A stretch of DNA of 64,000 nt. Origin: an uncultured Muribaculaceae bacterium. GTDB taxonomy: Bacteria > Bacillota_I > Bacilli_A > RF39 > UBA660. The DNA is taken from the NCBI GenBank assembly GCA_964545885.1, contig CAZJHG010000003.1, positions 1,474-65,473 on the forward strand. Direction: 5' to 3'. The notes under the pieces are model-generated. The model was not told where the DNA came from. It did not search any database and saw only the letters and a list, made by a program, of their open reading frames with translations. The position numbers were made by a program, and so were the translations under genes. Numbering within the stretch: position 1 is the first letter of the stretch; each line of letters opens with the position of its first letter. This document shows positions 1-64,000 of this stretch, piece after piece.

Positions 1-509
1 GTATAAAAGGAAAAAAAGTTGCTGCAGACCTTTTACTTAATTTAAGTATTGGCCAATATGACACTTATACACCATTACAATTAACAAATTATATAAATAC
101 AATAGCTACTCAAGGAAACAGATATTCACTTCATTATCTAAAAGAAATCAAAAATAAAGAAGAAACTATATATACATATAATCCAACATTACTTAATACA
201 GTAGAAAATTCTAATTTTGAAAGAATAATAGCTGGCTTTAAAGAAGTTTTATACACTGGGACTGGTCGAGGTTATACCGATACCAACTACAAACCAGCCG
301 GCAAAACTGGTACATCAGAATCAGTTTATTCTAAAGATATAACAACTATAAACCAAACCTATGCTATGTTTGCTCCATATGATAATCCTAAGTACTCAAT
401 TGTCGTAATTAGCCCTAATATATCTTATAACAACGATAATGACACCTATATAGCCCCAATAAACCGCTATATTTCCAAAGAAGTTAGTAAATTAGTATTT
501 GAAAATTGA
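1..509 (+). CDS. Penicillin-binding protein (class B transpeptidase), C-terminal fragment; 5' end outside window
   Basis: Frame 3 is open from the window edge to TGA 507-509. The translation contains GQYDTYTPLQL and the KTG box KPAGKTGTSE (nt 291-320). Absent from the ORF track because it is truncated. Confidence 0.7.
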   Translation, partial: IKGKKVAADLLLNLSIGQYDTYTPLQLTNYINTIATQGNRYSLHYLKEIKNKEETIYTYNPTLLNTVENSNFERIIAGFKEVLYTGTGRGYTDTNYKPAGKTGTSESVYSKDITTINQTYAMFAPYDNPKYSIVVISPNISYNNDNDTYIAPINRYISKEVSKLVFEN

Positions 510-556
510 AAAATATATGATACAATAGGAACGGATTAAAAAAGGAGGGCAGTACT

Positions 557-721
557 ATGGCAAAAAATGAAAATAGACCTAATATAGCTCTAGTTTGTAC
601 AGAATGTAAACATGAAAACTATGTTACTAATAAAAACAAAAAAAATACAACTGAAAAATTAGAACTTAATAAATTTTGTAAATGGTGTAATAAAACAACT
701 GTTCATAAAGAAAAAAAATAG
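557..721 (+). CDS. rpmG: 50S ribosomal protein L33
   Basis: ATG 557 to TAG 719-721, 54 aa: [54 protein letters not shown]. Two CxxC pairs and an L33-typical size. GGAGGG sits 7 nt upstream. Too short for the ORF track. Confidence 0.85.
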
Positions 722-739
722 TGTAAGAGGGTGTAATTA

Positions 740-1306
740 ATGAACGGATTAATTAATATTAACGATATAAAAAATGGTATGACTATCATTTATGATGGCA
801 AGTTATATCTAGTTCAAAGCTTCTTACATGTTAAACCAGGTAAGGGTGCTGCTTTCATGAAAGTTAAAATGCGTAACTTAAGAACTGGTGCTACTATTGA
901 AGAAACTATTAACAGCAGTGTTAAAGTAGAAAAAGCTCATGTAGAAAAGAAAAAAATGGCTTATTTATACAATAGCGGAACAGGTTATGTATTCATGGAT
1001 AATGAAACATATGAACAAACTGAAATTTCTGAAGATAAATTAGAGAACGAAAAGAAATTCTTGCTTGAAAATATGGAAGTACAAATTGCTTTCTATCAAG
1101 GAGAAATAATCGGTATTACATTACCTGAAAAGGTTGAATATACTGTTACTGAAACTACAGAAGCAGTTAAAGGTAATACTACTAATAATGCACAAAAAGA
1201 TGCAACATTAGAAAATGGTCTTGTAGTTAAAGTTCCTTTATTTATAAGTGAAGGAGAAAAAATAATCGTATCTACAGAAGATGGAAAATACTCAAGTAGA
1301 GCTTAA
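740..1306 (+). CDS. efp: Elongation factor P
   Basis: 188 aa with HVKPGKGAAFMKVKMRNLRTG, the conserved EF-P loop, and EF-P-like sequence along its full length. RBS AGAGGG. Confidence 0.95.
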   Translation: MNGLININDIKNGMTIIYDGKLYLVQSFLHVKPGKGAAFMKVKMRNLRTGATIEETINSSVKVEKAHVEKKKMAYLYNSGTGYVFMDNETYEQTEISEDKLENEKKFLLENMEVQIAFYQGEIIGITLPEKVEYTVTETTEAVKGNTTNNAQKDATLENGLVVKVPLFISEGEKIIVSTEDGKYSSRA

Positions 1307-1464
1307 TTTAAGCAATATTTAAAATCATACTCAATGTATGGTTTTTTTAATTTTTGTTTAATTCTTAAAGAAAAAAATCATATAAGTCTACTATTTTCTT
1401 AATCAAATAAAATTTTCAAGTTTAAGAATCTATTTTTTTTGCTAAAGTTAAATAAGGTGATAGT

Positions 1465-2157
1465 ATGTATAGAATAGGTGATTTTTCTAAAATAACTGAT
1501 GTTCCTATTAAGACATTAAGATACTATGATGAGATAGATTTATTTAAACCATCTTACATAGCAAATGATAGTAATTACAGATATTATGAAGAAAGTCAAA
1601 TTAAAGAAATAGAATATATTCTTGAATTAAAAGATTTAAACCTTTCACTTCAAGAAATAAAAGACTATATTACAAAACATAATATGGAAATACTTGAAAA
1701 TAAAGAACAACAAGTTACTAATAATTCGAAAGACATATCTAATTATATATTAAATAATTCTAAGTATGATATAGAGTTATCTGACTATAAAACTTTCTTA
1801 GAAAATAATGGATTATCATCACTACAATTTCCATATGGCAAAGCAATGAAGGAAAACAAGGCTAGATATTATTTAATTAGTAAAAATGGTAAGTATTATA
1901 CAGATATGATTTTTAATATTGAAAATCACATATTAGATAGTGGACCATTAGCTGTTGAAAATGATGATGAATTAAGAATGATAATAAAACAACTAGAAAA
2001 AAATCAATTTAAAGAAGTAAAAATCTTTATCGATAATTCTGTAAACAAAAACATTTTAGAAAGACTAGAAAGAGTATTAAATATTACTAAAATAGAAGAA
2101 ATTGAAGAAGATAAACAAAACAATTCTAGATATTTATATATAGAAGGTGTAAAATGA
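1465..2157 (+). CDS. MerR-family transcriptional regulator with uncharacterised C-terminal domain
   Basis: N-terminus MYRIGDFSKITDVPIKTLRYYDEIDLFKP...YRYYEESQI matches the MerR winged-HTH signature. RBS AAGGTGA. Confidence 0.8.
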   Translation: MYRIGDFSKITDVPIKTLRYYDEIDLFKPSYIANDSNYRYYEESQIKEIEYILELKDLNLSLQEIKDYITKHNMEILENKEQQVTNNSKDISNYILNNSKYDIELSDYKTFLENNGLSSLQFPYGKAMKENKARYYLISKNGKYYTDMIFNIENHILDSGPLAVENDDELRMIIKQLEKNQFKEVKIFIDNSVNKNILERLERVLNITKIEEIEEDKQNNSRYLYIEGVK

Positions 2158-2462
2158 ACAAATATGATATAAAAAAGATGAATGCTGCGGATTTTAGACT
2201 AATATATGGAATTTCCTTTGAACAACATCCAGATTACGAAAACTTTAAAAATGATATTTTTGATTACTACGCATTATATTTAAATGAAGAATACCAAACC
2301 ATATTTTCTGTAGACAAATTAAATGATAATAGATTAACAATTATTTGGGAACTATTTGAGGATGAAGCTTTTAGAAAAGAATTATGTAATATTTTAAAAG
2401 AATATCCGTACATATCTTATTTTATTTATGTGATGAACAAAAACAATTTTTTGGTTACCTAG
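2154..2462 (+). CDS. Hypothetical protein, possibly frameshifted (see findings)
   Basis: 102-aa ORF whose ATGA start overlaps the MerR stop. A protein-like reading continues in another frame to 2548. Confidence 0.5.
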   Translation: MNKYDIKKMNAADFRLIYGISFEQHPDYENFKNDIFDYYALYLNEEYQTIFSVDKLNDNRLTIIWELFEDEAFRKELCNILKEYPYISYFIYVMNKNNFLVT

Positions 2463-2646
2463 ATAACTGCATTGAAGTAATTAAAGAAGAAGATAAATTT
2501 GAAAATTTAAATAATGTACACCAGATATTTTTTAAAATAAAAAGCTAATATACAATCAAGTAGGTGAACATTTAAAATAATTATAATGTTTATTAACAAT
2601 TTTAAATATAAAAAAGATATGATATTTATCATAAAATAAAAAAACT

Positions 2647-2676
2647 AAATGTGTGAATTAATTTCACATTTTTTTC
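2647..2676 (+). terminator. Rho-independent terminator
   Basis: aaatgtgtgaa/ttcacattt stem followed by a T7 run. Confidence 0.6.
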
Positions 2677-2728
2677 GTGTCAATAAAAGTCCAAAAATCA
2701 CAAAAATGCATACTTTAAACCGCATATG

Positions 2729-2737
2729 TGCTAAAAT
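2729..2737 (+). promoter_or_regulatory. Extended -10 promoter element (TGCTAAAAT)
   Basis: TGnTAnAAT-type box about 50 nt upstream of the hydrolase-murF-ddl genes. Confidence 0.4.
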
Positions 2738-2786
2738 ATATGTTATAGATGACTGCTTAGGGTCATACAATTAATAGGGTGATATT

Positions 2787-3515
2787 ATGTTTAAATACAA
2801 TGGAATTAATATAAATTATAAAGACTATGGTAATAAAGATGGTCTTCCTATAGTTTATTTACATGGATGGGGACAAAATATTCAAATGATGGAACCAATT
2901 GCCAACCCATTAATTAAAACACATCACCTAGTTATTTTAGATTTACCAGGCTTTGGAACATCAGATGAGCCAGACTATGCTTGGACCTTAGATGATTATG
3001 TAGAAATGATTCATACACTACTCCAAAAGCTAAATATAAATAAACCAAATTTAATAGGTCATTCTTTTGGTGGTAAACTAAGCTTACTATATGCTTCAAA
3101 ATACGAAGTAGATAAGTTAATGCTTCTAGCAAGTCCTTTCAAAGTAAGAATGAAAAAGCCATCTAAAAAAGTCCAAATATTAAAAAAGATTGCAACAATT
3201 CCAGGACTGGGAAAATTAGCAGAAACGATGAAAAAACACATAGGTTCAACCGATTATAAAAATGCCTCTCCTATAATGAGAGATATTTTGGTTAAACATG
3301 TTAATACAGATTTAACAGATGTTGCTAAAACAATAAGTTGTCCAACATTCATAATATGGGGAACAAATGATGAAGCAGTTCCAGTTAGTGATGCTCATGA
3401 GCTAGAAAAATTAATTAGAGATAGTGGCTTAGCAATATATGAAGGATGCACTCATTATGCATACTTAGAAAGACTAGGGCAAACAAATGCCATAATAGCA
3501 TCATTCTTTAAGTAA
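2787..3515 (+). CDS. Alpha/beta-fold hydrolase
   Basis: Nucleophile elbow GHSFGG, an HGWG oxyanion-region motif, a C-terminal His (CTHYAY), 242 aa. Confidence 0.8.
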   Translation: MFKYNGININYKDYGNKDGLPIVYLHGWGQNIQMMEPIANPLIKTHHLVILDLPGFGTSDEPDYAWTLDDYVEMIHTLLQKLNINKPNLIGHSFGGKLSLLYASKYEVDKLMLLASPFKVRMKKPSKKVQILKKIATIPGLGKLAETMKKHIGSTDYKNASPIMRDILVKHVNTDLTDVAKTISCPTFIIWGTNDEAVPVSDAHELEKLIRDSGLAIYEGCTHYAYLERLGQTNAIIASFFK

Positions 3516-3527
3516 GGAAGTGTCTAA

Positions 3528-5144
3528 ATGAATATATTATTTTTCATAACAATTATCATTTATTTAATACATATATCTATAATAAGTACAAAATCTCTTC
3601 ATATGTTACAACAAAATAGATATAACAGAGGATATCGTTACATAAAGTGGATTATCAAAAACTATAAAGATAATTTTATTAATTTAAATCTTTTATTTAT
3701 TATATTTATTCTAACTTTATTAAGTCCATCTCTTAATACAATAAGCCCATATTTATTTATTATAATTTATTTGTTTTTAACATACGTCTTTATCGAAGAA
3801 AGAAAAAAAGAAAATTACAAATTACCATTAAAATATACTGCACGTATTAAAAGAATTATTGTAACCGATACAATTATCTATTTAATACCATCACTTATTA
3901 TGCTACTAACATATAATGAGGAATATTTAAGTATATATTATATTATCTTAGGACTTATGTCTTATCTAAATTTATTCATAATAATGTTTGCAAACTTTAT
4001 AAATCGTCCAGTTGAAAAATTAGTAGGCAAGCACTTTGAAAATCAAGCCAAAAATAAACTTGCTAGCATGACCAATATGGAAGTAATTGGTGTAACAGGT
4101 AGTTATGGTAAAACAAGTACAAAAAACATTTTACACGACATCTTATCAGTAAAATACAATGTATTTAAAACTCCAGCCAACTTTAATACACCATTTGGTT
4201 TAATGATTACAATAAATGAACATCTAGATAAGTATAATGACTACTTTATAGCTGAAATGGGGGCTTGTAAAACAGGTGAAATAAAAGAGCTATGTGATTT
4301 AGTTCATCCTAAATATGGTATTCTTACTAGAGTAGGCCTAGCTCATTTAGAAACATTTGGATCAGAAGAAGCGATACAGCATACTAAGTTTGAACTTATT
4401 GAATCACTACCAAGTGATGGTATAGGTATTCTAAATGGTGATGACGAAAAGCAGCTAAGTTACAAAATAAAAAACGACTGTAAAATTCTTTGGATTGGTA
4501 TAGATAATCAAAAAGTAGATTGCTATGCTAAGGATTTAGAACTAACTTACAAAGGAACAAAGTTTAAAGTAAAATTTAAAAATGATGAAAAAGAATACGA
4601 ATTTGAAACTAAGTTATTAGGTCGTAATAATATCTATAATATTCTAGCAGGCATTACACTAGGTAGAGAATTAGGTATTAGTATGACTAACTTACAAAAA
4701 GCTGTAAAAAGAGTATCACCTATTGAACATAGATTATCAATGAAAAAATACTATGATATTAATATAATAGATGATGCTTATAATTCAAACCCAATGGGAT
4801 GTAAAATGGCTTTAGAAGTTCTAGCTATGATGCCAGGTAAACATATTATAGTAACACCAGGTATGATAGAAGTCGGTGCTAAAGAAGACGAAGTAAACAA
4901 GGAATTTGGTCGTCAAATAGCTGAAAGTACAGACGAAGTAATTCTAATTGGGGAAGAAAAAACTAAGCATATATATGAAGGATTGATAGAAAAAAAATTC
5001 CCTAAAGATAAAATTCATATATTAAACGACGTAATGGAGGCTTTTCCATTAATGTTGAAATTAAAAGATAAAGAAACATATGTATTATTAGAAAATGATT
5101 TACCAGATTCATTTAATGAAAAAATAAGGAGTGATAAAAAATGA
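3528..5144 (+). CDS. murF: UDP-MurNAc-tripeptide--D-Ala-D-Ala ligase (MurF) with N-terminal polytopic membrane extension
   Basis: Mur-ligase P-loop GVTGSYGKTSTKN, then DDAYNSNP and a MurF-like C-terminal domain. The first ~165 aa are five hydrophobic helices. Confidence 0.8.
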   Translation: MNILFFITIIIYLIHISIISTKSLHMLQQNRYNRGYRYIKWIIKNYKDNFINLNLLFIIFILTLLSPSLNTISPYLFIIIYLFLTYVFIEERKKENYKLPLKYTARIKRIIVTDTIIYLIPSLIMLLTYNEEYLSIYYIILGLMSYLNLFIIMFANFINRPVEKLVGKHFENQAKNKLASMTNMEVIGVTGSYGKTSTKNILHDILSVKYNVFKTPANFNTPFGLMITINEHLDKYNDYFIAEMGACKTGEIKELCDLVHPKYGILTRVGLAHLETFGSEEAIQHTKFELIESLPSDGIGILNGDDEKQLSYKIKNDCKILWIGIDNQKVDCYAKDLELTYKGTKFKVKFKNDEKEYEFETKLLGRNNIYNILAGITLGRELGISMTNLQKAVKRVSPIEHRLSMKKYYDINIIDDAYNSNPMGCKMALEVLAMMPGKHIIVTPGMIEVGAKEDEVNKEFGRQIAESTDEVILIGEEKTKHIYEGLIEKKFPKDKIHILNDVMEAFPLMLKLKDKETYVLLENDLPDSFNEKIRSDKK

Positions 5145-6352
5145 TTAAAGTAGGAGTAATATTTGGTGGTGAAACTGTTGAACACGAAATAAGTATCATT
5201 ACTGCAGTTCAAGCAATGAGCTTTATGGATACAACAAAGTATGAGGTAGTACCTATCTACATTAGCAAAAATAGAAATTGGTATACAGGAAATGCATTAA
5301 AAGATATGGCTTCATACAAAAATTTAGAAGAAATACCAATGATTGCAAAAGAAGTAACATTAACTAAAAAAGATGATAAATTTATTTTACAAAAAAAACG
5401 TGGATTATTTAAAGGAATAGCTAATACAATTGATGTAGCTTTCCCAATCGTGCATGGTAAAGGAACAGAAGATGGCTCATTATCTGGGTATTTAGAAACT
5501 TTAGGAATACCTTATGTTGGTCCATCAATGTTAGGAGCTTCTCTAGGTCAAGACAAAGTAGTTCAAAAACAAGTTCTTGCTGCATCTGGAGTTCCAGTAG
5601 TAGACTATACATGGTTCTATGACCATGAATATCGCGATAATGAAGAAAAGATTATCAAAGATATCAAAAAACTTGGTCTACCAGTTATCGTAAAACCTGC
5701 TCGCCTAGGTAGTAGTGTTGGTATTGAAGTAGCAAAAACAGAAGATGAATTAATTAGTGCCATTGAAGAGGCAATCAAATACGATGAAAAAATTGTTGTT
5801 GAAGCGATGGTAAAAAATCTTATGGAAGTAGATTGTGCAGTTCTAGGTAATAGTGAAGAAATGGAGTGTTCCCTAACTGGTGAAATGTTAACAGATAATG
5901 ACTTCCTTACTTTTGAAGATAAATATATCGGTGAAAGCGGAAATGGTGGTAAAAAAGGTGGAGCCAAAGGAAACAACGGTGGAAAAATCACTACTAGTGG
6001 ATTCAAAATTCCAGCTGATTTAGACAAAGATATTGAAGAGGAAATATACGAAGTATCTAAAAAAGCCTTTAGAGCCTTAAATCTAAGTGGCGTAACAAGA
6101 TTTGATTTCTTAATAGATAAAAAAGCAAAAAAAGTATACGTTAATGAGCCAAATACAATTCCTGGTTGCTTAGCATTCTTCTTCTTTACACCAAAAGGAA
6201 AAAAATATCCACAATTACTAGATGAATTAATAAAAGGTGCAATCAAAGAATATAAAGATTCACGTAAAAAAGTAACTAGTTTTGACTCAAATGTTCTAAG
6301 TACTTACAACGGATCAAAAGGAGCCAAAGGAGCTAAAGGTAAAATGATGTAA
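5141..6352 (+). CDS. ddl: D-alanine--D-alanine ligase
   Basis: MIKVGVIFGGETVEHEISI, HGKGTEDGSLSGYLE, and the ATP-grasp C-terminus NEPNTIPG. The ATGA start overlaps the murF stop. Confidence 0.9.
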   Translation: MIKVGVIFGGETVEHEISIITAVQAMSFMDTTKYEVVPIYISKNRNWYTGNALKDMASYKNLEEIPMIAKEVTLTKKDDKFILQKKRGLFKGIANTIDVAFPIVHGKGTEDGSLSGYLETLGIPYVGPSMLGASLGQDKVVQKQVLAASGVPVVDYTWFYDHEYRDNEEKIIKDIKKLGLPVIVKPARLGSSVGIEVAKTEDELISAIEEAIKYDEKIVVEAMVKNLMEVDCAVLGNSEEMECSLTGEMLTDNDFLTFEDKYIGESGNGGKKGGAKGNNGGKITTSGFKIPADLDKDIEEEIYEVSKKAFRALNLSGVTRFDFLIDKKAKKVYVNEPNTIPGCLAFFFFTPKGKKYPQLLDELIKGAIKEYKDSRKKVTSFDSNVLSTYNGSKGAKGAKGKMM

Positions 6353-6376
6353 GATGGTCAAAAGACCATCTTTTTA
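6352..6376 (+). terminator. Rho-independent terminator after ddl
   Basis: agatggtc-aaaa-gaccatct stem followed by T5. Confidence 0.75.
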
Positions 6377-6517
6377 AATTCGCCAATATCAAGTTAATCA
6401 AATTAGAAAGTCAATATTTTGAATCGAGATTTTACGTAAATTTACACTTACTTGAAATGATAAAACATGAAAAAAGATTTACAAACCCTATTAATTAAAG
6501 TATTATAATTATAGACA

Positions 6518-6541
6518 GTGGTACATTGTGGAGGAAAGTGG
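6518..6541 (+). promoter_or_regulatory. MraZ operator: three GTGG direct repeats at exact 10-bp spacing
   Basis: GTGGtacatt GTGGaggaaa GTGGggaatt, with repeats starting at 6518, 6528 and 6538. They lie just downstream of a TATAAT at 6504-6509 and upstream of mraZ. Confidence 0.7.
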
Positions 6542-6552
6542 GGAATTTGAAA

Positions 6553-6999
6553 ATGTTCATGGGCGAATATCATCATAATATTGATGAAAAAGGACGACTT
6601 ATAATTCCTGCCAAATTCCGAACAGAACTTGGTGAAAAATTCATCCTTACTCGTGGTTTAGAAAAATGTCTCTACGTATATTCCGAATCCGAGTGGAATA
6701 ATATAGTTGCCAAATTAAAAACTCTACCTTTTACCAAAAAAGACGTCCGTACGTTCATCAGATCCTTCTTTTCTGGTGCCACTGAATGTGAATTTGATCG
6801 TCAAGGTCGAATTAACATTACCTCCCCATTGGTTAGTTACGCCGGTATTACTAAAGAATGTGTAGTTATCGGCGCAAACGACCGTCTTGAAATATGGTCA
6901 GAAGAAGGATGGAATAACTTTTTCCTAGAAAACTCTGAAAAAATAGAAGACATAGCAGAAAATCTGTTTAATGGGAGTGAATTAAATGAAACATTATAG
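6553..6999 (+). CDS. mraZ: Transcriptional regulator MraZ
   Basis: [23 protein letters not shown], and a second half with FDRQGRINI (duplicated SpoVT/AbrB-like halves). The ORF-track start 6526 lies inside the operator, so ATG 6553 is preferred. Confidence 0.9.
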
Positions 7000-7909
7000 T
7001 GTATTACTAAAAGAATCCATAGAAGGATTAAATATCAAAGAAGATGGCATATATGTAGATGCTACATTAGGATATGGAGGACATAGTAGTGAAATTTTAA
7101 AAAAACTAACTACTGGCCATTTATATTCATTCGATCAAGACGAAGAAGCCATCCAAGATTCGAAAAAAAGATTAATGGGAATAGGTAATAATTTCACAAT
7201 AATCTATAGTAACTTCGTAAATATGAAAGAAAAATTGAAAGAACAAGGTATTACTAAAGTAGATGGTATTATATTTGACTTAGGTTTATCTAGCCCTCAA
7301 ATAGACAATAAAGATAGAGGTTTTACCTTTATGACAGATGCACCATTAGACATGCGTATGGATACATCCCAACCCCTAACAGCTGCTACAATAGTAAATA
7401 CATATAGTATTGAAGAACTATCAAACATTTTTTTTATCTATGGCGAAGAGAAAATGTCAAAAATAATTGCTAAAAAAATAGTAAGTGAAAGACTAAAAAA
7501 AGAAATAAAAACTACAAAAGAGTTAGTAAAAATTATTGAATCAGCAGTCGGAGCAAAATATTTTAATAAAAATCATCCAGAAAGACAAATATTCCAAGCA
7601 ATAAGAATTGAAGTTAATGGTGAATTAGATGTATTAAAAAAAGTTCTACCTGATGCAATTAATTTATTAAATAAATCTGGAAGAATATCAGTAATAACAT
7701 TCCATTCTTTGGAAGATAGAATAGTAAAACAGATATTCAAGCAAAATAGTGAAGTTGACGATTTAGTAAAAGGACTTCCAATTATTCCAAAGGAATTTCA
7801 ACCTAAATTAAAGTTAGTTAATAAAAAACCAATCCTACCTAGCGACGTAGAATTAGAAGAAAATTCACGAAGTAGGAGTGCAAAACTACGTATCGTCGAA
7901 AGGATATGA
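6986..7909 (+). CDS. rsmH: 16S rRNA (cytosine1402-N4)-methyltransferase RsmH
   Basis: [10 protein letters not shown]...[10 protein letters not shown]...[10 protein letters not shown]...[10 protein letters not shown] are canonical MraW/RsmH motifs. Positioned after mraZ. Confidence 0.95.
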
Positions 7910-7913
7910 TAAT

Positions 7914-8225
7914 ATGACAAACAAGGTTGTTAAAAAAAAGAAAAAGATAAAAAAATCAATTAAAGCCGAAAGGACAATTATTTTTATAATGCTTGCAATA
8001 TTTGCAGCAATACCAACTTGCAACGTTTATACTAAAGCGAGATTATCAGAAACTAACATCGCCTTAGAAGAAGTGAAAAATGATATAAAAGACCAAGAAC
8101 GTATTAATGAGAGCTTAAAAATGGAAATAAGCGAACTTGCATCTTTAGATACAATTCAAGAGGTGGCCGATGCCCATGGTTTGACATATCAAAATGGTAA
8201 TATAAAAGTTGTCACTAATGAATAA
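7914..8225 (+). CDS. ftsL: Cell division protein FtsL
   Basis: Small bitopic protein: Lys-rich N-terminus, one TM segment, then a coiled coil. Positioned between rsmH and the PBP. ATG 7914 follows the rsmH stop (7907-7909). Confidence 0.7.
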   Translation: MTNKVVKKKKKIKKSIKAERTIIFIMLAIFAAIPTCNVYTKARLSETNIALEEVKNDIKDQERINESLKMEISELASLDTIQEVADAHGLTYQNGNIKVVTNE

Positions 8226-8243
8226 TACAAGGAGTTAATGTAT

Positions 8244-10358
8244 ATGAAAAGAAAGAATAATACAATAAATGTTAGTAAGTTAATTTTTGTTGTACTTGTT
8301 CTTTCTTTTTTTTCAATTGTCATAAAATTATGTCTTGTTTCCTTATCAAAAGAAACTAATGGTATAGACTTAACTGCATTTGTAGAAAATCGTAATACTG
8401 AAAAAGAAATAATTGAGGCTCAAAGAGGAACAATTTATTCATCTGATGGAGAAATATTAGCTCAAAGTATTAATTCTTATACAGTAATAGCAATTTTATC
8501 CGAAAGTAGAACAACTAATCCAGATAACCCTCAACATATCGTTGATGTAGATAAAACAGCTCAAGCCTTATCTGAAATATTAGGTGTTTCTAAAGAAATA
8601 ATAGCTAAACGTATTAATGAAGGAATTTCATCAGGCGCATACCAAGTTGAATTAAGACCATATGGTTATAACATTAATTCACTTGTAAAAAAACAAATTG
8701 AAGCATTAGGATTACCTGGTATTGACTTTATTGAGGGAACTAAAAGATATTATCCCAAAAGTACATTAGCTCCATATATCGTCGGTTATGCTAGATTAAA
8801 TGATGATGGTGATATGATAGGTGAAATGGGAATAGAAGCTTATTATAATGAGGAACTACAAGGTAAAGATGGATATACTATATATCAAAAAGATGCATAT
8901 GGTTACTCAATGCCTAATACTCCAACTATCACCGAAGAAGCAGAACCAGGCCAAGATATTTATTTAACCATAGACAGTCAAATTCAGTTATTTGTTGAAA
9001 GTGGTATCAAAGAAATATCAGCTAACAACGAAATGGACTGGATTACATTTAATATTATGGATGCCAAAACTGGTGCTATAGTAGCATCAGGTTCTAATCC
9101 AACTTTTAATTTAAATGAACTAAATATTGAAAGTTATTTAAATCCTTTAACAACATATCAGTATGAACCAGGTAGTACTATGAAAATATTCTCTTTTTTA
9201 GCAGCAATGGAAGCCGGTATATACGATGGGACAGCTACATATGAATCTGGTTCTATTAAAGTTGATGATGCTACAATAAAAGACTTTAATGGTAAAGGAT
9301 GGGGAACAATTTCTTATGATGATGGTTTCTCATATTCATCCAATGTCGCCGCAACCAAACTAGCACTAAGTCTTGGAAGAGAAAATCTATATAATTACTA
9401 TACGAGTTTAGGATTTGGTAAAAAAACAGGAATAACATTACCTAATGAAGGCAATGGAGATATTGACTTCACGTATCGAACTGAGGTAGCAACAGCATCT
9501 TTTGGTCAAGGAATTACAACAACTCCTATTCAAAATCTTCAAGCATTAACTATCCTAACTAATAGTGGAATTGAAATCCAACCATATATTGTTGAAAAAA
9601 TAGTTAATAGCAAAACTGGTGAAGTAACATATAAACACGAAATAACAGAATTAGGTAAAAAAGCTTCTGAAGAAAACGTTAATAAAATGTTAGACATGCT
9701 ATACGATGTAGTTTATAGTGGCAAAACTGATGCCAAATTTTATCAAGCTGAAAACATAACCCTAGTAGGTAAAACAGGTACTGCTCAAATAACAGGAAAT
9801 AATGGTCAATATATGACAGGAAAATATGATTACATAAGAAGTTTTGCTGGAGTATTCCCTTATGAAAACCCCGAATACATCGTTTATGTTTCTGTAAAAA
9901 GATATAATGGTAGTTATAGGGAATTTGCATCAATGGTAACCAAAGTAGTAGAAGAAATAGCTAAATATAAAAACATCACTGAATCAGTAGAAAAAATAGA
10001 TACCAACAAAATAATTAAAATAAATAATTATATTAGCGCTGATACATCAATATCAGAAGAAAAATTAAAAAAGTTAGGACTTAATATCATCAAACTAGGT
10101 AATGGTAAATATGTAATAAATCAATATCCTGAAAAAGGAACAACCATATTAGCTGGTAACAAAGTATTCCTAGTAACAAGTGATACTACTTACACAATGC
10201 CCGATATAACTGATTGGAGTATAAGTGAAGTAACAACTTTATGCAAATTATTAAAAATAGATTTTAGTTATACAGGTTATGGAAACGTTAAAACGTCCAA
10301 TATAGAAGCTGGTACAGAAATAACTCAAGATATGAAATTAGAGGTTACTTTAGAGTAA
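8244..10358 (+). CDS. Penicillin-binding protein 2B/FtsI-type transpeptidase with two C-terminal PASTA domains
   Basis: SxxK (GSTMK), SxN (YSSN) and KTG (GKTGTAQ) boxes, an N-terminal TM segment, and two ~65-aa PASTA-like repeats at the C-terminus. GGAG at 8231 favours ATG 8244 over 8238. Confidence 0.9.
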   Translation: MKRKNNTINVSKLIFVVLVLSFFSIVIKLCLVSLSKETNGIDLTAFVENRNTEKEIIEAQRGTIYSSDGEILAQSINSYTVIAILSESRTTNPDNPQHIVDVDKTAQALSEILGVSKEIIAKRINEGISSGAYQVELRPYGYNINSLVKKQIEALGLPGIDFIEGTKRYYPKSTLAPYIVGYARLNDDGDMIGEMGIEAYYNEELQGKDGYTIYQKDAYGYSMPNTPTITEEAEPGQDIYLTIDSQIQLFVESGIKEISANNEMDWITFNIMDAKTGAIVASGSNPTFNLNELNIESYLNPLTTYQYEPGSTMKIFSFLAAMEAGIYDGTATYESGSIKVDDATIKDFNGKGWGTISYDDGFSYSSNVAATKLALSLGRENLYNYYTSLGFGKKTGITLPNEGNGDIDFTYRTEVATASFGQGITTTPIQNLQALTILTNSGIEIQPYIVEKIVNSKTGEVTYKHEITELGKKASEENVNKMLDMLYDVVYSGKTDAKFYQAENITLVGKTGTAQITGNNGQYMTGKYDYIRSFAGVFPYENPEYIVYVSVKRYNGSYREFASMVTKVVEEIAKYKNITESVEKIDTNKIIKINNYISADTSISEEKLKKLGLNIIKLGNGKYVINQYPEKGTTILAGNKVFLVTSDTTYTMPDITDWSISEVTTLCKLLKIDFSYTGYGNVKTSNIEAGTEITQDMKLEVTLE

Positions 10359-10420
10359 TCTCTTTAACTTTATAAAATAAAAAAAATATATTATAATTTA
10401 AGTAGAAATGTGGTGATAGA

Positions 10421-11749
10421 ATGACTTTAATAGAGTGTAAGGAATGTTCACATAAGTTAAGTGATAAAGCTAAAATATGTCCAAATTGTGGAGCTCCAAT
10501 TTCTAAAGAAGAAAAAGACTTAGTAGAAATAACAATAAAAAAAGAAAAAACAAGCTTAATAACATATTTAATCTATTCACTAATATTTCTAAGTATTTTA
10601 TTTCTAATTTCTTCTGACTTGATATTTCTCAAAAGCCTTAGATATGATATAACACTTCGACAATTACAATTTAGTACATATTACCAAGGATTTATTTCTT
10701 CATATCCTTCAATTATTAGCAATATAACATTTTTAGCTTGCTTATTAACTATCTTGTCTAAAAGATTCTATAATATCTCCAAATTATTGTTCTCATTAAA
10801 TTCTGTAACATCAATTATATTATTTATCTATTTATATAATAATAATCTTCGTGTCGGTCTGTGTTTCTTTATTATATTTATAATAAATACTATAGCATTT
10901 CTTCTACCATCCATATATGAGATAAAAGAAGAAAAAGTAGAAATATCCAAAAAAGAAATAGAAAAAATATCAAAGAAAAATAAAAAAATAGAAACTATTT
11001 ACACTAAAAAGATATTCAATAAAACAACCATAATTTTAGATATAATAGTCATTCTTATAAGTCTAGTATCCCTTTTAATAATAAACTATTATAATAGAAA
11101 AGATATCTATTCTGAAACAATTATTCAAGCTAACAGTGATTTTCAAATAGAAATAACAAATGATTACATAAATATTAGAGCATCAGCTAATACAGAATCT
11201 TCTATATTAGGAGAAGTAACTAAAGGAGATATATATAACGTTTTAGACATCTATGGTGGCCAAAACTATATTTGGTATAAAATTAATTATAAAAATCAAA
11301 TAGGTTATATTGCTAGTAGCAGAGAAAATCCATATGTAAAAGAAACATATAACGATAAACTTGTAGTAAATATCTTCTGCACACAAGAGGAGAGTAGTTG
11401 TACAGACTTACTAGAATTCATTACTCGTTATCAAAAAAATACTAAACACTCTTTCTTAATTAATTATCTGGATATAACTGATGAACATAATAACAAAATA
11501 TATAATCAAGCTTTAGAATATTATCAAGATGAAAACATAGTACCTTATATTTTAATTGGTACTAATAAAGTTCAAGGATATATTAATAATAAAAATGATT
11601 TAATTATTAAAGTAATTTCTGAACAAAAGAATAATACTACCAATATAGTTGATTTATTAAAAAAAGGAAATGACTTACCAGAAGTTACTATTATTGAAGA
11701 AAATCAAGAAGAAAAAATATCTGAAGATACAAAAAAAGATTCCAAATAG
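10421..11749 (+). CDS. Membrane protein: N-terminal zinc ribbon, multi-TM region, SH3b-like domain, thioredoxin-fold-like C-terminus
   Basis: CKECSHK..CPNCG zinc ribbon, 5-6 hydrophobic helices, an SH3b-like segment INIRASANTESSILGEVTKGDIYNVLD..WYKINYKNQIGYIAS, and a C-terminal alpha/beta region. Confidence 0.6.
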   Translation: MTLIECKECSHKLSDKAKICPNCGAPISKEEKDLVEITIKKEKTSLITYLIYSLIFLSILFLISSDLIFLKSLRYDITLRQLQFSTYYQGFISSYPSIISNITFLACLLTILSKRFYNISKLLFSLNSVTSIILFIYLYNNNLRVGLCFFIIFIINTIAFLLPSIYEIKEEKVEISKKEIEKISKKNKKIETIYTKKIFNKTTIILDIIVILISLVSLLIINYYNRKDIYSETIIQANSDFQIEITNDYINIRASANTESSILGEVTKGDIYNVLDIYGGQNYIWYKINYKNQIGYIASSRENPYVKETYNDKLVVNIFCTQEESSCTDLLEFITRYQKNTKHSFLINYLDITDEHNNKIYNQALEYYQDENIVPYILIGTNKVQGYINNKNDLIIKVISEQKNNTTNIVDLLKKGNDLPEVTIIEENQEEKISEDTKKDSK

Positions 11750-11758
11750 GAACCTTTT

Positions 11759-13171
11759 TTATATTCTTGTAATTTTTAAGAAATTAGTATGAGAATCTTG
11801 AGGGAAACCACCAACAACACAAACTAAATCGTTACTTTCTAATCCTAGTAAATCAGTAGCAGCTTTTACACCATCTTGTACTATATCATCTGTATCACTA
11901 TACATAGGTACTAATTTAGTATAAACGCCCCATTTTAAAGCTAACTTACGAGCAACTTTACTATCTGTAATAGTAGCAACTATTAAAGCATCTGGTCTTA
12001 AAGAAGCTATATCTAAAGCAGTTTTTCCTGTTAAAGTTGAAGCAACAATTGCTTTAATAGGTAAATCCATAGTAGCATTAACTGCACATTTAGCAATAGT
12101 ATTATGTATTTCAGTACCAGTTAACTTAAATTCATCTAAATTATACTTAGTAACTTTTTCTACATTTTCACAAATACTAGACATAGTTTGAATAGTTTCA
12201 ACAGGATAGTTACCTATAGTAGTTTCATCACTTGTCATAATAGCATCACATCCAGCTATAACAGCATTGGCAACATCAGTTACTTCTGCATTAGTAGGAC
12301 GTATATTAGTTTTCATAGAATACATCATTTGTGTAGCCATAATAACACCCTTACCATAAGCATGACATGTATCAATCATCATTTGTTGATATAAAGGTAA
12401 ATTTTCTACACCAGTTTCAATACCTAAATCTCCACGAGCAACCATAATATAGTCAGAAGCTTCAACTATCTCTTCAAGATTATCCATTGCATATTGAGTT
12501 TCAACTTTAGATATAATTGGCATATCAGGTCTACCATATTCTTTACATAATTCTTTAACTTGTCTAATATCTTCAGCACTATTAACGAATGATATAGCTA
12601 AATAATCTCCATCATTTTCACAAGCATATTTAATGTCTTCTTTATCTTTTTCAGAAATATAAGGTACATCAAGTTTAATACCAGGTAAGCAAACACCTCT
12701 ACGAGACTTAATAGTGCCTGAATTCATTATTTCACAAGTAACACCATCTTCTTCAACAGAAGTAACAATCAACTTATAGAAACCATCATCTATTAAGATA
12801 GTAGAACCAACTACTAAGTCTTTTAATACATTAGGATAATTAAGTGTAATACTATCACTAGTACCATCATGTCTATCTTCACCATCGGATTCAACTATTC
12901 TAATATATTCTCCTTTTACAAGTTCAATCTTATCATCTACAAATGAACAGGTTCTTAAATCAGGACCCTTTGTATCATAAAGGATTGCTATATTAGCACC
13001 AAGTTCTTCATTAGCTCTTTTTACTAATGATTCATCTAATTTTCTTTCTTCTATAGTAGCATGAGAAAAGTTAATTCTTGCTACGTTCATTCCAGCTTCT
13101 ACGATTCCTTTGAAATTTTCCCAAGTTTGTGTAGAAGGACCTATACTACATATTATTTTAGTTTTTTTCAT
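11759..13171 (-). CDS. pyk: Pyruvate kinase
   Basis: MKKTKIICSIGPS..., NVARINFSH, MVARGDLG, and a C-terminal allosteric domain. The start at 13171 has an AAAGGGG RBS; the track start 13204 is an upstream extension. Confidence 0.95.
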   Translation of the reverse strand: MKKTKIICSIGPSTQTWENFKGIVEAGMNVARINFSHATIEERKLDESLVKRANEELGANIAILYDTKGPDLRTCSFVDDKIELVKGEYIRIVESDGEDRHDGTSDSITLNYPNVLKDLVVGSTILIDDGFYKLIVTSVEEDGVTCEIMNSGTIKSRRGVCLPGIKLDVPYISEKDKEDIKYACENDGDYLAISFVNSAEDIRQVKELCKEYGRPDMPIISKVETQYAMDNLEEIVEASDYIMVARGDLGIETGVENLPLYQQMMIDTCHAYGKGVIMATQMMYSMKTNIRPTNAEVTDVANAVIAGCDAIMTSDETTIGNYPVETIQTMSSICENVEKVTKYNLDEFKLTGTEIHNTIAKCAVNATMDLPIKAIVASTLTGKTALDIASLRPDALIVATITDSKVARKLALKWGVYTKLVPMYSDTDDIVQDGVKAATDLLGLESNDLVCVVGGFPQDSHTNFLKITRI

Positions 13172-13261
13172 ATTTATTCCCCTTTCAAAAACGAACTCAC
13201 TCATAATAGCATTTTTTTCATATTTTGTCTACATTTTCCATAATAAAAGTAGGTATAAAAC

Positions 13262-14044
13262 CTACTTATTAACTATATCTTCAGGATCTAACTCAATATC
13301 ACGACGAGTAAGTATTTCATATCCATTTTCTGTTACTAGCACAGTGTGTTCGAAATGAGCACTATTTTCTTCGTCATCTGTAACGATAGTCCAATCATCA
13401 TCTAACATATAAATATCTGCAGTTCCTAAATTTAACATTGGTTCAACAGCGATAACATTACCAGTATGTAAAACAGGACCTCTACGTTCAACACCATAAT
13501 TAGGAACATCAGGCTCTAAGTGTACTTTATCGCCAACACCATGCCCAACAAGCTCTTTTACAACTCCTAAGTTGTATTTATGAGCAACTTTTTGTACAGC
13601 ATGTCCTATATCACCAGTTGTGCACCCATCTTTAATTGCATTTAATCCAGCCATCAAAGCTTCTTCTGTTCTTTCAAGCAATTTTATATCTCTTGGACTA
13701 CCTTCACCAACGATATAACTCCAAGCAGAATCTCCGTGATATCCTTTGTAACAAGCACCAATATCTAATTTTACAATATCACCATTTTTTAAAGTTCTAT
13801 GTCCTGGTATACCATGAACAACTTCATCGTTTACACTAATACATATACTTCCAGGGAAACCATATAAACCTTCAAAAGAACAAGTACATCCTTTACTTTC
13901 TATAAACTTTTTAGCTAGGACCTCTAATTCTTTAGTACTAATCCCTGGTTTAATAAATTGTTGCAAATATCTATGACATAAACCAACAACTTTACCAGCT
14001 TCTCTTAATTTATTAATTTCATCTTCAGTTCTTACAACTATCAT
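13262..14044 (-). CDS. map: Type I methionine aminopeptidase
   Basis: VVHGIPG, DIGA..GYHGD, GHGVG and NSAHFEHT metal-ligand motifs, 260 aa. Confidence 0.95.
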   Translation of the reverse strand: MIVVRTEDEINKLREAGKVVGLCHRYLQQFIKPGISTKELEVLAKKFIESKGCTCSFEGLYGFPGSICISVNDEVVHGIPGHRTLKNGDIVKLDIGACYKGYHGDSAWSYIVGEGSPRDIKLLERTEEALMAGLNAIKDGCTTGDIGHAVQKVAHKYNLGVVKELVGHGVGDKVHLEPDVPNYGVERRGPVLHTGNVIAVEPMLNLGTADIYMLDDDWTIVTDDEENSAHFEHTVLVTENGYEILTRRDIELDPEDIVNK

Positions 14045-14108
14045 AAAATCATCCCCTCAACATCCAACATTATACCACAAATACAATTTATAAAAAATAT
14101 CTTGTATA

Positions 14109-14117
14109 TGCTATAAT
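14109..14117 (+). promoter_or_regulatory. Extended -10 promoter TGCTATAAT
   Basis: tataTGCTATAAT about 20 nt upstream of the GAAGGTGA RBS of the 14136 gene. Confidence 0.6.
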
Positions 14118-14135
14118 AAAAAAGAAGGTGAAAAT

Positions 14136-15038
14136 ATGCAAAAAATAAAAGAATTTTTAGATAATGTAAAAGCCAAATTATTAAGCGAAACCGAAATACG
14201 TTCTTTTTTATTATCATTAAATAAGAAAGATTTTCTATCAATGATATCTTCTTCTAACGATAACGATCCTCAAGGTATGCCAGATATAGATATTGAAAAT
14301 ATGACTCAAAACCACGTTACAATTATCTCCGAAATAATAGGGGATTTAACTTTAAATGATAAAAAAGAAGCATTACTTAATATTAGCAATGACTTTTATA
14401 CTATAGAACAATTAATCTTTAAATCATTACCCATTAAAGATGCAACAGAAGTATTTATAAGTAACCCTTTAAAATATAAAGATGATATAACAAATTATAT
14501 TGAAACACCTCGTCAAAGTAACGAAAAAGACCATTTAATAGCAACAATCTTATCAGATGAAAATTTATATAAATTATTTAGTGAAGAAGAACGTTTAATT
14601 TTTAAATCGTTAATTAGTAATAATCTAATTATCTTAGAAAGACAATATAATTTATGTAATGTCACATATGATGATTTAAAAAATGCCTTAGCTCGATATC
14701 TTGCCAATATTGATTATCATCAAAGTAAGACTATTAATCAAGGAATTCATGAAAAAATAAGTTCTAAAAATATTTACCAAATATTTATTGAAGTAAATAA
14801 AGGACTAAAAAGAATAGATTCTCCAACTTTGGGAGAAGAGGATATAATAAGTAAGCTAGAATTGCCTTTTGAAAAGTCAGTAATATTTTTAGAACAATGT
14901 TTAAATCTAACCGATGAAGAAATAGCATCTCTACTATTAAAGTACTATCCTAGTAATAAAGATTTAATTATTACTAAAGATATTAATCAATTAGTTAACA
15001 TAGTAAGTGATTTATCTCTATTAGAAATTGACCAGTAA
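14136..15038 (+). CDS. Hypothetical protein (300 aa, acidic, helical)
   Basis: Long ORF with a good RBS, promoter and terminator. No recognisable motif. Confidence 0.6.
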   Translation: MQKIKEFLDNVKAKLLSETEIRSFLLSLNKKDFLSMISSSNDNDPQGMPDIDIENMTQNHVTIISEIIGDLTLNDKKEALLNISNDFYTIEQLIFKSLPIKDATEVFISNPLKYKDDITNYIETPRQSNEKDHLIATILSDENLYKLFSEEERLIFKSLISNNLIILERQYNLCNVTYDDLKNALARYLANIDYHQSKTINQGIHEKISSKNIYQIFIEVNKGLKRIDSPTLGEEDIISKLELPFEKSVIFLEQCLNLTDEEIASLLLKYYPSNKDLIITKDINQLVNIVSDLSLLEIDQ

Positions 15039-15045
15039 ACTCATC

Positions 15046-15075
15046 AAAAAAACACTCTACTTTAGAGTGTTTTTT
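15046..15075. terminator. Bidirectional rho-independent terminator between convergent genes
   Basis: A5-aacactcta-ctt-tagagtgtt-T5, a perfect 9-bp stem flanked by A and T runs. Confidence 0.8.
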
Positions 15076-15469
15076 AAGGTCTTAAGAATCCAAAATAACT
15101 TATATTTCTTAATATTCCAAAAATTATCGTTATCAATAACAATAGTATCCAAATAACATTAGGTATTCTTTTAATTATTTTATCTTCCTTATTCCAAATA
15201 TAAAGATATATTTTATAACTTACACAAACTCCTATAAAAGGCAATAACATAAAAACCAATTGATTATATCTAAATGCCTCATAGAAGTTTAAATTTAGTA
15301 ATGAGAATAAACATCTAGTTATTCCACACCCAGGACAATAATATCCAGTTATTTTATAAAAAATACAAGGAATACTAAAAGAATATTGATTGTTTAAATA
15401 ATAATATCCAATAAAGATAAATAAGCAAATACCTACTATAAATATAACTTTTTTAATTCTATCTTTCAT
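15074..15469 (-). CDS. DUF2752-family membrane protein
   Basis: CPGCGITR motif after the first TM segment, 4 TM segments, 131 aa. Its start overlaps the upstream stop (TAATG). Confidence 0.7.
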   Translation of the reverse strand: MKDRIKKVIFIVGICLFIFIGYYYLNNQYSFSIPCIFYKITGYYCPGCGITRCLFSLLNLNFYEAFRYNQLVFMLLPFIGVCVSYKIYLYIWNKEDKIIKRIPNVIWILLLLITIIFGILRNISYFGFLRP

Positions 15470-16077
15470 TATTGATTAGAAAACTTATTTAAATCACTTT
15501 GTAATAAGCAATAGTTAACAATTCCCAAACCAAATATTCCTAGTACTATGTATAAAACAGAATTATCTGAAATACCTTTACCATAATTTTGACCAGCTGT
15601 ATATAGTTTTTTTGCCATTTTGTAATACCAATAATAACCATAAATACCACATGTTAATAAAGTAAATAGAAATGCCATAATTCCAGAAGTATCTTCTGGT
15701 GTTCCAGCAGCTCTATTTATATCATCAGTTAATACAACAAACCAATATATACCATAAATACCACAAGTTAAAAGAGATAATAATATAGCTAATCCAACGT
15801 TTCTATTTTGAACACCTGGTGCTGCACCATAGTTACTATAGGCTCCTTGAGTACCTTGTTGATTAAAGTTAGGATTATAGTTTTGTTGAGTATTTTGTTG
15901 ATTAAAGTTAGGATTATAGTTTTGTTGAGTATTTTGTTGATTATAATTTTGATTAACGTTTTGTTGCATATTTGGTTGATTAACATTTTGTGCTAAAGGA
16001 GTACCACACCCCACACAAAAAGATGCATTTCCAACATTTTCCTTACCACAATTAGGACAACAATTATTCATCTTCAC
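15469..16077 (-). CDS. Zinc-ribbon / Q,N-rich / DUF4234-like membrane protein
   Basis: N-terminal CPNCG..CVGCG, a Q/N-rich linker with a duplicated NQQNTQQNYNPNF unit, and two TM hairpins with CGIYGIYWF / CGIYGYYWYY motifs. Confidence 0.7.
   Translation of the reverse strand: MKMNNCCPNCGKENVGNASFCVGCGTPLAQNVNQPNMQQNVNQNYNQQNTQQNYNPNFNQQNTQQNYNPNFNQQGTQGAYSNYGAAPGVQNRNVGLAILLSLLTCGIYGIYWFVVLTDDINRAAGTPEDTSGIMAFLFTLLTCGIYGYYWYYKMAKKLYTAGQNYGKGISDNSVLYIVLGIFGLGIVNYCLLQSDLNKFSNQ
15858..15943. repeat. Perfect 39-nt tandem duplication (2 units plus 8 nt) inside the Q/N-rich coding region
   Basis: gttgattaaagttaggattatagttttgttgagtatttt occurs at 15858-15896 and 15897-15935, and a third unit begins at 15936. 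Confidence 0.9.
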
Positions 16078-16172
16078 ACCACCTTCCTATATTCATTATA
16101 TAATACGAATAAAAAAATTAAAATAATTTCTTTATAATATTCGAAAATAATAACTACCATTAATACTTTTTT

Positions 16173-16181
16173 TGCTATAAT
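16173..16181 (+). promoter_or_regulatory. Extended -10 promoter TGCTATAAT (trkAH)
   Basis: tttTGCTATAAT 16 nt upstream of the trkA ATG, immediately 5' of its RBS. Confidence 0.6.
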
Positions 16182-16196
16182 TAGAAAGGTGATTAT

Positions 16197-17549
16197 ATGA
16201 AAATAATAATAGTTGGAGTAGGTAAATTAGGCGAATACCTAGCTAAAAGCCTAGTAAAAGAAGGTCATGCTGTTACTTTAATTGACCTAAATTTTGATAC
16301 TAATCAAGATATCATAAATAATGAAGACTTAAATTACATAAACGGTAATGGCCTAGATGCTAATATATTAATAGAAGCCGGTATTAAAGATACAGACCTT
16401 TTAATAAGTGTTATGGATCAAGATGAGCATAATACAATATGTTGTTTATTAGGTAAAAAACTAGGAGCTAAACATACCATAGCTCGTATCCGTACACCAG
16501 AATATGCTAATTCTACTGAAATTCTAAAAGATGACTTAGGCTTATCTATGTCTATAAATCCAGAAAAATTAACTGCTAATCATATTGCTCGAATTCTAAG
16601 TATTCCAAGTGCATTAGATGCAACTATCTTCTTTAAAGGTCGTATTCTAATGATTTCAGTCAAAGTAAAAGACAAAAGTATTTTAGAAGGACTTACTATC
16701 AATGGTTTATCGAATCGTGTAAATGGTAAAATAATCGTTTGTGCTATTGAAAGAAACAACGAAATAATTATTCCTCGAGGTAATACAAAAATCCAAGAAC
16801 ACGATATCGTTCATATTACAGGAGCTCGTAAAGATATAAATGAATTTTTAAAATTTGCTAAATTATCAGAACAAACTAAGAAAGTAATTATTAGTGGTGG
16901 TTCCAATACTGCCATCTACCTTGCCAAATCACTAGTTGAAATGGACATGGAAACTAAGATAATCGAAATAAACGAAGAACGTTGTGAATTTCTAAGTGAA
17001 AAGTTACCAGAAACTTTAATTATTCATGGAGATGCTTCAAATCAAAATCTTCTATATGAAGAAGAACTGGATAAATGTGATGCCTTCATCTCTCTAAGTA
17101 ATATCGACGAAGAAAATATTATTTCATCTATGTTTGCTTCCATGTTAAATGTTCCTAAAATAATAACCAAAGTTAACCACATTAATTTAGATGGAATAAT
17201 TGAAAAAGCCAACATTGATACTGTTATAACACCTCATAAAATAGCTACCAATCAAATAGTAAAATATGTTAGAGCTATGCAAAATGGTGAAAATAGTAGT
17301 TGTGAATCAATTTATAAATTTGATGATGATAAATTCGAAATGCTTGAATTCAATATCAAAAAAGACTTTAAAGAATTAAATACTAAAATAAAAGATATGA
17401 AATTAAAAGATGGTGTCCTTATCGCCGCTATTCTCCGTAAAGAAAAAATAATTTTTCCAAGTGGTAATGATGAAATACTACTAAGAGATACTATTATTGT
17501 TATTGATAAAGATTCTAAAATCAAAGATATCAACGATATATTGGAGTAG
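16197..17549 (+). CDS. trkA: Trk potassium uptake protein TrkA (two RCK/NAD-binding modules)
   Basis: MKIIIVGVGKLG Rossmann motif, a second VIISGGSNTA module, 450 aa, followed by trkH. Confidence 0.9.
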   Translation: MKIIIVGVGKLGEYLAKSLVKEGHAVTLIDLNFDTNQDIINNEDLNYINGNGLDANILIEAGIKDTDLLISVMDQDEHNTICCLLGKKLGAKHTIARIRTPEYANSTEILKDDLGLSMSINPEKLTANHIARILSIPSALDATIFFKGRILMISVKVKDKSILEGLTINGLSNRVNGKIIVCAIERNNEIIIPRGNTKIQEHDIVHITGARKDINEFLKFAKLSEQTKKVIISGGSNTAIYLAKSLVEMDMETKIIEINEERCEFLSEKLPETLIIHGDASNQNLLYEEELDKCDAFISLSNIDEENIISSMFASMLNVPKIITKVNHINLDGIIEKANIDTVITPHKIATNQIVKYVRAMQNGENSSCESIYKFDDDKFEMLEFNIKKDFKELNTKIKDMKLKDGVLIAAILRKEKIIFPSGNDEILLRDTIIVIDKDSKIKDINDILE

Positions 17550-17552
17550 CTT

Positions 17553-18968
17553 ATGAGAAATAAACTAGTATATAAATATTTAGGTAAAGTTTTAATTGGT
17601 TTCTCAATATTACTAATTTTCCCTATAATAGTATCCTTAATATATAAAGAAAGTATAATACCATTTCTAATTCCCTCACTAATTAGCTTAGTATTAGGAT
17701 TATTACTAAATTCAATAAAATCAGATAATAAAAATCTCTATGCCAAAGATGGTTTTGTTATCGTAACAACATCTTGGCTCTTAATAAGTCTTATTGGTTC
17801 AATACCATTTATGTTAGGAGATAATCTATCATTCTTTAATGCTTTTTTTGAAACTGTATCTGGATTAACCACTACCGGAGCCACTATTTACGAAGATGTC
17901 GAACATCTAACTCATAACTTATTATTCTGGCGTTGCTTTACACACTTTATTGGTGGTATGGGAGTCCTTGCTTTCGTTATGGCTATCGTACCATTATCTA
18001 AAAATGATAAATCGATGCATGTCTTAAAAGCAGAAATGCCAGGGCCGAGTGTTTCAAAACTAGTTCCTAGTATCAAAAAAACCTTATTATACCTATATGG
18101 TATCTATGTTGGTTTAACACTACTATTAACAGTTTTACTTCTAATAGGAGGTAACAAACTATTTGATAGTATCTTAATATCAATGTCAACAGCAGGTACG
18201 GGAGGATTCTCACTATTAAATAGTGGACTTGCTACATATAGTTCATATACTCAATGGATTATCACTATATTTATGTTCTTATTCGGAGTTAACTTTAATA
18301 TATATTTCTTAATTCTAATGAAAGATATAAAGAACGCTTTAAAAAGTGAAGAATTAAAAACTTATATTTTAATTTATATCTGTGCCGTAATCTTTATATT
18401 AGCTAATACATATTATATGTTCGATACTTTTAGTGAAGCCTTAAGACAAAGTGCATTCCATATTTCATCGATAATGACTAGTACAGGATTTTCTATCGGC
18501 GATATTAATATCTATCCAACATCATGTCGTATTTTAATATTATTTTTAATGTTAGTAAGTGCTTGTGCTGGTAGTACCTGTGGTGGATTTAAAATATCTC
18601 GTTTACTTATTTGTATAAAATCTATAAAAAGAGATATTCTTAAAACATTCCATCCAAATTGTGTTAGAACAATTACTTTTGAAGGCAAAAAAGTAGATGA
18701 AGAAACAGTAAAAAGTACTAGGTCATTTTTATTACTATATATTGGTATTATTATTTTACTAATGTTCTTAGTGAGTTTCGATGGCTTTACTTTAGATCAA
18801 ACAATCAACGCCGTCTTTACAACATTTGGTAATGTTGGATTATGTTTTGATATATCAAACTTTGCATTATTTAGTAATTTTTCTAAAATTGTCTTAAGTA
18901 TTGGAATGCTATTTGGTAGATTAGAAATATTTCCAATAATAGTATGGGCAAGTAGCTTAAAAAGATAA
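17553..18968 (+). CDS. trkH: TrkH-family potassium transporter
   Basis: Polytopic protein with the selectivity-filter-like motifs TTTGAT, TAGTGGF and TSTGFS, 471 aa. Confidence 0.9.
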   Translation: MRNKLVYKYLGKVLIGFSILLIFPIIVSLIYKESIIPFLIPSLISLVLGLLLNSIKSDNKNLYAKDGFVIVTTSWLLISLIGSIPFMLGDNLSFFNAFFETVSGLTTTGATIYEDVEHLTHNLLFWRCFTHFIGGMGVLAFVMAIVPLSKNDKSMHVLKAEMPGPSVSKLVPSIKKTLLYLYGIYVGLTLLLTVLLLIGGNKLFDSILISMSTAGTGGFSLLNSGLATYSSYTQWIITIFMFLFGVNFNIYFLILMKDIKNALKSEELKTYILIYICAVIFILANTYYMFDTFSEALRQSAFHISSIMTSTGFSIGDINIYPTSCRILILFLMLVSACAGSTCGGFKISRLLICIKSIKRDILKTFHPNCVRTITFEGKKVDEETVKSTRSFLLLYIGIIILLMFLVSFDGFTLDQTINAVFTTFGNVGLCFDISNFALFSNFSKIVLSIGMLFGRLEIFPIIVWASSLKR

Positions 18969-18996
18969 AGTCCTTTGGTTCAAAGGGCTTTTTTTA
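18968..18996 (+). terminator. Rho-independent terminator after trkH
   Basis: aagtcctttg-gtt-caaagggctt stem followed by T7. Confidence 0.8.
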
Positions 18997-19078
18997 ATGA
19001 TTTTTAATAAAAATATTATTTACAAAAAAATATTCAACATGTTAACATATACTTGTTGTATAGGAATTAGAAAGAAGA

Positions 19079-21649
19079 ATGCTTATGCTAGAATTAAAAA
19101 AAATAACAAAAGTTTATGAAGTAGCCGATTTAAAACAAAAAGCTTTAAATAAGATAGATATAAAATTCCGTCAAAATGAATTCGTATCTATTCTCGGCCA
19201 AAGTGGTAGTGGTAAAACTACTATGTTAAATATTATTGGAGGATTAGATGGTTATACTAGTGGAGACTTAGTAATAAATGGAACATCTACTAAAGAGTTC
19301 ACAGATCGTGATTGGGATACATATCGTAATCACCGTGTCGGATTCGTATTCCAAAGTTACAACCTAATCCCACATCAAACCGCTTTACAAAACGTTGAAC
19401 TAGCTCTTACATTATCTGGTATAGATAAAGAAGAACGAAGAAAAAGAGCTATCGCAGTCTTAAAAAAAGTAGGTCTTGGTAATCAGATACATAAAAAACC
19501 AAACCAAATGTCCGGGGGACAAATGCAAAGAATTGCTATCGCTCGTGCTTTAGTAAACGATCCAGACATCTTACTTGCTGATGAACCAACTGGAGCACTA
19601 GACTCAGAAACAAGTCTTCAAGTAATGGACCTTCTAAAAGAAATTGCCAAAGATAAATTAGTAATCATGGTAACTCATAATCCAGAATTAGCAATAAATT
19701 ATTCTACACGTATTGTTAAATTATTAGATGGTGAAATCGTTGATGATACTCATCCATTCGACGGAAAAGAAGAAGTAGTTGAAGAAGAATCAGTAAAAAA
19801 GAAAAAATCTAAAAAGACATCAATGAGTTTTAAAACAGCTTTTGGACTAAGTCTTAATAACTTATTAACTAAAAAAGGTCGTACTATTTTAACTGCATTT
19901 GCTGGAAGCATCGGAATAATTGGTATCGCCTTAATATTATCTCTTTCAAATGGTATTCAAGAGTATATTGATAAAACAGAAGAAGAAACACTAAGTTCGT
20001 ATCCATTAACTATTCAAAAAGAATCAGTTAATATGTCAGCATTACTTGAAACATTTGCTGGTACTAAAGAAGAAAAAGACTATAATGACGACAAAATCCA
20101 TTCAGTAAATATCATGGGTGACTTATTTACTTCATTAACAGCTGAAGTAGAACATAATGACCTAAAAGCATTTAAATCATATATTGAAAGTGATAAAACA
20201 AACATCAAAGACTATGTAACAGATATAAAATATGGTTACAACGTAACATTAAATTTATATAAAAATGATTCAGAAAAAGTAACTAGAGTAAACCCTACAA
20301 CAGTATTTGATGCTCTAGGAATGAACACATCTAGTATGTCAAGCGTCTATAGTACTTATATGTCTAACTACGATGTATTCTTTGAAATGCTAGATAATGA
20401 AGAATTAAACAAACAACAATATGACTTAGTAGATGGTCACTGGCCAGAAAACTATAATGAAATGGTTTTAGTAGTAGATAAAAATAATCAAGTATCAGAC
20501 TATACTTTATATAGTTTAGGTATTCTAGATCAAGAAGAACTATCTAAACAATTTACTAATATGACAACTGGTGGTGAAGTTAACTTCGAAGAACATTCAT
20601 ATTCAACAGATGAAATCTTAGATTTGACATTTAAACTAGTCCTAAATACTGATTACTATGAAAAACAAGGTAAAATATGGATAGATAAATCATCTGATCA
20701 AGAATATATGAAAAAAGTATTAGAAAATGCTGAAGAAATTAAAATAGTAGGTATTATCAAACCTAATGAAGAAGCTGTAACCGCTGGTAATGCATCCTAT
20801 GGTATGGTAGGATATACTCATGCTTTACAAGAACATTTAATAAACAAAATAAATGAGACAAAAATAGTTAAAGAACAAAAAGAAAATCCAGAAAAAAATA
20901 TTTTCACTGGAACAAAATTTACTACTAATGCAACATTTGACATAAATTCATTAACAACAGAGCAAAAAAAACAACTAGCATCATTATCACAAGCTGAACA
21001 AATTGCTTACATTCAAAGTTTAACTGAAAATATGTCATCAAGCTATGAAGAAAACTTAAATAAGTTAGGAGTAGTTGATTTAGCAGAACCAGATTCAATT
21101 AGTATTTATCCAAAAGACTTCGACTCTAAAGAAGAAATTACTAAAATAATTGATGAATACAACGAAACATTACCAGAAGGAGAAGAACTAACTTATACTG
21201 ATGTTGTTGGTATAATGATGACTTCTGTCTCTACAATAGTTGATGTAGTAAGTAGTGTTCTAATTGCTTTCGTTGCTATTAGTTTAATAGTATCTTCGAT
21301 TATGATAGCTATCATAACATACATCTCAGTAATCGAAAGAACAAAAGAAATAGGTATTTTAAGAGCTATCGGAGCTTCTAAAAAAGATATATCTCGTGTC
21401 TTTAACGCCGAAACATTTATTGAAGGACTAACAGCTGGAGTAATGGGAATTCTTGTAACAATTATTCTAAATATTCCAATTAATATGATTATTAAAAAAG
21501 TAGTTAATATAAGTAATATCTCAGTATTACCTATAGGTGGAGCAATAACACTAATTATAATAAGTGTAATCCTTACCGTAGTAGCTGGCTTAGTACCTGC
21601 TAAAATAGCATCTAAAAAAGACCCAGTAGAAGCACTACGTACAGAATAA
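19079..21649 (+). CDS. MacB/FtsX-type ABC transporter, fused ATPase-permease
   Basis: Walker [10 protein letters not shown], signature SGGQMQR, Walker [12 protein letters not shown], a large extracytoplasmic region, and a C-terminal FtsX-like TM bundle. The start may be 19085. Confidence 0.85.
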
Positions 21650-21672
21650 AAATAATAATAAAACACTCAAAC

Positions 21673-21707
21673 AAAGTAGACACACCAAGTAAAAGTGTCT
21701 ACTTTTT
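21673..21707 (+). terminator. Rho-independent terminator
   Basis: aaagtagacac / gtgtctacttt 11-bp stem followed by a T run. Confidence 0.8.
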
Positions 21708-21781
21708 ATTTGCTCAAATTCTAATGTTTAAGTACTAGGAATCAACTAATATATTAATCTCCAAATTCAAAATAATTCCAC

Positions 21782-21838
21782 TTGACAAAAATATCCTATT
21801 GAAAGTAAAATCAATATAGATAGTAGAGGAGTGTATTT
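21782..21838 (+). promoter_or_regulatory. Promoter plus leader: TTGACA-18 nt-TAAAAT, then the conserved 21-nt block TATAGATAGTAGAGGAGTGTA
   Basis: -35 at 21782-21787, -10 at 21806-21811, block at 21815-21835 (contains the RBS). The same architecture recurs at 30951-31011. Confidence 0.7.
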
Positions 21839-23686
21839 ATGAAAAAATTGAAGTATTTTATATTTAGTTTAGTTTGCTTATTAAGTTGTAATATAGTATT
21901 TGCAGCAAACGAAGTAGTAATCAAAAGTATAACTGCAGTATATGATGAAGAAAGTGACATTTTAGTATCAGAAAAAGATAACTTACATAGTGTTACTTTC
22001 AACGATAAGAATCAAAAGGTTGAATACAAAGTTATAATAGAAAATACAACTGATGGAGATATATCCATAGCTGATATTAACTTATCTACTCCAACAGAAG
22101 AGTTTTTAAATTATGATATTTCCGGTATTTTAAAAGATGATGTATTATCTGCAAATGAAACAAAGGAATTCATAGTATCACTAGAAACTATTCAAATGGA
22201 TGGTTGGGGACGTAACTTTAATGATGAACTCCTAACAAGTATAGAATTTGCAAATCATATGACTAATTCAGATGCAATAGATTTTATAGCTAATCCAGAT
22301 ACAATAGATTTTATAGTTTGTATTGTTGGTCTAGCAGTTATATCTGCTTTAGTTTATATATCAACAAAAAAATATAAACATGGGAAATATATAGTTTTAG
22401 TAATAGGATTGGTATCTTTACTACCTATGGTTAAAGCTAAGGATTCTATAACTTTAAGTTTTAAAATAAATGCTAGTTTTGAATCACAAAATATTATGGA
22501 GACGAGATTTGAAGAACCGAAAATTTTTAGTTTAGGTTATGGTCCACCTAACTTAGGTGGGAAAGATTGTTGGAAATATGATGGATATATAAAAAACATA
22601 TATATACAAAACGAATTTAATGAAATAAAAGATTATGTGTATAAATATGATATATCGGAGTCAAAAAATGAGAAAGTAATTGCCTATTTAGTAAGAAACG
22701 AAGAAAATAATAAATATTATGATTTATATTTACAAGCCGATGGTATTATATATGCAAATCAAGATTCTCGTGGTTATTTTGCAGGAATGCAAAACCTTGA
22801 TAATATTGATAATCTAACAGGATTAGACACAAGTAACGTTACTGATATGAGCGCAATGTTTTATAATACTGGGTATTATAGCGATGTTTTTGCTTTGGAT
22901 TTAAGTGGTTTTAATACAAGTAAAGCTCTTTCAATGGATGGAATGTTTAATAATACAGGTTACAACAATTCTAACTTTACATTAGACTTAAGTAATTTTG
23001 ACACAAGTAACGTAACTAATATGTCTTATATGTTTTGGGCAACAGGCTACAACAGTTCCCGCTTCACATTAGATTTAAGCAGTTTCAATACAAGCAATGT
23101 AACAGATATGTCTAGTATGTTTTTTGAAACAGGGCATAATAGTACAAACTTTACATTAGATTTAAGCAATTTCGATACAAGCAATGTAACAGATATGTCT
23201 TATATGTTTTATGCTACAGGAGACTACAGTTCTAACTTTACATTAGATTTAAGCAGTTTCAATACAAGCAATGTAACAAATATGTCTAGTATGTTTATTT
23301 GCACAGGATACAAGAGTTCCAACTTTACTTTAGACTTAAGTAACTTCGATACAAGTAACGTAACTAATATGAGTTATATGTTTGATTCAACAGGCTACAG
23401 CAGTTCCCGCTTCACATTAGATTTAAGCAATTTCAATACAAGTAATGTAACAAAGATGAGTGGAATGTTCTCTAATACAGGGCATAATAGTACAAATTTT
23501 AACACTTCTATAACCATAAGCAATCCTAATGTTACTGATTATTATAGCATGTTTTATGAAACGGCAACAAAAACTGGTTCCAAAATAACAGTAAACTACA
23601 CTAGTGCTACAAGTTCTTTGGTAGACAAAATGATTGCTACTAAATCATCAAATTCCAATGTCATAAAAGGTGTACAAGTAGATTAA
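21839..23686 (+). CDS. Surface protein: signal peptide, beta-sandwich-like domain, internal anchor/signal module, DUF285/BspA-type leucine-rich repeats
   Basis: Signal peptide MKKLKYFIFSLVCLLSCNIVFA. About 9 repeats of the FTLDLSNFDTSNVTNMSYMF..TGY type. Two internal hydrophobic segments at aa 157-198. Confidence 0.85.
   Translation: MKKLKYFIFSLVCLLSCNIVFAANEVVIKSITAVYDEESDILVSEKDNLHSVTFNDKNQKVEYKVIIENTTDGDISIADINLSTPTEEFLNYDISGILKDDVLSANETKEFIVSLETIQMDGWGRNFNDELLTSIEFANHMTNSDAIDFIANPDTIDFIVCIVGLAVISALVYISTKKYKHGKYIVLVIGLVSLLPMVKAKDSITLSFKINASFESQNIMETRFEEPKIFSLGYGPPNLGGKDCWKYDGYIKNIYIQNEFNEIKDYVYKYDISESKNEKVIAYLVRNEENNKYYDLYLQADGIIYANQDSRGYFAGMQNLDNIDNLTGLDTSNVTDMSAMFYNTGYYSDVFALDLSGFNTSKALSMDGMFNNTGYNNSNFTLDLSNFDTSNVTNMSYMFWATGYNSSRFTLDLSSFNTSNVTDMSSMFFETGHNSTNFTLDLSNFDTSNVTDMSYMFYATGDYSSNFTLDLSSFNTSNVTNMSSMFICTGYKSSNFTLDLSNFDTSNVTNMSYMFDSTGYSSSRFTLDLSNFNTSNVTKMSGMFSNTGHNSTNFNTSITISNPNVTDYYSMFYETATKTGSKITVNYTSATSSLVDKMIATKSSNSNVIKGVQVD
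22802..23497 (+). repeat. Tandem 87-nt (29-aa) coding repeats with a 174-nt higher-order period
   Basis: Unit starts at 22802, 22889, 22976, 23063, 23150, 23237, 23324 and 23411. Alternate units pair up (SNFDTSNVT.MSYMF versus SSFNTSNVT.MSSMF). Confidence 0.9.
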
Positions 23687-23697
23687 TTAAAATATCA

Positions 23698-23734
23698 AGT
23701 ATGAATACGCAAACAAAGCATTCATACTTTTTTC
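23698..23734 (+). terminator. Rho-independent terminator
   Basis: aagtatgaat / attcatactt 10-bp stem followed by T6. Confidence 0.8.
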
Positions 23735-23804
23735 TTTGCAAAAATAAATATTGCCATTAAATCATAAAAATTATATAATAAATACAGAATAAGGTAGTGA
23801 TACT

Positions 23805-24419
23805 ATGCAAAGAAAATACATATATTTATTAGTTATAGTCTTAACCATAGTTCTTGTTGTATACAATCATTTTATCGGCTTGTCATCTACTAAGCCATCC
23901 GTAGAATTAGACAATAGCCCAGTTATTGAAGAAACTCAAAAGAATACTGAAGTTAAATATAATTTAAAAATAGATAATTATCAAAATGATGAAAAAGATA
24001 TAATCTATTCATATAAAATAACTATTCCTGAAATATCAGGAGCATATAAATATAGTAAAAATAACGAAGAATCATATTTAATATTTACTGCCAATGGTGA
24101 AGCAGAAGTAACTTTAAATAGTAATGATTCTTTAACAATCTATGAACTACCAGAAGGAATAAAATATAAGATAGAACAGATTACTGACGTAAGTGAAAAA
24201 TATACAACTAAGACCGATGAAACAAATGGAACAATTATTGAAGGAATTATCAGCGAAACTAACAATATTAAATTTACTAACGAAACAATTATTTCAGAAG
24301 AACCAGTAAAGAAAAATCCGTTCACTAGTGACAATCACTACTTAGCATTATTCGTTTTCATATATGCCGTAATTATAAGTATAGTAGCAACTAGAATAAA
24401 AGTTAAAAGGTTTGAATAA
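23805..24419 (+). CDS. Small pilin-like / Cna-B-like surface protein with C-terminal NPFTSD-TM-basic tail
   Basis: N-terminal signal or anchor. The core ANGEAEVTLNSNDSLTIYELPEGIKYKIEQ...YTT...IKFTNE resembles the Gram-positive pilin/Cna-B domain pattern. C-terminal tripartite signal. Confidence 0.6.
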   Translation: MQRKYIYLLVIVLTIVLVVYNHFIGLSSTKPSVELDNSPVIEETQKNTEVKYNLKIDNYQNDEKDIIYSYKITIPEISGAYKYSKNNEESYLIFTANGEAEVTLNSNDSLTIYELPEGIKYKIEQITDVSEKYTTKTDETNGTIIEGIISETNNIKFTNETIISEEPVKKNPFTSDNHYLALFVFIYAVIISIVATRIKVKRFE

Positions 24420-24431
24420 AGCCTTTTTTTC
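24407..24431 (+). terminator. Rho-independent terminator overlapping the stop codon
   Basis: aaggttt-gaata-aagcctt stem (one G.U pair) followed by T7. Confidence 0.55.
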
Positions 24432-24497
24432 TTTCCAAAAATTAACATTGTAAAATATAATTCTTTTAGTATAATAAGTAAACAAAGGAAGTTTACT

Positions 24498-25001
24498 ATG
24501 AAAAAACAAATACATATTATCCAAGGAATAATTATACTTCTTATAATATTTATAGCATTATTAATATCAATAAAATTTATTTACAAAATAAATAATGAAC
24601 AAGTAGATACATCATATATGTGGAATATTAATTTAACAAACTTAAAAATTACAGAAGGAAGTATAGAAGGTACAACAAAGTTAGAAAATAATACATTAAC
24701 TACTGAAGTAACTTTAAAGAAAGAAAAAGAATATTATGAATTTACTTTTGATATAGAAAATACAGGTACTTTAGATGCTATAATAGACAACATTAATTTA
24801 TTTGTAGACAATAAAAAAAATATTCTAACTTATAAAGTATCATATCTAGATGGCACATCACTAAATAAAGGAGATGTCTTAAAATCTAACACCAATAAAA
24901 CTATCTTAGTACGAATAGATTATCCTAAACAAACAAATAAAATATATGATGAATTAACTCTAAAAATAACATTAAGCTTAATATATAAAGCAATTTATTA
25001 A
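24498..25001 (+). CDS. Small N-terminally anchored protein, paralogous to the N-terminal domain of the 21839 protein
   Basis: EYYEFTFDIENTGTLDAIIDNINLF..ILTYKVS..GDVLKSNTNKTILV parallels VEYKVIIENTTDGDISIADINLS..FLNYDIS..DDVLSANETKEFIV. Confidence 0.6.
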   Translation: MKKQIHIIQGIIILLIIFIALLISIKFIYKINNEQVDTSYMWNINLTNLKITEGSIEGTTKLENNTLTTEVTLKKEKEYYEFTFDIENTGTLDAIIDNINLFVDNKKNILTYKVSYLDGTSLNKGDVLKSNTNKTILVRIDYPKQTNKIYDELTLKITLSLIYKAIY

Positions 25002-25060
25002 TATTGTATTTAACCTCTACTTATTATATAATTTAAAGTAGAAGGATAAAGGGTAGTAAG

Positions 25061-26203
25061 ATGAAACAAAGTATTAGTAAAAATATTAAAAGTACTATGT
25101 TAATACTTGAAATTATAGTATTTATTTATATAATATCTATCTTTATATTTAAAGATTATATAAGTACATTAATAAATCCTCTTAATGTGGCTTTTTTCAT
25201 GTTATTAACTTTTTTTTCAATATTATTACTCGGCTTTAAAAAAGCAAAAAAAAGTAAACTAAAAACTAAAATTAATAACATTTTTATAATAGTATCATCT
25301 GTATATTTAATAAGTATCTATTTATTAGGAAATGCTACTGGTTTTTATAATAATTCTTTTAGTATAAGTAATACTATATATCTTGTTTTATATTTAGTAT
25401 TAAGTGAAATATTTAGATATATCTTTATATCAAAATGTAATAAAACTACTAGTAATCAATATATAATGACCTTTTTATATGTATTATTTGATTTATTAGT
25501 TATCTCATCTTTAGGGCCTACTAATATTATAAAAATAACTGATATATTATCTCTAACATTTATCTCTTTAATAAAAAATTCTCTACTAAGTTATACAACA
25601 TATAAATATGGATATAAATCGTGTTATATATATTCTTTTATAATAGGCTTAATGCCTATAATTGCTCCAATATATCCTGATTTAAGCAATTATATTAATG
25701 TAGTATTCTCTCTAACTTATTCAGCTATTATTTTCTATAATATAAGTAAACCAAATAGAAAAGAAGAGGAAGAAACAGCAAACACTTATAAAAAGAATAT
25801 CTTATTTTATTTAGAAAGAGTTCTTTTAGTATTTATTATAATAATAATATTTTTAGTATCGGGCAATTTCAAGTATTCAATATCAGCTGTAGCATCTGAT
25901 TCTATGTATCCATATTTAAAAAAAGGTGATGCTATTATTCTTGAAAGAGTAGATGAAAAAAACCAAAATGAATTAATAAAAGGTGATGTAGTAGCATTTG
26001 AACAAGACGGAAAAATAGTAATTCATAGGATATTAACTATCGATACAATAGATGGTGAAGATTATATAACAACAAAAGGTGATAATAATAACACAAAAGA
26101 TGTACAAAAAAAGACAAAAGATGATATAATAGGAATAGTAAGATATAGGATTCCGTATATAGGCTATCCATCTATAGAAATATCTGAAACAAAGAATAAA
26201 TAA
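25061..26203 (+). CDS. SipW/Sec11-type (Ser-His) signal peptidase I fused to an N-terminal ~8-TM domain
   Basis: C-terminal ~135 aa carry SDSMYPYLKKGD (catalytic Ser box), VIHRIL (His box) and TKGDNN. The N-terminal ~245 aa are strongly hydrophobic with about 8 helices. Confidence 0.75.
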   Translation: MKQSISKNIKSTMLILEIIVFIYIISIFIFKDYISTLINPLNVAFFMLLTFFSILLLGFKKAKKSKLKTKINNIFIIVSSVYLISIYLLGNATGFYNNSFSISNTIYLVLYLVLSEIFRYIFISKCNKTTSNQYIMTFLYVLFDLLVISSLGPTNIIKITDILSLTFISLIKNSLLSYTTYKYGYKSCYIYSFIIGLMPIIAPIYPDLSNYINVVFSLTYSAIIFYNISKPNRKEEEETANTYKKNILFYLERVLLVFIIIIIFLVSGNFKYSISAVASDSMYPYLKKGDAIILERVDEKNQNELIKGDVVAFEQDGKIVIHRILTIDTIDGEDYITTKGDNNNTKDVQKKTKDDIIGIVRYRIPYIGYPSIEISETKNK

Positions 26204-26215
26204 GGAGTATGGGGT

Positions 26216-27145
26216 ATGAATAACAAAAAAACAATAACAATTTGCTCAATTATTGCTCTAGTAGTTCTTGCTATAGTTATAATAATTACCTTGATGTCTG
26301 ACTTAGTTGGCTTCAGTATCATATTAGGAACTCTATTTATAATTTTAACAGTTTGTCTAGGTATATATTTAAGAGAAGAACCTGATGAATATAGTTTATT
26401 TATAAAGAATAAAAAAAGGATTTTAAGAACTTACGATTCAATTATTGTTGAAGTAGAAGATATCCCTAATATAGCTGGTAAAAATATAATTAAAGTTAAA
26501 TCAATAGAGGATCTTGTAGATGCTCAATTAGAACTTAGAGAACCAATATATTATAAGAATGATAATGATTCTTGCTTCTTTATGTTATTACATTATAATG
26601 AAGCTTGTATATATATATTGAAAATGAATAGTGGAGTAGTATCACCAACTGAACAATCAATAAGGTATATGAAAGAAGATAAAGAAAGTAAGGAAACTTC
26701 TAATATTTTGGATAATGTTGAGAATACAATTGTATATAAGTTAGATGAACTAAGAAGTTTTAAAATTTCTCCAATTAGAAGTGAGCAAAAAATAGAAGTA
26801 ATCGATGATACTGCAATAAAAGAAGAGTTAGAAGAAGCCAAAGAACATCACATTACTAAAGAAACATTAGAAGATGAAATATCTAAGACAATGTATATCA
26901 ACGACTTAAAAGAAAAAATAAGACAGTTTGAAGAGGAAGAACTAGAAAAGGAAAGAGCTATTTCTAATACTCAAGAAATAAAAATAATTCCAGAAGAAAA
27001 AGTTAAGAGTAAGAAAAAAGAAACTGTTGTTAAAAACACAAAATCAACTACAGCTCAAACAAAGAAGACAACTAAAAAGAGTTCTACTCCTAAAAAAGTT
27101 ACTCACCAAACAAGACGTACTAGTAAGTATCAAAATAAAAAGTAA
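26216..27145 (+). CDS. Membrane protein with two N-terminal TM segments, a globular domain and a highly basic K/T-rich tail
   Basis: 309 aa starting 13 nt after the peptidase gene. The tail is KVKSKKKETVVKNTKSTTAQTKKTTKKSSTPKK. Confidence 0.6.
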   Translation: MNNKKTITICSIIALVVLAIVIIITLMSDLVGFSIILGTLFIILTVCLGIYLREEPDEYSLFIKNKKRILRTYDSIIVEVEDIPNIAGKNIIKVKSIEDLVDAQLELREPIYYKNDNDSCFFMLLHYNEACIYILKMNSGVVSPTEQSIRYMKEDKESKETSNILDNVENTIVYKLDELRSFKISPIRSEQKIEVIDDTAIKEELEEAKEHHITKETLEDEISKTMYINDLKEKIRQFEEEELEKERAISNTQEIKIIPEEKVKSKKKETVVKNTKSTTAQTKKTTKKSSTPKKVTHQTRRTSKYQNKK

Positions 27146-27147
27146 TT

Positions 27148-27172
27148 AAAGAATGAGCAATCATTCTTTTTT
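27148..27172 (+). terminator. Rho-independent terminator
   Basis: aaagaatga-gcaa-tcattcttt stem followed by a T run. Confidence 0.8.
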
Positions 27173-27245
27173 GAATAATTTAAAATTCATAAAGTAAATA
27201 TAAGCTAATTTATAGTCCATATTTATACAATGTAAAGAATTGATT

Positions 27246-27290
27246 TAAAAAAGTAAAATCATATTCTAAGCAATTGATTTTACTTTTTTT
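27246..27290. terminator. Second terminator-like hairpin (possible attenuator or sRNA 3' end)
   Basis: A6-agtaaaatca-13 nt-tgattttact-T6, sited 44 nt upstream of ATG 27334. Confidence 0.5.
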
Positions 27291-27333
27291 AGTAAGTATA
27301 CTAAAAATGAAAGAAATATTCGGAGGTAATAAA

Positions 27334-28053
27334 ATGAAAAAGAAATATTTTATGATAGCAGTGATAATCTTACTAACAATAATAAGCGCTATCACAGTAG
27401 TTAAAGTTATCACTGACTTAAAAAAAGAAACTAAAATAAAAAATGAAGTACAAAAAATAATTGAGATATTAGAATCAGACACAATAGATAAAACAGAATT
27501 GATAGATATATTAGATAGAAGAGTAGTTACTAAAGGCAACTATGTAGAAGTAGAAAACAGCATTAAATTATATTATAAAGATTTATATGATGATATAAGT
27601 AATCTAACATTTTTAATAAATGAAGATAATTATTCTAATTATTTAACGTCAGCTAATTTAAAAGAAGACAGACCAAATTTTATAAAATCTAAAGATAATC
27701 TTCAAAATACCGAAGCTCAAATTAACGAAGTATATACAGAATTAACTAATCAATTAACTGATAAATCAATAATTATGTCATATATAATAGATAAGGATGT
27801 TAAAACATATTACAAGGATTTTTATTATACTTTAGTAAAAGATTATATATCTGAAAATTGGCAAGAAGATTTATCTAGTAAAAAAAATATTACTTTAAAA
27901 ATAATTCAAACATATAATGAAGCATTAGATTTTCTAGTAGCTAACAAAGGTCATTGGAAACTTAATAACGATTTAATAACTTTTGATGATACAACTTTAT
28001 ATGAGGAATATTTATTAATAACAGGTAAACTAAAAGAAGCTAGTGATAATTAG
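27334..28053 (+). CDS. Hypothetical N-terminally anchored protein
   Basis: GGAGG RBS 8 nt before ATG 27334 (MKKKYFMIAVIILL...). The ORF-track start 27274 is an upstream extension through the hairpin. Confidence 0.6.
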   Translation: MKKKYFMIAVIILLTIISAITVVKVITDLKKETKIKNEVQKIIEILESDTIDKTELIDILDRRVVTKGNYVEVENSIKLYYKDLYDDISNLTFLINEDNYSNYLTSANLKEDRPNFIKSKDNLQNTEAQINEVYTELTNQLTDKSIIMSYIIDKDVKTYYKDFYYTLVKDYISENWQEDLSSKKNITLKIIQTYNEALDFLVANKGHWKLNNDLITFDDTTLYEEYLLITGKLKEASDN

Positions 28054-28059
28054 CTTCTT

Positions 28060-28590
28060 TTAAAATTCTATTTTAATTTCTTTGGTATCAAATCTAAGTG
28101 GTTCAATAGGCTTATAGTCGAACAAGTATGCCATCAAATTAGTAGGGAATGTCTGAATCTTAGTATTATATTTATTTATATCCGTAGAATAAATTCTTCT
28201 AGCAGCTTCGATTTCACTTTCTACTTTAGATAGTTCATTTTGTAAATTTAAATATAGTTCACTAGCTTTCAAATCAGGATATTTTTCTACTAAAGAAATA
28301 CATTTATTATAGTAAGAATTTAATTTATCTCTATCATCAGCACTACCTGTTTCTTCAAAACTATTTCGAAGTTTAACTATTTCCTCTAGTGTTTCCTTTT
28401 CATGCCTACTATAAGCTTTAACGCATTCTACTAAGTTAGGTATCAAATCAAATCTCTTTTTTAAATAAATATCTACTAAGGAACTAGCTCTTTCTACTTT
28501 TTTATAAGACCTTACTAAAGAATTATATATTAATATAAATATTACAATAAATATTAGTAAGACTATTAAACACCATACAAATATATCCAT
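28060..28590 (-). CDS. lemA: LemA-family protein
   Basis: One N-terminal TM segment, then YNSLV..VE..SLVDIYLKKRFDLIPNLVECVKAYSRHEKETLEEI, the LemA signature. GAGAGG RBS before ATG 28590. Confidence 0.85.
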   Translation of the reverse strand: MDIFVWCLIVLLIFIVIFILIYNSLVRSYKKVERASSLVDIYLKKRFDLIPNLVECVKAYSRHEKETLEEIVKLRNSFEETGSADDRDKLNSYYNKCISLVEKYPDLKASELYLNLQNELSKVESEIEAARRIYSTDINKYNTKIQTFPTNLMAYLFDYKPIEPLRFDTKEIKIEF

Positions 28591-28594
28591 ATTA

Positions 28595-29647
28595 TTACCT
28601 CTCAATTTCATCTAATTTATTTATTATTTCTTCTATAATTTCAGTCATACCATCTAACATTTTAAAATAGTAAGCAATACTTAAAGCTTCTTTTTTTATG
28701 TCGTTTGGATGTGGTTCAAATAATGAATCGCTATGGAACCTAAAAAATAACAATCCTTTAATTAATCTAAATTCATAAAAATAACCAAAATTATTATATA
28801 ATTCTAATATTTTATTTGTTAAAGACGGAGTCAATATTCTAAGTGCAGTAATCTTATCGGAAGTAAAAACATCATATTTTTCTTCAAATAGTTGATTATC
28901 TAATTCTACATAGTCTTTTTTATCAAATAATTTTAATTTATCAGTTGCAATAATTAATGAAAAGTCATTAAACTTATTAAGTTCTATAACTGCAACCGGT
29001 CCAAAAAATAATGTACGGCTAGAAGAATTACCATCACTATCAGTAGATTCTCTTTCTGTATGAACATCTGATAGTGAAAACTTATATCCCAAAATATTTC
29101 CAGTTATCAAGTCTTCAGAGCGATAATCACTATACCCCTCAAAATTACCAATTTTATATATTTGAGAAGAAATCCCTTCATTCGGATTATATTGCCACTC
29201 ACTATTATAATTTTTTATAACTGCTTTTATTATTTGTTCTCTATATACTTTTGAATAATTAGCTGATGATACTGCCTTCCAAATAAGTGAGAAAATAAAT
29301 GTAGTCCAACACGCAGCAAATAAAACAATCCAATCATAAAATAATAAAGATATCTCAATTACAATAATAAATATAATGAATATATATAAATTTATTCTTT
29401 TGTGTTTCTTTCTCTTTTTATCTAACACTTGATTATTAGTCAGAATATTTATATAATTTTGAATATCATATTGTTTTTCTTTCAGTACTTCATTATATAT
29501 TTTTTCTTTAGCTTTTTTTGAAGCTTTTGCTTCCTTAACCAACTTTACAATATCATAAATAAAGAATACAAGCCACGCTATCGTAACGAAAGATTGAAAT
29601 AAAAAAACTCCTAAATTATCAAAACTCATATACCACCAAATTTCCAA
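28595..29647 (-). CDS. DUF3137-like membrane protein (LemA partner)
   Basis: TM segments, then YREQIIKAVIKNY..W.YNP..GIS...EDLITG..GYKFSLSDV...FFGPV. The family assignment is from memory. Its stop lies 4 nt before the lemA start. Confidence 0.55.
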   Translation of the reverse strand: MEIWWYMSFDNLGVFLFQSFVTIAWLVFFIYDIVKLVKEAKASKKAKEKIYNEVLKEKQYDIQNYINILTNNQVLDKKRKKHKRINLYIFIIFIIVIEISLLFYDWIVLFAACWTTFIFSLIWKAVSSANYSKVYREQIIKAVIKNYNSEWQYNPNEGISSQIYKIGNFEGYSDYRSEDLITGNILGYKFSLSDVHTERESTDSDGNSSSRTLFFGPVAVIELNKFNDFSLIIATDKLKLFDKKDYVELDNQLFEEKYDVFTSDKITALRILTPSLTNKILELYNNFGYFYEFRLIKGLLFFRFHSDSLFEPHPNDIKKEALSIAYYFKMLDGMTEIIEEIINKLDEIER

Positions 29648-29784
29648 TATTATCTATATCTATTTTATCATAAATTATATTTAATATTATTTAAATATAC
29701 ATAAATTAATTAATTATTTTTAATAATTTCATCACATATTATTAATATAATTAGTTTAAAATGAAATAAGAAAGGAAAATTTAT

Positions 29785-30459
29785 ATGTCAATTGTATATA
29801 TATTATTAATTATATCTTTAGCTATAACATTAGGTTCTCAGTTATATGTAACCTCAACCTATAAAAAGTATATTAAAGTAAAATCATCTTCTAACCTAAC
29901 TGGAGCCGAAGCAGCACGTCAAGTATTGGACAGTAATGGTTTAAGTAATATTAAAGTAGTTGAAACTAAAGGATATTTATCAGACCATTATGACCCATCT
30001 AAGAAAATAGTTGCTTTATCTAGTAGCAATTATCATAATGCTAGTATTGGAGCTGTCTCAGTAGCTTGTCATGAATGTGGTCACGCAATACAAGATAAAG
30101 ATAATTATACTTTTATGCGTATTCGCTCCTCGTTAGTACCTGTCGTTAATTTTTCTTCGTATGCCGGCTATGTAGCTATGGTACTTGGTATTTTATTTAG
30201 TTCACTAAATCTAATTTGGTTAGGTATCTTTGCTGAAGTTGCTATTCTTATATTTCAACTTGTTACATTACCAGTAGAATTTGATGCTAGTAAAAGAGCT
30301 CTAAAAGAGATAGAAAAATATAATATCTTAAATGATAACGAATTAAAAGAAGGTAAAACAGTTCTAACATCAGCTGCTTTAACATATGTTGCTAGTGTTG
30401 CCACTACAATAATAGAAATTCTTAGATTAATATTAGTCTATGGTAGAAGGGATGATTAA
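29785..30459 (+). CDS. YugP-type membrane zinc metallopeptidase (Zn_peptidase_2 family)
   Basis: GAEAARQVLD, LSDHYDP, HECGHAIQ (HExxH), and C-terminal TM helices. Confidence 0.8.
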   Translation: MSIVYILLIISLAITLGSQLYVTSTYKKYIKVKSSSNLTGAEAARQVLDSNGLSNIKVVETKGYLSDHYDPSKKIVALSSSNYHNASIGAVSVACHECGHAIQDKDNYTFMRIRSSLVPVVNFSSYAGYVAMVLGILFSSLNLIWLGIFAEVAILIFQLVTLPVEFDASKRALKEIEKYNILNDNELKEGKTVLTSAALTYVASVATTIIEILRLILVYGRRDD

Positions 30460-30461
30460 TT

Positions 30462-30932
30462 ATGAATTTTAACAATGGTGAATTGCCGTCGTTTAAAACT
30501 CTTTTTAATTATTTGGTTGATTCATTAAATAAATTTCTTTTGGTATTACTAATAATTATAGTGATATTATCTATATTTATATCAAACTTCTTTATAGATT
30601 TGTCAAAATTTATTATTATAGGAATCATTATCTTTCGTATGGTATCTAAAAATAAAATTCAAAGAAACAAAGAAAATAAAATGTTTTTAAAAATCAAATC
30701 AACAATTTTAAAACCATTCAATAGTATTATAAGAAACTTTAAAGATAGAAAAAAATATGTTTACAAAAAATGTTCTAAATGTAAAACAATATTGAAACTA
30801 CCTTTACCAAATAAAATAGGCATTAACCATGCTAAATGTCCAAATTGCCATAATAGAGTTACACTTTTTACTCTAAGAAAAAAACATCCCGAAAAAATAA
30901 AAGTTGAAGTTATAAAAAAGAAGGTAAGCTAG
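30462..30932 (+). CDS. Membrane protein with C-terminal zinc ribbon
   Basis: Two TM segments, then CSKCKT...CPNCHN. Starts 2 nt after the yugP-like stop. Confidence 0.6.
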   Translation: MNFNNGELPSFKTLFNYLVDSLNKFLLVLLIIIVILSIFISNFFIDLSKFIIIGIIIFRMVSKNKIQRNKENKMFLKIKSTILKPFNSIIRNFKDRKKYVYKKCSKCKTILKLPLPNKIGINHAKCPNCHNRVTLFTLRKKHPEKIKVEVIKKKVS

Positions 30933-30950
30933 AAATAGCTTATTTTTCTA

Positions 30951-31011
30951 TTGACTTACAATATTATAAAAAGTTAAAATTATTATAGATAGTAGAGGAG
31001 TGTAGTTTCAT
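30951..31011 (+). promoter_or_regulatory. Promoter plus leader: TTGACT-18 nt-TAAAAT, then the same 21-nt block TATAGATAGTAGAGGAGTGTA
   Basis: -35 at 30951-30956, -10 at 30975-30980, block at 30984-31004. Geometry is identical to 21782-21838. Confidence 0.7.
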
Positions 31012-33126
31012 ATGAAAAAGTATAAGAAAAGTATTTTATTTTTACTATTTATTTTAATACCTTTTGTGGTTTCAGCTCGTAATTTGGAAGATCTAGAATT
31101 AAAATGGACTGATGAAATAGAAGATGATGGTTATATTTTTAATCCAGTTACTGAGTTGGATCCTAAATATGCAGAATATAATCATGGATATAATGAAAGT
31201 AAATTTATCGAAACAGATGAAGGTTATCTTATTATAGGTAATTCTAGCTTTAATTTGTATGATAGAAACAAGGGATTAGTTAAATCAGTTAGTGCTGGTT
31301 ATAATCATCAATATATTGAGGATGGAAATAATTATATAGTAATTGGCAAAAATTATGATAATTATTCTGCTAACATTAAAATAGTAACATCTGAGTTAGA
31401 TGTTCTTGCTGAATATGATTTTTCTATGTGTTCGATTTTTAATTTTTTTATTAAAGATGATTCTTTGGTTGTTGTTTATGAAGAGTGTGATAGTGATGGT
31501 TATTATTTAAATTCACTAGTTTTAGAAAAAGAAACATTAAAAGAAAAACATTCTTCAAAAATCTTTACTTTGAAAACTACTTATAATTACTTTTATGAGG
31601 CTAAAATATATAGAGACGATTATTATAATTATTACTATTTAGATAAAGATTTTAATATTGTACCAGATAATTTGAATGATGATAGTTCTTATTTTATCTC
31701 TGATGATAATTATTTGTACTTGTTTGATAAAAGCGGGAAAGAGTTGAAGTCAATTAATATTGAGCTGTCAGATAATTATTCGCGTTACTATTGGGATAAA
31801 ACTCCTGTAAGAAAGTATAATAATTTTTATTATGTTTTTAGCAATGAATATAAGTATGATGCAGTAACAAAAAAATATTTACATAGAGTTGTATATTATA
31901 AATATGACAATGATTTTAGATTAGTTGATACTAAAATTTTAACAGGTGAACCTACGAGTAGGAGTGATTCTTATAATGCTAGGTTATATTTAAATAAAAA
32001 AGGTTTATTTATTTACTATAGTTATAATAATCAATACTATAAAATAGAAGATGATTTTAGTTTTACAACTTCAGATAGTTCGTACATGTATGACGAAATA
32101 GAAAAAAATATTGATTACCCGAATGTACCAAAAATTAATAATCAATTAAATGCTTATTTTATGGTTTATGAATATCTTGATGCTCTTGCTTCTGATAAAG
32201 AAGAAAAGTTAGAAAAAGATTTAAGCGATAATGATAATGCATATATTTCTTTTTCATATGATACATATTATGATGAAGATAACGAACAATTAATAATAGC
32301 TGTTACTTGGTTAGAAGAATTATATATAAATGGAAATTACACAGATTATACTGAAGCAGAACTAATTTACTTAGATGAAGAAAATTATGAATCACCAACA
32401 ATAGTTACTTTAGTTGAAAGGTCAAAATATACTGGTTCAAATTATCTTTATACTGAAAATATTGGCGCGAAGATGTATGTTGATGAAGATAATATCATCG
32501 TTGCTCTTAGCTTAGGCAATAAAATAATGACTAATATCTATGATAGAGAAGGAAAACTAATTAAAACACTATCTGAGAAAAAAATTAAAGGACTGTCACC
32601 TCAAATGGTTAGTTATAATGCTGGAAGATTACTTGTCATTTTTAGTATGTATCCAGAACCAGTGGCTCCAAATAATAATTCAGTTAACTTTACTGGTAAT
32701 ATTACTAATTTTATACCAGATGCTAAATTGACTGTGTATATTCCAGGTATAGATGGTGTTGCTTCATACTCATATATTGAATATTATGAAACACCATTTA
32801 ATATTACAATTAAGACAGATGGTAATGGAACAATAGAGTCTACTAAAGTAAAAGCATCATCTGGAGATGAAATTAAATTTACTATAACACCTAAAGAAGG
32901 ATATGTTCTTAGCGTAGTTAAAGTAACTGATTCTAGTGGTAATGTTGTAACATTTAAAGACAATACGTTTACAATGCCTTCATCAGATGTAACAATTGAG
33001 GCTACATTTGTACCAGAAAACCCTAATACTGTAGATGCTGCAATAATAGCTAGTATTGCAGTAATCATCTGTGGTAGCATAGGTATTATTTATAGCATAA
33101 GAAAAATTAAATGGTTAAATATTTAA
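31012..33126 (+). CDS. Large Y/N/D-rich surface protein with a divergent InlB-B-repeat-like domain and a C-terminal NPNTVD-TM-basic tail
   Basis: Signal peptide. The segment ITIKTDGNGTIESTKVKASSGDEIKFTITPKEGYVLSVVKV..TFTMPSSDVTIEATF resembles the Flg_new_2 pattern. C-terminal tripartite signal. Confidence 0.75.
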   Translation: MKKYKKSILFLLFILIPFVVSARNLEDLELKWTDEIEDDGYIFNPVTELDPKYAEYNHGYNESKFIETDEGYLIIGNSSFNLYDRNKGLVKSVSAGYNHQYIEDGNNYIVIGKNYDNYSANIKIVTSELDVLAEYDFSMCSIFNFFIKDDSLVVVYEECDSDGYYLNSLVLEKETLKEKHSSKIFTLKTTYNYFYEAKIYRDDYYNYYYLDKDFNIVPDNLNDDSSYFISDDNYLYLFDKSGKELKSINIELSDNYSRYYWDKTPVRKYNNFYYVFSNEYKYDAVTKKYLHRVVYYKYDNDFRLVDTKILTGEPTSRSDSYNARLYLNKKGLFIYYSYNNQYYKIEDDFSFTTSDSSYMYDEIEKNIDYPNVPKINNQLNAYFMVYEYLDALASDKEEKLEKDLSDNDNAYISFSYDTYYDEDNEQLIIAVTWLEELYINGNYTDYTEAELIYLDEENYESPTIVTLVERSKYTGSNYLYTENIGAKMYVDEDNIIVALSLGNKIMTNIYDREGKLIKTLSEKKIKGLSPQMVSYNAGRLLVIFSMYPEPVAPNNNSVNFTGNITNFIPDAKLTVYIPGIDGVASYSYIEYYETPFNITIKTDGNGTIESTKVKASSGDEIKFTITPKEGYVLSVVKVTDSSGNVVTFKDNTFTMPSSDVTIEATFVPENPNTVDAAIIASIAVIICGSIGIIYSIRKIKWLNI

Positions 33127-33133
33127 TACTTAA

Positions 33134-33158
33134 AAAGGTTTGTAAATTCAAGCCTTTT
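33134..33158 (+). terminator. Rho-independent terminator
   Basis: aaaggtttg / caagccttt stem (one G.U pair) followed by T4. Confidence 0.5.
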
Positions 33159-33162
33159 ATTA

Positions 33163-33171
33163 TGCTATAAT
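33163..33171 (+). promoter_or_regulatory. Extended -10 promoter TGCTATAAT
   Basis: ttaTGCTATAAT 20 nt upstream of ATG 33191. Confidence 0.6.
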
Positions 33172-33190
33172 AAAAAAGGGAAGTGATAAT

Positions 33191-33826
33191 ATGCAAAACC
33201 AAATATCCATAAACTGTCATAGTAGTATAAAAATAACTAATTCTAAAAATATCTATTTTGATCCATATTGTATAACAGAAGAAAATCACGATGCAGATTA
33301 TATATTTATTACTCATAATCACTATGACCACTTAGATATTATCTCTATAAAAAATATCTTGAAAGAAGACACTCTTGTAATAATACCATCTTCTGTATCA
33401 CAAAAAGATTTAAATCTATATATCAGACAAGAACAAGTAATAACTGTCAGCCCAAACCAACACTACAATACTATTGATATAAGTTTTGATACGGTTCCTA
33501 GCTATAATATAGATAAAGAATTTCATAAAAAAATATACAATTGGGTAGGATATATAGTTGAAATAAATAATCAAAAAATATATGTTGCTGGAGACACTGA
33601 CAACCTTCCTGAATTACATAACATAAAATGTGATATAGCCTTAGTACCAATAGGTGGAACATACACAATGAATCCTCAAGAAGCAGCTTCTTTAATAAAC
33701 GTAATAAAACCATCTATAGTGATTCCAACTCATTATGGTAAAATAGTTGGTGACTATAAAAATGCTCAAGAATTTCAAAGTCTTTTAGATGAAGACGTTG
33801 AATGTAAAATACTAATTAACAGGTGA
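33191..33826 (+). CDS. Metallo-beta-lactamase-fold hydrolase
   Basis: ITHNHYDH (HxHxDH motif), plus later GD and PTHYG motifs, 211 aa. Confidence 0.8.
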   Translation: MQNQISINCHSSIKITNSKNIYFDPYCITEENHDADYIFITHNHYDHLDIISIKNILKEDTLVIIPSSVSQKDLNLYIRQEQVITVSPNQHYNTIDISFDTVPSYNIDKEFHKKIYNWVGYIVEINNQKIYVAGDTDNLPELHNIKCDIALVPIGGTYTMNPQEAASLINVIKPSIVIPTHYGKIVGDYKNAQEFQSLLDEDVECKILINR

Positions 33827-33830
33827 TAAT

Positions 33831-34337
33831 ATGTTATATATAAAAAAAGCTAATTATGATGATATTGAAGAAGAATTTAATTTATTTAAATCTCTTCCAT
33901 TCGTTGATAAAGGATTTCGTAACTATTACTACGGAATATCTCGTGAAAACTTCCAAGAAAAATGTCTAGATCTAATAATTAATTTAGATTTTTTGACAGA
34001 ACCAAAAGATATATATACACCTCAAACAACATATTTTTTATGGCTAGATAATAAAATAATAGGAATTTACACAGTAATGCACGAACTAAATGAACATCAA
34101 AAGAATGCTGATGGTCATATTGCTTACGAAATATTAAAAGAATATCGTAACCAAGGTTATGCTACTAAAGGATTATCCCTTGTTATAGAAGAATCAAAAT
34201 CATATATCAAAGAAAATGAAATATATATGCATACTACGAAAGATAATCCTGAATCATTAAAAGTTATGTTAAACAATGGAGCTTATATATTTAAAGAAAC
34301 AGAAAGAGACTATTTTACAAGAATAAAATTAAGATGA
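33831..34337 (+). CDS. GNAT-family N-acetyltransferase
   Basis: YRNQGYATKGL acetyl-CoA-binding (Q/RxxGxG/A-like) motif, 168 aa. Confidence 0.7.
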   Translation: MLYIKKANYDDIEEEFNLFKSLPFVDKGFRNYYYGISRENFQEKCLDLIINLDFLTEPKDIYTPQTTYFLWLDNKIIGIYTVMHELNEHQKNADGHIAYEILKEYRNQGYATKGLSLVIEESKSYIKENEIYMHTTKDNPESLKVMLNNGAYIFKETERDYFTRIKLR

Positions 34338-34407
34338 CCAATGGTCTCTTTTTTTTGACTTCACCAAAAACATTAAGTATAATAATCCCTACAAAAGAGG
34401 GATATCT

Positions 34408-35274
34408 ATGCAAGAAACATCATTATCAGAACAAATCAAAAAAAGAGGATATAAAATACCTAAAATAATTATTCCTTCACAAGAACTATTATCTATAAAA
34501 GAAGTCATCGACAAAGAAAAGCACACAAATGTTAAGCTTAATAAAAGAAACTTAAAATATATATTAGATAGAACTCATTCATTTCTTGATAGCCATTTTT
34601 GTCTATATGATGTTCCTTTTTATAGTGAAAATAGACTTGGTCCAATAAAAATAGAAAAATACGGAACAATTCATCCATATGGTTTACCAATTACTAAAGT
34701 AAAGGGAGAAGACACTTTTTACGGTTGCTTAAGAGAAGTAATTGATTATAAAGATGATAAAATAATTAACTATTCTTATCGTGGAATAGAATTATCTAAA
34801 AATTTAACAGAATTATCTTCACTATCATATACACATGAAATTGTTCATTCAGAATTAAATCACGTTAAAGGTATTGTAAAAGAATACTCTAATATAGAAT
34901 TTCTTAGTATTTTCTTAGAAACTCTTCAAGCTTATGAAACATCTCAAGATTTACTTATAATACATGATCAAGAAAGATTATTAGAACTCTCAGGAATTAT
35001 TAAAGAACTAAAAGAATACCATTCAACAACAGATTCTCAAATAAAAGATGTTCTAATAGAAGGAAGTTCCTATGCTGAATCTACTTTAAAAGCTTACGCT
35101 TTATTTATAAAGTATTATAATAGTTCTTCTCAAGTAAAAAAAGAAATATTAAGTTCTATTCAAAAAATATTTAATTATGAGTTATCAGTAGAAGAATTTC
35201 TTATGAAATACGATATTACATTTTCTGAAAGTCTAGATTCAATAACAATAAAAAGTTATTTAAAAAGGAGGTAA
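34408..35274 (+). CDS. Uncharacterised HExxH protein, paralogue 1 of 3
   Basis: SLSYTHEIVHSELNHVKGIVKEYSNIEFLSIFLE, with HEIVH starting at nt 34834. No signal peptide. Confidence 0.7.
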   Translation: MQETSLSEQIKKRGYKIPKIIIPSQELLSIKEVIDKEKHTNVKLNKRNLKYILDRTHSFLDSHFCLYDVPFYSENRLGPIKIEKYGTIHPYGLPITKVKGEDTFYGCLREVIDYKDDKIINYSYRGIELSKNLTELSSLSYTHEIVHSELNHVKGIVKEYSNIEFLSIFLETLQAYETSQDLLIIHDQERLLELSGIIKELKEYHSTTDSQIKDVLIEGSSYAESTLKAYALFIKYYNSSSQVKKEILSSIQKIFNYELSVEEFLMKYDITFSESLDSITIKSYLKRR

Positions 35275-35278
35275 TTAT

Positions 35279-36148
35279 ATGACTCAAATTAGTAAAGATG
35301 ATGAAATAATTAAAAGAGCATTAAATCCTAATCCAGAAATAATAAATCCTAGTGATGAATTATTAGATAGTTTAACTCAATATAGTATGCTACCGATAGC
35401 TAATAAGGATTACGAAGTACACCGAATGTCTATTAATAATGCTTTATATGATGCTCAAACTTTTTTATTATATTATTACAATTTACATAAGGTACCAACA
35501 GTTAATATTCATAAATTACTAGGTCATCAAATCCATATTGGTAAATCAGTTAGCCCATTAAAATTACCAGTAAATCTAGTACCAAATGATGACATATTTT
35601 CAGGATCAGTAACAGAAGTCTTAACCAATAGAGAACCACATATTATCTTTCGTGAAATAAATTTAAATATTCAAACTACCGAGCAAACATCATCTTCTTA
35701 TATTCACGAAGTAACTCATACTCAAATAGATCGTTTAAAAGGAGCTGTAAAAGAATATTATAATCTGGAAATAATAAGTATTTTTAATGAACTATTTCAT
35801 GCTTCTATTTTAGATAGTGATGAAAGAATATTAAGACTAAATGATTCAAGGCGTATTAATGAAATGACAGTTACAGCCCAAGAATTAAGAGATTATCATG
35901 ATGGTAAAAGTACTATGAATCGTGATGAATTACTAGATTGCTGTAAATATTTAATATCAGATTTACAAGCTTACCAATTATTTGTTACTTTTTATAATAG
36001 TACAGAGTATACCAAAAATGAGATTATAGATGATATTCAAACTATTTTTGATGGTTATATGACAGTCGAAGAATTACTTGATAAATATGAAATCACCTTA
36101 GAACCAGATGAAGATGAAAAAAAATTATTAAAATATTTTAATAGATAG
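35279..36148 (+). CDS. Uncharacterised HExxH protein, paralogue 2 of 3
   Basis: SSSYIHEVTHTQIDRLKGAVKEYYNLEIISIFNE. Strong AGGAGG RBS. 4-nt gap from paralogue 1. Confidence 0.7.
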   Translation: MTQISKDDEIIKRALNPNPEIINPSDELLDSLTQYSMLPIANKDYEVHRMSINNALYDAQTFLLYYYNLHKVPTVNIHKLLGHQIHIGKSVSPLKLPVNLVPNDDIFSGSVTEVLTNREPHIIFREINLNIQTTEQTSSSYIHEVTHTQIDRLKGAVKEYYNLEIISIFNELFHASILDSDERILRLNDSRRINEMTVTAQELRDYHDGKSTMNRDELLDCCKYLISDLQAYQLFVTFYNSTEYTKNEIIDDIQTIFDGYMTVEELLDKYEITLEPDEDEKKLLKYFNR

Positions 36149-36157
36149 AGTGATAAT

Positions 36158-37093
36158 ATGTATAAAATAATTGATAAAGATAAAGAATTAATGGTCCATG
36201 GTCATGAGTCTCTAAAAGAAATTTTAACTCCTCCAAAAGAATTAATTGATTTTATAAACTTTATTGAAGATTTAGAAATAGAAAAAAGGCCATTCTATCT
36301 AGGACCATCTACCAAAGAAACTTCAATAAAAGAAGCCCAAAACTTTTTTAATACAAAATTTAAATTACATAAAGTTCCCTACAAAGGAGAAATACGTTGT
36401 TCTCTAGACTATTACATTTTAAAATATATACCAGGTATTGAAATACCTTTAAAATTACATAATGTTTCTAGATATGTTCATCCATTTGACTTACCAATAA
36501 GATATACTGAAGATGATCAACCAGACTGCATGGTAGTAGAAAATATAACATATATGAACACTGAGTCTTTTCTAAATAGAATGATAATATCATATAAAGA
36601 GATTGTTTTACCATCTAATATAACAGAATTGACATCAAGTTCATATGTCCATGAAATAACTCATACTCAACTTTCCCATATAAAAGGTATAATCAAAGAT
36701 TATTATAATTCAGAAGTACTAAGTATTTTCTTAGAAATATTAAATGTTTATGAATCTAATAATAGTAATCGTTTACTACCTTTACAAGACGCTTGCAGAC
36801 TACTAGAAATAAAAGAAGACTTAAATATATTAATAACTCATCATAATGGAGTAATTATTTCCAAAGAAGAAGATTTAATAGATGCTTCTAAGTATTCAAT
36901 ATCAATTTTAAAAGCTTATGGCTTATTTATTGAATATATAAATGGATCTTCGTCTTTAAAAAAATATATTCTAACTTGTATCCAAAATATTTTTAATGGT
37001 GATTTATGTTTAGAAGAATTACTTGATGAGTTTGAATTAATACCTGAACGTATTACTAAAGATGAAAAAGTCTTATCATATTTTTCAAGATAA
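36158..37093 (+). CDS. Uncharacterised HExxH protein, paralogue 3 of 3
   Basis: SSSYVHEITHTQLSHIKGIIKDYYNSEVLSIFLE. 9-nt gap from paralogue 2. Confidence 0.7.
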   Translation: MYKIIDKDKELMVHGHESLKEILTPPKELIDFINFIEDLEIEKRPFYLGPSTKETSIKEAQNFFNTKFKLHKVPYKGEIRCSLDYYILKYIPGIEIPLKLHNVSRYVHPFDLPIRYTEDDQPDCMVVENITYMNTESFLNRMIISYKEIVLPSNITELTSSSYVHEITHTQLSHIKGIIKDYYNSEVLSIFLEILNVYESNNSNRLLPLQDACRLLEIKEDLNILITHHNGVIISKEEDLIDASKYSISILKAYGLFIEYINGSSSLKKYILTCIQNIFNGDLCLEELLDEFELIPERITKDEKVLSYFSR

Positions 37094-37127
37094 AATAAAG
37101 TATCTGTATTATCAGATATTTTTTTCA

Positions 37128-37136
37128 TGCTATAAT
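37128..37136 (+). promoter_or_regulatory. Extended -10 promoter TGCTATAAT
   Basis: tcaTGCTATAAT preceded by a T-run hairpin (37100-37127). Confidence 0.6.
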
Positions 37137-37158
37137 AAATTTAATAGGAGGTATTACT

Positions 37159-37644
37159 ATGAAAATTTATGTAATAGGACCAACTGGTAGTGGTAAAACA
37201 ACATTATCAGAGTATCTTTCTAAAAAACATAAAATTAATTGTTATGAATTAGATTTATTAGTATATGATGATGAGCACGGCCATGTTAAAAGACCAGATA
37301 AAGTACGTGAAAAAATGTTTAAAGATATCTTAAAAAAAGATTCTTGGATAATAGAAGATGTTGGTCGTTCTAAGTTTGAAGATGGTCGCAAATATGCCGA
37401 TATAATTTATTATATAAATATTCCCAAAATAGTAGTATATAAAAGAGTAATAACTCGCTGGATAAAACAAAGATTAGGCAAAGAAAGATATAACTATCCA
37501 CCAACACTATTTCAATTCTTCGATATGTTAAAAACTACTCATGGATATTTCAAAAAAGAACATCAAAAGAAAGAATCTCTATTACCATATAAGAATAAAG
37601 TAGTATACTTAAGTTATAAAGAATTAAATGAATTGGAGAAATAA
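37159..37644 (+). CDS. P-loop NTPase/kinase (adenylate-kinase-like, FlaR/topology-modulation type)
   Basis: MKIYVIGPTGSGKTTLSEYL Walker A at the extreme N-terminus, 161 aa. Confidence 0.7.
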   Translation: MKIYVIGPTGSGKTTLSEYLSKKHKINCYELDLLVYDDEHGHVKRPDKVREKMFKDILKKDSWIIEDVGRSKFEDGRKYADIIYYINIPKIVVYKRVITRWIKQRLGKERYNYPPTLFQFFDMLKTTHGYFKKEHQKKESLLPYKNKVVYLSYKELNELEK

Positions 37645-37645
37645 T

Positions 37646-38071
37646 ATGATTATTATCAAAGAAAATATCGATAACGTAGATGAATATAATTACTTATATG
37701 ATGAAGTAGGGTGGGGTTCATATTCAAATGAGATATCAAAAAAAGCTTTAAGTAATAACATTTATTCAGTAAGTATTTATGATAATGAGGATATAATAGG
37801 TTATGGAAGAATAATTGGTGATGGAATAGTATTTTTATATATTCACGATATAATGGTTAAAACAGCATATCAAAACCAAGGAATAGGTAAATTAATTATG
37901 CAAAATATCCTAGAAAAAATTAAAAGTATCAAAATAGATAATCCTGATTTAAGAGTATATCTAGGTGCTTCATTAGGAAAAGAATCCTTCTATAAAAAAT
38001 ATGGTTTTATAACTAGAGAAGAAGCTGGTTTAGGTGCAGGGATGATTCTAAATATTGGAGAAATAATATGA
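37646..38071 (+). CDS. GNAT-family N-acetyltransferase
   Basis: YQNQGIGKLIM motif. ATG 37646 follows the upstream stop (37642-37644) with a GGAG RBS. Confidence 0.75.
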   Translation: MIIIKENIDNVDEYNYLYDEVGWGSYSNEISKKALSNNIYSVSIYDNEDIIGYGRIIGDGIVFLYIHDIMVKTAYQNQGIGKLIMQNILEKIKSIKIDNPDLRVYLGASLGKESFYKKYGFITREEAGLGAGMILNIGEII

Positions 38072-38553
38072 TAGTAGAATATGATAAAAAATATGACGAA
38101 GAAATAAAAAATCTTTTAGAAGAACTACAAATATATATAGCAAGTATTGATAAATTAGGTTATAACGTCGTAACAAGAGAATATAAAGAAAAATATTTTA
38201 TTGAAACATTAAACGAAGTAAATGAGCATCAAGGAAAAATTCTCTTATATGAAGAAAATAATAATATAATAGGACTAATAATAGGTATTATTAATAACGA
38301 AGAAGAAAACAACTATGATTTTGTATCTCCTAAAAGAGGAAGAATAACTGAACTTATAGTATCACATAGTTCTCGTTCTAAAGGAGTAGGTACAAAATTA
38401 TTGAACTCTATGGAAAGATACTTATATAGTGTTGGTTGTGAAGATATTCTCTTAGAAGTATTTGCATACAATGAAAAAGCTCAACATTTTTATGAAAAAC
38501 ATGGCTATCAAACACGTTTATTAGATATGACAAAAAAAATAAAAGATGAATAA
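38068..38553 (+). CDS. GNAT-family N-acetyltransferase
   Basis: SRSKGVGTKLL motif and C-terminal FYEKHGY. ATGA overlap with the previous gene. Confidence 0.75.
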   Translation: MIVEYDKKYDEEIKNLLEELQIYIASIDKLGYNVVTREYKEKYFIETLNEVNEHQGKILLYEENNNIIGLIIGIINNEEENNYDFVSPKRGRITELIVSHSSRSKGVGTKLLNSMERYLYSVGCEDILLEVFAYNEKAQHFYEKHGYQTRLLDMTKKIKDE

Positions 38554-38613
38554 CAATTAAAAAAATAACAAAATAATTTAATTATATAATATAATGAATA
38601 AGGAGTGATAAAC

Positions 38614-39450
38614 ATGGTAGAAATAATAGAAATTTTAAAAGCAGTATTATTTGGTATAGTAGAAGGTATTACAGAATGGTTACCAATATCTTCAACAGGC
38701 CATATGATTTTATTAGATGAATTTATTCATTTAGGAGTAAGTGAAGAATTTTATAAATTATTCGAAGTAGTTATTCAATTAGGTGCCATCTTAGCTGTAG
38801 TAATAATTTATTTTAAAACTATTTTTCCTTGGGGATTTGGTAAATCAAAAGAAGAAACGAAAGATACATTAAACTTATGGGGAAAAATTATCGTAGCTTG
38901 CATACCAGCAGCTATAATAGGTATTTTATTTGACGATTGGTTAGATGAACATTTATATAATAGTATAGTAGTATCTCTAGCATTAATTGTTTATGGTGTA
39001 ATATTCATTATAATAGAATCAAAAAAAGTTGGTAAAAGAGATACCAAAAAATTAAAAGATATAACTTATAAACAAGCATTAGGAGTAGGTGGATTCCAAC
39101 TACTATCATTAATTCCTGGTACTAGTAGAAGTGGATCTACTATAATAGGTGGTCTATTATTAGGATTAGACAGAAGTGTAGCAGCAGAATTTACATTCTT
39201 CCTAGCTATCCCAGTAATGGCAGGAGCTTCATTCCTAAAATTATTAAAATATATTTTAAATGTTGGCCTAGTTTTCCAATTAAGTGAACTTATTATATTA
39301 GGAGTAGGTTGCTTAGTAGCATTCATAGTAAGTATTTTAATTATTAAATTCTTAATAAACTATATTAGAAAACATGATTTTAAAGTATTTGGTTATTATA
39401 GAATAGTACTAGGTATTTTAGTATTATTATATTTCCTTTTACAGATATAA
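38614..39450 (+). CDS. uppP: Undecaprenyl-diphosphate phosphatase (BacA/UppP)
   Basis: GIVEGITEWLPISSTGHM and PGTSRSGSTI are the canonical UppP motifs. ATG 38614 is preferred (AAGGAG 8 nt upstream). Confidence 0.95.
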   Translation: MVEIIEILKAVLFGIVEGITEWLPISSTGHMILLDEFIHLGVSEEFYKLFEVVIQLGAILAVVIIYFKTIFPWGFGKSKEETKDTLNLWGKIIVACIPAAIIGILFDDWLDEHLYNSIVVSLALIVYGVIFIIIESKKVGKRDTKKLKDITYKQALGVGGFQLLSLIPGTSRSGSTIIGGLLLGLDRSVAAEFTFFLAIPVMAGASFLKLLKYILNVGLVFQLSELIILGVGCLVAFIVSILIIKFLINYIRKHDFKVFGYYRIVLGILVLLYFLLQI

Positions 39451-39471
39451 ATAATTATTATAGTAAACTTC

Positions 39472-39498
39472 AAAAGTAAATCATTTGATTTACTTTTT
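39472..39498 (+). terminator. Rho-independent terminator after uppP
   Basis: aaaagtaaatc-attt-gatttactttt perfect 11-bp stem followed by a T run. Confidence 0.8.
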
Positions 39499-39502
39499 CT
39501 CA

Positions 39503-39511
39503 TGTTATAAT
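39503..39511 (+). promoter_or_regulatory. Extended -10 promoter TGTTATAAT
   Basis: caTGTTATAAT, leaving a ~110-nt leader before ATG 39631. Confidence 0.5.
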
Positions 39512-39630
39512 AACTTTGTAAAGAGTATAGTTTTATAAAAAAGAAAGGTAAGGGGATTTTGATGTAGTAAATAATTAATTTTAATAAAAAGTTCAATTAG
39601 TCAAAAGAGAATAAACGTAGAGGAGTAAAA

Positions 39631-40758
39631 ATGAAACAAATTGAAAATGAAAGATTAAGATTAATGGTTTTTAAAAGTGCTTTAGAATTAGGAAAAAAAG
39701 TAGATGAGCACTTACTTGATATGTACGGACTTGATAAAAATGAATATACTTTTATAGTACCACTAAAGGAGAACTTTTTCTCTGACGGACATTTAAAGGT
39801 AGAGATAATGGACACTGTAAGAGGAAAAGATGTCTTTTGTTTAACAGACATTGGAAATTGTTCAGTAACTTATAATATGCGTGGTTTTACAAATCATATG
39901 AGTCCAAATGATTGGATGATGGAATTAAAAGATGGTATTGGTGCTTGTAATTGTCATACAAAGAGTATAAATATTGTTATGCCACTTCTATATGCTGGTA
40001 GACAACATCGTCGTAAAACACGTGAAAACTTAATGTGTGGTATGATGCTTCACGAATTAGAAGAGATGAGTGAAATGAAAAGTTTTATAACTTTCGATGC
40101 TCACGATCCAGGAGTAGAACATGCTTTGCATAAAACAGAATTTGATAACTTCTTCGCAACTAATGTTATTTTAGAAGAATTTATTAATAACTTACCAAAA
40201 GAGGAATTAGAACATTTAGCGTTCATCGCTCCAGATAATGGTGCCGTTGGTAGAAGAGATGTTTACTTAAACTCATTTAATTCATCTAGCATTGATAGAG
40301 AAGCTGGAAGTTTCATCAAAAAAAGAGATTACAATAACTTAGTAGATGGTAAATATCCAGTAGTAGAACACCAATATAGTGGAAATTCTGACCTAACAGG
40401 ATACACAGCTATTGTAAGTGATGATATGATATCAAGCGGTGGTAGTATGTTTGATGTTATAGAAGAACTAAAGAAAAGAAATGTAAAACGTATATATCTA
40501 TTTACTACATATGCCTTATTTGCAAATGGAATAGAAAAATTTGAAGAATACTATAAATCAGGTCAGTTTGATGGATTATATACAACAAACTTATCTTATA
40601 TTCCAGAAGAATATAAAAAATGTGAATGGTTACATATATGTGACTGCTCTAAACTACTAGCTGAAGTAATTTATAGTATTCACGAAGATAAATCAATCTC
40701 TAGTATTTTACATGATAAATCGTACCCAGTAAAACTACTAGAAAAGAAATTCAATTGA
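39631..40758 (+). CDS. Ribose-phosphate pyrophosphokinase-like protein (long, divergent)
   Basis: FSDGHLKVEIMDTVRGKDVF, PLLYAGRQHRR (RQ-R flexible-loop motif) and IVSDDMISSGGSM (PRPP/ribose-5-P loop). 375 aa versus ~315 aa for a typical Prs. Confidence 0.7.
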   Translation: MKQIENERLRLMVFKSALELGKKVDEHLLDMYGLDKNEYTFIVPLKENFFSDGHLKVEIMDTVRGKDVFCLTDIGNCSVTYNMRGFTNHMSPNDWMMELKDGIGACNCHTKSINIVMPLLYAGRQHRRKTRENLMCGMMLHELEEMSEMKSFITFDAHDPGVEHALHKTEFDNFFATNVILEEFINNLPKEELEHLAFIAPDNGAVGRRDVYLNSFNSSSIDREAGSFIKKRDYNNLVDGKYPVVEHQYSGNSDLTGYTAIVSDDMISSGGSMFDVIEELKKRNVKRIYLFTTYALFANGIEKFEEYYKSGQFDGLYTTNLSYIPEEYKKCEWLHICDCSKLLAEVIYSIHEDKSISSILHDKSYPVKLLEKKFN

Positions 40759-40791
40759 AAAAGAAGTAGCAATACTTCTTTTTCAATTGAA
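40750..40791. repeat. Perfect 19-bp inverted repeat with a 4-nt loop, overlapping the prs-like stop (probable terminator)
   Basis: ttcaattgaaaaagaagta-gcaa-tacttctttttcaattgaa. There is no long T run 3' of the stem. Confidence 0.7.
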
Positions 40792-40925
40792 TTCTATTGT
40801 AAAATTATTGTCATAATAATAAAAAAAACTAAAATATTTGATACAATATAACTAGTAATAACACAAAAACTATTATTTAGAGAGTTACAATATATATAAG
40901 AAATATGTGGTAAAGGAAGATTAAA

Positions 40926-43742
40926 ATGACTGATTTAGAACAAAGAAAAGCAGCAAAAGCATTTGCTGAGCAATGGAAAGATAAAGGATACGAAAAAGGT
41001 GAATCCCAGAAATATTGGATAGACTTATTAGAAAACGTATTAGGAGTAAGTAATGCTATTAATTTTATTCGTTTTGAAGATACTGTTCATATAGATAAAG
41101 CGACAGGTTTTATTGATGCGTTTATAGATAAAACTAAGGTCCTAATAGAACAAAAATCAATTGATAAAGATTTAAGAAAAGCAATTAAACAATCAGATGG
41201 TTCTTTATTGAATCCGTTTCAACAAGCAAAAAGATATTCGGCTGAACTTCCGTACGATGATAGACCAAGATGGATTATTACATGTAATTTTAAATCGTTT
41301 CTTGTTTACGATATGAATAATCCTAATGGAGAACCAGAAGAAATATTACTAAAGGATTTACCAAAAGAGTATTATAGATTACAATTCTTAGTTGATTCTA
41401 AAAGTGATCATATTAAGAAAGAAGAAGAGTTATCATTTAAAGCTGGGGAATTAGTTGGTAATTTATATGATGCATTTTCTAAACAATATAAAGACTTAGA
41501 AAACGAACAATCACAAAAAGATTTAAATGAGCTATGTGTTAGATTAGTATTTTGTCTTTATGCAGAAGATGCAGGCTTATTTGGAAGGAAATGTGTATTC
41601 CACGACTACCTTGCTAAATATGAAGATTTAAATCTAATGCGTAAAGCATTGATAGAATTATTTAAAATATTAGATACACCATTAGACAAAAGAGACCCTT
41701 ATTTAGAAGATGATTTAAATCAATTTCCATATGTTAATGGTGGATTATTTTCTAATGAAAACATAGAAATACCTACATTTACTCAAGAAATAAGAGAAAT
41801 CCTTCTTGCTAAAGCTTCCGATGATTTCGATTGGTCTGAAATATCACCAACTATCTTCGGTGCAGTATTTGAATCGACATTAAATCCAGAAACGCGTAGA
41901 GCGGGTGGAATGCATTATACTTCAATTGAAAATATTCACAAAGTAATAGATCCATTATTTTTGGATGAATTAAGAGAAAAATTAGATGAAGCAGAAAGTT
42001 ATAAAAACGAAAAAAACAGAACAGAAAAATTAAGGGAATTTCAAAATTATCTTTCTTCTTTAACATTTTTTGATCCAGCATGTGGCTCCGGGAACTTTTT
42101 AACTGAAAGTTATTTGGCATTAAGAAGACTAGAGAATGAAGCAATTTCTTTATATGCTATAAATGAAGGTCAAATAGGTTTTGGTTTAGAAAATGAAAAT
42201 AATCTAATCAAGGTATCTATTCAACAATTTTATGGTATTGAAATAAATGATTTTGCCGTTAAAGTTGCCAAGACAGCTCTATGGATAGCAGAATGTCAAA
42301 TGTATACAGAAACTAAAAAAATCTTATCAAACGAAACAGGAATTTCTGAATTCTTACCATTAGAATCCTATAACAATATATATGAAGGTAATGCACTACG
42401 TATAGATTGGAATGAAATACTACCCAACACTAAATGTAGCTATATAATGGGTAATCCGCCATTTATCGGAACCAAAGTAATGAGTAATATTCAAAAAGAA
42501 GATACTAAAAACATTTTAGGAAACTATGAAAAATATGGAACTTTAGATTATGTTTCATGTTGGTATGTATTGGCAGCTGAATATATTCAGAATACAAAAA
42601 TTCAATGTGCATTAGTATCAACAAATTCAATTACACAGGGTGAACAGGTATATTGTTTATGGAAACCTTTATTAGTAGATAAAAATATTGTTATAGATTT
42701 TGCTTATAATACATTTATTTGGGATAGTGAGGCATCTATAAAAGCACATGTTCATTGTGTGATTATTGGTTTTTCGCATTTGAATAATAAATTAAAAAAA
42801 TATTTATACAATGATAATAGGGTAAAACAAGTGAATAATATAAATGGTTATTTAGTAGATGCACCTAATATATTTATAAGCAGTAGAAAGTTTCCTATTT
42901 CAAATGTTCCTGCAATATTTAATGGATGTAAATTTCTGGATGATGGTAATTATGTATTTACAAAACAAGAAATGGAAGAATTTATTTCTAAAGATCCAAA
43001 TGCAAGAAAATTTATAAGAAGATATTATGGTGCAGATAATTTTATAAATAATAAAGAACTATATTGTATCTGGTTAAAAAATGCTGAACCATCAGATGTT
43101 AAAGCTTCACCACTAACAATGGATAGAATTAATAAGGTAAAAGAATTTAGATTGGCTTGTAAAAGTCCGGATACAAATAGTTATGCAAATAGACCTATGT
43201 TACCTACGAGGATGGCTTATTATAGTAATAATGAAGATGTCGATGTGCTTATTATTCCAATTGTATCATCAGAGAGAAGACGATATTTACCAATTGGATA
43301 TATGGACAAAGATGCCATTGTTTCTTATGCCAACATGATTATGCCGCAAGCATCTTTATATTCCTTTGGTGTGATTGAATCAAATGTTCACATGGCATGG
43401 ATGAGAACTATTTGTGGTAGATTAAAAAGTGATTATAGATATTCCAATACAATAGTTTATAATAATTTTCCGTGGCCTAATCCAACTAAAGAACAGAAAG
43501 AAAAAATAGAAAAAACAGCTCAACTTATATTAGATGCAAGGGCAAAATATCCAAATAGTTCTCTTGCTGATTTATATGATGAATTAACTATGCCATCAGA
43601 ACTTAGAAAAGCTCATCAATTAAATGATAGAGCAGTAATGGAAGCGTATGGTTTCCCTGTAAAAAGTTCATTTACTGAATCAGATTGTGTCGCCGAATTA
43701 ATGAAATTATATCAAAAACTAACAGAGAATAAAGAGAATTAG
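40926..43742 (+). CDS. Type IIL restriction-modification enzyme, MmeI family (fused nuclease, N6-adenine methyltransferase and TRD)
   Basis: N-terminus AAKAFAEQWKDKGYEKGESQKYWIDLL with the D..EQK nuclease motif (IDAFIDKTKVLIEQKS), motif I FFDPACGSGNFL, motif IV GNPPFIG, 938 aa. Confidence 0.8.
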   Translation: MTDLEQRKAAKAFAEQWKDKGYEKGESQKYWIDLLENVLGVSNAINFIRFEDTVHIDKATGFIDAFIDKTKVLIEQKSIDKDLRKAIKQSDGSLLNPFQQAKRYSAELPYDDRPRWIITCNFKSFLVYDMNNPNGEPEEILLKDLPKEYYRLQFLVDSKSDHIKKEEELSFKAGELVGNLYDAFSKQYKDLENEQSQKDLNELCVRLVFCLYAEDAGLFGRKCVFHDYLAKYEDLNLMRKALIELFKILDTPLDKRDPYLEDDLNQFPYVNGGLFSNENIEIPTFTQEIREILLAKASDDFDWSEISPTIFGAVFESTLNPETRRAGGMHYTSIENIHKVIDPLFLDELREKLDEAESYKNEKNRTEKLREFQNYLSSLTFFDPACGSGNFLTESYLALRRLENEAISLYAINEGQIGFGLENENNLIKVSIQQFYGIEINDFAVKVAKTALWIAECQMYTETKKILSNETGISEFLPLESYNNIYEGNALRIDWNEILPNTKCSYIMGNPPFIGTKVMSNIQKEDTKNILGNYEKYGTLDYVSCWYVLAAEYIQNTKIQCALVSTNSITQGEQVYCLWKPLLVDKNIVIDFAYNTFIWDSEASIKAHVHCVIIGFSHLNNKLKKYLYNDNRVKQVNNINGYLVDAPNIFISSRKFPISNVPAIFNGCKFLDDGNYVFTKQEMEEFISKDPNARKFIRRYYGADNFINNKELYCIWLKNAEPSDVKASPLTMDRINKVKEFRLACKSPDTNSYANRPMLPTRMAYYSNNEDVDVLIIPIVSSERRRYLPIGYMDKDAIVSYANMIMPQASLYSFGVIESNVHMAWMRTICGRLKSDYRYSNTIVYNNFPWPNPTKEQKEKIEKTAQLILDARAKYPNSSLADLYDELTMPSELRKAHQLNDRAVMEAYGFPVKSSFTESDCVAELMKLYQKLTENKEN

Positions 43743-43757
43743 ATATAATTAAGAAAT

Positions 43758-43794
43758 AAGGATAAAATACCAAAAAAAGTTTTATCCTTTTTTT
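43758..43794 (+). terminator. Rho-independent terminator
   Basis: aaggataaaa / ttttatcctt 10-bp stem followed by T7. Confidence 0.8.
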
Positions 43795-43889
43795 ATAAAA
43801 AAATAAAGATAAGTAAAATTATGTTAAATTTTCAAGTATTTTAGTGGTTATTACTATATTTTTGATAAAATGATATAGAGGTAGATAAT

Positions 43890-45128
43890 ATGAAAGAATT
43901 AGCCAATTATTGCTTAGGATGTATAAAAAAGCCATGTCAACAAGGTTGTCCTCTAAGTAACGATACAACTAGTTTTATAAATTTAATTAAAGAAGAAAAA
44001 TATAAAGAAGCATACGAACTATTATGTGAAACAACAGTTCTTCAATCAGTATGTGGACGTATTTGTCCTCATCAAAAACAATGTGAAGGCAAGTGTATCA
44101 GAGCATACAAAGGAGAACCAGTAAAAATAGGTTCATTAGAATCATTCATCGGCGATATGGCTATTCAAAATAACTGGTCAATTCCTAAAAAAGAAATTTT
44201 AAATCAAGGAAAAGTAGCAATTATAGGTGGTGGTCCAGCTGGTCTTACATGTGCAGCCTTCTTATCAAAGCAAGGAGTAAAAGTAACAATATATGAGAAA
44301 CATAACTACTTAGGTGGTTTACTTCGCCATGGTATTCCAGAATTTCGTCTCCCTAAATCAATCTTAGATGATACTATAGATAAAATATTAGAACTTGGTA
44401 TAGAAGTAAAATTAAACCAAGAATTAGGAAAAAATCTAACTATCGAAGACTTAGAAAAAGAATATGATGCAATATATATAGCAATCGGTGCTAACATCTC
44501 TTCTAATATGAATATCGAAGGAGAAAATCTAAACGGCGTATATGGTGGCAACGAACTACTAGAAAATCAAAATTATCCAGAACTAAAAAACAAAACTGTC
44601 ATCGTAAATGGTGGAGGTAATGTTGCAATGGATGTTGCTCGTACTTTAAATAAATTAGGTGCAACAGTTAAAATAGTATATCGTCGTTCTGAAAATGAAA
44701 TGCCAGCTGAATTAAAAGAAATCAAAGAAGCAAAAGAAGAAGGAATAGAGTTCATTATTCAAACTAACATTCTAAAAATAAATGGAACAACCCAAGTAGA
44801 AAGTATTGAATGCATCAAAACAGAACTAGTATCAATAGAAAACGAAAGACCAAGACCTCAAAATATAGAAGGTACTAACTACATAATAGATTGCGACTAT
44901 GTCATCATGGCCATTGGTGGTCAACCAGAAAAAGAAATAGTAAGAAAATTAAATATAGAACTAGATTCTAAAAATCGTATTGTCACTAATGAAAACTATC
45001 AAACATCTAATCCAAAAATATTTGCTGGTGGCGATATAACTGGGACAACTAGTACTGTAGCATATGCTTCTCGTAGTGGAAGAGATGCATCAATTAATAT
45101 AATTAAATATTTAGAAGGAGAACTATAA
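43890..45128 (+). CDS. GltD-family NAD(P)H-dependent oxidoreductase (glutamate synthase small-subunit-like)
   Basis: N-terminal Cys clusters CLGC..PC..GCP and CGRICP..C.GKC, FAD motif VAIIGGGPAGL, second Rossmann motif VNGGGNVAMD. Confidence 0.8.
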   Translation: MKELANYCLGCIKKPCQQGCPLSNDTTSFINLIKEEKYKEAYELLCETTVLQSVCGRICPHQKQCEGKCIRAYKGEPVKIGSLESFIGDMAIQNNWSIPKKEILNQGKVAIIGGGPAGLTCAAFLSKQGVKVTIYEKHNYLGGLLRHGIPEFRLPKSILDDTIDKILELGIEVKLNQELGKNLTIEDLEKEYDAIYIAIGANISSNMNIEGENLNGVYGGNELLENQNYPELKNKTVIVNGGGNVAMDVARTLNKLGATVKIVYRRSENEMPAELKEIKEAKEEGIEFIIQTNILKINGTTQVESIECIKTELVSIENERPRPQNIEGTNYIIDCDYVIMAIGGQPEKEIVRKLNIELDSKNRIVTNENYQTSNPKIFAGGDITGTTSTVAYASRSGRDASINIIKYLEGEL

Positions 45129-46312
45129 TGAATAACTTCAACTATTATGCACCAACCAAAGTAATATTTGGTAGAAATACTGAAACTCAAGTTGGTTCAC
45201 TTATCAAAGAACAAAAATGTCACAAAGTATTAATACATTATGGTGGTCAAAGTGCTATAAAATCAGGCTTACTTAATCGTGTAAAAGAATCTCTCGATAA
45301 GGAGAATATCTCTTATATAGAACTAGGAGGAGTCGTACCCAATCCACGTCTTTCACTAGTATATAAAGGAATCGAATTATGTAAAAAAGAAAATGTAGAC
45401 TTCATCCTCGCTATTGGAGGAGGTTCAGTAATCGATTCAGCTAAAGCTATTGGATATGGTACAACTAATGATGGCGATGTTTGGGATTTTTACGAATATA
45501 CAAGAAAGCCAAACTCTTGTCTACCAATTGGTGTTGTTTTAACAATCTCAGCAGCCGGTAGTGAAATGAGCAGCTCATCAGTCATAACAAATGATAATAG
45601 TGGTATAAAAAGAGGTTATAGTAGTGACTATGCTCGCCCTAAGTTTGCTATTATGAATCCTTGTCTTACTATGACTTTACCATCATACCAAATATCTTGT
45701 GGTATCGTCGATATTTTAATGCATACAATGGAAAGATACTTCACTAGTCAAGGCACATCCCATTTAACAGACGAACTTGCTGAATCCCTCTTAAAAACAG
45801 TAATGCACTACGGCGAAGTATTAATGAAAAATCCAAACGACTATAATGCTCGTGCTGAAATAATGTGGGCTGGCAGTCTATCTCATAACGGTCTTATGGG
45901 GTGTGGTACCAAAGATAATGGCGATTGGTCAACTCATAAATTAGAACACGAACTAAGTGGAATGTACGATGTAGCACATGGTGCAGGTCTAGCAGCTATC
46001 TGGTCAAGTTGGGCACGTTACGTTTACAAAGATAAGCCAGAAAGGTTCTTAAAATTTGCTCAAAACGTTATGGAAATACCATATACCAAAGACGATGATA
46101 CAACAATAAATTTAGGTATAGACAAAATGGAAACATACTTTAAAAGTCTTAATATGCCAACTTCTATAACAGAACTAGGAATCAAACCAGTCGCCGAAGA
46201 TTTAATAGAAATGTCTAAAAAATGTAGTAAAGCAGTTAATGGTTCTTGTGGTTCTATAAAAAAACTTACTGAAATAGACATGCTTACAATTTATAAAAAC
46301 GCTCTAAAATAG
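45128..46312 (+). CDS. Iron-containing (group III) alcohol dehydrogenase, butanol-dehydrogenase/YqhD-like
   Basis: AIGGGSVIDSAKA, and metal-ligand His residues in HKLEHELS and AHGAGLA. TAATG overlap with the upstream gene. Confidence 0.85.
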   Translation: MNNFNYYAPTKVIFGRNTETQVGSLIKEQKCHKVLIHYGGQSAIKSGLLNRVKESLDKENISYIELGGVVPNPRLSLVYKGIELCKKENVDFILAIGGGSVIDSAKAIGYGTTNDGDVWDFYEYTRKPNSCLPIGVVLTISAAGSEMSSSSVITNDNSGIKRGYSSDYARPKFAIMNPCLTMTLPSYQISCGIVDILMHTMERYFTSQGTSHLTDELAESLLKTVMHYGEVLMKNPNDYNARAEIMWAGSLSHNGLMGCGTKDNGDWSTHKLEHELSGMYDVAHGAGLAAIWSSWARYVYKDKPERFLKFAQNVMEIPYTKDDDTTINLGIDKMETYFKSLNMPTSITELGIKPVAEDLIEMSKKCSKAVNGSCGSIKKLTEIDMLTIYKNALK

Positions 46313-46335
46313 TTTCATATCGAAACTATTTTTTC
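46308..46335 (+). terminator. Rho-independent terminator
   Basis: aatagtttc-atatc-gaaactatt stem followed by T6. Confidence 0.8.
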
Positions 46336-46338
46336 TTA

Positions 46339-46347
46339 TGCTATAAT
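46339..46347 (+). promoter_or_regulatory. Extended -10 promoter TGCTATAAT
   Basis: ttaTGCTATAAT 19 nt upstream of ATG 46366. Confidence 0.6.
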
Positions 46348-46365
46348 AAGACAAAGGTGACTTAT

Positions 46366-47088
46366 ATGAACGATTTATTTATCAAAAAAATAGAAATATC
46401 AAAAGAAGATTTTCCTAATACAATACAATATCCATTTAACATCGAAATAATAAAAAATTTCAAGACATTAAATTTTACAAAGAACGTTACATTCCTAGTA
46501 GGAGAAAATGGTATAGGTAAATCAACATTTATTGAAGCCCTAGCTGTTGCTTGTGGCCTTAATGCCGAAGGTGGTACTGGTAATTTCATGTTTACTACAA
46601 GAGAAACTGAATATGAATTAAGCAATTATATTAAAATAGATCATTTCCAACGTTGCGTTGAAACAAAGTTCTTTCTCCGTGCTGAAAGTTTTTACAATGT
46701 TGCTTCTGAAATAGAAAGACTAGGAGTAAGTGGATATGGTGTTAAAAGTCTTCACAAAGTATCCCATGGTGAATCATTTATCCAACTAGTTCAAAATCGC
46801 TTTACTAAAAATGGCCTATATATCTTAGACGAACCAGAAGCAGCTTTATCTCCAAGTCGTCAAATGACTCTTTTATGTCTAATAAATGAACTAGCAAATC
46901 AAGGGTCCCAATTCATAATAGCCACTCATTCTCCAATATTAATTTCTTACCGTGATGGTGAAATCCTTGATTTAAATAATAATTTTAAAAAAATACCATA
47001 CGAAGAAACTGAAATATATAAAACATATAAAATGTATTTAGATTATCCATACGAAATGCAAAGAAGATTATTTGACGAAGAAGAGTAA
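46366..47088 (+). CDS. Stand-alone ABC/SMC-like AAA ATPase
   Basis: Walker A GENGIGKST, signature-like SHGES, Walker B LYILDEPEAALS, H-loop ATHSP. ATG 46366 is preferred over the track's GTG 46357. Confidence 0.75.
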   Translation: MNDLFIKKIEISKEDFPNTIQYPFNIEIIKNFKTLNFTKNVTFLVGENGIGKSTFIEALAVACGLNAEGGTGNFMFTTRETEYELSNYIKIDHFQRCVETKFFLRAESFYNVASEIERLGVSGYGVKSLHKVSHGESFIQLVQNRFTKNGLYILDEPEAALSPSRQMTLLCLINELANQGSQFIIATHSPILISYRDGEILDLNNNFKKIPYEETEIYKTYKMYLDYPYEMQRRLFDEEE

Positions 47089-47111
47089 CAAAAAGCACAA
47101 AATTATCCCCC

Positions 47112-47139
47112 TTTACAAAAATACTCTATATGCTATAAT
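47112..47139 (+). promoter_or_regulatory. Promoter TTTACA-16 nt-(TG)cTATAAT
   Basis: -35 at 47112-47117 and extended -10 at 47131-47139, upstream of the lipoprotein gene. Confidence 0.65.
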
Positions 47140-47172
47140 GAACGATGTAAGAATATTTATGAAAGGATTTTA

Positions 47173-47679
47173 ATGATGAAAAAAATAAACTTACTAATCG
47201 CATTATTCTTTGCTACATTACTTCTAGTAGGATGTGGCCAAACAAAAGAAAAAAACGTTGAAGGAACATTAGAAGAAATACTTACTAAGCTATATGCTGA
47301 CTTAAGTGAAGATGAACTTCCTTACTTAGAAAAAATAAGTTTCCTAGAGAAAGAAGAGGAAGCAACAGACGAGGAACAAGAGAATAGAATAAAATACTAT
47401 ATTGGTACAGATAAGCTTGAAATAAAAGACGCATTAGCATCTGAACCAGCTATGTCATCTATCGCTTATTCAGTAGTTTTATTAAGAATGGAAGAAAATG
47501 CTGACATCGAAAAAGCTAAAGAAGAAATAAAAGAAAACGTTAACCCAAGAAAGTGGTTCTGTGTTGAAGTTCCTGAAGAAGATGTAATAGTAAAAAGTAA
47601 AGGCGATTTAATAATATTAATTATGGTTGCGGACGAAAATGCACGAACAAAAATCGAAACAGCTTTCGACAATCTATAG
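47173..47679 (+). CDS. Lipoprotein (possibly DUF4358-like)
   Basis: Lipobox LLLVGC after a basic N-terminus. Acidic mature protein. Adjacent to MBOAT and DHHW genes. Confidence 0.75.
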   Translation: MMKKINLLIALFFATLLLVGCGQTKEKNVEGTLEEILTKLYADLSEDELPYLEKISFLEKEEEATDEEQENRIKYYIGTDKLEIKDALASEPAMSSIAYSVVLLRMEENADIEKAKEEIKENVNPRKWFCVEVPEEDVIVKSKGDLIILIMVADENARTKIETAFDNL

Positions 47680-47705
47680 AAATCTTCCAAGAAGATTTCT
47701 TTTTC
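47678..47705 (+). terminator. Hairpin with T run between the lipoprotein and MBOAT genes
   Basis: agaaatcttc-caa-gaagatttct perfect 10-bp stem followed by T5, sited 15 nt before ATG 47720. Confidence 0.7.
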
Positions 47706-47719
47706 ATTGAGGTGATAAA

Positions 47720-49108
47720 ATGTTATTTTCAAGTATTACATTTATATATTTCTTTATACCATTACTTTTATTGGTATATTTTCTAACTCCAACTAAATAC
47801 AGAAACATTCCATTGCTAATATTTAGTTTATTATTTTATTTTTTAGGAGAACCTAAATACATCATAGTTCTTATACTATCTTGTATAATAAATTATTATT
47901 TAAGTAAATTAATGGCCCACAAGAAAACTAAAAAACACAAAAAACTTTTTCTTATAATTGCTTTAATTTACGATATTGGTCAATTACTATATTTTAAATA
48001 TACAGATTTCTTCATATCTAACATAAATAATATTTTTAACTTAAAAATATCTTTATTACATATAGTAATGCCAATTGGTATTAGTTTTTTCACTTTTCAA
48101 ATAATAGCTTATATAATAGATGTCTATAATAATAAACATAAGCCATCTAGCAAACTAACGGATTTCATGATGTACGTATCATTATTTCCTCAATTAATAG
48201 CTGGACCAATAGTTAGATATGCTGATGTTGAAAAAGAAATAACTAAAAGAGAAATAACTTTTAATAAATTTTCTCAAGGTATAAAACGTTTTGTAATAGG
48301 TCTATCTAAGAAAGTCTTATTAGCTAATGTCTTAGGTGAATTTGCCAAAGCTTTAGTAGAGGAGACTATCCTTTCTTCATGGTTAAAACCAATATTATTT
48401 ACATTACAAATATACTTTGATTTTTCTGGATATAGTGACATGGCAATTGGTCTTGGTCTAATGTTAGGTTTCCATTTCCTAGAAAACTTTAACTATCCTC
48501 TAATAGCAAAATCTATAACTGACTTCTGGCGTAGATGGCATATGTCTTTATCTACTTGGTTTAGAGACTATGTCTATATTCCTTTAGGAGGAAATAGAGT
48601 AAGTAAAATAAAATGGATCAGAAACATCTTCATAGTATGGTTCTTAACTGGTTTCTGGCATGGTGCCAGTTGGAACTTTATCATCTGGGGCCTATATTTT
48701 GGTATTCTTTTAGTCGTAGAAAAACTATTCTTAGGTAAATACTTAGAAAAAACAAAATTAATTAAATACATCTATACTTCTATAATAGTAATAATAAGTT
48801 TCTTAATATTCAGTGTAGACTCAGTACCAGATATTTTAAATAATCTAAAAAATATGTTCTTCTTATCCAACATCCCATTTACATCTTTAGAAACAACATA
48901 CTATCTTAAAAGTAATTTAATCCTTTTAATAATATCTATATTAGGAGCAACTCCATTATTAAAAAATATAATAATTAAATTAAAAGAAACAAAATTAAAA
49001 GTATTAATCGACTTCTTAGAACCAATCTATATAATAGTACTTCTAATATTATGTACATCATTTTTAATAGATGCATCTTTTAATCCATTCTTATACTTTA
49101 GATTCTAG
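47720..49108 (+). CDS. MBOAT-family O-acyltransferase (AlgI/DltB-like)
   Basis: Polytopic. FWRRWHMSLSTWFRDYVYIPLGGNR and FLTGFWHGASWNF are the MBOAT catalytic-His region. Confidence 0.9.
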   Translation: MLFSSITFIYFFIPLLLLVYFLTPTKYRNIPLLIFSLLFYFLGEPKYIIVLILSCIINYYLSKLMAHKKTKKHKKLFLIIALIYDIGQLLYFKYTDFFISNINNIFNLKISLLHIVMPIGISFFTFQIIAYIIDVYNNKHKPSSKLTDFMMYVSLFPQLIAGPIVRYADVEKEITKREITFNKFSQGIKRFVIGLSKKVLLANVLGEFAKALVEETILSSWLKPILFTLQIYFDFSGYSDMAIGLGLMLGFHFLENFNYPLIAKSITDFWRRWHMSLSTWFRDYVYIPLGGNRVSKIKWIRNIFIVWFLTGFWHGASWNFIIWGLYFGILLVVEKLFLGKYLEKTKLIKYIYTSIIVIISFLIFSVDSVPDILNNLKNMFFLSNIPFTSLETTYYLKSNLILLIISILGATPLLKNIIIKLKETKLKVLIDFLEPIYIIVLLILCTSFLIDASFNPFLYFRF

Positions 49109-49116
49109 GTGATAAC

Positions 49117-50181
49117 ATGAAAGATAAAATAATAACATTTCTATTTTTAGGATTTATTTTTACCTTTGGTATCTTACATATATTAATTCCTGATAATGAA
49201 ATAAGTAATACTGAAAGAAGAAAGTTAAGTACATTTCCTAAATTTGAACTATCTAGTAATTATATTGAAAACGTTGACAAATACTTATTAGATCACTTTC
49301 CGTTACGAGATACGTTTCGTAGTATTAAAGCTAACTTCAATTACAAAGTATTACATAAATTAGATAATAATGATATCTATTTAAAAGATAATTATATTTT
49401 TAAATCAGAATATCCAACTAATAAAGGTTCAATATCTAATTTCATAAATAAAACTAATAAAATAAAATCTCTTTTAACTGAAGATAATCAAACATACTTT
49501 ATGGCTATACCAGATAAAAATTATTATCTAGAAACTAATAATTTTCTTCAAATCGATTATGATTATCTCTATAATGAAATAGATAAACTTAATATGAAAG
49601 AAATTGATATTAGAAATATAATGTCCTTAAACGATTACTATGAAACAGACACTCATTGGAAACAAGAAAACTTACAAAAAGTAATAAAAGAAATGAGTAC
49701 TATAATGGACTTTGAGTATCAAGAAATACCTTATAAAGAAAACACTTATAATAAATTCTATGGTGTATATTATGGTGAATCAGCTATATCTCGTAATCCA
49801 GAAACAATTACTTACTTAACTAGTGATACTATTCTTAATAGTGAAGTAAAATACTTAGAAAATTCTAATCTTAACAGTGTCTATAACTTAGATAAATTAG
49901 AATCATTTGATTCATACGAAGTATATTTAGATGGAGCATCTTCATTAATTGAAATAACTAACAAAAAATCCCTATCTAAAAAAGAATTAATTATATTCAG
50001 AGATTCATTTGGTAGCAGTTTATCACCACTATTAATCGAATATTATGATAAAATAACTATAATAGATAATCGTTACATAAGTAGTGAATATCTAAAAGAC
50101 TATGTTACATTCACTAATCAAGATGTTTTATTTATGTATAGTGCATTCTTGATAAATAGTAGTGGTTCATTAAAAGGATAG
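49117..50181 (+). CDS. DHHW/AlgJ-like (SGNH-related) protein, MBOAT partner
   Basis: N-terminal TM segment. YYETDTHWKQ (D-x-HW motif) and IFRDSFGSSL. Confidence 0.7.
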   Translation: MKDKIITFLFLGFIFTFGILHILIPDNEISNTERRKLSTFPKFELSSNYIENVDKYLLDHFPLRDTFRSIKANFNYKVLHKLDNNDIYLKDNYIFKSEYPTNKGSISNFINKTNKIKSLLTEDNQTYFMAIPDKNYYLETNNFLQIDYDYLYNEIDKLNMKEIDIRNIMSLNDYYETDTHWKQENLQKVIKEMSTIMDFEYQEIPYKENTYNKFYGVYYGESAISRNPETITYLTSDTILNSEVKYLENSNLNSVYNLDKLESFDSYEVYLDGASSLIEITNKKSLSKKELIIFRDSFGSSLSPLLIEYYDKITIIDNRYISSEYLKDYVTFTNQDVLFMYSAFLINSSGSLKG

Positions 50182-50188
50182 TGTTATT

Positions 50189-50746
50189 ATGGATATATTA
50201 AATTACTTGCAATATAACTCAGTCTTAATTCTAAGTTATTTCTTTATATCATTATTTGCTTATATTATAAACTTAATAAGTAGCGGTAAAATAAATGACA
50301 TATTATTTTCTACATATCGTAGTTCTTTATTTAATCCATTAACTTATATTAGATTATTTACTCATATTATAGGTCACGAAAATTGGCGCCATTTTTCGTC
50401 AAACTTTCTTTATATATTATTAATAGGTCCTATGATAGAAGAAAAATATGGCACAATTAATTTACTTATAATGATTCTAATTACAGCAGGAATAACTGGT
50501 ATTATAAATTCATTACTAGGCAAAAAGAAATTATTAGGAGCTAGTGGTATAGTATTCATGCTTATCATACTAAGTTCATTTGTAAATATAGAAGCTGGTA
50601 AAATCCCTATAACACTTATTTTAATATTCATCTTCTATATAGTTAATGAAATAATAGATGGTCTATTTAAAAATGATAAGGTATCCCATCTTGGTCATTT
50701 ACTAGGTGCTATATGTGGTTTTATCTTTGGATTTTACTGGTTATAA
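50189..50746 (+). CDS. Rhomboid-family intramembrane serine protease
   Basis: HENWRH, GASGIVFM (catalytic GxSG) and HLGHLLGAICG (catalytic His), 6 TM segments, 185 aa. Confidence 0.8.
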   Translation: MDILNYLQYNSVLILSYFFISLFAYIINLISSGKINDILFSTYRSSLFNPLTYIRLFTHIIGHENWRHFSSNFLYILLIGPMIEEKYGTINLLIMILITAGITGIINSLLGKKKLLGASGIVFMLIILSSFVNIEAGKIPITLILIFIFYIVNEIIDGLFKNDKVSHLGHLLGAICGFIFGFYWL

Positions 50747-50825
50747 AACTTTTTTAATAATTTTTAAAAATTTCACAAAATCTTAACAAACAATGAGTAT
50801 ATTTGAATAGGTAGGAGAATGATAT

Positions 50826-52148
50826 ATGAAAAAAGAAAAGAAATTTTGTACAAATTGTAATGCTCCATTAACTTTAAAAGCCAAATTCTGTTCAGAATGT
50901 GGAACTAAAGTTGAAGAAGAATTACAAGAAACTAAAGAAGAAACAAAAGTATTAGAAGAAGAAATTATTGAAGTAGAAAAAATAAGTAAAGAAGAACAAT
51001 TATCTACTGAAAAGAAAAACGAACAAACAAATATAATAGAACAACCAATCATAACTGCAAAAGAAGTTAATTCATTCGAAAGTAAAAAGAAATATGTTTA
51101 TCCAATTATTGCTGTAGTATTAACTTTTATTATATGTATGGGTGTATTTACATGTTTTTATGAATATTATTTAAAAAATTTAGTAATTGAAACAACTAAA
51201 AGAGAAGTAACAGTTACAGATACAGGAATAGCAGAAGCTGTTGAAAAAGTATATGATTCAGTTGTAGTAGTAGAATCATATTATAATGGGCAACTATATG
51301 CAACCGGGACAGGTTTTGTTTATAAAACAGATAAAGAAAAAGGATATATTTTAACTAATAATCACGTAATTGAAAATGCTTCTGAAATAAAAGTAGTATT
51401 TACTAATAATAAAGAAAAAAAAGTAGAATTAGTGGGAACTGATTCCTATTCTGATGTTGCAGTATTGAGTGTTGATGTAGATAGTGTAATTTCTGTAGCA
51501 GAAATAGGCAGCAGCGAAGATTTAAAAGTAGGAGATACTTCCTTTGCAGTAGGCGCTCCACTAGATTCATCAACATATGCTTGGACCGTAACAAGAGGAG
51601 TAATTTCTGGTAAAAATAGAACAGTTGAAGTATCATCAACAACAGGAACTACATCTAGTATTATGGAAGTACTACAAACAGACACAGCTATCAACAGTGG
51701 TAATTCAGGCGGACCTTTATGTAACAGTAATGGAGAAGTCATAGGTATAACAAATATGAAGCTAGCTAGTTCATCTATTGAAGGAATGGGCTTTGCCATC
51801 CCAATAGAAACAGCCGTTGAAGTAGCAGAAAAATTAATTTCTGGCAAAACAATATCATATCCATATATTGGGGTATACATTTATGATGCCACAGCTTCTC
51901 GTTTTAGTAGTGAAATAATTGGTGTATATGTTGAAAGTGTTGAAAAAAATTCTCCAGCCGAAAAAGGCGGCTTAAAAAGTGGAGACAAAATAATTGCCGT
52001 AAATGGAACAGAAATTGCAAGTTCAACATACTTCAAACATGAATTATATAAATATGAAATAGGTGATGAAATCACTATTACTATTGAAAGAAACGGTAAA
52101 GAAAAAGAGTTGAAAATAACTCTAGGTAGTTCAAATCCTAGTGCCTAA
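50826..52148 (+). CDS. HtrA/DegP-family serine protease with N-terminal zinc ribbon, TM segment and C-terminal PDZ domain
   Basis: CTNCNAP..CSECG; catalytic triad context NNHV, SDVAVL, GNSGGPL; PDZ GLKSGDKIIAVNG. Confidence 0.9.
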   Translation: MKKEKKFCTNCNAPLTLKAKFCSECGTKVEEELQETKEETKVLEEEIIEVEKISKEEQLSTEKKNEQTNIIEQPIITAKEVNSFESKKKYVYPIIAVVLTFIICMGVFTCFYEYYLKNLVIETTKREVTVTDTGIAEAVEKVYDSVVVVESYYNGQLYATGTGFVYKTDKEKGYILTNNHVIENASEIKVVFTNNKEKKVELVGTDSYSDVAVLSVDVDSVISVAEIGSSEDLKVGDTSFAVGAPLDSSTYAWTVTRGVISGKNRTVEVSSTTGTTSSIMEVLQTDTAINSGNSGGPLCNSNGEVIGITNMKLASSSIEGMGFAIPIETAVEVAEKLISGKTISYPYIGVYIYDATASRFSSEIIGVYVESVEKNSPAEKGGLKSGDKIIAVNGTEIASSTYFKHELYKYEIGDEITITIERNGKEKELKITLGSSNPSA

Positions 52149-52178
52149 AGATTGACTAATAATCAATCTTTTATTTTG
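52148..52178 (+). terminator. Rho-independent terminator
   Basis: aaagattga / tcaatcttt stem followed by a T-rich tail. Confidence 0.7.
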
Positions 52179-52221
52179 TCATAATAGCAAAAATTAAATT
52201 CTTTATACCTTCCATTATTCA

Positions 52222-52230
52222 TGCTATAAT
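52222..52230 (+). promoter_or_regulatory. Extended -10 promoter TGCTATAAT
   Basis: tcaTGCTATAAT 21 nt upstream of ATG 52251. Confidence 0.6.
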
Positions 52231-52250
52231 AAAAATACAAAGGTGATTAT

Positions 52251-52997
52251 ATGAAAGCTAATATCGAAGAAAGTATTATAAGAATAACTAATAAAATAAA
52301 TTCTCTTAATATAACAGAAGAAACAAAAAAGAAAATGATAGAAGTATTACAAGCAATTCGTACATCTGCTAATGGTCGCATTAACTTACCACAAAAAGAC
52401 TCTAATATTTCTGAATATCTTACTTTAAGAAATGAGCACGGCCTAACAACCGGTCCGTTAGAACTTTGTATTGTCACAAAAATTATTAACCCAACAACTA
52501 AATTAACTGAAAATAGAGCATATAATTTTCCTTCTTTAACAGAAATCGTAAATCTTGTTCAAGATAATATAAAATTCATAAATAGTGAAATAGCTAATGC
52601 AAAATACTATGCTGAGTCACAAACATTATCACAAAAAAATGAAGTAGTAGAATCTTCTCCTGTAAAAATAGAATTTAGAGAAGTTGAGCGAGTAAAAGCT
52701 GAAGTAGCTAAAATGGATATTCCTGCACACAAGAAGAAAAGAACTATCGAAGCTTTAAATAGCATAATGAATTCACCAAGAAATAGAATTTATGCTAAAA
52801 AAACAGCCGAATTAGAAGAATATATAGCTGTTAGAAGTGAAACCTTAACTTTAATAAGACGTTATGATGACCCATTATCAGTAAGCTCTAATAAAACACG
52901 AGAATATAAAACTTTATATGGTATGTCCCTAATAAATTATATCGATGAAAATAGAGAAACTATTGATGAAGAAATTAATAGATATAAAAAAAGATAA
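52251..52997 (+). CDS. Hypothetical protein, internally duplicated; paralogue of 53116
   Basis: 248 aa. The N-terminus MKANIEESIIRITNKINSLNITEETKKKMIEVLQAI parallels the next gene, and its second half repeats the same module. Confidence 0.6.
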   Translation: MKANIEESIIRITNKINSLNITEETKKKMIEVLQAIRTSANGRINLPQKDSNISEYLTLRNEHGLTTGPLELCIVTKIINPTTKLTENRAYNFPSLTEIVNLVQDNIKFINSEIANAKYYAESQTLSQKNEVVESSPVKIEFREVERVKAEVAKMDIPAHKKKRTIEALNSIMNSPRNRIYAKKTAELEEYIAVRSETLTLIRRYDDPLSVSSNKTREYKTLYGMSLINYIDENRETIDEEINRYKKR

Positions 52998-53029
52998 ACT
53001 AATAAAATAAGTTAGATAATAATTATTAA

Positions 53030-53056
53030 AATCAATGTATAAACATTGGTTTTTTC
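53030..53056 (+). terminator. Rho-independent terminator
   Basis: aatcaatgt-ataa-acattggtt stem followed by T6. Confidence 0.7.
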
Positions 53057-53115
53057 TATTACTTGCAATATATCTCTATAAATATTAAAATAAAATTAGA
53101 TAGTGAGGCCTTATT

Positions 53116-53841
53116 ATGCAAGATAAAATAGAAAAAAGTATAAAAGTACTAAATAATCAAATAGCATCTTCAAGTATAAATGAAGAATCAAAAAAACATT
53201 TATATGAAGTAATTAAAGGTATTCTAACATCTCTAAATAATAGAGTATACTCAGTAAAAGAAGAAGATCACACTTCGTATATTACTTTAAAGCCAAATTC
53301 CCAAAATCAAAACTCACTACTTGAAATATGTATAGTAGATAAAACAATCTCCTCATCAGAAAGTACTAGTAAATTAACATTTCCTTCTATAATAGAATTA
53401 TCTAACTACATTGAAACTAATTTAGAAGAAATATCAAATAGTCTTAGTAATATAGCTTACTTTAGTACATTAAAAAAAGACTTAGATGAAGAAAAATTAA
53501 TTGAAAAAGCTTTTGCTAATAAGCAACCTAAAATAACTGATACAATAAAAGAAATAACTGATAATACTAACATTTCTGATGATGTAAAAGAATGTATAAA
53601 CAAAGTTCTAAGTAACTTAAATGAAAATCAAACCAAGCTATTAACTTTTAAGGATGAATCATTCGAAGAATATTTAACTATTCAAGAAAATTCTATAATG
53701 ATAATAAGAAAAATATATAATCTAACAAATCAAGTAGTAGGAGAATCTTCATATGTAATCCTTCCCGATGAATTTCCTTCATACATTGAAGAACATCTAA
53801 TTACAATAGAAGAAACTCTTAATCAAAATAAACATCTCTAA
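53116..53841 (+). CDS. Hypothetical protein, internally duplicated; paralogue of 52251
   Basis: 241 aa starting MQDKIEKSIKVLNNQIASSSINEESKKHLYEVIKGI. Shares LEICIV and FPS(L/I) blocks with the 52251 product. Confidence 0.6.
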   Translation: MQDKIEKSIKVLNNQIASSSINEESKKHLYEVIKGILTSLNNRVYSVKEEDHTSYITLKPNSQNQNSLLEICIVDKTISSSESTSKLTFPSIIELSNYIETNLEEISNSLSNIAYFSTLKKDLDEEKLIEKAFANKQPKITDTIKEITDNTNISDDVKECINKVLSNLNENQTKLLTFKDESFEEYLTIQENSIMIIRKIYNLTNQVVGESSYVILPDEFPSYIEEHLITIEETLNQNKHL

Positions 53842-53847
53842 ATAGTA

Positions 53848-53869
53848 GCCAGACACCTCTGGCTTTTTA
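53848..53869 (+). terminator. Rho-independent terminator
   Basis: agccaga-cacc-tctggct stem followed by T5. Confidence 0.8.
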
Positions 53870-53937
53870 ATATTCTCACTTTATGTCCTGTAAAAAAATA
53901 TTCAAAATAGTAAAGTTTTTCTTAAGGAGAGATATGT

Positions 53938-54894
53938 ATGAATCAAGAAAAAATAGGTAAATTCATTTCCAAACTAAGAAAAGAAAGAAATCTTACCCAA
54001 GAAGAACTAGCCGAAAAACTTAATATTAGCAGCAAATCTGTATCAAGATGGGAAAATGGCAAATGTATGCCAGATATTTCATTATTAATCCCTATTAGTG
54101 AAATATTAGATGTAACAGTAAATGAATTAGTTAATGGTGAATTAATAAAAAAAGACGAAATAGAAAAGCAATCTACAATATCAACAAAAAATACTATAAA
54201 CTATGCTAATACTATAATAAGAAAAGAAAAACATAAAAGTTATTTTATAATTATTTTAACTATAATAGTAATAATTCCTTTTATTTTAGCAATGGTTGAT
54301 TATCATTTTATTAAACAAGGAGATACTCCTATCTTTATGTTAAAATTAACTGATGATAAGGAAAAAGTTGAAAGTTATATTGGGCTAGGTTATAAAATGA
54401 CTCGTAAGACGGGAAAATATTTTTTTACATCCGATAAGCAGGATACTTACGTTAAATTTGGTACTTGGCTTCATTATCACAACATTTACATTCCACCTAC
54501 AGAACCAAACTATATAACATTAAGCATACCTTACTCAAATAAGATAGAAGCTAAAAGAGGCTCATATTGTTGGTATCAAAATAACCAAGGTAGTTGTCTT
54601 GATACTATATCACTATTAGAAATGACATACACAGAAGGACTAGAAGTATCAGGTTATGAAAAAGTAAGCATATCCAACTTAATTGGAACAATCTCTAAAA
54701 TAGAATGCTTTCGCAAAAGAGTAGATTATAATGATAATGATGAAAACAATTATATAATAGATATAAATTTCGAATATGGAAAAGATTATATCAAAATGCC
54801 TAGTCCAACAGAATTAAAAGATATTTATATAATAAAGATTACTGTAACATCAGATTATGGTGAAGTATGGTATTCCTTTAAGTTAAAAAAGTAA
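53938..54894 (+). CDS. XRE-family HTH protein with TM segment and extracytoplasmic C-terminal domain
   Basis: IGKFISKLRKERNLTQEELAEKLNISSKSVSRWENGKCMPD (Cro/C1 HTH), one TM segment at about aa 100-120, and a ~200-aa C-terminal domain. Confidence 0.8.
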   Translation: MNQEKIGKFISKLRKERNLTQEELAEKLNISSKSVSRWENGKCMPDISLLIPISEILDVTVNELVNGELIKKDEIEKQSTISTKNTINYANTIIRKEKHKSYFIIILTIIVIIPFILAMVDYHFIKQGDTPIFMLKLTDDKEKVESYIGLGYKMTRKTGKYFFTSDKQDTYVKFGTWLHYHNIYIPPTEPNYITLSIPYSNKIEAKRGSYCWYQNNQGSCLDTISLLEMTYTEGLEVSGYEKVSISNLIGTISKIECFRKRVDYNDNDENNYIIDINFEYGKDYIKMPSPTELKDIYIIKITVTSDYGEVWYSFKLKK

Positions 54895-54917
54895 AGATAA
54901 AATACCCCCTCTTTACT
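54890..54917. promoter_or_regulatory. CsoR/RcnR-type operator candidate (AT-rich inverted repeat flanking a C5 tract); may also act as terminator of the upstream gene
   Basis: AGTAAAGA-TAAAATA-CCCCC-TCTTTACT followed by T7, sited 42 nt upstream of the csoR-like ATG. Confidence 0.5.
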
Positions 54918-54958
54918 TTTTTTCTTTTGAGTAATATCATTTTATTGAAGGTGATAAA

Positions 54959-55240
54959 ATGGATAATAATAAAACATATCGTTCATACAATGATAAAAAA
55001 ATAATAACAAATAGACTAAATCGAATAGAAGGTCAAATAAATGGTATTAAGAAAATGGTAGAAGATGACCGTCATTGTGACGACATTTTAATTCAATTAC
55101 AAGCGGTTGATAAATCAATAAAATCTCTAGCAAACCTAGTATTAGAAAAACACATGTATGACTGTGTAACTAGTGAATTTGAAAAAGGTAATTTAGAAGT
55201 AATTGATGAAGTAGTAAGTTTATTTAGGAGGTTTCAATAA
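54959..55240 (+). CDS. CsoR/RcnR-family metal-sensing transcriptional repressor
   Basis: NRLNRIEGQINGIKKMVEDDRHCDDILIQLQAV and the HMYDC x-C-H-C ligand pattern, 93 aa. Confidence 0.9.
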   Translation: MDNNKTYRSYNDKKIITNRLNRIEGQINGIKKMVEDDRHCDDILIQLQAVDKSIKSLANLVLEKHMYDCVTSEFEKGNLEVIDEVVSLFRRFQ

Positions 55241-56130
55241 TGAAAACAGAAAAAAATATTTTAATAGCATTTTTACTTAATATAAGTTTCTCAATATTTG
55301 AAATAATAGGAGGAATATTCACTAATAGTGTAGCCATCATATCCGATGCAGTTCACGATTTTGGAGATGCCATCAGTATCGGTATATCTTACTTCTTAGA
55401 AAAAAAGAGTAAGAAAAAACCAGATAATAAATATACATATGGATATACAAGATACTCAGTACTAGGAGCTATTATAACAAATTTAATCTTAGTAATAGGT
55501 TCTATCTTTGTTATATATAATGCTATAAATAGAATAATAACTCCCGAAGAGTTAAACTATAATGGAATGTTAATATTTGCTATAATAGGAGCAATTATTA
55601 ACTTTATAGCAGCATATAAAACAAAAGATGGTGACTCTCTAAATCAAAAAGCAGTTAACTTACATATGTTAGAAGATGTCCTTGGTTGGATAGTAGTCTT
55701 AGTTGGAGCAATAATAATTAAACTAACTAACTTCACTATAATAGATCCAATACTATCTATTTTAGTAGCATTATATATTTTAATTAGTGCTCTAACTTCA
55801 TTTAAAAAAATATTTGATTTATTTCTAGAAAAAACTCCTGAAGATATTGAAATAGAAGAGTTAAAAACACATTTACTAGAGATAAATGGTGTAATAGATG
55901 TTCACCACATTCATATTTGGAGCATAGATGGTTTTAATCACTTTGCAACAATGCATATTATAACAGATACTAAAGATATAAATAAACTAAAACACACTAT
56001 AAAAGAAGAACTAAGTGAACATGGAATTTCTCATACAACAATCGAAATAGAAGACAAAGACTCACGTTGCGATGAACACGAATGTACAATTAAAACAGAT
56101 ACAACTCATCATCACCACCATCATCACTAG
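55240..56130 (+). CDS. Cation diffusion facilitator (CzcD/ZitB-type) transporter with C-terminal His7 tail
   Basis: SDAVHDFGD and HMLEDVLGW (paired HxxxD metal sites), 6 TM segments, and a C-terminal CDEHEC...HHHHHHH. TAATG overlap with the regulator. Confidence 0.9.
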   Translation: MKTEKNILIAFLLNISFSIFEIIGGIFTNSVAIISDAVHDFGDAISIGISYFLEKKSKKKPDNKYTYGYTRYSVLGAIITNLILVIGSIFVIYNAINRIITPEELNYNGMLIFAIIGAIINFIAAYKTKDGDSLNQKAVNLHMLEDVLGWIVVLVGAIIIKLTNFTIIDPILSILVALYILISALTSFKKIFDLFLEKTPEDIEIEELKTHLLEINGVIDVHHIHIWSIDGFNHFATMHIITDTKDINKLKHTIKEELSEHGISHTTIEIEDKDSRCDEHECTIKTDTTHHHHHHH

Positions 56131-56141
56131 GAGAGTGTGTT

Positions 56142-56552
56142 ATGAAAAATAAAAAAGTTTCAAAAAAACTTTTGATAATCCTAATTATAATCGTTTTAGC
56201 AATAAGTATATTAATACTTGGCAAATATCTAGAAAATAAAAAATATGATGATAAACTAGATACCATCATCACTCAAAATAATTGGTCTAGAGAAACAAAA
56301 AGTGACACTGAATTTATTTATTTTAATGAAAAAGGTGATTTTGGCTACTACTGTTCATGCGGTAACGGAGTAGACTACTATGAACTATGTGATTCATATA
56401 AATATGATGAAAAAACACAAACTATTAAATTAAAATGTTTATTGCCAATCGTTGATAACAAAATCAAAGTAATAGAATATGATGAAGAACAACTCACTTT
56501 AAATATTAATGGTGAAGAAAGAACTTTTGTTTCTCAAAATATAAAAGAATAA
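56142..56552 (+). CDS. Hypothetical N-terminally anchored protein
   Basis: 136 aa with a basic N-terminus, a TM segment, and a Cys-containing globular part. RBS GGAGAG. Confidence 0.55.
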   Translation: MKNKKVSKKLLIILIIIVLAISILILGKYLENKKYDDKLDTIITQNNWSRETKSDTEFIYFNEKGDFGYYCSCGNGVDYYELCDSYKYDEKTQTIKLKCLLPIVDNKIKVIEYDEEQLTLNINGEERTFVSQNIKE

Positions 56553-56577
56553 AAAAATAAAAAATACTTTTTGTATA

Positions 56578-56586
56578 TGCTATAAT
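56578..56586 (+). promoter_or_regulatory. Extended -10 promoter TGCTATAAT
   Basis: tataTGCTATAAT 19 nt upstream of ATG 56605. Confidence 0.6.
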
Positions 56587-56604
56587 AATTATAGGAGTGA
56601 TAAT

Positions 56605-56820
56605 ATGTATAAGTATGTATATAAAAGAATTGAAATGTTTTATGAAGGCTGGGGCCCACTAGGTGGCAATGTGTTTTTGACAGAAAATCATCAAGAAACA
56701 ATAAATAAAATGGCCGAAAAAGGATATCGTTACATCGGATTTATTCCTGTAAAACAAAGAGGTACAGGTCATATTGAAATAATGGACCTAATATTTGAAA
56801 AAGAAATAGATAAGAAGTAA
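56605..56820 (+). CDS. Small hypothetical protein (possibly DUF4177-like)
   Basis: 71 aa with INKMAEKGYRYIGFIPV. Good RBS AGGAGTGA. Confidence 0.5.
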   Translation: MYKYVYKRIEMFYEGWGPLGGNVFLTENHQETINKMAEKGYRYIGFIPVKQRGTGHIEIMDLIFEKEIDKK

Positions 56821-56822
56821 AA

Positions 56823-57452
56823 ATGGATTATATAATTGATTTATTAGTACAACTTATTACAGATGGAACTTATGATTTAAGCGATACTAAAGAAACTCCA
56901 AAATGGTTAACAATACCTCTTATTATAATGATACTATTTATATTACTAGGTACTATTATATTAATATTTACAACAGGAATTTTGTCTCTAAAAGAAAATA
57001 AATTATTAGGAATTATTTTACTAATTATTAGTATTGTAATATTGATATATTGTATATATAGATTTATTCATTTTATTAAAATAAGAGATCCTGAATCAAC
57101 TGATTCCAAAAGATGGAATAAATTTGTTGAACAAATATGTCCTAAAAAATTAAAAGACTTAAATGAAGTACAAAAAAACGCAGTGTTATGTTTTTACTAT
57201 GATCGAGAAATGAGTATCGGTGGACATGTTTGTTATTTTGACAACTATAGAAAAGTTTCAAATGAAGATTTAAAGAGTGCATTAAAAATAATAGCTAATA
57301 AGAAGTATGTAGAAATTTTTGAAGAAGCTATTGAACATGGAAAAGATGACAATTACGAAAAAGTAGATTCGTTATATAAAAAAATCTCTCCTTGTTTAAC
57401 AGAATACTTAGAAGCTTATGTTTTAAAAAATTATAAAGATATTTTAGAATAA
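56823..57452 (+). CDS. Membrane protein with C-terminal DMP19/DUF4375-like region (tentative)
   Basis: Two TM segments, then NEVQKNAVLCFYYDREMSIGGHVCYFDNY, which resembles the DUF4375 NGG..YF.N motif. Confidence 0.45.
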   Translation: MDYIIDLLVQLITDGTYDLSDTKETPKWLTIPLIIMILFILLGTIILIFTTGILSLKENKLLGIILLIISIVILIYCIYRFIHFIKIRDPESTDSKRWNKFVEQICPKKLKDLNEVQKNAVLCFYYDREMSIGGHVCYFDNYRKVSNEDLKSALKIIANKKYVEIFEEAIEHGKDDNYEKVDSLYKKISPCLTEYLEAYVLKNYKDILE

Positions 57453-57476
57453 AAAAGAAGAATAGAGAGGTACAAC

Positions 57477-57938
57477 ATGGAAAAAGTAATAAGGGTAGAT
57501 TTAGATTCAGAACTTGAATTGTATGAAAAATACGATAGTACAATAGCATCAAGAGAATTAGTGGAGTATATTTTAGAACATGCTAAAGAAGCAAACAAAA
57601 AAGATGATATAAAAATTATAATTTATAAAAAAAACATTTCTCAAGACACTATTAAAATTATAAAAAATGGTTTAAAATCAAAGTATAAAAGAAACTATTT
57701 TCACAAAAGAAATAATGATATAAAGCAAGTGCTTATGTTATTAGGAGGAGCTCTTTCTTTAGCGGTATCAACCCTCATAAAAGAAACAATTTTTAATGAA
57801 ATAGCTCTAATAGGTGGTTGGGTTCTAATTTGGGAAACAATAGAATCCAATATATTCGATGATAGTAAGACAAAAATGGAAAATAAACTTATTGAAAAAA
57901 TATTAAAAAGTGAATTCGTAGAAGAAAAAATGAAGTAA
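57477..57938 (+). CDS. Hypothetical protein with C-terminal TM hairpin
   Basis: 153 aa, RBS GAGAGG. No recognisable family motif. Confidence 0.5.
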   Translation: MEKVIRVDLDSELELYEKYDSTIASRELVEYILEHAKEANKKDDIKIIIYKKNISQDTIKIIKNGLKSKYKRNYFHKRNNDIKQVLMLLGGALSLAVSTLIKETIFNEIALIGGWVLIWETIESNIFDDSKTKMENKLIEKILKSEFVEEKMK

Positions 57939-57984
57939 TCTGTACTTTGTTAAGTGTCAATAGAATTTAAAGCGAGATGATTGA

Positions 57985-58464
57985 ATGGGAATTTTTATAT
58001 ACGCTTTTACAGCTACTGGGAAATCATCCTTAGCTAAAAAATATAAGAACGTTATTGATATGGAATCTACATTATATAAATATCAAGGTATTGCAAAAGA
58101 AGACGAGAAATCAAAAGGTACTTCAAGAGAAATAAACAAAGAGTGGCCTAACAATTACTTTCAAGCATTAAAAGAAGTAAAAGATAAATATGATTATATT
58201 CTTATTTCAGATGACATATGTAATGAATTTCTAAAGAGTAATAAATATGAATACTGGTGGATTTATCCAAAAATTGAATTAAAATCAGAGTATTTAGAAA
58301 GATGTAAGAAAAGAGGAAACAACCAAGAATTTATTAAATGGTATTCTAAACTTTGGGATGAATGGATAGAAAATTGTATAAATGACAAAAATGCTTCGAA
58401 ACATATCCAGTTAAAAAGTAATGAGTATCTTGAAGATGTCCTACCCAATTTAAAGGTATTCTAG
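57985..58464 (+). CDS. Small P-loop NTPase-like protein
   Basis: AFTATGKSSLAKKY Walker-A-like motif at the N-terminus, 159 aa. Confidence 0.5.
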   Translation: MGIFIYAFTATGKSSLAKKYKNVIDMESTLYKYQGIAKEDEKSKGTSREINKEWPNNYFQALKEVKDKYDYILISDDICNEFLKSNKYEYWWIYPKIELKSEYLERCKKRGNNQEFIKWYSKLWDEWIENCINDKNASKHIQLKSNEYLEDVLPNLKVF

Positions 58465-58510
58465 ATACTATTAAAAAAATCAAAAATAAGCAAAATACAA
58501 GGAGGAAATT

Positions 58511-59422
58511 ATGAATAATAAAGTAGTAATAATTGGTTGCGGTAATGTTGGTATGAGTTATGCCTATGCTTTACTTAATCAAAGAACTTATGTTAATAAA
58601 TTAATGTTAATTGATTTAAACAGAGAAAGAATAGAAGGCGAAGTAGCTGACTTAAATCATTGTTTACCATATGCGCCATCTAAAATAAGTATTAATGTTG
58701 GAGACTATGCAGATTGTAAAGATGCTAGAATAGTAGTAATAGCTGCTGGAGCTAACCAAAAGCCAGGTGAAACAAGAACTGATTTAATTCATAAAAATGC
58801 CAGTATTTTTAAAGATATCATAGACAAAGTAATGGCATCCGGATTCAATGGAATATTCCTAGTAGCAACAAATCCTTTAGATGTTATGACATATTTAACA
58901 TATAAATATTCAGGACTTCCATCTAATCAAGTAATCGGTACTGGAACAAGTCTTGATACAGCCAGATTACAATTATTAATAGGAAAAAAACTATGTATTA
59001 ATCCTAAGAATATTCAAGGATATGTAATTGGTGAACATGGGGACTCAGAATTTATTCCATGGAGTAATGCTAATATATGTCTTCAAAATATTAAACAATT
59101 TTTTAAAGAAGAAGAGTTGAACGCGATAGAAGAAGACGTAAGAAATGCTGCATATGAAATAATTAATAAAAAAGGTGCAACTTATTATGGAATAGGTATG
59201 GCTATGGTAAGGATAACCAATGCTATCCTTGGTAACGAAAATACTATAATAGCTTTATCTGTTTATGATGAAACAAATGATGTATATGTTGGTCTACCAG
59301 CAATAGTTAATTCTAATGGTGTAGAAAGACGTATTAAGTTAAATTTAACTAGTGATGAAGAAGAGAAGTTAGCAAATTCTATAAGAACAATAAAAGAAAA
59401 TATAAATTGTATAAAAGACTAA
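58511..59422 (+). CDS. ldh: L-lactate dehydrogenase
   Basis: VVIIGCGNVGMSYAY, AGANQKPGETR, GEHGDSE (catalytic His), 303 aa. Confidence 0.9.
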   Translation: MNNKVVIIGCGNVGMSYAYALLNQRTYVNKLMLIDLNRERIEGEVADLNHCLPYAPSKISINVGDYADCKDARIVVIAAGANQKPGETRTDLIHKNASIFKDIIDKVMASGFNGIFLVATNPLDVMTYLTYKYSGLPSNQVIGTGTSLDTARLQLLIGKKLCINPKNIQGYVIGEHGDSEFIPWSNANICLQNIKQFFKEEELNAIEEDVRNAAYEIINKKGATYYGIGMAMVRITNAILGNENTIIALSVYDETNDVYVGLPAIVNSNGVERRIKLNLTSDEEEKLANSIRTIKENINCIKD

Positions 59423-59452
59423 GAAGTTAACAACTAATTAACTTCTTTTTTT
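59421..59452 (+). terminator. Rho-independent terminator after ldh
   Basis: aagaagttaa / ttaacttctt 10-bp stem followed by T7. Confidence 0.8.
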
Positions 59453-59528
59453 AGTAAACAATAAATTCTAATTACAAAGCCCATACAAATTATTATAAAT
59501 ACATATAATAAAATGAAAGGGGTAAAAT

Positions 59529-59903
59529 ATGAGTAATAATTTAGATGCTATAAGACGTCGTATTGAGTGTGAACAAGAAAAAATGCCGAAGCAAGGATGT
59601 TGTTGTAATTTTAGAACGCAAACAAGTGGAATAACTGGCCCAACTGGCCCACAAGGAGCAACAGGTCCAACCGGTCCCACAGGTCCAACCGGACCACAAG
59701 GTGAAACTGGACCAACTGGTTTAACTCCAACATTAACAATAGGTGAAGTTACAACTGGCGACCCAGGTAGCACAGCAACAGCATCAATTACCGGAACATC
59801 ACCAGACTTTGTACTTAACTTAACAATACCTCAAGGTCCAACTGGACCAACAGGTCCTCAAGGAGAAACTGGTCCAACCGGTCCAACAGGGCCTTCGTCT
59901 TAG
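59529..59903 (+). CDS. Short collagen-like (Gly-X-Thr triple-helix repeat) protein
   Basis: [31 protein letters not shown], a ~37-aa non-collagen insert, then [20 protein letters not shown]. The N-terminus has CCC. Locally GC-rich. Confidence 0.75.
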
Positions 59904-59939
59904 AAAATTATCTCAAAAAGTAAACACTAATACACAAGA

Positions 59940-59964
59940 AGGAGTAGTTAAATACTACTTTTTC
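59940..59964 (+). terminator. Rho-independent terminator
   Basis: agtagt-taaat-actact stem, extended by G.U pairs, followed by T5. Confidence 0.55.
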
Positions 59965-59974
59965 ATTTGAAATT

Positions 59975-59983
59975 TGTTATAAT
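59975..59983 (+). promoter_or_regulatory. Extended -10 promoter TGTTATAAT
   Basis: tttTGTTATAAT 24 nt upstream of ATG 60007. Confidence 0.55.
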
Positions 59984-60006
59984 AAATACATAAATAGGAG
60001 GACAAA

Positions 60007-60816
60007 ATGAAAACAGTAGTAATAACAGGAAGCGCTAGAGGCCTAGGTTTCGAAATGGCCAAGTTATTTAAAAAAGCCAATCTAAACGTTGTAATAAGTG
60101 ACTTAAAAGAAGAAAATTTAATAAAAGCCAAAGAAGAATTAGATAAAATAGAATCACAATCAAAAGTAGAATATCAAGTATGCAATGTTACAAGTAGTGA
60201 GGATGTTCAAAAACTAATTGATTTTACAACATCTAAATTTAAAACTATAGATATTTGGATAAATAATGCCGGAGTAAATCAACCAGATAAAGCTATTTGG
60301 AAATTAACCGAAGAAGAAATAAATTTAGTTTTAGATGTTGATTTAAAAGGAGCTATAATAGGTTCAAAACTAGCTATGGAAGAAATGTCCAAACAACATA
60401 AAGGAGCTATCTATAACATAGAAGGATATGGTAGCAACGATGCAATGATGTTAGGTTTATCAATCTATGGTACTAGTAAAAGAGCGATAACATATTTTAC
60501 TCAAAGCTTAGCAAAAGAATCAGAACAACGTAACACAGGAGTTATAATAGGAAGACTTAGTCCTGGTATAATGATTACAGACTTTATAACTAATGCTTTA
60601 GGCGATAAAGGAAAAATCGAATTACCAGAAAAAACAAAAAAAGTATATAACATATTAGGAGACTATCCAGATGTAGTAGCAAACTTCTTAGTAACAGAAA
60701 TGTTAAAAAACACCAAAAATAATGCTCATATCGAATGGTTAACTAATAGTAAAGCGGCATGGCGCTTTATGACATCTAGTTTCAACAAAAGAGACTTTTT
60801 TAACAAAATAAAATAA
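60007..60816 (+). CDS. SDR-family oxidoreductase
   Basis: VVITGSARGLG (TGxxxGxG), NNAG, and YGTSK (YxxxK), 269 aa. Confidence 0.9.
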   Translation: MKTVVITGSARGLGFEMAKLFKKANLNVVISDLKEENLIKAKEELDKIESQSKVEYQVCNVTSSEDVQKLIDFTTSKFKTIDIWINNAGVNQPDKAIWKLTEEEINLVLDVDLKGAIIGSKLAMEEMSKQHKGAIYNIEGYGSNDAMMLGLSIYGTSKRAITYFTQSLAKESEQRNTGVIIGRLSPGIMITDFITNALGDKGKIELPEKTKKVYNILGDYPDVVANFLVTEMLKNTKNNAHIEWLTNSKAAWRFMTSSFNKRDFFNKIK

Positions 60817-60835
60817 TTATAAAAGGATGATATTA

Positions 60836-61714
60836 ATGAACAAATCAAAAGTATATTTTACTAGCGTTCTAGAACCTAGTAGTTTAATAAGATTATATAA
60901 AGAAATAGGTGAATATTTACCTGGTAAAGTAGCAGTAAAACTTCATTCTGGCGAGGAAGGAAATCAAAACTATTTAAAACCAGAATTCGTTAAAGAAATA
61001 ATTAATTATGTAAATGGTACAGTAGTTGAATGTAATACTGCATACGAAGGAGCGAGAAATACTACCGAAAAACACATCAAGTTAATGGAATCTCATGGTT
61101 GGAGTGATAATTTTGATGTAGATATCTTAGATAGTGAAGGTGAAGTAGTATTAGAAAATCCTACTGGCGAAATAATCCAGAAAAATTATGTAGGATCTCA
61201 TATGAAAAATTATCATTCTATGCTTGTATTATCTCATTTCAAAGGACATCCAATGGGTGGCTTTGGTGGAGCATTAAAAAACATTTCTATTGGTCTAGCT
61301 TCAAGTAACGGAAAAAGATATATTCACTGTAATGGTGTAGAAAATGCTTCTTATGAAGATATGTTTACTGCTGATCACGATTCATTCATCAAAGGAATGG
61401 CTGATTCAGCGAAAACTATTACAGATTTTTACCAAGATAAAATCGTATTCATTAATTCAGTAGTAAATTTATCAGTAGATTGTGATTGCTGTGCAACAGC
61501 TAAAGCTCCATGTATGAAAGATATTGGTATCCTAGCCTCAACTGACCCAGTAGCTTTAGATCAAGCTTGCATTGACTTAATTTATAATTCACATGATAAA
61601 GGAAGAGATGAGTTAGTTGAAAGAATTGAATCTCGTAATGGGCTACTGATATTAGAATCAGCAGAAAAACAAAACATTGGTACAAGGGAATACGAACTAA
61701 TAAATATAGACTAG
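60836..61714 (+). CDS. DUF362-domain protein
   Basis: VYFT..., KLHSGEEGN, HFKGHPMGGFGGALKNISIG. ATG 60836 is preferred because the track start 60827 lies inside the RBS. Family assignment from memory. Confidence 0.65.
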   Translation: MNKSKVYFTSVLEPSSLIRLYKEIGEYLPGKVAVKLHSGEEGNQNYLKPEFVKEIINYVNGTVVECNTAYEGARNTTEKHIKLMESHGWSDNFDVDILDSEGEVVLENPTGEIIQKNYVGSHMKNYHSMLVLSHFKGHPMGGFGGALKNISIGLASSNGKRYIHCNGVENASYEDMFTADHDSFIKGMADSAKTITDFYQDKIVFINSVVNLSVDCDCCATAKAPCMKDIGILASTDPVALDQACIDLIYNSHDKGRDELVERIESRNGLLILESAEKQNIGTREYELINID

Positions 61715-61737
61715 ATATTGCATAGCAATATCTTTTA
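61713..61737 (+). terminator. Rho-independent terminator
   Basis: agatattgc-ata-gcaatatct perfect 9-bp stem followed by T4. Confidence 0.75.
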
Positions 61738-61785
61738 TTATTGAACAAACCTCCAAAAATTAGATATAATTAATATGGTGATAGT

Positions 61786-63108
61786 ATGAGCAATAAATTA
61801 TTTGATACTCAAACAAGAACAGAATTACACACTCATTTACTAAGTTTATTAAGTGCTGATAAATTCTTAATATTATTAAAAAACTATTATCCAATAATAA
61901 GAGATGTATTAAGAAATCCTACTATTAAAGATACAATAAAATTACCGATAATAGAATTATACAATCTACCATTAGATGAACTAAAAAAAAGACTAACTAT
62001 ATATAATCCAATAGATAATACTCAAACTATGAGTGATTTCTTTATTCCAAGAAGAACTCTATTAAGTGTATATAGTTCACTAATAAATGAATATCCATTT
62101 TTAAAAATGCTCGAATTAACCAAAAACACATCATCATCAAAAGAAATTCAAAACCACTTTTTTAATCTATACTTAGAAAAGTCATTAAACGAAAAAGATT
62201 TAGTAAATGGTTTAATTTATAGTGAATATATAAATATGTCTTTAGAAGAACTAATTAATCAAGGAGTAAAATATGTAGAAATAAGTTATTCAAATCTTCC
62301 TATAATAAGAAATATTTATATAAAAAAAGAAATCAGGGAGCAAATAGATTGTCGTTTTATGTTATGTACAAATCGTGAAAATATAGCATTCCATTTTGAA
62401 CCAGAGAAAAAATCAAAAAAGGAAAGAAAAAAGTATACGTTTAAAAAAGACGCAGCTCCTAGTTTGAAAAGCGGTCTAGAATGGAGTCACAGGGAGGCTT
62501 TAATAGATACATTAGACGGAAAACAAAAAAACATAATTGGTTTTGATATAATGGGTCAAGAAACTCCGTTACGTGATCAGGAGTTATCAAGAGACCCTAA
62601 TTCCGAAGTGAGTTTCTATAATAAATTGAAAATAATATTAGAGATTCTTCAAGAAGATTATCAAGAAACAGGCATAATGACAACGTTTAGAATTCATGGT
62701 GGAGAAACTCCTAATACAGATGATAATATATTTAATACATTAACTATGTTAAAAGAATTAGCTCCATTATCTCCTTTAAAGCAAATCCCACCACCAGAGA
62801 TAAGAATAGGTCATGGAGTATATTTTAAAGATACTAAAAAATACTTTGAGCTATTAAAAAGTTTAAATGTAATAGTAGAAATTAATTCTACATCTAATAT
62901 AAAATTAGGAAATGTAGCAAGAATAACTGATATTAGGTATAAAAGATATCTAGAAGAAGGAATACCTATTGTAATAGCAACCGATGGTCATGGCTTATAT
63001 GACACGACAAAAATAAATGAAGATAACAATGCAAAGGCAGTATTAGGCGACTATTTCGACGTTGTAATAGCAACAGATGAATATGTTTTAGGACAGAAAA
63101 CAAGGTGA
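61786..63108 (+). CDS. Divergent adenosine/AMP-deaminase-fold metallohydrolase
   Basis: ELHTHL (His15/His17), RIHGGET (HxxE), RIGHGVY, EINSTSN, and ATDGHG in place of TDD. 440 aa with large insertions. Confidence 0.65.
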   Translation: MSNKLFDTQTRTELHTHLLSLLSADKFLILLKNYYPIIRDVLRNPTIKDTIKLPIIELYNLPLDELKKRLTIYNPIDNTQTMSDFFIPRRTLLSVYSSLINEYPFLKMLELTKNTSSSKEIQNHFFNLYLEKSLNEKDLVNGLIYSEYINMSLEELINQGVKYVEISYSNLPIIRNIYIKKEIREQIDCRFMLCTNRENIAFHFEPEKKSKKERKKYTFKKDAAPSLKSGLEWSHREALIDTLDGKQKNIIGFDIMGQETPLRDQELSRDPNSEVSFYNKLKIILEILQEDYQETGIMTTFRIHGGETPNTDDNIFNTLTMLKELAPLSPLKQIPPPEIRIGHGVYFKDTKKYFELLKSLNVIVEINSTSNIKLGNVARITDIRYKRYLEEGIPIVIATDGHGLYDTTKINEDNNAKAVLGDYFDVVIATDEYVLGQKTR

Positions 63109-63112
63109 TATT

Positions 63113-64000
63113 ATGGAAAAAATAAAATTTTTATCTTTTTACAAAAGAGAATTAGAACGTATTAACAGATTTAATATTCAAGCATCACCAGAAGAAAACC
63201 AAATATCAGAATATAAATTTCAAAATCAATACTCAGAAAATGAAAGATTAATTCATGCTATAGATTCGATTGAAAGCTCATATAATAATTGTTCTGCAGA
63301 TAATTTAGATTTTGCTGATCAAATAACAATAAATAGTTTTATTAAAGAATTAAGACAAGCAATATTAGATTACATTTATTCTAATAATAAAAATATTTCC
63401 CTAGATATAATAGAAGAAATGATTACGCTAGTAAACTTATATCTTGGTATGCAAGTACTTCATTATCCAGCATTTATTAAATTAACGAATAACCAATACA
63501 TAGATAAAGAGTTATTATCACAATCTAATGAAATAGATTTTGAAATCCCAGATTTTCAAACTACCTTGAAAGAACTTCAAAACCTTCAATTAACTAAATA
63601 CAAAGTAATACCAGAGAAACAAAAGTTTATAAGATTCTATGAAAAAGAATTAAAAAGACTTTATAAATATCAAAATCAAAAAGAAAATAATTATAAAAAT
63701 TATAATGAAGCATCTAACGAGGAAGAAAGACTTATTAAATTAGTATCAAGTATAAAAGAAGTTAAAAAGAAATCATTTACTAAGATAATGAAATCAGGAT
63801 ATGAATATACTCAAAAAGCAGAATTAGCCAACTATATCCAAGACTTAGAATATGCCATCTATAATTATGATAATTATAATCTTGGTATTTTAGAAATGAT
63901 GACTGAAATAGCTAATTTACTACTTAATATAGAAATCCAAAATCCCCAAGCTTTTACAAAATTAATAGATAATAACTATGTAGAAAACTATATATTAACC
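63113..64000 (+). CDS. Hypothetical repeat protein, 3' end outside window
   Basis: ATG 63113 lies 4 nt after the deaminase-like stop, with an AAGGTGA RBS. The frame is open for all 296 codons to the window edge. It contains two ~165-aa homologous modules. Confidence 0.6.
   Translation, partial: MEKIKFLSFYKRELERINRFNIQASPEENQISEYKFQNQYSENERLIHAIDSIESSYNNCSADNLDFADQITINSFIKELRQAILDYIYSNNKNISLDIIEEMITLVNLYLGMQVLHYPAFIKLTNNQYIDKELLSQSNEIDFEIPDFQTTLKELQNLQLTKYKVIPEKQKFIRFYEKELKRLYKYQNQKENNYKNYNEASNEEERLIKLVSSIKEVKKKSFTKIMKSGYEYTQKAELANYIQDLEYAIYNYDNYNLGILEMMTEIANLLLNIEIQNPQAFTKLIDNNYVENYILT

Follow-up and report, generated by a model that had tools for sequence, protein, structure and literature searches.

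The window, by which we mean the whole 64,000-nt stretch of DNA that was analysed, comes from an uncultured low-GC bacterium of gut type and encodes three surface proteins with an NPxT-type tag, all on the + strand. P0001 (21839..23686) was delimited from its ORF, domain profiles and an AF2 model as a precursor of 615 aa whose sorting signal is N-proximal. It begins with a signal peptide (residues 1-22, ending V-F-A; 21839..21904) and an N-terminal beta-sandwich (Ig-like) domain (residues 26-139; 21914..22255), followed by the motif NPDTID of class B type (residues 152-157; 22292..22309) in a low-confidence linker, membrane helix 1 (residues 158-175; 22310..22363), the basic cytoplasmic loop TKKYKHGK (residues 176-183; 22364..22387) and the signal-peptide-like membrane helix 2, which ends V-K-A (22388..22438). 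The remainder is a passenger (22439..23683) in which a conserved beta strand precedes DUF285/PARCEL repeats (PF03382, E 2.2e-54; TIGR02167, E 3.4e-47). P0002 (23805..24419; 204 aa) has an N-terminal hydrophobic segment, a DUF7601 domain recognised by its profile (23976-24284) and a C-terminal sorting signal (24315..24416) made up of NPFTSD (residues 171-176; 24315-24332), a hydrophobic segment (24333-24392) and the basic tail RIKVKRFE (24393-24416). P0003 (31012..33126; 704 aa) carries a signal peptide, a Flg_new_2 (InlB B-repeat-like) domain matched by profile (32800-33015) and a C-terminal signal (33019..33123) in which NPNTVD (residues 670-675; 33019-33036) precedes a hydrophobic segment (33037-33099) and the basic tail RKIKWLNI (33100-33123).

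The original prediction had placed the three motifs at these positions, with a hydrophobic helix and basic residues after each, and the sequence confirmed this: directly after each motif, a hydrophobic segment of 18-21 residues leads into a K/R-rich stretch (KKYKHGK in P0001, RIKVKRFE in P0002 and RKIKWLNI in P0003). The further claim of a tail shared by all three stood for the motif, helix and basic stretch but not for their position, since in P0001 what comes next is another hydrophobic segment, ending V-K-A, and not the C-terminus. P0002 and P0003 thus have the tripartite tail (motif, hydrophobic segment, basic tail) at the C-terminus, and the P0001 signal is not C-terminal. Signal-peptide-like hydrophobic N-termini were present in all three proteins, which, with the tripartite signals, agrees with the sortase-substrate architecture that had been proposed. 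An NCBIfam search of the P0001-P0003 tails gave no match to a curated sorting-signal model at E<=1, in a search whose HMMER filters may lose short models.

To place the motif in its genomic context, we scanned a crude proteome of 1406 ORFs (468,109 aa); all counts are floors because the assembly is only 66% complete. Such a scan for the motif followed by a TM segment and K/R residues had been proposed in the original prediction, which named a lack of C-terminal enrichment as grounds against its own reading. NPxT was enriched genome-wide in this context: a membrane-type 15-mer starting no more than 12 residues after the motif and followed by at least two K/R was found for 23 of 97 NPxT and for 27 of 665 xPxT with another first residue, seven of these 27 being other obvious sorting signals (LPETG, LPSTG, IPKTG, IPNTG, EPPTG, LPPNT and APQTG). 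Of the 97 NPxT, 22 lie 25-45 residues from a C-terminus, compared with about 5.9 expected. Eighteen C-terminal cases passed the formal filter, and a 19th tail (contig C71), which resembles that on contig C27, was missed by the hydrophobicity-filtered scans. In all 19 of these tails, the distance from the N of NPxT to the C-terminus is 31-39 residues. Signal-peptide-like N-termini were found on 17 of the 19 proteins, the other two having a truncated or unclear start, and several carry adhesin domains typical of wall-anchored proteins (Cna_B x5, SdrD_B, MucBP, Flg_new_2 and DUF7601). Furthermore, 12 paralogues that share 31-59% identity with P0003 show no variation at N, P or T, and a domain profile search found NPxT kept at 27 of 28 loci in relatives, with APET as the exception.

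The residues around the core were also biased. In the 18 tails, the residue before N was E in eight, K in five and D in three, and the residue two positions after the putative cut was D in nine and A in six (D in 21 of 27 tails of relatives). The sequences point to a tail consensus of [E/K/D]-N-P-x-T-x-[D/A], leading into a membrane segment and then basic residues. The post-cut residue is nearly free; G, N or S occurred in just five of the 18 tails, the others having V, T, K, Y, A, R or F. In characterised class B substrates this residue is G, N or S, and its freedom here is a departure from the textbook class B signal.

Class B sortase signals are given as NPXTN, NPxTG and NPQTN in the available text of earlier work (PMC5148588, PMC11987632, PMC9210967), and PMC11987632 describes B. 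anthracis SrtB as dependent on two Asp residues flanking NPKTG, one preceding N and the other at the second position past the cut. The original prediction did not recognise the motif as LPXTG or as a sortase-B NPQTN-type motif. We assign it instead to class B, because the N-P-x-T core and the flanking residues match those that B. anthracis SrtB requires, and on this comparison the tag appears to be of a known kind, a relaxed form of the sortase B wall-anchoring tag. As in IsdC of Bacillus anthracis (DNPKTGDE) and Staphylococcus aureus (NPQTN), a hydrophobic segment and a basic tail come after the N-P-x-T core, and the acidic residue preceding N and the Asp at the second post-cut position recall IsdC-type substrates as described in the available part of PMC11987632. 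Unlike IsdC, which is a single haem-uptake protein, the signal here is general, with at least 24 carriers from many families; its middle residue is N, D or E and not K or Q, and its post-cut residue is hardly constrained (S, V, T, K, Y, G, A, R or F).

These data bear on the possibility that the tails simply hold the proteins in the membrane and are never cleaved, NPxT being a conserved juxtamembrane element, such as a helix cap or linker, unrelated to sortase. The processing is putative, the residue after the presumed cut is very variable and no NCBIfam sorting-signal model matches, all of which would suit such anchors. Nevertheless, we consider this improbable: the N-P-x-T is invariant and held at a fixed C-terminal distance on unrelated families (Cna_B, MucBP, Flg_new_2, DUF7601, DUF285), it has the class B core with the flanking Asp preference of B. 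anthracis SrtB, and, as described below, it tracks the presence of class B sortases and is gene-linked to them in sister genera.

We then made the enzyme inventory that had been proposed. Four PF04203 matches were found in the assembly, two on contig C17 and one each on C14 and C2; the window lies on C3 and, as had been stated, holds no sortase gene. The C14 protein (514 aa) scored 169 bits against TIGR03064 (cut-off 153.75), and the divergent sortase-like protein on C2 scored 78.6 bits, below the cut-off. Among solved structures, the closest relative of the C14 sortase is B. anthracis SrtB (1rz2, 2oqw; E 2.7e-34), a further likeness to the B. anthracis system, and its catalytic residues aligned with both entries: H in 'yahnr', C in 'lstc' (TLxTC-like) and R in 'qrfvvha'. 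It departs from the usual class B layout of about 220-280 aa, with a short N-terminal anchor right before the catalytic domain; its sole hydrophobic segment is at 275-293, and the preceding 274 residues, which lack one, are predicted to fold as beta-alpha repeats (pLDDT 88). The likely sortase has a predicted cytoplasmic LRR-like domain of 270 residues. No sortase adjoins the P0001, P0002 or P0003 gene, and the gene beside the C14 sortase in its own genome ends EPPTG, not NPxT. No exosortase or rhombosortase was found in the assembly; generic rhomboids alone matched, below cut-off, and did so likewise in all 14 control genomes.

The original prediction had suggested that the motif may mark substrates of a dedicated, possibly uncharacterised, sorting enzyme. 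Such an enzyme, outside the known sortase classes, appears very improbable to us, although the free-residue motif escapes the regular expressions in use (NPxTG and NPQTN in the available text of PMC9210967) and the NCBIfam models, and its genes may be missing because the assembly is 66% complete. The assembly itself encodes class B sortases outside the window, such sortases are conserved throughout the genus (24 of 24 genomes), the motif agrees with class B in its core and flanks, and no alternative enzyme candidate lies near any of the genes. The acting enzyme would most likely be the 514-aa class B sortase on C14, or a paralogue absent from the assembly. Some lineage-specific flavour remains in the nearly free post-cut residue, the lack of an NCBIfam tail match and the unusual predicted cytoplasmic domain of the likely sortase.

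Co-occurrence across genomes, also suggested beforehand, agreed with class B: NPxT tails track class B sortase presence. Within the genus the sortase was found in 24 of 24 genomes, and among 16 genomes from other families in one; the tail-domain profile matched in 21 of the former and in none of the latter. Outside the genus, all five genomes in which an NPxT tail was read (G091, G046, G117, G150 and G048) had a class B sortase above cut-off, compared with 28 of 149 genomes overall; for this survey the tail profile was scored on no more than 49 candidates in each genome. These co-occurrence counts are drawn from related genomes and are non-independent. At 21 long-form sortase loci of other genera, a neighbouring gene ends NPxTG in nine and TPDTG or NPPSD in two; no signal-bearing neighbour was found within 1.5-kb flanks at the other ten. 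The long form is not required, because G091 has an NPETAD tail alongside a sortase B frame of only 300 aa. In weighing the class B explanation we counted against it that no single sortase is documented to allow such freedom in the post-cut residue, that the tails lack an NCBIfam match, that no sortase lies beside the window genes and that the C14 neighbour ends EPPTG, as well as the ten long-form loci and the three hairpins without NPxT described below.

The layout of P0001, whose conserved N-proximal architecture around the 'internal' motif had been overlooked beforehand, was not confined to this protein. The hydrophobic segments of P0001 are at residues 7-21, 158-172 and 184-198, with V-K-A at 198-200, and AF2 predicted a beta-sandwich (pLDDT 72-93, mostly 81-93; strands only over the Ig-like residues), a disordered NPDT linker and two helices. 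A Foldseek search with the N-terminal domain returned generic Ig/MSP/PapD-like folds only. Five proteins of the genome have the internal layout, and the order N-P-x-T, helix, basic loop and second helix was found at all 15 profile-matched loci in nine relatives' genomes and in 58 of 61 database homologues. In 14 aligned modules, which are 14-41% identical to P0001, N-P-x-T was present in all 14, the columns N, P and the Ala of V-x-A (Ala200 of P0001) are invariant, and the second helix always ends x-A, with V, I, A, F, L or Y two residues before the Ala. The passengers are diverse (DUF285/PARCEL, DUF6273, LRR_5, GDSL lipase and Flg_new). Basic loop and helix 2 resemble the start of an independent signal peptide, as they might if a small anchored protein gene and a DUF285 gene had been joined through an error in sequencing, in assembly or at a stop codon; with the layout uninterrupted in five ORFs here, at every profile-matched locus in relatives and in 58 database proteins, and with no start codon at the junction, an artefact of this kind is barely credible.

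P0001 resembles streptococcal IgA1/Zmp proteases in having a signal peptide, a near-N-terminal motif, two hydrophobic segments, a second signal-peptidase-like site and a large passenger. Bender and Weiser (2006) is reportedly the cited source for this N-terminal anchor layout. In the Zmp/IgA1 proteases, according to the available text of PMC3518915, a signal peptide is followed by LPXTG and a pair of hydrophobic segments, and there is a further, putative signal-peptidase site. P0001 differs in its NPxT (class B type) in place of LPXTG, in the folded Ig-like domain of about 115 residues between signal peptide and motif, and in a DUF285/PARCEL passenger that is no zinc metalloprotease; likewise, none of the passengers of the internal-layout proteins is a metalloprotease. 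By analogy P0001 may work like Zmp, but it is no member of that family and has no sequence relation to it.

Taken together, these results make it likely that the three tails are class B sortase-type wall sorting signals, with P0002 and P0003 as ordinary C-terminal substrates and P0001 as an N-proximal version yielding two products. P0002 and P0003 would be exported by Sec and lose their signal peptides, the tail would retain them in the membrane, and, from what the family does, a class B sortase would cut after Thr and join the protein to a peptidoglycan precursor. In P0001, helix 1 would halt translocation and helix 2 would restart it, as an internal signal peptide would, and be cut by signal peptidase after V-x-A; the sortase would link the small Ig-like domain to the wall. 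A single precursor would then give two products, a domain anchored in the wall and a passenger exported apart from it, an outcome also proposed for streptococcal IgA1/Zmp proteases with their N-terminal LPXTG. We infer that the layout probably splits P0001 in this way. Alternatively, the sortase may cut NPDT with helix 2 left uncut, so that the passenger stays membrane-tethered through the hairpin of helix 1, loop and helix 2. Three of the 61 homologues keep the hairpin without NPxT, so it can serve simply as an anchor in the membrane (a point that also suits uncleaved tails in general), and cleavage at V-x-A is deduced from conserved small residues only. Against this, the terminal Ala of helix 2 is invariant in the 14 modules and its V-x-A end fits the signal-peptidase -3/-1 rule, and in the streptococcal proteases a second signal-peptidase site has been proposed at the corresponding position; we consider a tethered passenger unlikely.

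P0002 lies upstream of a group of genes (24498..27145, + strand; read from profiles) that comprises a 167-aa secreted protein, a SipW-type polytopic signal peptidase I (25061-26203; TIGR02228, 87 bits, cut-off 51.85) with seven hydrophobic 19-mers, the last of which (247-265) is at the start of the peptidase match, and a DUF5305 protein (26216-27145; PF17231, E 7.7e-11). This set resembles AbpX/TasA-type fibril loci, and such bacterial loci often include a wall-anchor protein according to the available text of a preprint (10.64898/2026.01.04.697558). Unlike those loci, it has no subunit matched to TasA/camelysin by Pfam, and its anchor signal is NPFTSD and not LPXTG. Pfam and NCBIfam searches with the 167-aa and 259-aa neighbours of P0002 gave no match and did not recognise TasA/camelysin; the nearest named cluster of the 167-aa protein in a language-model atlas was camelysin/Peptidase_M73 (0.93), a weak lead.

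A general housekeeping role for a class B enzyme would have a parallel in Clostridioides difficile, in which SrtB is described as the single sortase (PMC4155245) with several suspected substrates (PMC11987632), as far as the available texts go. There, as here, it would anchor several adhesin-like proteins; the motif here differs from the C. difficile (S/P)PxTG in having Asn and in not fixing Gly as the post-cut residue. In the C. difficile motif, Gly follows the cut and Asn is absent. We know of no cytoplasmic extension on that enzyme, and the C14 sortase has one. The tails here carry conserved aromatic motifs, K-[WF]-L and K-[ILF]-[YFH]-[KR]-[IV]. On a more elaborate form of the two-product reading, which we put forward tentatively and think doubtful, anchoring would be two-sided: the wall-anchored Ig-like domain would serve as a 'dock' to which the freed passenger (PARCEL adhesin, lipase or others) binds and so is held on the cell, and the housekeeping class B sortase would read NPxT-x-D outside and the aromatic tail motifs inside through its cytoplasmic LRR-like domain. 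If true, cytoplasmic reading of the tail by this domain could account for the freed post-cut residue.

Reading the open frames of the forward strand placed the three NPxTxD motifs exactly where the original prediction had put them. P0001 (21839-23686, + strand, 615 aa) carries NPDTID at residues 152-157, P0002 (23805-24419, + strand, 204 aa) carries NPFTSD at residues 171-176, and P0003 (31012-33126, + strand, 704 aa) carries NPNTVD at residues 670-675. All three proteins begin with a signal-peptide-like segment, and in all three the motif is followed by a hydrophobic segment of 18-21 residues and then by a K/R-rich stretch. Their recognizable domains are DUF285/PARCEL repeats (P0001), DUF7601 (P0002) and the InlB B-repeat-like Flg_new_2 (P0003), while NCBIfam and Pfam scans of the three proteins matched no sorting-signal model. 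Elsewhere in the window, three tandem paralogous ORFs without a Pfam family (288, 289 and 311 aa; 34408-37093) have similar C-terminal ends, and a 124-aa ORF (59529-59903) has C-terminal collagen-like G-P-T/G-P-Q triplet repeats.

The window is part of contig C3 of an assembly (G000) of 1.54 Mb in 99 contigs, with 28.6% G+C and 66% completeness. In a crude set of 1406 ORFs from this assembly we found 97 NPxT motifs, and 22 of them lay 25-45 residues from the C-terminus, where approximately six were expected. Three of these 22, on contigs C7, C43 and C45, had no hydrophobic stretch downstream and were removed by eye, leaving 19 tails. A proteome scan for the motif followed by a membrane segment and K/R residues had been proposed, and it revealed genome-wide enrichment: a formal filter requiring a hydrophobic 15-mer within 12 residues and then at least two K/R was passed by 23 of the 97 NPxT motifs (18 C-terminal and five internal) versus 27 of 665 xPxT motifs with a first residue other than N. 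Among those 27, seven are clearly sorting signals of other types (LPETG, LPSTG, IPKTG, IPNTG, EPPTG, LPPNT and APQTG), of which LPETG, LPSTG and IPKTG belong to a pilus locus with a class C sortase. The 19th C-terminal tail, on contig C71, resembles the tail on contig C27; it came from the positional scan only and was missed by the hydrophobicity-filtered scans. A signal-peptide-like N-terminus was present in 17 of the 19 tail proteins, the other two having a truncated or unclear start. Pfam domains in the 19 were Cna_B (x5), SdrD_B plus MucBP, MucBP alone, DUF7601, and Flg_new_2 (ten proteins), a repertoire typical of wall-anchored adhesins. Separately, a 226-aa ORF (C39:12490-13170) ends in APQTGD and a tail rich in Ala, Leu and Arg that does not resemble the rest of the low-GC genome, and may come from a contaminating contig (assembly contamination 2.7%).

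Twelve of the 19 tail proteins form a single alignable C-terminal family. None of the 12 paralogues with a Flg_new_2 end (31-59% identical to P0003) departs from N, P and T in the motif, which is not an independent test because the 12 were chosen from the NPxT list; the independent test was a profile built from their alignment. Of 24 other genomes of the genus this profile matched 21, versus 0 of 16 genomes of other families, and 27 of the 28 relatives' loci fetched had an N-P-x-T tail, the sole exception being APETLD. Among the 18 own C-terminal tails, the residue before N is mostly E (8), K (5) or D (3), and the middle residue is N, D or E in 15. The residue directly after the putative cut, placed behind Thr as for class B sortases, varies widely (S4, V3, T3, K2, Y2 and one each of G, A, R and F). 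Two residues after the cut stands D in nine and A in six own tails, and D in 21 of the 27 relatives' tails; by these counts, NPxTxD is the form that most tails take, and the signal as a whole is best given as [E/K/D]-N-P-x-T-x-[D/A]. The extreme C-terminus is often [KR]-x-[KN]-[WF]-L-x rather than merely basic, as seen in P0003 (window 33100-33123) and in its paralogues and relatives. [WF]-L falls within the last four residues of four of 18 own tails and 17 of 27 relatives' tails, the latter set being biased to one paralogue family. A reading of NPxT as an N-glycosylation sequon was rejected, because Pro directly after Asn excludes N-x-S/T.

The assembly encodes four sortase-domain genes (two on contig C17, one on C14 and one on C2), all of which map outside the window, as the prediction that the window lacks a sortase had it. 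A pilus-type locus (C17:8565-15002) encodes a class C sortase, a second, small sortase of 195 aa, and three proteins ending in LPETG, LPSTG and IPKTG. The C14 gene (C14:12673-14217) encodes a 514-aa class B sortase (TIGR03064, 169 bits versus a cut-off of 153.75) whose closest solved structure is Bacillus anthracis SrtB (1rz2, 2oqw; E 2.7e-34), with His, Cys and Arg aligned. The C2 protein is a divergent class B-like protein of 295 aa that scores below the cut-off (78.6 bits) and has Tyr aligned at the catalytic Arg position. It adjoins, in C2:43464-49938, a serine recombinase and a 1727-aa adhesin with VWA and five MucBP domains that ends in LPPNT; sortase and adhesin look like a private and possibly mobile sortase-substrate pair. 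An inventory of other sorting enzymes gave no exosortase match in the assembly and only two generic rhomboids below the cut-off of the rhombosortase model, which also matches in 14 of 14 control genomes. With class B sortases present, a dedicated, uncharacterized sorting enzyme is very unlikely. NPXTN is given for class B sortases in reviews (PMC5148588), and motifs used to find anchors include NPxTG and an NPQTN variant (PMC9210967). B. anthracis SrtB needs residues beyond NPKTG: the Asp in the second position after the cut is indispensable, and the Asp ahead of N contributes (PMC11987632). The window motifs share this frame; compared with known class B signals, however, the residue after the cut is nearly free here and the substrates are many and varied. 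The original prediction thus recognized a sortase-substrate architecture correctly, but its suggestion of a motif outside the known sortase classes is not supported, since the N-P-x-T core is that of class B and class B sortases are in the assembly. The NPxT tail proteins are candidate sortase substrates of the known class B kind.

The proposed co-occurrence check showed that NPxT tails also track class B sortase across genomes. All 24 other genomes of the genus had a class B sortase match, versus one of 16 genomes of other families, and in an even sample of the class it was found in 28 of 149 scored genomes other than G000. Across the class a tail-only profile was noisy, and most of its matches above E 1e-3 covered the membrane segment alone and were disregarded; at most 49 candidates were scored per genome, and its counts are lower bounds. 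NPxT tails were readable in five genomes outside the genus (NPETAD, NPNTSD, NPQTGAF, NPNTYR and NPQTGN), and all five had a class B sortase above the cut-off. In the family sample, a sortase was present in five of five tail-positive genomes and a tail match in none of four sortase-negative genomes, although all these co-occurrence counts overstate independence because the genomes are kin. The strongest link between tail and sortase is gene adjacency. In 21 loci from 20 other genera encoding a long-form sortase like that on C14, sampled with 1.5-kb flanks, the neighbour gene ends in NPxTG in nine and in TPDTG or NPPSD in two; within these flanks, ten loci had no signal-bearing neighbour. The sortase-neighbour proteins end in K-[ILF]-[YFH]-[KR]-[IV]-like tails, and in G000 itself the neighbour of the C14 sortase ends in EPPTG. 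In one genome (G091) an NPETAD tail coexists with a sortase B frame of only 300 aa; therefore the long form is not required.

The C14 sortase has a single membrane segment (residues 275-293), and the preceding 274 residues contain no hydrophobic stretch; a type II topology would place them in the cytoplasm. This N-terminal part is highly conserved and has 374 database homologues; among the 120 listed, 119 are 510-649 aa long with a sortase domain. One homologue is named as the class B sortase of a Candidatus Coprovivens MAG (class Bacilli). Of 60 other genera of the family, 20 have the N-terminal part, and every frame that carries it is 516-592 aa long; no Pfam model covers it. AF2 predicted beta-alpha repeats (pLDDT 88), and the best Foldseek matches were the LRR domains of NLRP3, SKP2, tropomodulin and ribonuclease inhibitor, at E-values of 1e-4 to 3e-3 and low TM-scores of 0.2-0.25. 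We speculate that this LRR-like domain reads the aromatic motif of the substrate tails from the cytoplasmic side. Complex prediction of a full-length long-form sortase with a 41-residue tail, run without controls, scored 0.02 versus a mark of 0.32. No paper on an LRR-fused sortase was found in the literature searched, most subscription journals lying outside its scope.

The motif of P0001 is internal, and five G000 ORFs share this layout: NPxT lies at residues 125-152, and after it come a helix and a basic loop, then a second hydrophobic segment. The passengers of these ORFs are DUF285 (four) and Flg_new_2 (one). Five own modules and nine relatives' modules were aligned (14-41% identity to P0001). 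N, P and the closing Ala of the second segment do not vary among these 14, N-P-x-T occurs in 14 of 14, and two residues before the Ala stands V, I, A, F, L or Y. The module profile gave full-length matches (E ~2e-24 or better) in nine of 26 other genomes of the genus, up to 13 per genome, in open frames of 311-3007 residues except for two fragmentary matches in short frames. N-P-x-T, helix, basic loop and second helix recurred in 15 of 15 relatives' loci fetched, scored with a regular expression that left N unfixed, and the signature was found in 58 of 61 other matching database proteins, with passengers including DUF285, DUF6273, LRR_5, GDSL lipase, Flg_new and Cna_B. The remaining three (P0182, P0185 and P0186) keep the Ig-like domain and the two-helix hairpin and lack NPxT. 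The internal motif is thus a separate, conserved architecture and not an accident; that P0001 is a gene-fusion artefact was rejected because the layout is conserved in the own ORFs, the relatives' loci and the database proteins alike.

Several details of the module were also recorded. In P0182, P0185 and P0186 a long acidic low-complexity spacer replaces the NPxT linker. Right behind the predicted second cleavage site (V-Y-A), most of the database homologues P0126-P0176 carry a conserved [IL]-C-K-C-[EDN] with its two cysteines, where P0001 and its close paralogues have K-D-x-I. The basic loops end in K-[YF], directly ahead of the second helix. AF2 on the module alignment (mean pLDDT 74) predicted a beta-sandwich at residues 26-139 and, after it, two helices (158-176 and 182-194) leading into a strand; NPDT falls in the linker between sandwich and helices, which was modelled with low confidence. 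We make no specific assignment of the P0001 N-terminal module, because its Foldseek matches were only generic Ig-like, MSP or PapD-like ones (best E 1e-4, low TM). For streptococcal IgA1 protease and ZmpB/C/D, the published layout comprises a signal peptide, the LPXTG motif, a pair of hydrophobic segments and a putative second site for signal peptidase, and the atypical position of LPXTG is required for localization (PMC3518915, citing Bender & Weiser); P0001 has a matching layout. By this model, helix 1 would stop transfer, helix 2 would restart export and be followed by a cut after V-x-A, and sortase would then fix the Ig-like domain to the wall. The passenger may be released, kept on the hairpin or bound to the anchored Ig-like domain. 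A class-B-type N-proximal signal, or DUF285 proteins with such a signal, was not described in the literature searched, which left out most subscription journals.

Downstream of P0002 (window 24498-28053) lie genes for a 167-aa secreted protein, a SipW-type signal peptidase I (TIGR02228, 87 bits versus a cut-off of 51.85) and a DUF5305 protein; the set also includes a 259-aa protein of no family. We counted seven hydrophobic 19-mers in the peptidase, whose N-terminal part is polytopic; the seventh lies where the peptidase match begins. This set resembles the AbpX/TasA-type fibril loci that a 2026 preprint describes with exactly these accessories; in bacteria, according to the preprint, a wall anchor protein is often part of the locus (10.64898/2026.01.04.697558). 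For the 167-aa protein, camelysin/TasA is no more than a language-model lead (0.93). Given the accessory genes and the wall anchor often added in such loci, P0002 may, by analogy, be the wall-anchored base of an AbpX/TasA-like fibre.

Taken together, these results confirm that the observation made on three proteins extends to the whole genome and the genus, and three features stand out: a sorting signal with a free residue behind the cut, an N-proximal signal-hairpin module and a sortase fused to an LRR-like domain. If the biochemistry holds, a sortase that leaves the residue after the cut nearly free may be useful for protein ligation. The conserved, predicted cytoplasmic LRR-like domain on a class B sortase raises the question of whether the sortase is positioned, or selects its substrates, from inside the cell. 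Far from being peculiar to streptococci, the N-proximal signal and hairpin of pneumococcal IgA1/Zmp proteases form a reusable delivery module, paired with a class B motif in almost all matching database proteins and carrying at least six kinds of passenger across the matches. Furthermore, surface-protein inventories of uncultured gut Bacilli rest on LPxTG, NPxTG and NPQTN rules, and these would miss most of the at least 24 candidate wall-anchored proteins of G000 and hence much of its adhesin set.

Follow-up and report, generated by a model that had tools for sequence, protein, structure and literature searches.

The locus described here lies within a window of 64,000 nucleotides, by which we mean the whole stretch of DNA that was analysed, and it centers on a 380-aa protein in which a polytopic N-terminal domain (N-domain) is joined to a signal peptidase. 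The features assigned around and within this gene are listed below by coordinates, strand, description, and evidence.

21839 to 23686, + strand: surface protein with DUF285/PARCEL repeats (PF03382, 183 bits)
23805 to 24419, + strand: DUF7601 surface protein with a C-terminal NPFTSD motif, a TM helix, and a basic tail (PF24547, 48.9 bits)
24498 to 25001, + strand: small protein of 167 aa with a long N-terminal signal anchor and a beta-sandwich (AF2)
25061 to 26203, + strand: fusion gene, 380 aa, polytopic N-domain and ER/archaeal-type signal peptidase I (ORF, HMM matches, homologues, AF2 model)
25061 to 25795, + strand: N-domain of the fusion, residues 1 to 245, eight TM helices with a predicted CPBP/Rce1-like fold (AF2, Foldseek)
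25799 to 25861, + strand: TM anchor helix belonging to the peptidase, residues 247 to 267 (AF2 secondary structure, hydropathy)
25862 to 26200, + strand: extracytoplasmic S26B-type catalytic domain (TIGR02228, Foldseek match to SEC11A)
26216 to 27145, + strand: DUF5305-family protein, 309 aa (PF17231, 42 bits against a 29-bit cutoff)
27334 to 28053, + strand: N-anchored 239-aa protein with no assigned function (blastp matches in loci L007, L008, L009, L011, and L012)

The fusion joins a polytopic domain to a predicted ER/archaeal-type signal peptidase

To characterize the C-terminal part of the fusion, we ran the HMM searches that a preliminary description of this sequence had proposed, and all of them came out above threshold. 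TIGR02228, the model for archaeal/ER-type signal peptidase I, scored residues 244 to 371 at 87.1 bits (cutoff, 51.85), and the C-terminal part also passed the Pfam thresholds for Peptidase_S26 and S24. The SipW equivalog NF046067 gave 61.5 bits, below its cutoff of 190 bits. Because the TIGR02228 cutoff was passed and the SipW equivalog cutoff was missed, the peptidase is, by profile score, SipW-like but not a SipW orthologue. The three peptidase boxes that had been picked out by eye were present where described (SDSMYP starting at residue 279, VIHRIL at 320, and TKGDNN at 338), as was an SEIFRY segment starting at residue 115. The sole His of the entire protein is H322, and residues 1 to 245 are free of His. 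These boxes provide a Ser-His pair, in which His replaces the bacterial Lys, and the Asp residues of the GDN box; the catalytic positions are Ser281 (25901-25903), His322 (26024-26026), Asp341, and Asp347. S281, H322-R323, D341, and D347 were invariant in alignment A1 and 96 to 99% conserved in ~136 representatives (S281 in 135/138, H322 in 131/136, D341 in 133/135, and D347 in 134/136). When the catalytic domain was compared to the PDB with Foldseek, the best structural match was human SEC11A (7p2p_A; E = 7e-5), and Streptococcus pyogenes SipA (PDB code 4n31) was matched as well (E = 7e-4). With its catalytic residues intact, the C-terminal module is best read as a predicted active ER/archaeal-type signal peptidase I. 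HMMs, motifs, and the AF2 model thus agree with the original reading of this gene as a SipW-type (Ser-His, ER/archaeal) peptidase fused to a polytopic domain.

One unbroken ORF at 25061-26203 encodes both modules. A whole-protein search returned more than 120 full-length homologues of the fusion, 370 to 390 aa in length and with identity down to ~30%. We also searched a profile of the N-domain against 1.84 billion representatives, which yielded 1590 clusters (50% identity) at E ≤ 1e-3 and 374 at E ≤ 1e-30. Among the best 150 of these 1590 matches, nearly all were ~370 to 390 aa long, and the few that were shorter ended abruptly. Since nearly all of these N-domain matches have the length of the fusion, the fused form is, judged by protein length, the rule across the N-domain family. 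A single 812-aa match (P0187) consisted of the N-domain, the start of the peptidase, and then a metallophosphoesterase, and we set it aside as a probable chimeric gene call. A frameshift or a missed stop codon had been named beforehand as a finding that would overturn the fusion. Both the unbroken ORF and the hundreds of independent full-length homologues that share the same length argue against such an artefact, which we regard as having a vanishingly small probability.

The N-domain is predicted to resemble SpdC and Rce1 in fold

The AF2 model of the fusion, which was built from a 34-sequence alignment, had a mean pLDDT of 84.5 (~90 for the N-domain). In order, it contains eight TM helices, a cytoplasmic linker, the anchor helix at residues 247 to 267, and a beta-rich catalytic domain. 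The model and the sequence therefore bear out the earlier observation of about eight TM helices without His ahead of the peptidase's own anchor. From the positive-inside pattern, the N-terminus is probably cytoplasmic and the catalytic domain probably lies outside. In a single Foldseek search of the PDB, with this predicted model as the query and with E values of 0.14 to 0.5, the N-domain matched SpdC (6u0o_A) at a probability of 0.99 and a TM-score of 0.58 (SpdC-normalised) over 252 columns. It also matched Rce1 (4cad) at probabilities of 0.87 to 0.91 and TM-scores of 0.49 to 0.54, and the modeled N-domain has the eight TM helices of an Rce1-like fold. No further membrane fold in the PDB was near the N-domain in this search.

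Sequence comparisons, however, did not connect the N-domain to a family. Pfam and NCBIfam gave no match to residues 1 to 245 at E ≤ 10, in keeping with the earlier remark that this region holds no recognised motif, and Pfam gave none for any of 26 members. Searching PDB sequences with the N-domain profile returned only noise. A constructed CPBP consensus likewise found only cytochrome b-245 noise among PDB sequences and was then used for gathering real PF02517 proteins. Aligned by hhalign with 37 genuine PF02517 proteins, the N-domain gave a probability of 0.4%, and hmmsearch between the N-domain and CPBP gave noise in both directions, with inconsistent registers. In a control, the same CPBP profile found Rce1 (E = 1.4e-6) and missed SpdC. 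Because SpdC was missed, the negative sequence result is compatible with a remote common ancestry, although at the sequence level membership of CPBP/PF02517 fails. The preliminary description had called for a structure prediction and Foldseek search of residues 1 to 245, and had counted a place for the N-domain in a well-characterised family as a point against its proposal; what was found is a fold that resembles CPBP (SpdC and Rce1) and a sequence that does not match the family.

To identify residues that are conserved in the N-domain, we compared 151 representatives. E116 (25406-25408) and R119 (25415-25417), both on TM4, were present in 151/151. G90, G94, Y191, P203, P206, and Y211 were conserved at 89 to 99%. 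Position 144 was Asp or Glu in 134/151 and N173 was present in 123/151, both inside TM helices. R192 was found in 107 of the 151 and E/D196 in 104, and the clade of the window has Ser and Gly at these two positions. The N-domain has no conserved His or Cys among these representatives, and the CPBP motifs EExxxR, FxxxH, and HxxxN/D are absent from it. Arranged by helix order, the conserved residues form E116-x-x-R119 on TM4, F140-x-x-x-[DE]144 on TM5, and R192-x-x-x-[ED]196 on TM7. According to the Rce1 literature, Rce1 carries EExxxR, FxxxH, and HxxxN on the corresponding helices TM4, TM5, and TM7. Relative to the CPBP motifs, the ExxR spacing of the N-domain differs and both histidines are gone. 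In the model, the N-domain looks like a CPBP/Rce1-like fold in which both catalytic His residues have been lost, that is, a pseudoprotease; the invariant intramembrane E116 and R119 could point to chemistry beyond a structural role. No CPBP gene was picked up by regex, either in the window or in the loci compared below.

A three-gene cassette is conserved around the fusion

The genes for the small protein, the fusion, and the DUF5305 protein look like an operon, because the gaps between them are short (59 bp between the small protein and the fusion and 12 bp between the fusion and DUF5305) and no terminator-like site lies between them on the + strand. On that strand, no terminator-like site was found between 22349 and 28030, and the sole terminator-like hairpin downstream of the cassette (28031-28062) follows the gene for the 239-aa protein. 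Promoter-like matches were not above chance (49 found versus 56 expected). The earlier claim that each neighbour has its own promoter and terminator does not hold up against these counts.

To determine which neighbours are conserved, we compared 18 loci. Six were obtained through exact look-ups of distant homologues, and 12 came from species genomes named Candidatus Coprovivens, uncultured Bacilli, 'Tenericutes' or Erysipelotrichaceae. A DUF5305 gene lies directly downstream of the fusion in 18/18 loci, usually with a gap of 0 to 25 bp, and an N-anchored protein of 166 to 212 aa is encoded upstream of the fusion in every locus with an upstream flank. This cassette order (small N-anchored beta-sandwich protein, fusion, DUF5305) is kept where the fusion proteins share just 30 to 33% identity with that of the window and where the flanks are unrelated. 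The 239-aa protein is conserved downstream in the window's clade, and across the 18 loci the DUF7601 gene is conserved in that clade only; its product is a possible membrane anchor or minor component. The distant loci additionally carry genes for large secreted proteins and Peptidase_M73 (TasA/camelysin) genes. The neighbours had originally been described as secreted or anchored proteins, which stands and can be made more precise (DUF285/PARCEL, DUF7601, and DUF5305). The BspA-like gene, however, does not stand as a part of the locus, since none of the 18 loci has a DUF285 homologue near the fusion. Neighbourhood conservation thus holds for the small protein and DUF5305, is restricted to the window's clade for DUF7601, and is not seen for DUF285.

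C-terminal tails composed of an NPxT motif, a TM helix, and basic residues are found in three window proteins and in DUF7601 orthologues; they have the form NPxTxD, and there is no LPXTG. The DUF7601 orthologues in L007 and L009-L014 end in the same tail as the window protein. These tails are confined to the window's clade, and none lies beside the distant fusion homologues in L001-L006. A motif search of the ORFs found no sortase in the window. One ORF with a TLxTC sortase motif (15469-16071, - strand) encodes DUF4234 with a zinc ribbon and hence is no sortase. With no sortase by motif search and no LPXTG, the locus does not have the makeup of a sortase-dependent pilus locus of the FCT/SipA type; it does have the adjacent DUF5305 gene of an abpX-type cassette.

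The protein encoded at 26216 had been described as a 2-TM protein with a very basic tail, which we confirmed and can now assign to DUF5305. The PF17231 match spans model positions 121 to 209 only. The protein of the window has a cytoplasmic domain and a basic tail in addition to its two TM helices, which are adjacent, and its ectodomain is missing. In abpX loci, the DUF5305 gene product, described as an 'SPase I accessory' protein, combines a beta-sandwich with two TM helices and a cytoplasmic domain; it is sometimes fused to the peptidase and has been likened to the eukaryotic complex (Sleutel et al., 10.64898/2026.01.04.697558). In haloarchaeal Tafi loci, DUF5305 pairs with the peptidase TafD, and deletion of tafD blocks subunit processing (PMC11821415). 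The DUF5305 protein of the window is a putative peptidase accessory subunit.

The small beta-sandwich protein is linked to AbpX by a profile match

The AF2 model of the small protein (pLDDT 87.6) has an N-terminal helix at residues 2 to 32, a linker, and an eight-strand sandwich. A word-indexed search gathered 783 members of its family, none of which has a Pfam domain. A sequence profile search of the PDB with the small protein found nothing. The structures matched by Foldseek were generic beta-sandwiches and one archaeal pilin; neither TasA nor AbpX was among them. Family members from distant loci share a junction of the form G-[YF]-A/[AS]-x-S-x-T-L and a core of the form L-K-x-P-G-D...F-x-x-x-N-x-G-T-L-x-A. 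Both resemble the AbpX sequence given in the supplement of the preprint 10.64898/2026.01.04.697558 (TYA/QWSETL...; FTLENVGTIPA). A profile of the distant (198-aa) subfamily scored AbpX at 20 bits (E = 2e-8 in a single comparison), with ~145 columns in register, and scored the window's small protein at 33.8 bits. Peptidase_M73 (TasA/camelysin) was weakly matched by 12/22 family members. With thin alignments, hhalign gave the family 1.9% against a single AbpX and 13.9% against three M73-like neighbours, and a BLASTP comparison of the small protein of L003 with AbpX gave an E value of 0.21. The mature small protein is acidic (pI 5.5; 13% Asp+Glu), like AbpX-type subunits, and the subunits have a conserved basic N-terminus, M-x-K. 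Because the profile link is positive and the hhalign tests are weak, we consider it likely, though not proven, that the small protein belongs to the AbpX/TasA superfamily. The small proteins of the window's clade are without the G-[YF]-A junction and have a conserved DTSYMWNI instead; since the canonical junction is missing, cleavage of the small protein in this clade is uncertain.

A dedicated fibre-subunit peptidase with a non-catalytic membrane domain is the best explanation

We assign a probability of roughly 0.6 to the reading that the fusion is a membrane enzyme of two modules, that it is dedicated to a surface-fibre cassette of the TasA/AbpX type, and that its N-domain is a non-catalytic scaffold or regulator. 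That the enzyme serves a fibre cassette is suggested by the intact catalytic residues, the conserved cassette, and the profile link between the small protein and AbpX. That the N-domain is a non-catalytic scaffold is suggested by the fold match to SpdC and Rce1, the lack of a conserved His or Cys, and the loss of R192 and E196 in the window's clade. A TM helix of its own would anchor the catalytic module on the outside of the membrane. We infer that it most likely removes the long signal anchor of the upstream small beta-sandwich protein and perhaps also cleaves other proteins of the locus. Removal of the anchor would free the N-terminal strand of the small protein for donor-strand polymerisation into a fibre. 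The N-domain most likely represents a built-in scaffold or regulator that would pack against the peptidase TM helix, limit or steer the access of signal anchors to the active site, and provide a docking surface for DUF5305. This arrangement would be the covalent equivalent of Staphylococcus aureus SpbR-SpsB, and the N-domain would resemble in function the accessory subunits found in the eukaryotic signal peptidase complex. By analogy to SpbR-SpsB, the conserved residues on TM5 and TM7 and the outer-loop residues P203-P206-Y211 are candidate peptidase contacts. The suggestion that the polytopic domain is a substrate-docking or translocation module survives in its scaffold and docking part, which is the best reading.

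We also consider, as a tentative and rather unlikely proposal, that the N-domain is a CPBP-fold domain put to a new use, namely, as an intramembrane receptor that engages the unusually long signal anchors of donor-strand fibre subunits via Glu116/Arg119 and hands the subunits over to the peptidase and DUF5305. Speculatively, the basic N-terminus of the subunits may be bound by E116/R119, a pair that lies toward the cytoplasmic side of TM4, at the opening of the cavity in Rce1. If so, the fusion would represent a single-chain counterpart, in bacteria and archaea, of the multi-subunit eukaryotic signal peptidase complex, and partnerships between CPBP pseudoproteases and signal peptidases would be ancient and widespread, beyond staphylococci.

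Three main alternatives are less well supported than the reading of the fusion as a scaffolded peptidase of a fibre cassette. One is that the N-domain is an active, His-independent intramembrane hydrolase or transferase, which might clear signal anchors in the manner of signal peptide peptidase or cleave NPxTxD tails in the manner of a sortase or myxosortase. The intramembrane location of its conserved polar residues (E116 and R119 in all representatives, an acidic residue at 144 in 134/151, and N173 in 123/151) would suit such an activity; CPBP-fold enzymes, the myxosortases, do serve as C-terminal sorting proteases, and the window has NPxT tails on three proteins and no sortase by motif search. 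Yet neither CPBP catalytic His is retained anywhere in the family, the window's clade has lost R192 and E196, and none of the degenerate CPBP homologues SpbR, SpdC, and LnsB is catalytic. The NPxT tails, furthermore, do not co-vary with the N-domain, as they are absent near the fusions of L001-L006. Taken with the residues above, this makes an active N-domain improbable, and tail sorting in particular was rejected as a main reading because the tails are confined to the window's clade.

The window's clade also raises a question about the substrate, as its small protein has DTSYMWNI where the junction is missing and its DUF5305 protein has two adjacent TM helices and no ectodomain. Both features would fit a reading of the small protein as an uncleaved, membrane-anchored beta-sandwich subunit of the peptidase complex (SPC22/23-like) that replaces the lost DUF5305 ectodomain, with other proteins, such as DUF7601, as the substrates; one of 22 family members has a weak Pfam match to SPC22 (E = 0.016). 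This match is at noise level, however. The small protein shows profile homology to AbpX and the cleavable 198-aa subfamily, and its mature part has an AbpX-like acidity. Both argue for a fibre subunit, and we consider an uncleaved subunit distinctly improbable. It is very unlikely, moreover, that the fusion is the housekeeping signal peptidase of a reduced genome, with the polytopic domain as a mere anchor and a synteny without function. The host is a low-GC (~26%) Candidatus Coprovivens-like member of the Bacilli, often binned as 'Tenericutes', and a second signal peptidase was not seen in the 64-kb window, both of which would fit. Against this, the three-gene order survives ~30% identity and unrelated flanks, TasA, Tafi, and AbpX loci as a rule have a dedicated peptidase, and a plain anchor would have no need of invariant polar residues.

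Relationship to known systems

The abpX loci carry a 'ten-TM' signal peptidase I (Sleutel et al., January 2026 preprint, bioRxiv 10.64898/2026.01.04.697558); the text of that preprint names neither CAAX nor CPBP and gives the extra helices no fold or role. These loci, reported in Bacillota and archaea, share with the window a TIGR02228-type peptidase that has many extra TM helices and lies beside an AbpX-like subunit and DUF5305. The two are likened by description, with ten TM helices reported for the abpX peptidase versus nine in the model here. In the window's clade, unlike the abpX loci, DUF5305 is without its ectodomain and the subunit is without a canonical junction; DUF7601 partners with NPxT anchors are found where abpX loci have LPXTG or SLH anchors. 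Our preferred reading places the window gene in this family of polytopic AbpX-associated signal peptidases. The preliminary description had put the locus forward as a candidate novel assembly system, a claim that we do not uphold, because the conserved partners are an AbpX/TasA-like subunit and DUF5305 and this cassette, polytopic peptidase included, has already been noted for abpX loci (10.64898/2026.01.04.697558). What is new here is modest, namely, the fold assignment of the N-domain and the link to SpbR-SpsB, both of which are testable.

The family bears on how dedicated signal peptidases select the fibre subunits that they process and on the role of the extra helices of AbpX-associated peptidases. 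It is a large one, with no fewer than 1590 clusters at the 50% identity level, is common in MAGs of gut Bacilli/Firmicutes, and is annotated merely as 'signal peptidase I'. Reading the N-domain as a CPBP-like pseudoprotease joins two recent observations, the ten-TM abpX peptidase and the SpbR-SpsB complex, and offers E116, R119, Ser281, and deletion of the N-domain as targets for testing. To this, the window adds a cassette in reduced form, carried by an uncultured gut lineage.

S. aureus SpbR is polytopic and CAAX-like, but its motifs (HELYMR, FIYLD, and QIVAI) are degenerate and it has no protease role; it binds SpsB 1:1 through TM5, TM7, and an outer loop and modulates cleavage (PMC12260438). 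Likened by description, SpbR-SpsB and the fusion both pair a degenerate CAAX/CPBP-like protein with a type I signal peptidase. The motifs of SpbR follow the patterns xE...R and FxxxD, and the N-domain has comparable ones, ExxR on TM4 and F-x-x-x-D/E on TM5. SpbR, however, is a separate protein that inhibits the Ser-Lys (bacterial P-type) SpsB, whereas the N-domain is fused to a Ser-His peptidase. SpdC (LyrA) of SagB-SpdC is also an eight-TM bundle and is a non-catalytic scaffold for an extracytoplasmic hydrolase. Together with Rce1 (6u0o and 4cad, respectively), it is the best structural match to residues 1 to 245, yet neither has detectable sequence similarity to them.

In the eukaryotic signal peptidase complex (SEC11, SPC22/23, SPC25, and SPC12; 7p2p), catalysis likewise takes place in a multi-helix membrane assembly. 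Its accessory helices are separate, whereas those of the fusion are in the same chain and CPBP-like, and the likeness to SPC12/SPC25 would be one of function. S. pyogenes SipA/LepA, which had been offered as an analogy, also ties a signal-peptidase fold to a surface fibre locus. The analogy is weak, since SipA is a sortase-pilus factor that lacks the catalytic residues and works with sortases; the fusion keeps its catalytic residues, and the window yielded no sortase by motif search. The Bacillus subtilis tapA-sipW-tasA operon has a Ser-His ER-type peptidase that is dedicated to a donor-strand fibre subunit of the same operon. SipW is without a polytopic N-domain, though, and the window has DUF5305 and no TapA. 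The Tafi locus, with TafD and TafG (DUF5305), also places a dedicated peptidase beside donor-strand fibre subunits; TafD differs in having four TM helices and a different second domain, and the Tafi subunits are Tat substrates (PMC11821415).

Membrane and secreted proteins of the cassette

The small N-anchored beta-sandwich proteins of the window's clade (in the window, 24498-25001; region considered, residues 25-45) do not carry the G-[YF]-A|[AS] junction. This junction occurs in the distant relatives of the small protein and in AbpX, an archaeal fibre subunit of the TasA superfamily. At its position, the window-clade proteins show a 5-residue deletion and a conserved DTSYMWNI motif. Because of the missing junction, the deletion and this motif, the cleavage site, and even cleavage itself, is in doubt for these proteins.

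In the DUF5305 proteins of the clade, only the C-terminal half of the Pfam DUF5305 model is covered. They include the following:

Window, 26216-27145
Locus L013, 11069-12163
Locus L016, 11087-12121

Both transmembrane helices are adjacent in these proteins (residues 3-54), and thus an extracellular part of ~200 aa is absent; this part is present in the distant loci L001, L003, L005 and L006. The clade proteins also have a long Lys-rich tail, with a pI of ~10.

In distant loci, the cassette is adjoined by extra genes for TasA/camelysin-like proteins (Peptidase_M73):

Locus L003, 12356-13849
Locus L005, 5914-7252

One of the extra proteins has a clear signal peptide of the SipW-cognate type (TIGR04088, E = 3e-7). 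The extra genes suggest that each such locus encodes several putative fibre subunits.

NPxTxD tails

A tail in three parts, NPxTxD followed by ~20 hydrophobic residues and then a basic cluster, occurs on three proteins of the window:

22292-22393, NPDTID, inside the open reading frame 21839-23686
24315-24419, NPFTSD
33019-33126, NPNTVD

The tail is found on every orthologue of the DUF7601 protein (L007 and L009 to L014), as well as on the 500-aa Flg_new_2 (InlB B-repeat) proteins of L011 and L012. This tail resembles either a sorting signal or a fixed membrane anchor, but within the 64-kb window a motif search turned up no sortase. A 200-aa protein encoded at 15469-16071 (- strand) was rejected as a sortase candidate; it consists of a zinc ribbon and DUF4234 and had been flagged solely for its TLLTC and SLLTC motifs.

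In the DUF285/PARCEL protein (21839-23686), the NPDT, transmembrane and KKYKHGK segment is internal (residues 152-185) and is directly followed by a second hydrophobic, signal-like segment. Two readings fit this arrangement: a helical hairpin that anchors the protein, with an outside domain on each side, or two genes that fused long ago. In none of the 18 related loci does a DUF285/PARCEL homologue lie near the fusion gene (signal peptidase joined to an eight-helix membrane module).

Genomic surroundings

The locus has its closest relatives in Candidatus Coprovivens and in metagenome-assembled genomes of uncultured gut Bacilli or "Tenericutes," so a gut lineage of this kind, with a reduced genome, is the probable source of the window. 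GC content across the window (1-64000) is very low (22 to 34%, mostly ~26%). On the - strand at 28060-29647, a LemA gene (138 bits) is paired with a DUF3137 gene; this pair is convergent with the cassette, and a terminator-like hairpin (28031-28062) separates the two.

Follow-up and report, generated by a model that had tools for sequence, protein, structure and literature searches.

Three short consecutive genes encoding HExxH proteins lie in the stretch of DNA analysed here (the window, 64,000 nucleotides from an uncultured bacterium of the RF39 lineage), and they raise the question of what their products do and whether the three act as one unit. Our reading, held with somewhat better than even confidence, is that copies A, B and C (Table 1) are zinc metallopeptidases, soluble and cytoplasmic, of an M3-like gluzincin family not described before, which would break down peptides and be partly redundant.

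Three tandem paralogues

The three open reading frames are co-directional, are separated by 4 nt (A-B) and 9 nt (B-C), and are each preceded by a purine-rich ribosome-binding site (GAGGGA for A, AAGGAGG for B and a weaker GAGTGA for C). Pairwise BLASTP similarity (E 1e-45, 4e-39 and 2e-37; 32-38% identity) is far beyond chance, and the three are clearly paralogues. Their three-way alignment contains 58 invariant columns, among them those of a shared core (S138, S140, Y141, H143, E144, H147, K154, G155, K158, Y160, N162, E164, S167, I168, F169 and E171) and of a C-terminal block (A229/Y230/L232/F233, I251/Q252/I254/F255 and E262/E263/L265). The coordinates, the spacing, the separate ribosome-binding sites, the BLASTP scores and the two shared blocks together confirm the original prediction of three diverged tandem paralogues. 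The copies are most alike in the core (residues 131-175; 44-60% identity) and less so in the N-terminal (22-31%) and C-terminal (35-39%) regions, and copy C has about 20 additional residues, forming two helices, within the beta-sheet region.

A sigma-70-like element (TTGACT-17-TATAAT) situated 25 nt upstream of copy A agrees with the consensus at 11 of 12 positions and is the best match in the 11.5 kb scanned, a region in which the total of sigma-70-like matches is not above shuffled expectation; this element is likely to be the promoter of the A-B-C unit, and the three genes are probably co-transcribed. No signal peptide or transmembrane segment was found in A, B or C, as originally predicted, and their maximum Kyte-Doolittle 19-residue scores are 0.67-1.01 compared with 2.2-3.2 in the adjoining membrane proteins, which supports placing all three, as predicted soluble proteins, in the cytoplasm.

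Table 1. Features of the tandem array and its surroundings (positions are those of the window)
Feature	Position	Strand	Description
Zn_peptidase_2 (PF04298) gene	29785-30459		HExxH-type putative zinc peptidase
Putative promoter of the three-gene unit	34355..34383	+	sigma-70-like TTGACT-17-TATAAT, consensus match
Copy A	34408..35274	+	288 aa, clade A; family HMM E 1.8e-86
Copy A active-site stretch	34834..34920	+	H143-E144-x-x-H147 … E164-x-x-S167-x-x-x-E171
Copy B	35279..36148	+	289 aa, clade B; family HMM E 1.4e-92
Copy B active-site stretch	35705..35791	+	H143-E144-x-x-H147 … E164-x-x-S167-x-x-x-E171
Copy C	36158..37093	+	311 aa, clade C; family HMM E 1.5e-94
Copy C active-site stretch	36650..36736	+	H165-E166-x-x-H169 … E186-x-x-S189-x-x-x-E193

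An unannotated family of gut Bacilli

Searches of Pfam, NCBIfam, PADLOC, PHROG and, by sequence, the PDB returned no match for A, B or C, with nothing at E ≤10 for the Pfam and NCBIfam models. For 41 diverse family members, Pfam, NCBIfam, PADLOC, PHROG and PDB sequence models gave nothing significant, and PF01432, PF08439 and NCBIfam oligoendopeptidase F gave no match at E ≤1. Nor was there a match to the Pfam HMMs of M78 ImmA/IrrE, SprT, M48, WLM or other small HExxH families. A DUF6782 match in one family member (E 0.018) was not significant, and a Cas10_III-i match was noise (17 bits against a cut-off of 175). The family was thus rightly called unrecognised: at the sequence level no confident match to a characterised peptidase family was found, and every source examined names its members solely as 'hypothetical protein'.

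These are real, unannotated zinc-peptidase-like proteins, mostly of 270-330 aa. All recovered genome loci belong to MAGs of uncultured gut bacteria (Bacilli, RF39 or 'Tenericutes'), and the close relatives carry the name Candidatus Coprovivens, which has been assigned to the order RF39 (PMC8035907). With 575 representatives at 50% clustering, none of them annotated, and several copies in many genomes, the family exposes a considerable gap in the peptidase coverage of Pfam, NCBIfam and probably MEROPS.

A conserved gluzincin-type active site

All three copies retain HExxH and glutamates 17 and 24 residues after the second histidine (Glu+17 and Glu+24), and the family reads HE(I/V)(T/V)H(T/S)Q at this site, within HExxH-x16-E-x-x-S-x-x-x-E. 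HExxH is present in 209 of 211 family proteins, so its ligands have not been lost in most homologues, and every copy across 34 loci retains both HExxH and Glu+17. In 149 aligned members the column frequencies are 0.99 for H143, 0.99 for E144, 1.00 for H147, 0.99 for E164 (Glu+17) and 0.91 for E171 (Glu+24). The proposed fit to a gluzincin-type site is supported, since HExxH and Glu+17 both occur in at least 99% of these members, and the downstream Glu is placed on the helix that follows the HExxH helix (residues 165-178 and 136-151, respectively, in the copy B model). Both glutamates had been described as invariant, which very nearly holds for Glu+17 but not for Glu+24, since the latter is substituted in some copies.

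Conservation of H, E, H and Glu+17 at this level argues for a working zincin site. One Zn2+ would be held by the two His of HExxH and by Glu+17, the first Glu of E-x-x-S-x-x-x-E, and the Glu of HExxH would activate water; it is the motif register and the conservation that point to Glu+17 rather than Glu+24 as the third ligand. Tyr224, Ser227 and Gln254 (copy B numbering), on the following helices, probably line the site, and their columns, with that of A231, are also conserved in the 149 aligned members (Y224 0.94, S227 0.98, A231 0.95, Q254 0.93). We infer zinc binding and peptidase activity for the three proteins, as well as the substrate type and physiological role proposed below.

Thermolysin-type gluzincins (clan MA(E)) share with the family an HExxH followed by a Glu on the next helix, here 17 residues after the second His, and the family block N-x-E-x-x-S-I-F is reminiscent of N-E-A-I-S-D-I-F in thermolysin. 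They differ in that no M4, M1 or M13 structures occur among the Foldseek matches and no Pfam matches were obtained, and the spacer and surrounding fold of the family are M3-like, unlike those of thermolysin.

A predicted fold closest to oligoendopeptidase F

Two independent AlphaFold models were compared with the PDB using Foldseek (copy B, pLDDT 92.6; copy C, pLDDT 95.9). The top matches of the copy B model were all M3B oligoendopeptidase F (PepF), namely 3sks (E 3.9e-3), 3ce2 (E 9e-3) and 2h1n_A (E 0.095), with probabilities of 1.00, 1.00 and 0.98 and query TM-scores of 0.43-0.51, and the next match had a probability of 0.16. The copy C model matched 3ce2 (E 4e-4), 3sks and Pz-peptidase A (3ahm, 3aho) with probabilities of 0.95-1.00. 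M3B structures therefore head the matches of both models, but the superposition is partial (query TM 0.35-0.51, rmsd 8-16 Å). Judged from these models, PepF and Pz-peptidase A appear to be the only credible fold neighbours in the PDB, and this, together with a motif register that is the same as in PepF chains, corrects the original prediction that the family does not fit M3. The PepF chains 2qr4 and 3ce2 read HE(M/G)GH-x23-AEIAST.NE, and the sole stretch aligned by hhalign sets family E164, S167 and E171 on PepF E415, S418 and E422, three residues that do not vary among 25 PepFs.

Profile-profile comparison with PepF was not significant (hhalign probability 1.3% and 1.1% against alignments of 4 and 25 sequences; pairwise E 0.04-0.05, with the alignment confined to the HExxH region), and a greedy run placed the family on PepF residues about 234-588 without statistical support. 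True PepFs bear both PF01432 and PF08439. By the measure of PF01432 and hhalign, homology of the family to M3 is not demonstrable from sequence.

Like the family, the M3B enzymes (3sks, 3ce2, 2h1n, 3ahm; PF01432, PF08439) are soluble cytoplasmic HExxH zincins with an E-x-x-S-x-x-x-E helix after the HExxH helix, and, as in the family models, their active-site helix is preceded by a beta-sheet and followed by a helical bundle. PepF is, however, about 600 aa long compared with 288-311 aa here, its HExxH lies at residue 387 rather than 143-165 (about 240 fewer residues precede the motif in the family), and 23 residues rather than 16 separate its HExxH from the Glu helix (a spacer 7 shorter in the family). 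The PF08439 N-terminal domain, the glycine of HExGH and the two-lobed architecture enclosing a substrate channel are all absent from the family, which differs further in being found in tandem arrays. On the models, the PepF catalytic lobe appears to have a half-size derivative or relative in this family, whose cleft would be more open than that of PepF, because the stretch of approximately 240 N-terminal residues with which M3 enzymes close their channel is missing.

Two other readings were considered. The missing lobe should lift the size filter that limits M3 enzymes to short peptides, so that A, B and C might instead be substrate-specific processing or regulatory proteases acting on folded proteins or termini, with a separate protein target for each paralogue. 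A gluzincin that trims the C-terminus of a protein and has a compact catalytic domain (about 330 aa), MATCAP (DUF1704-type; PDB 7z6s), is indeed the fifth match of the copy C model, but a weak one (probability 0.38, TM 0.33-0.35); it is absent from the matches of the copy B model, and no DUF1704 Pfam match was obtained. Relatively fast evolution would suit such proteases, but no partner or target gene is conserved beside the family across lineages and residues marking distinct targets are essentially missing (see below), and we regard this reading as unlikely. A very doubtful alternative is that the proteins are not peptidases at all and use HExxH and Glu for other chemistry (e.g., as an HExxH-type oxygenase or another metal hydrolase), or that they are fast-evolving binding or immunity-type tandem proteins. 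No sequence-level tie connects them to any peptidase family, a lineage-restricted, tandemly expanding and fast-evolving family resembles immunity or conflict gene arrays, and low in the match list of copy B stands the oxygenase ChlB with its HExxH domain. Its probability there is 0.10, however, compared with 0.95-1.0 for the M3B fold, and the at least 99% conservation of H, E, H and Glu+17 also speaks against this alternative, as do the lack of matches to anti-phage defence (PADLOC) or phage (PHROG) models, the failure to find relatives among BFVD viral structures or on viral contigs, and the absence of toxin-like or defence-like neighbours at the loci examined.

Copy number, decay and selection

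Phylogenetic analysis resolved three orthologue clades, A, B and C, each with 99% SH-aLRT support, and the A-B-C order is unchanged in every three-copy relative, which shows the triplication to be old, in line with the original prediction that it is old and maintained. Order is therefore conserved but copy number is not, ranging from 1 to 4 with decay in some lineages: only remnants of copy C accompany intact A and B at L007/L008, copy A is broken and C absent at L012, and many genomes have a single copy (L017, L023-L032, L038-L041). Clade B is the most persistently retained. Tandem expansions have also arisen independently elsewhere (three copies at L020/L022, two at L019). A 323-aa gene overlapping the single copy at L038 is not a family member.

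Might the three paralogues assemble into a hetero-oligomer, in which neighbouring subunits supply the lid in place of the missing M3 lobe and half-size subunits enclose a chamber? The 4- and 9-nt spacing with a single likely promoter, the constant gene order, the independent expansions and the half-size subunits without a channel-closing lobe would suit such an assembly. Against it stand the single-copy genomes and the loss or breakage of A or C, which do not support an obligate three-part unit, and the finding that only one position in the alignment is fixed differently among the clades; we consider it distinctly improbable. A more general version, in which M3-like half-size subunits of a modular, split oligopeptidase form a gating lid (as homo-oligomers in single-copy genomes) and the paralogues tune specificity, strikes us as just as much of a long shot, and we know of no such lid-by-neighbour architecture among clan MA peptidases. 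The single clade-fixed position likewise does not clearly support the sub-functionalised specificities suggested earlier, and the partly redundant peptidases that we favour would perhaps have overlapping rather than sharply separate specificities.

Identity to the orthologues at locus L001 is 56-70% for A, B and C and 84-89% for BacA, Prs and the kinase, so the three copies evolve faster than neighbouring housekeeping genes, which is less typical of a core peptidase. Pairwise dN/dS was below 1 (0.17-0.57), values that are indicative only, as dS is saturated at about 1.

Gene neighbourhood and proposed role

The genes around the array are as originally described, encoding an MBL-fold protein, a GNAT, an AAA_18 P-loop protein and two further GNATs. 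A functional link to these small modifying enzymes is not supported, since the GNAT, kinase and MBL genes are common to close relatives only and are replaced elsewhere, and no conserved partner gene was found outside the close clade in 34 loci and four more distant ones. The context of the array across loci is housekeeping and variable, as one would expect of a general cytoplasmic enzyme more than of a dedicated system.

The most likely role would be to degrade peptides, whether imported or endogenous, in a gut bacterium that is auxotrophic for amino acids and has a reduced genome. Uncultured RF39 Bacilli are common in the gut and combine reduced genomes with amino-acid auxotrophies, lacking several amino-acid pathways (PMC6784871), so that peptide catabolism would be central to their lifestyle. 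A new enzyme family with a predicted fold closest to PepF, and not a new kind of system, is modestly interesting. If active, it would provide a minimal M3-like catalytic unit, informative on how the M3, M2 and M32 peptidases, with their large size and channels, evolved, and would add a newly named family to the annotation of gut metagenomes.

In 13 related loci a second HExxH-type putative zinc peptidase, Zn_peptidase_2, is encoded upstream of the array, no more than a few kb away. This membrane protein (Kyte-Doolittle 19-residue score 2.2) belongs to a separate family, and its adjacency is restricted to the close clade.

Three tandem paralogues of an unannotated family

Copies A, B and C lie in an AT-rich window (about 26% G+C), with gaps of 4 nt (A-B) and 9 nt (B-C), and by sequence are unmistakable paralogues (32-38% identity; BLASTP E of 1e-45 for A/B, 4e-39 for A/C and 2e-37 for B/C). 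Their three-way alignment has 58 invariant columns, including the blocks S-S-Y-x-H-E-x-x-H and K-G-x-x-K-x-Y-x-N-x-E-x-x-S-I-F-x-E and, towards the C-terminus, A-Y-x-L-F, I-Q-x-I-F and E-E-x-L, with 44-60% identity in the catalytic core against 22-39% in the flanks. No hydrophobic segment was found in any of the three (maximum 19-residue hydropathy 0.67-1.01, compared with 2.2-3.2 in the adjoining membrane proteins). ORF coordinates, gaps, BLASTP, shared blocks and hydropathy thus bear out, in all checkable details, the original prediction's account of a soluble triplet. The top sigma-70-like match (11/12) of the 11.5 kb scanned is 25 nt upstream of copy A. A 6-bp inverted repeat (ATCCCT-N7-AGGGAT), entered in the scan as a minus-strand terminator-like site, lies past the best -10 hexamer and ahead of the start of copy A; because its 3' arm doubles as the ribosome-binding site (RBS) of that copy, it may form an RBS-sequestering hairpin.

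Coordinates of the array, adjacent features and relevant features in loci of relatives (L-numbers)
Feature	Locus	Position	Strand	Description
Copy A	window	34408-35274	+	ORF, 288 aa
Copy B	window	35279-36148	+	ORF, 289 aa
Copy C	window	36158-37093	+	ORF, 311 aa
Inverted repeat	window	34385-34403		possible hairpin
Surface protein gene	window	31012-33126		704 aa
TM/zinc-ribbon gene	window	30462-30932		156 aa
Copy C remnant	L007	8872-9176		pseudogene
Copy A, split	L012	5387-6130		two ORFs
Gene by bacA	L001	11753-12925		about 390-400 aa
Gene by bacA	L003	11017-12192		about 390-400 aa
Gene by bacA	L016	9860-11116		about 390-400 aa

The family had been called unrecognised, and library searches agreed: Pfam, NCBIfam, PADLOC and PHROGs held nothing meaningful for A, B or C, Pfam and NCBIfam gave no match for 41 diverse members scanned singly, and family profiles retrieved nothing from PDB sequences. 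Word-indexed searches matched 65 clusters with B and 71 with C as query, none carrying a precomputed Pfam domain, with 'hypothetical protein' the sole name given at source. An exhaustive profile search returned 575 representatives at 50% clustering (E <=1e-3; 153 at E <=1e-30), almost all of 270-330 aa. The family is real, lineage-restricted and previously without annotation, and is a variant within the known gluzincin/M3-like kind.

Active site and relation to oligoendopeptidase F

HExxH is present in 209 of the 211 family proteins retrieved. In a 149-member alignment (B numbering) the frequencies were H143 0.99, E144 0.99, H147 1.00, E164 0.99 and E171 0.91, followed by Y224 0.94, S227 0.98, A231 0.95 and Q254 0.93. 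Across 34 loci, HExxH and the Glu 17 positions after its second His (E164) are retained in all copies. The Ser and second Glu of E-x-x-S-x-x-x-E are occasionally replaced; this conservation pattern is, by sequence, that of a working zincin site, with E164 the better candidate for third zinc ligand.

The motif stretches of two oligoendopeptidase F (PepF) chains found by PDB search, 2qr4 and 3ce2 (36 residues each), give the M3B pattern HExGH-x23-E-x-x-S-x-x-x-E, whereas the family has HExxH-x16-E-x-x-S-x-x-x-E. PepF E415, S418 and E422 were invariant throughout a comparison set of four plasmid-borne or archaeal PepFs and 21 more. Comparison of family and PepF profiles with hhalign aligned exactly the HExxH…E-x-x-S-x-x-x-E stretch with a 7-residue gap, at a score that was not significant (probability about 1%, pairwise E 0.04-0.05), so that the M3B relation would rest on predicted fold and motif register rather than on statistically supported sequence homology. 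The family proteins also have half the PepF length, and their HExxH lies at residue 143-165 versus 387. They were not assigned to M3; we describe them as a putative M3-like, half-size gluzincin family.

AlphaFold2 models were confident for copy B (pLDDT 92.6, pTM 0.92; 20-sequence alignment) and copy C (pLDDT 95.9, pTM 0.94; 58-sequence alignment), and share N-terminal helices, a small beta-sheet, the HExxH helix, a Glu helix and a helical bundle, with two additional helices inserted within the sheet region of C. Foldseek matched the B model to the (putative) PepF structures 3sks, 3ce2 and 2h1n_A (probability 1.00, 1.00 and 0.98; TM on the query 0.43-0.51), the fourth-ranked match reaching only 0.16. 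The C model matched 3ce2 (E 4e-4), 3sks and Pz-peptidase A (3ahm, 3aho) at 0.95-1.00, followed by MATCAP at 0.38. M4, M1, M13, M48 and M78 structures were absent from the PDB matches of both models, and a viral structure library gave no match.

On the best-supported reading, which we consider probable, A, B and C would be soluble peptidases that depend on Zn and have an M3-like catalytic lobe; one promoter would co-express them, and their role would be peptide breakdown in a bacterium with auxotrophies and a reduced genome, as known from RF39 biology (PMC6784871). It is unlikely that they are instead open-cleft proteases dedicated to processing particular target proteins. A non-peptidase or conflict-type array is very unlikely, because the zincin site is nearly invariant and the models match M3B structures.

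Distribution and history

Pattern scanning, with one genome taken per species, yielded 25 loci, each in an uncultured gut MAG labelled as Bacilli, Bacillales, 'Tenericutes', Candidatus Coprovivens or just bacterium; the samples came from humans, mice, rabbits, birds and sheep rumen. Candidatus Coprovivens belongs to GTDB order RF39, family CAG-1000 (PMC8035907); NCBI places it in Bacilli incertae sedis. The family HMM, run over all fetched loci, counted four copies in L013 and L014; three in the window, L001, L003, L005, L009-L011, L016 and L020-L022; two in L007/L008/L015, L018 and L019; a broken A with an intact B in L012; and one in L017, L023-L032 and L038-L041.

In a maximum-likelihood tree of 58 copies, window A, B and C fall in separate clades (SH-aLRT 99% each), whose members keep a constant array position. 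The additional copy in L013 and L014 is a duplicate that resembles B, and the L020/L022 and L019 arrays arose independently. L007 and L008 (a Candidatus Coprovivens excrementavium-like relative) retain intact copies of A and B, and their C is a remnant (residues about 7-43 and 250-308) with its catalytic core deleted. The predicted old triplication with maintained order is thus upheld by clades and positions, but not as an obligatory unit. Such losses of individual copies, and the single-copy genomes, make a hetero-oligomeric chamber of A, B and C quite unlikely. The split copy A of L012, with no copy C after B, reflects a frameshift, stop or assembly error. The closest relative genome, MAG CAVAGO01 (L009 and L024), has a fourth, very divergent member on another contig (L024; long branch), so the window's own genome may hold more copies outside the window.

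Orthologues of A, B and C share 56-70% identity between the window and L001, and BacA, Prs and the P-loop protein 84-89%. Pairwise dN/dS was 0.17-0.57, with dS saturated. At 80% within-clade conservation, the three clades differ at a single fixed position, which suggests diffuse divergence that does not mark distinct specificities and gives no support to the sub-functionalisation proposed earlier.

Gene neighbourhood

The MBL-fold and GNAT genes, and the P-loop and two further GNAT genes, are present as originally described; these, and a Zn_peptidase_2 gene upstream of the array, are common only to the close clade. Zn_peptidase_2 lies directly 5' and a GTPase 3' of the array in L003 and L007; an esterase and a methyltransferase come after it in L005. 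Distant single-copy members have unrelated housekeeping neighbours (e.g. peptide deformylase, SMC, PFK, MFS transporter). Comparison of the relatives' loci revealed no conserved partner gene and no defence or toxin signature, and a viral-contig scan no family members.

Just upstream of bacA, ten related loci carry a gene without Pfam match (about 390-400 aa) that the window lacks, where a GNAT gene abuts bacA. The gene for the 704-aa surface protein (signal peptide, InlB B-repeat-like Flg_new_2 domain, C-terminal TM segment) has the small TM/zinc-ribbon gene on one side and the MBL gene on the other; it looks like a lineage-specific insertion, since L001 and L005 lack it there. The 156-aa protein has no Pfam match but combines a TM region with a C-terminal CxxC…CxxC zinc-ribbon; it is encoded immediately 3' of Zn_peptidase_2 in 14 loci and may be a partner of that membrane peptidase.
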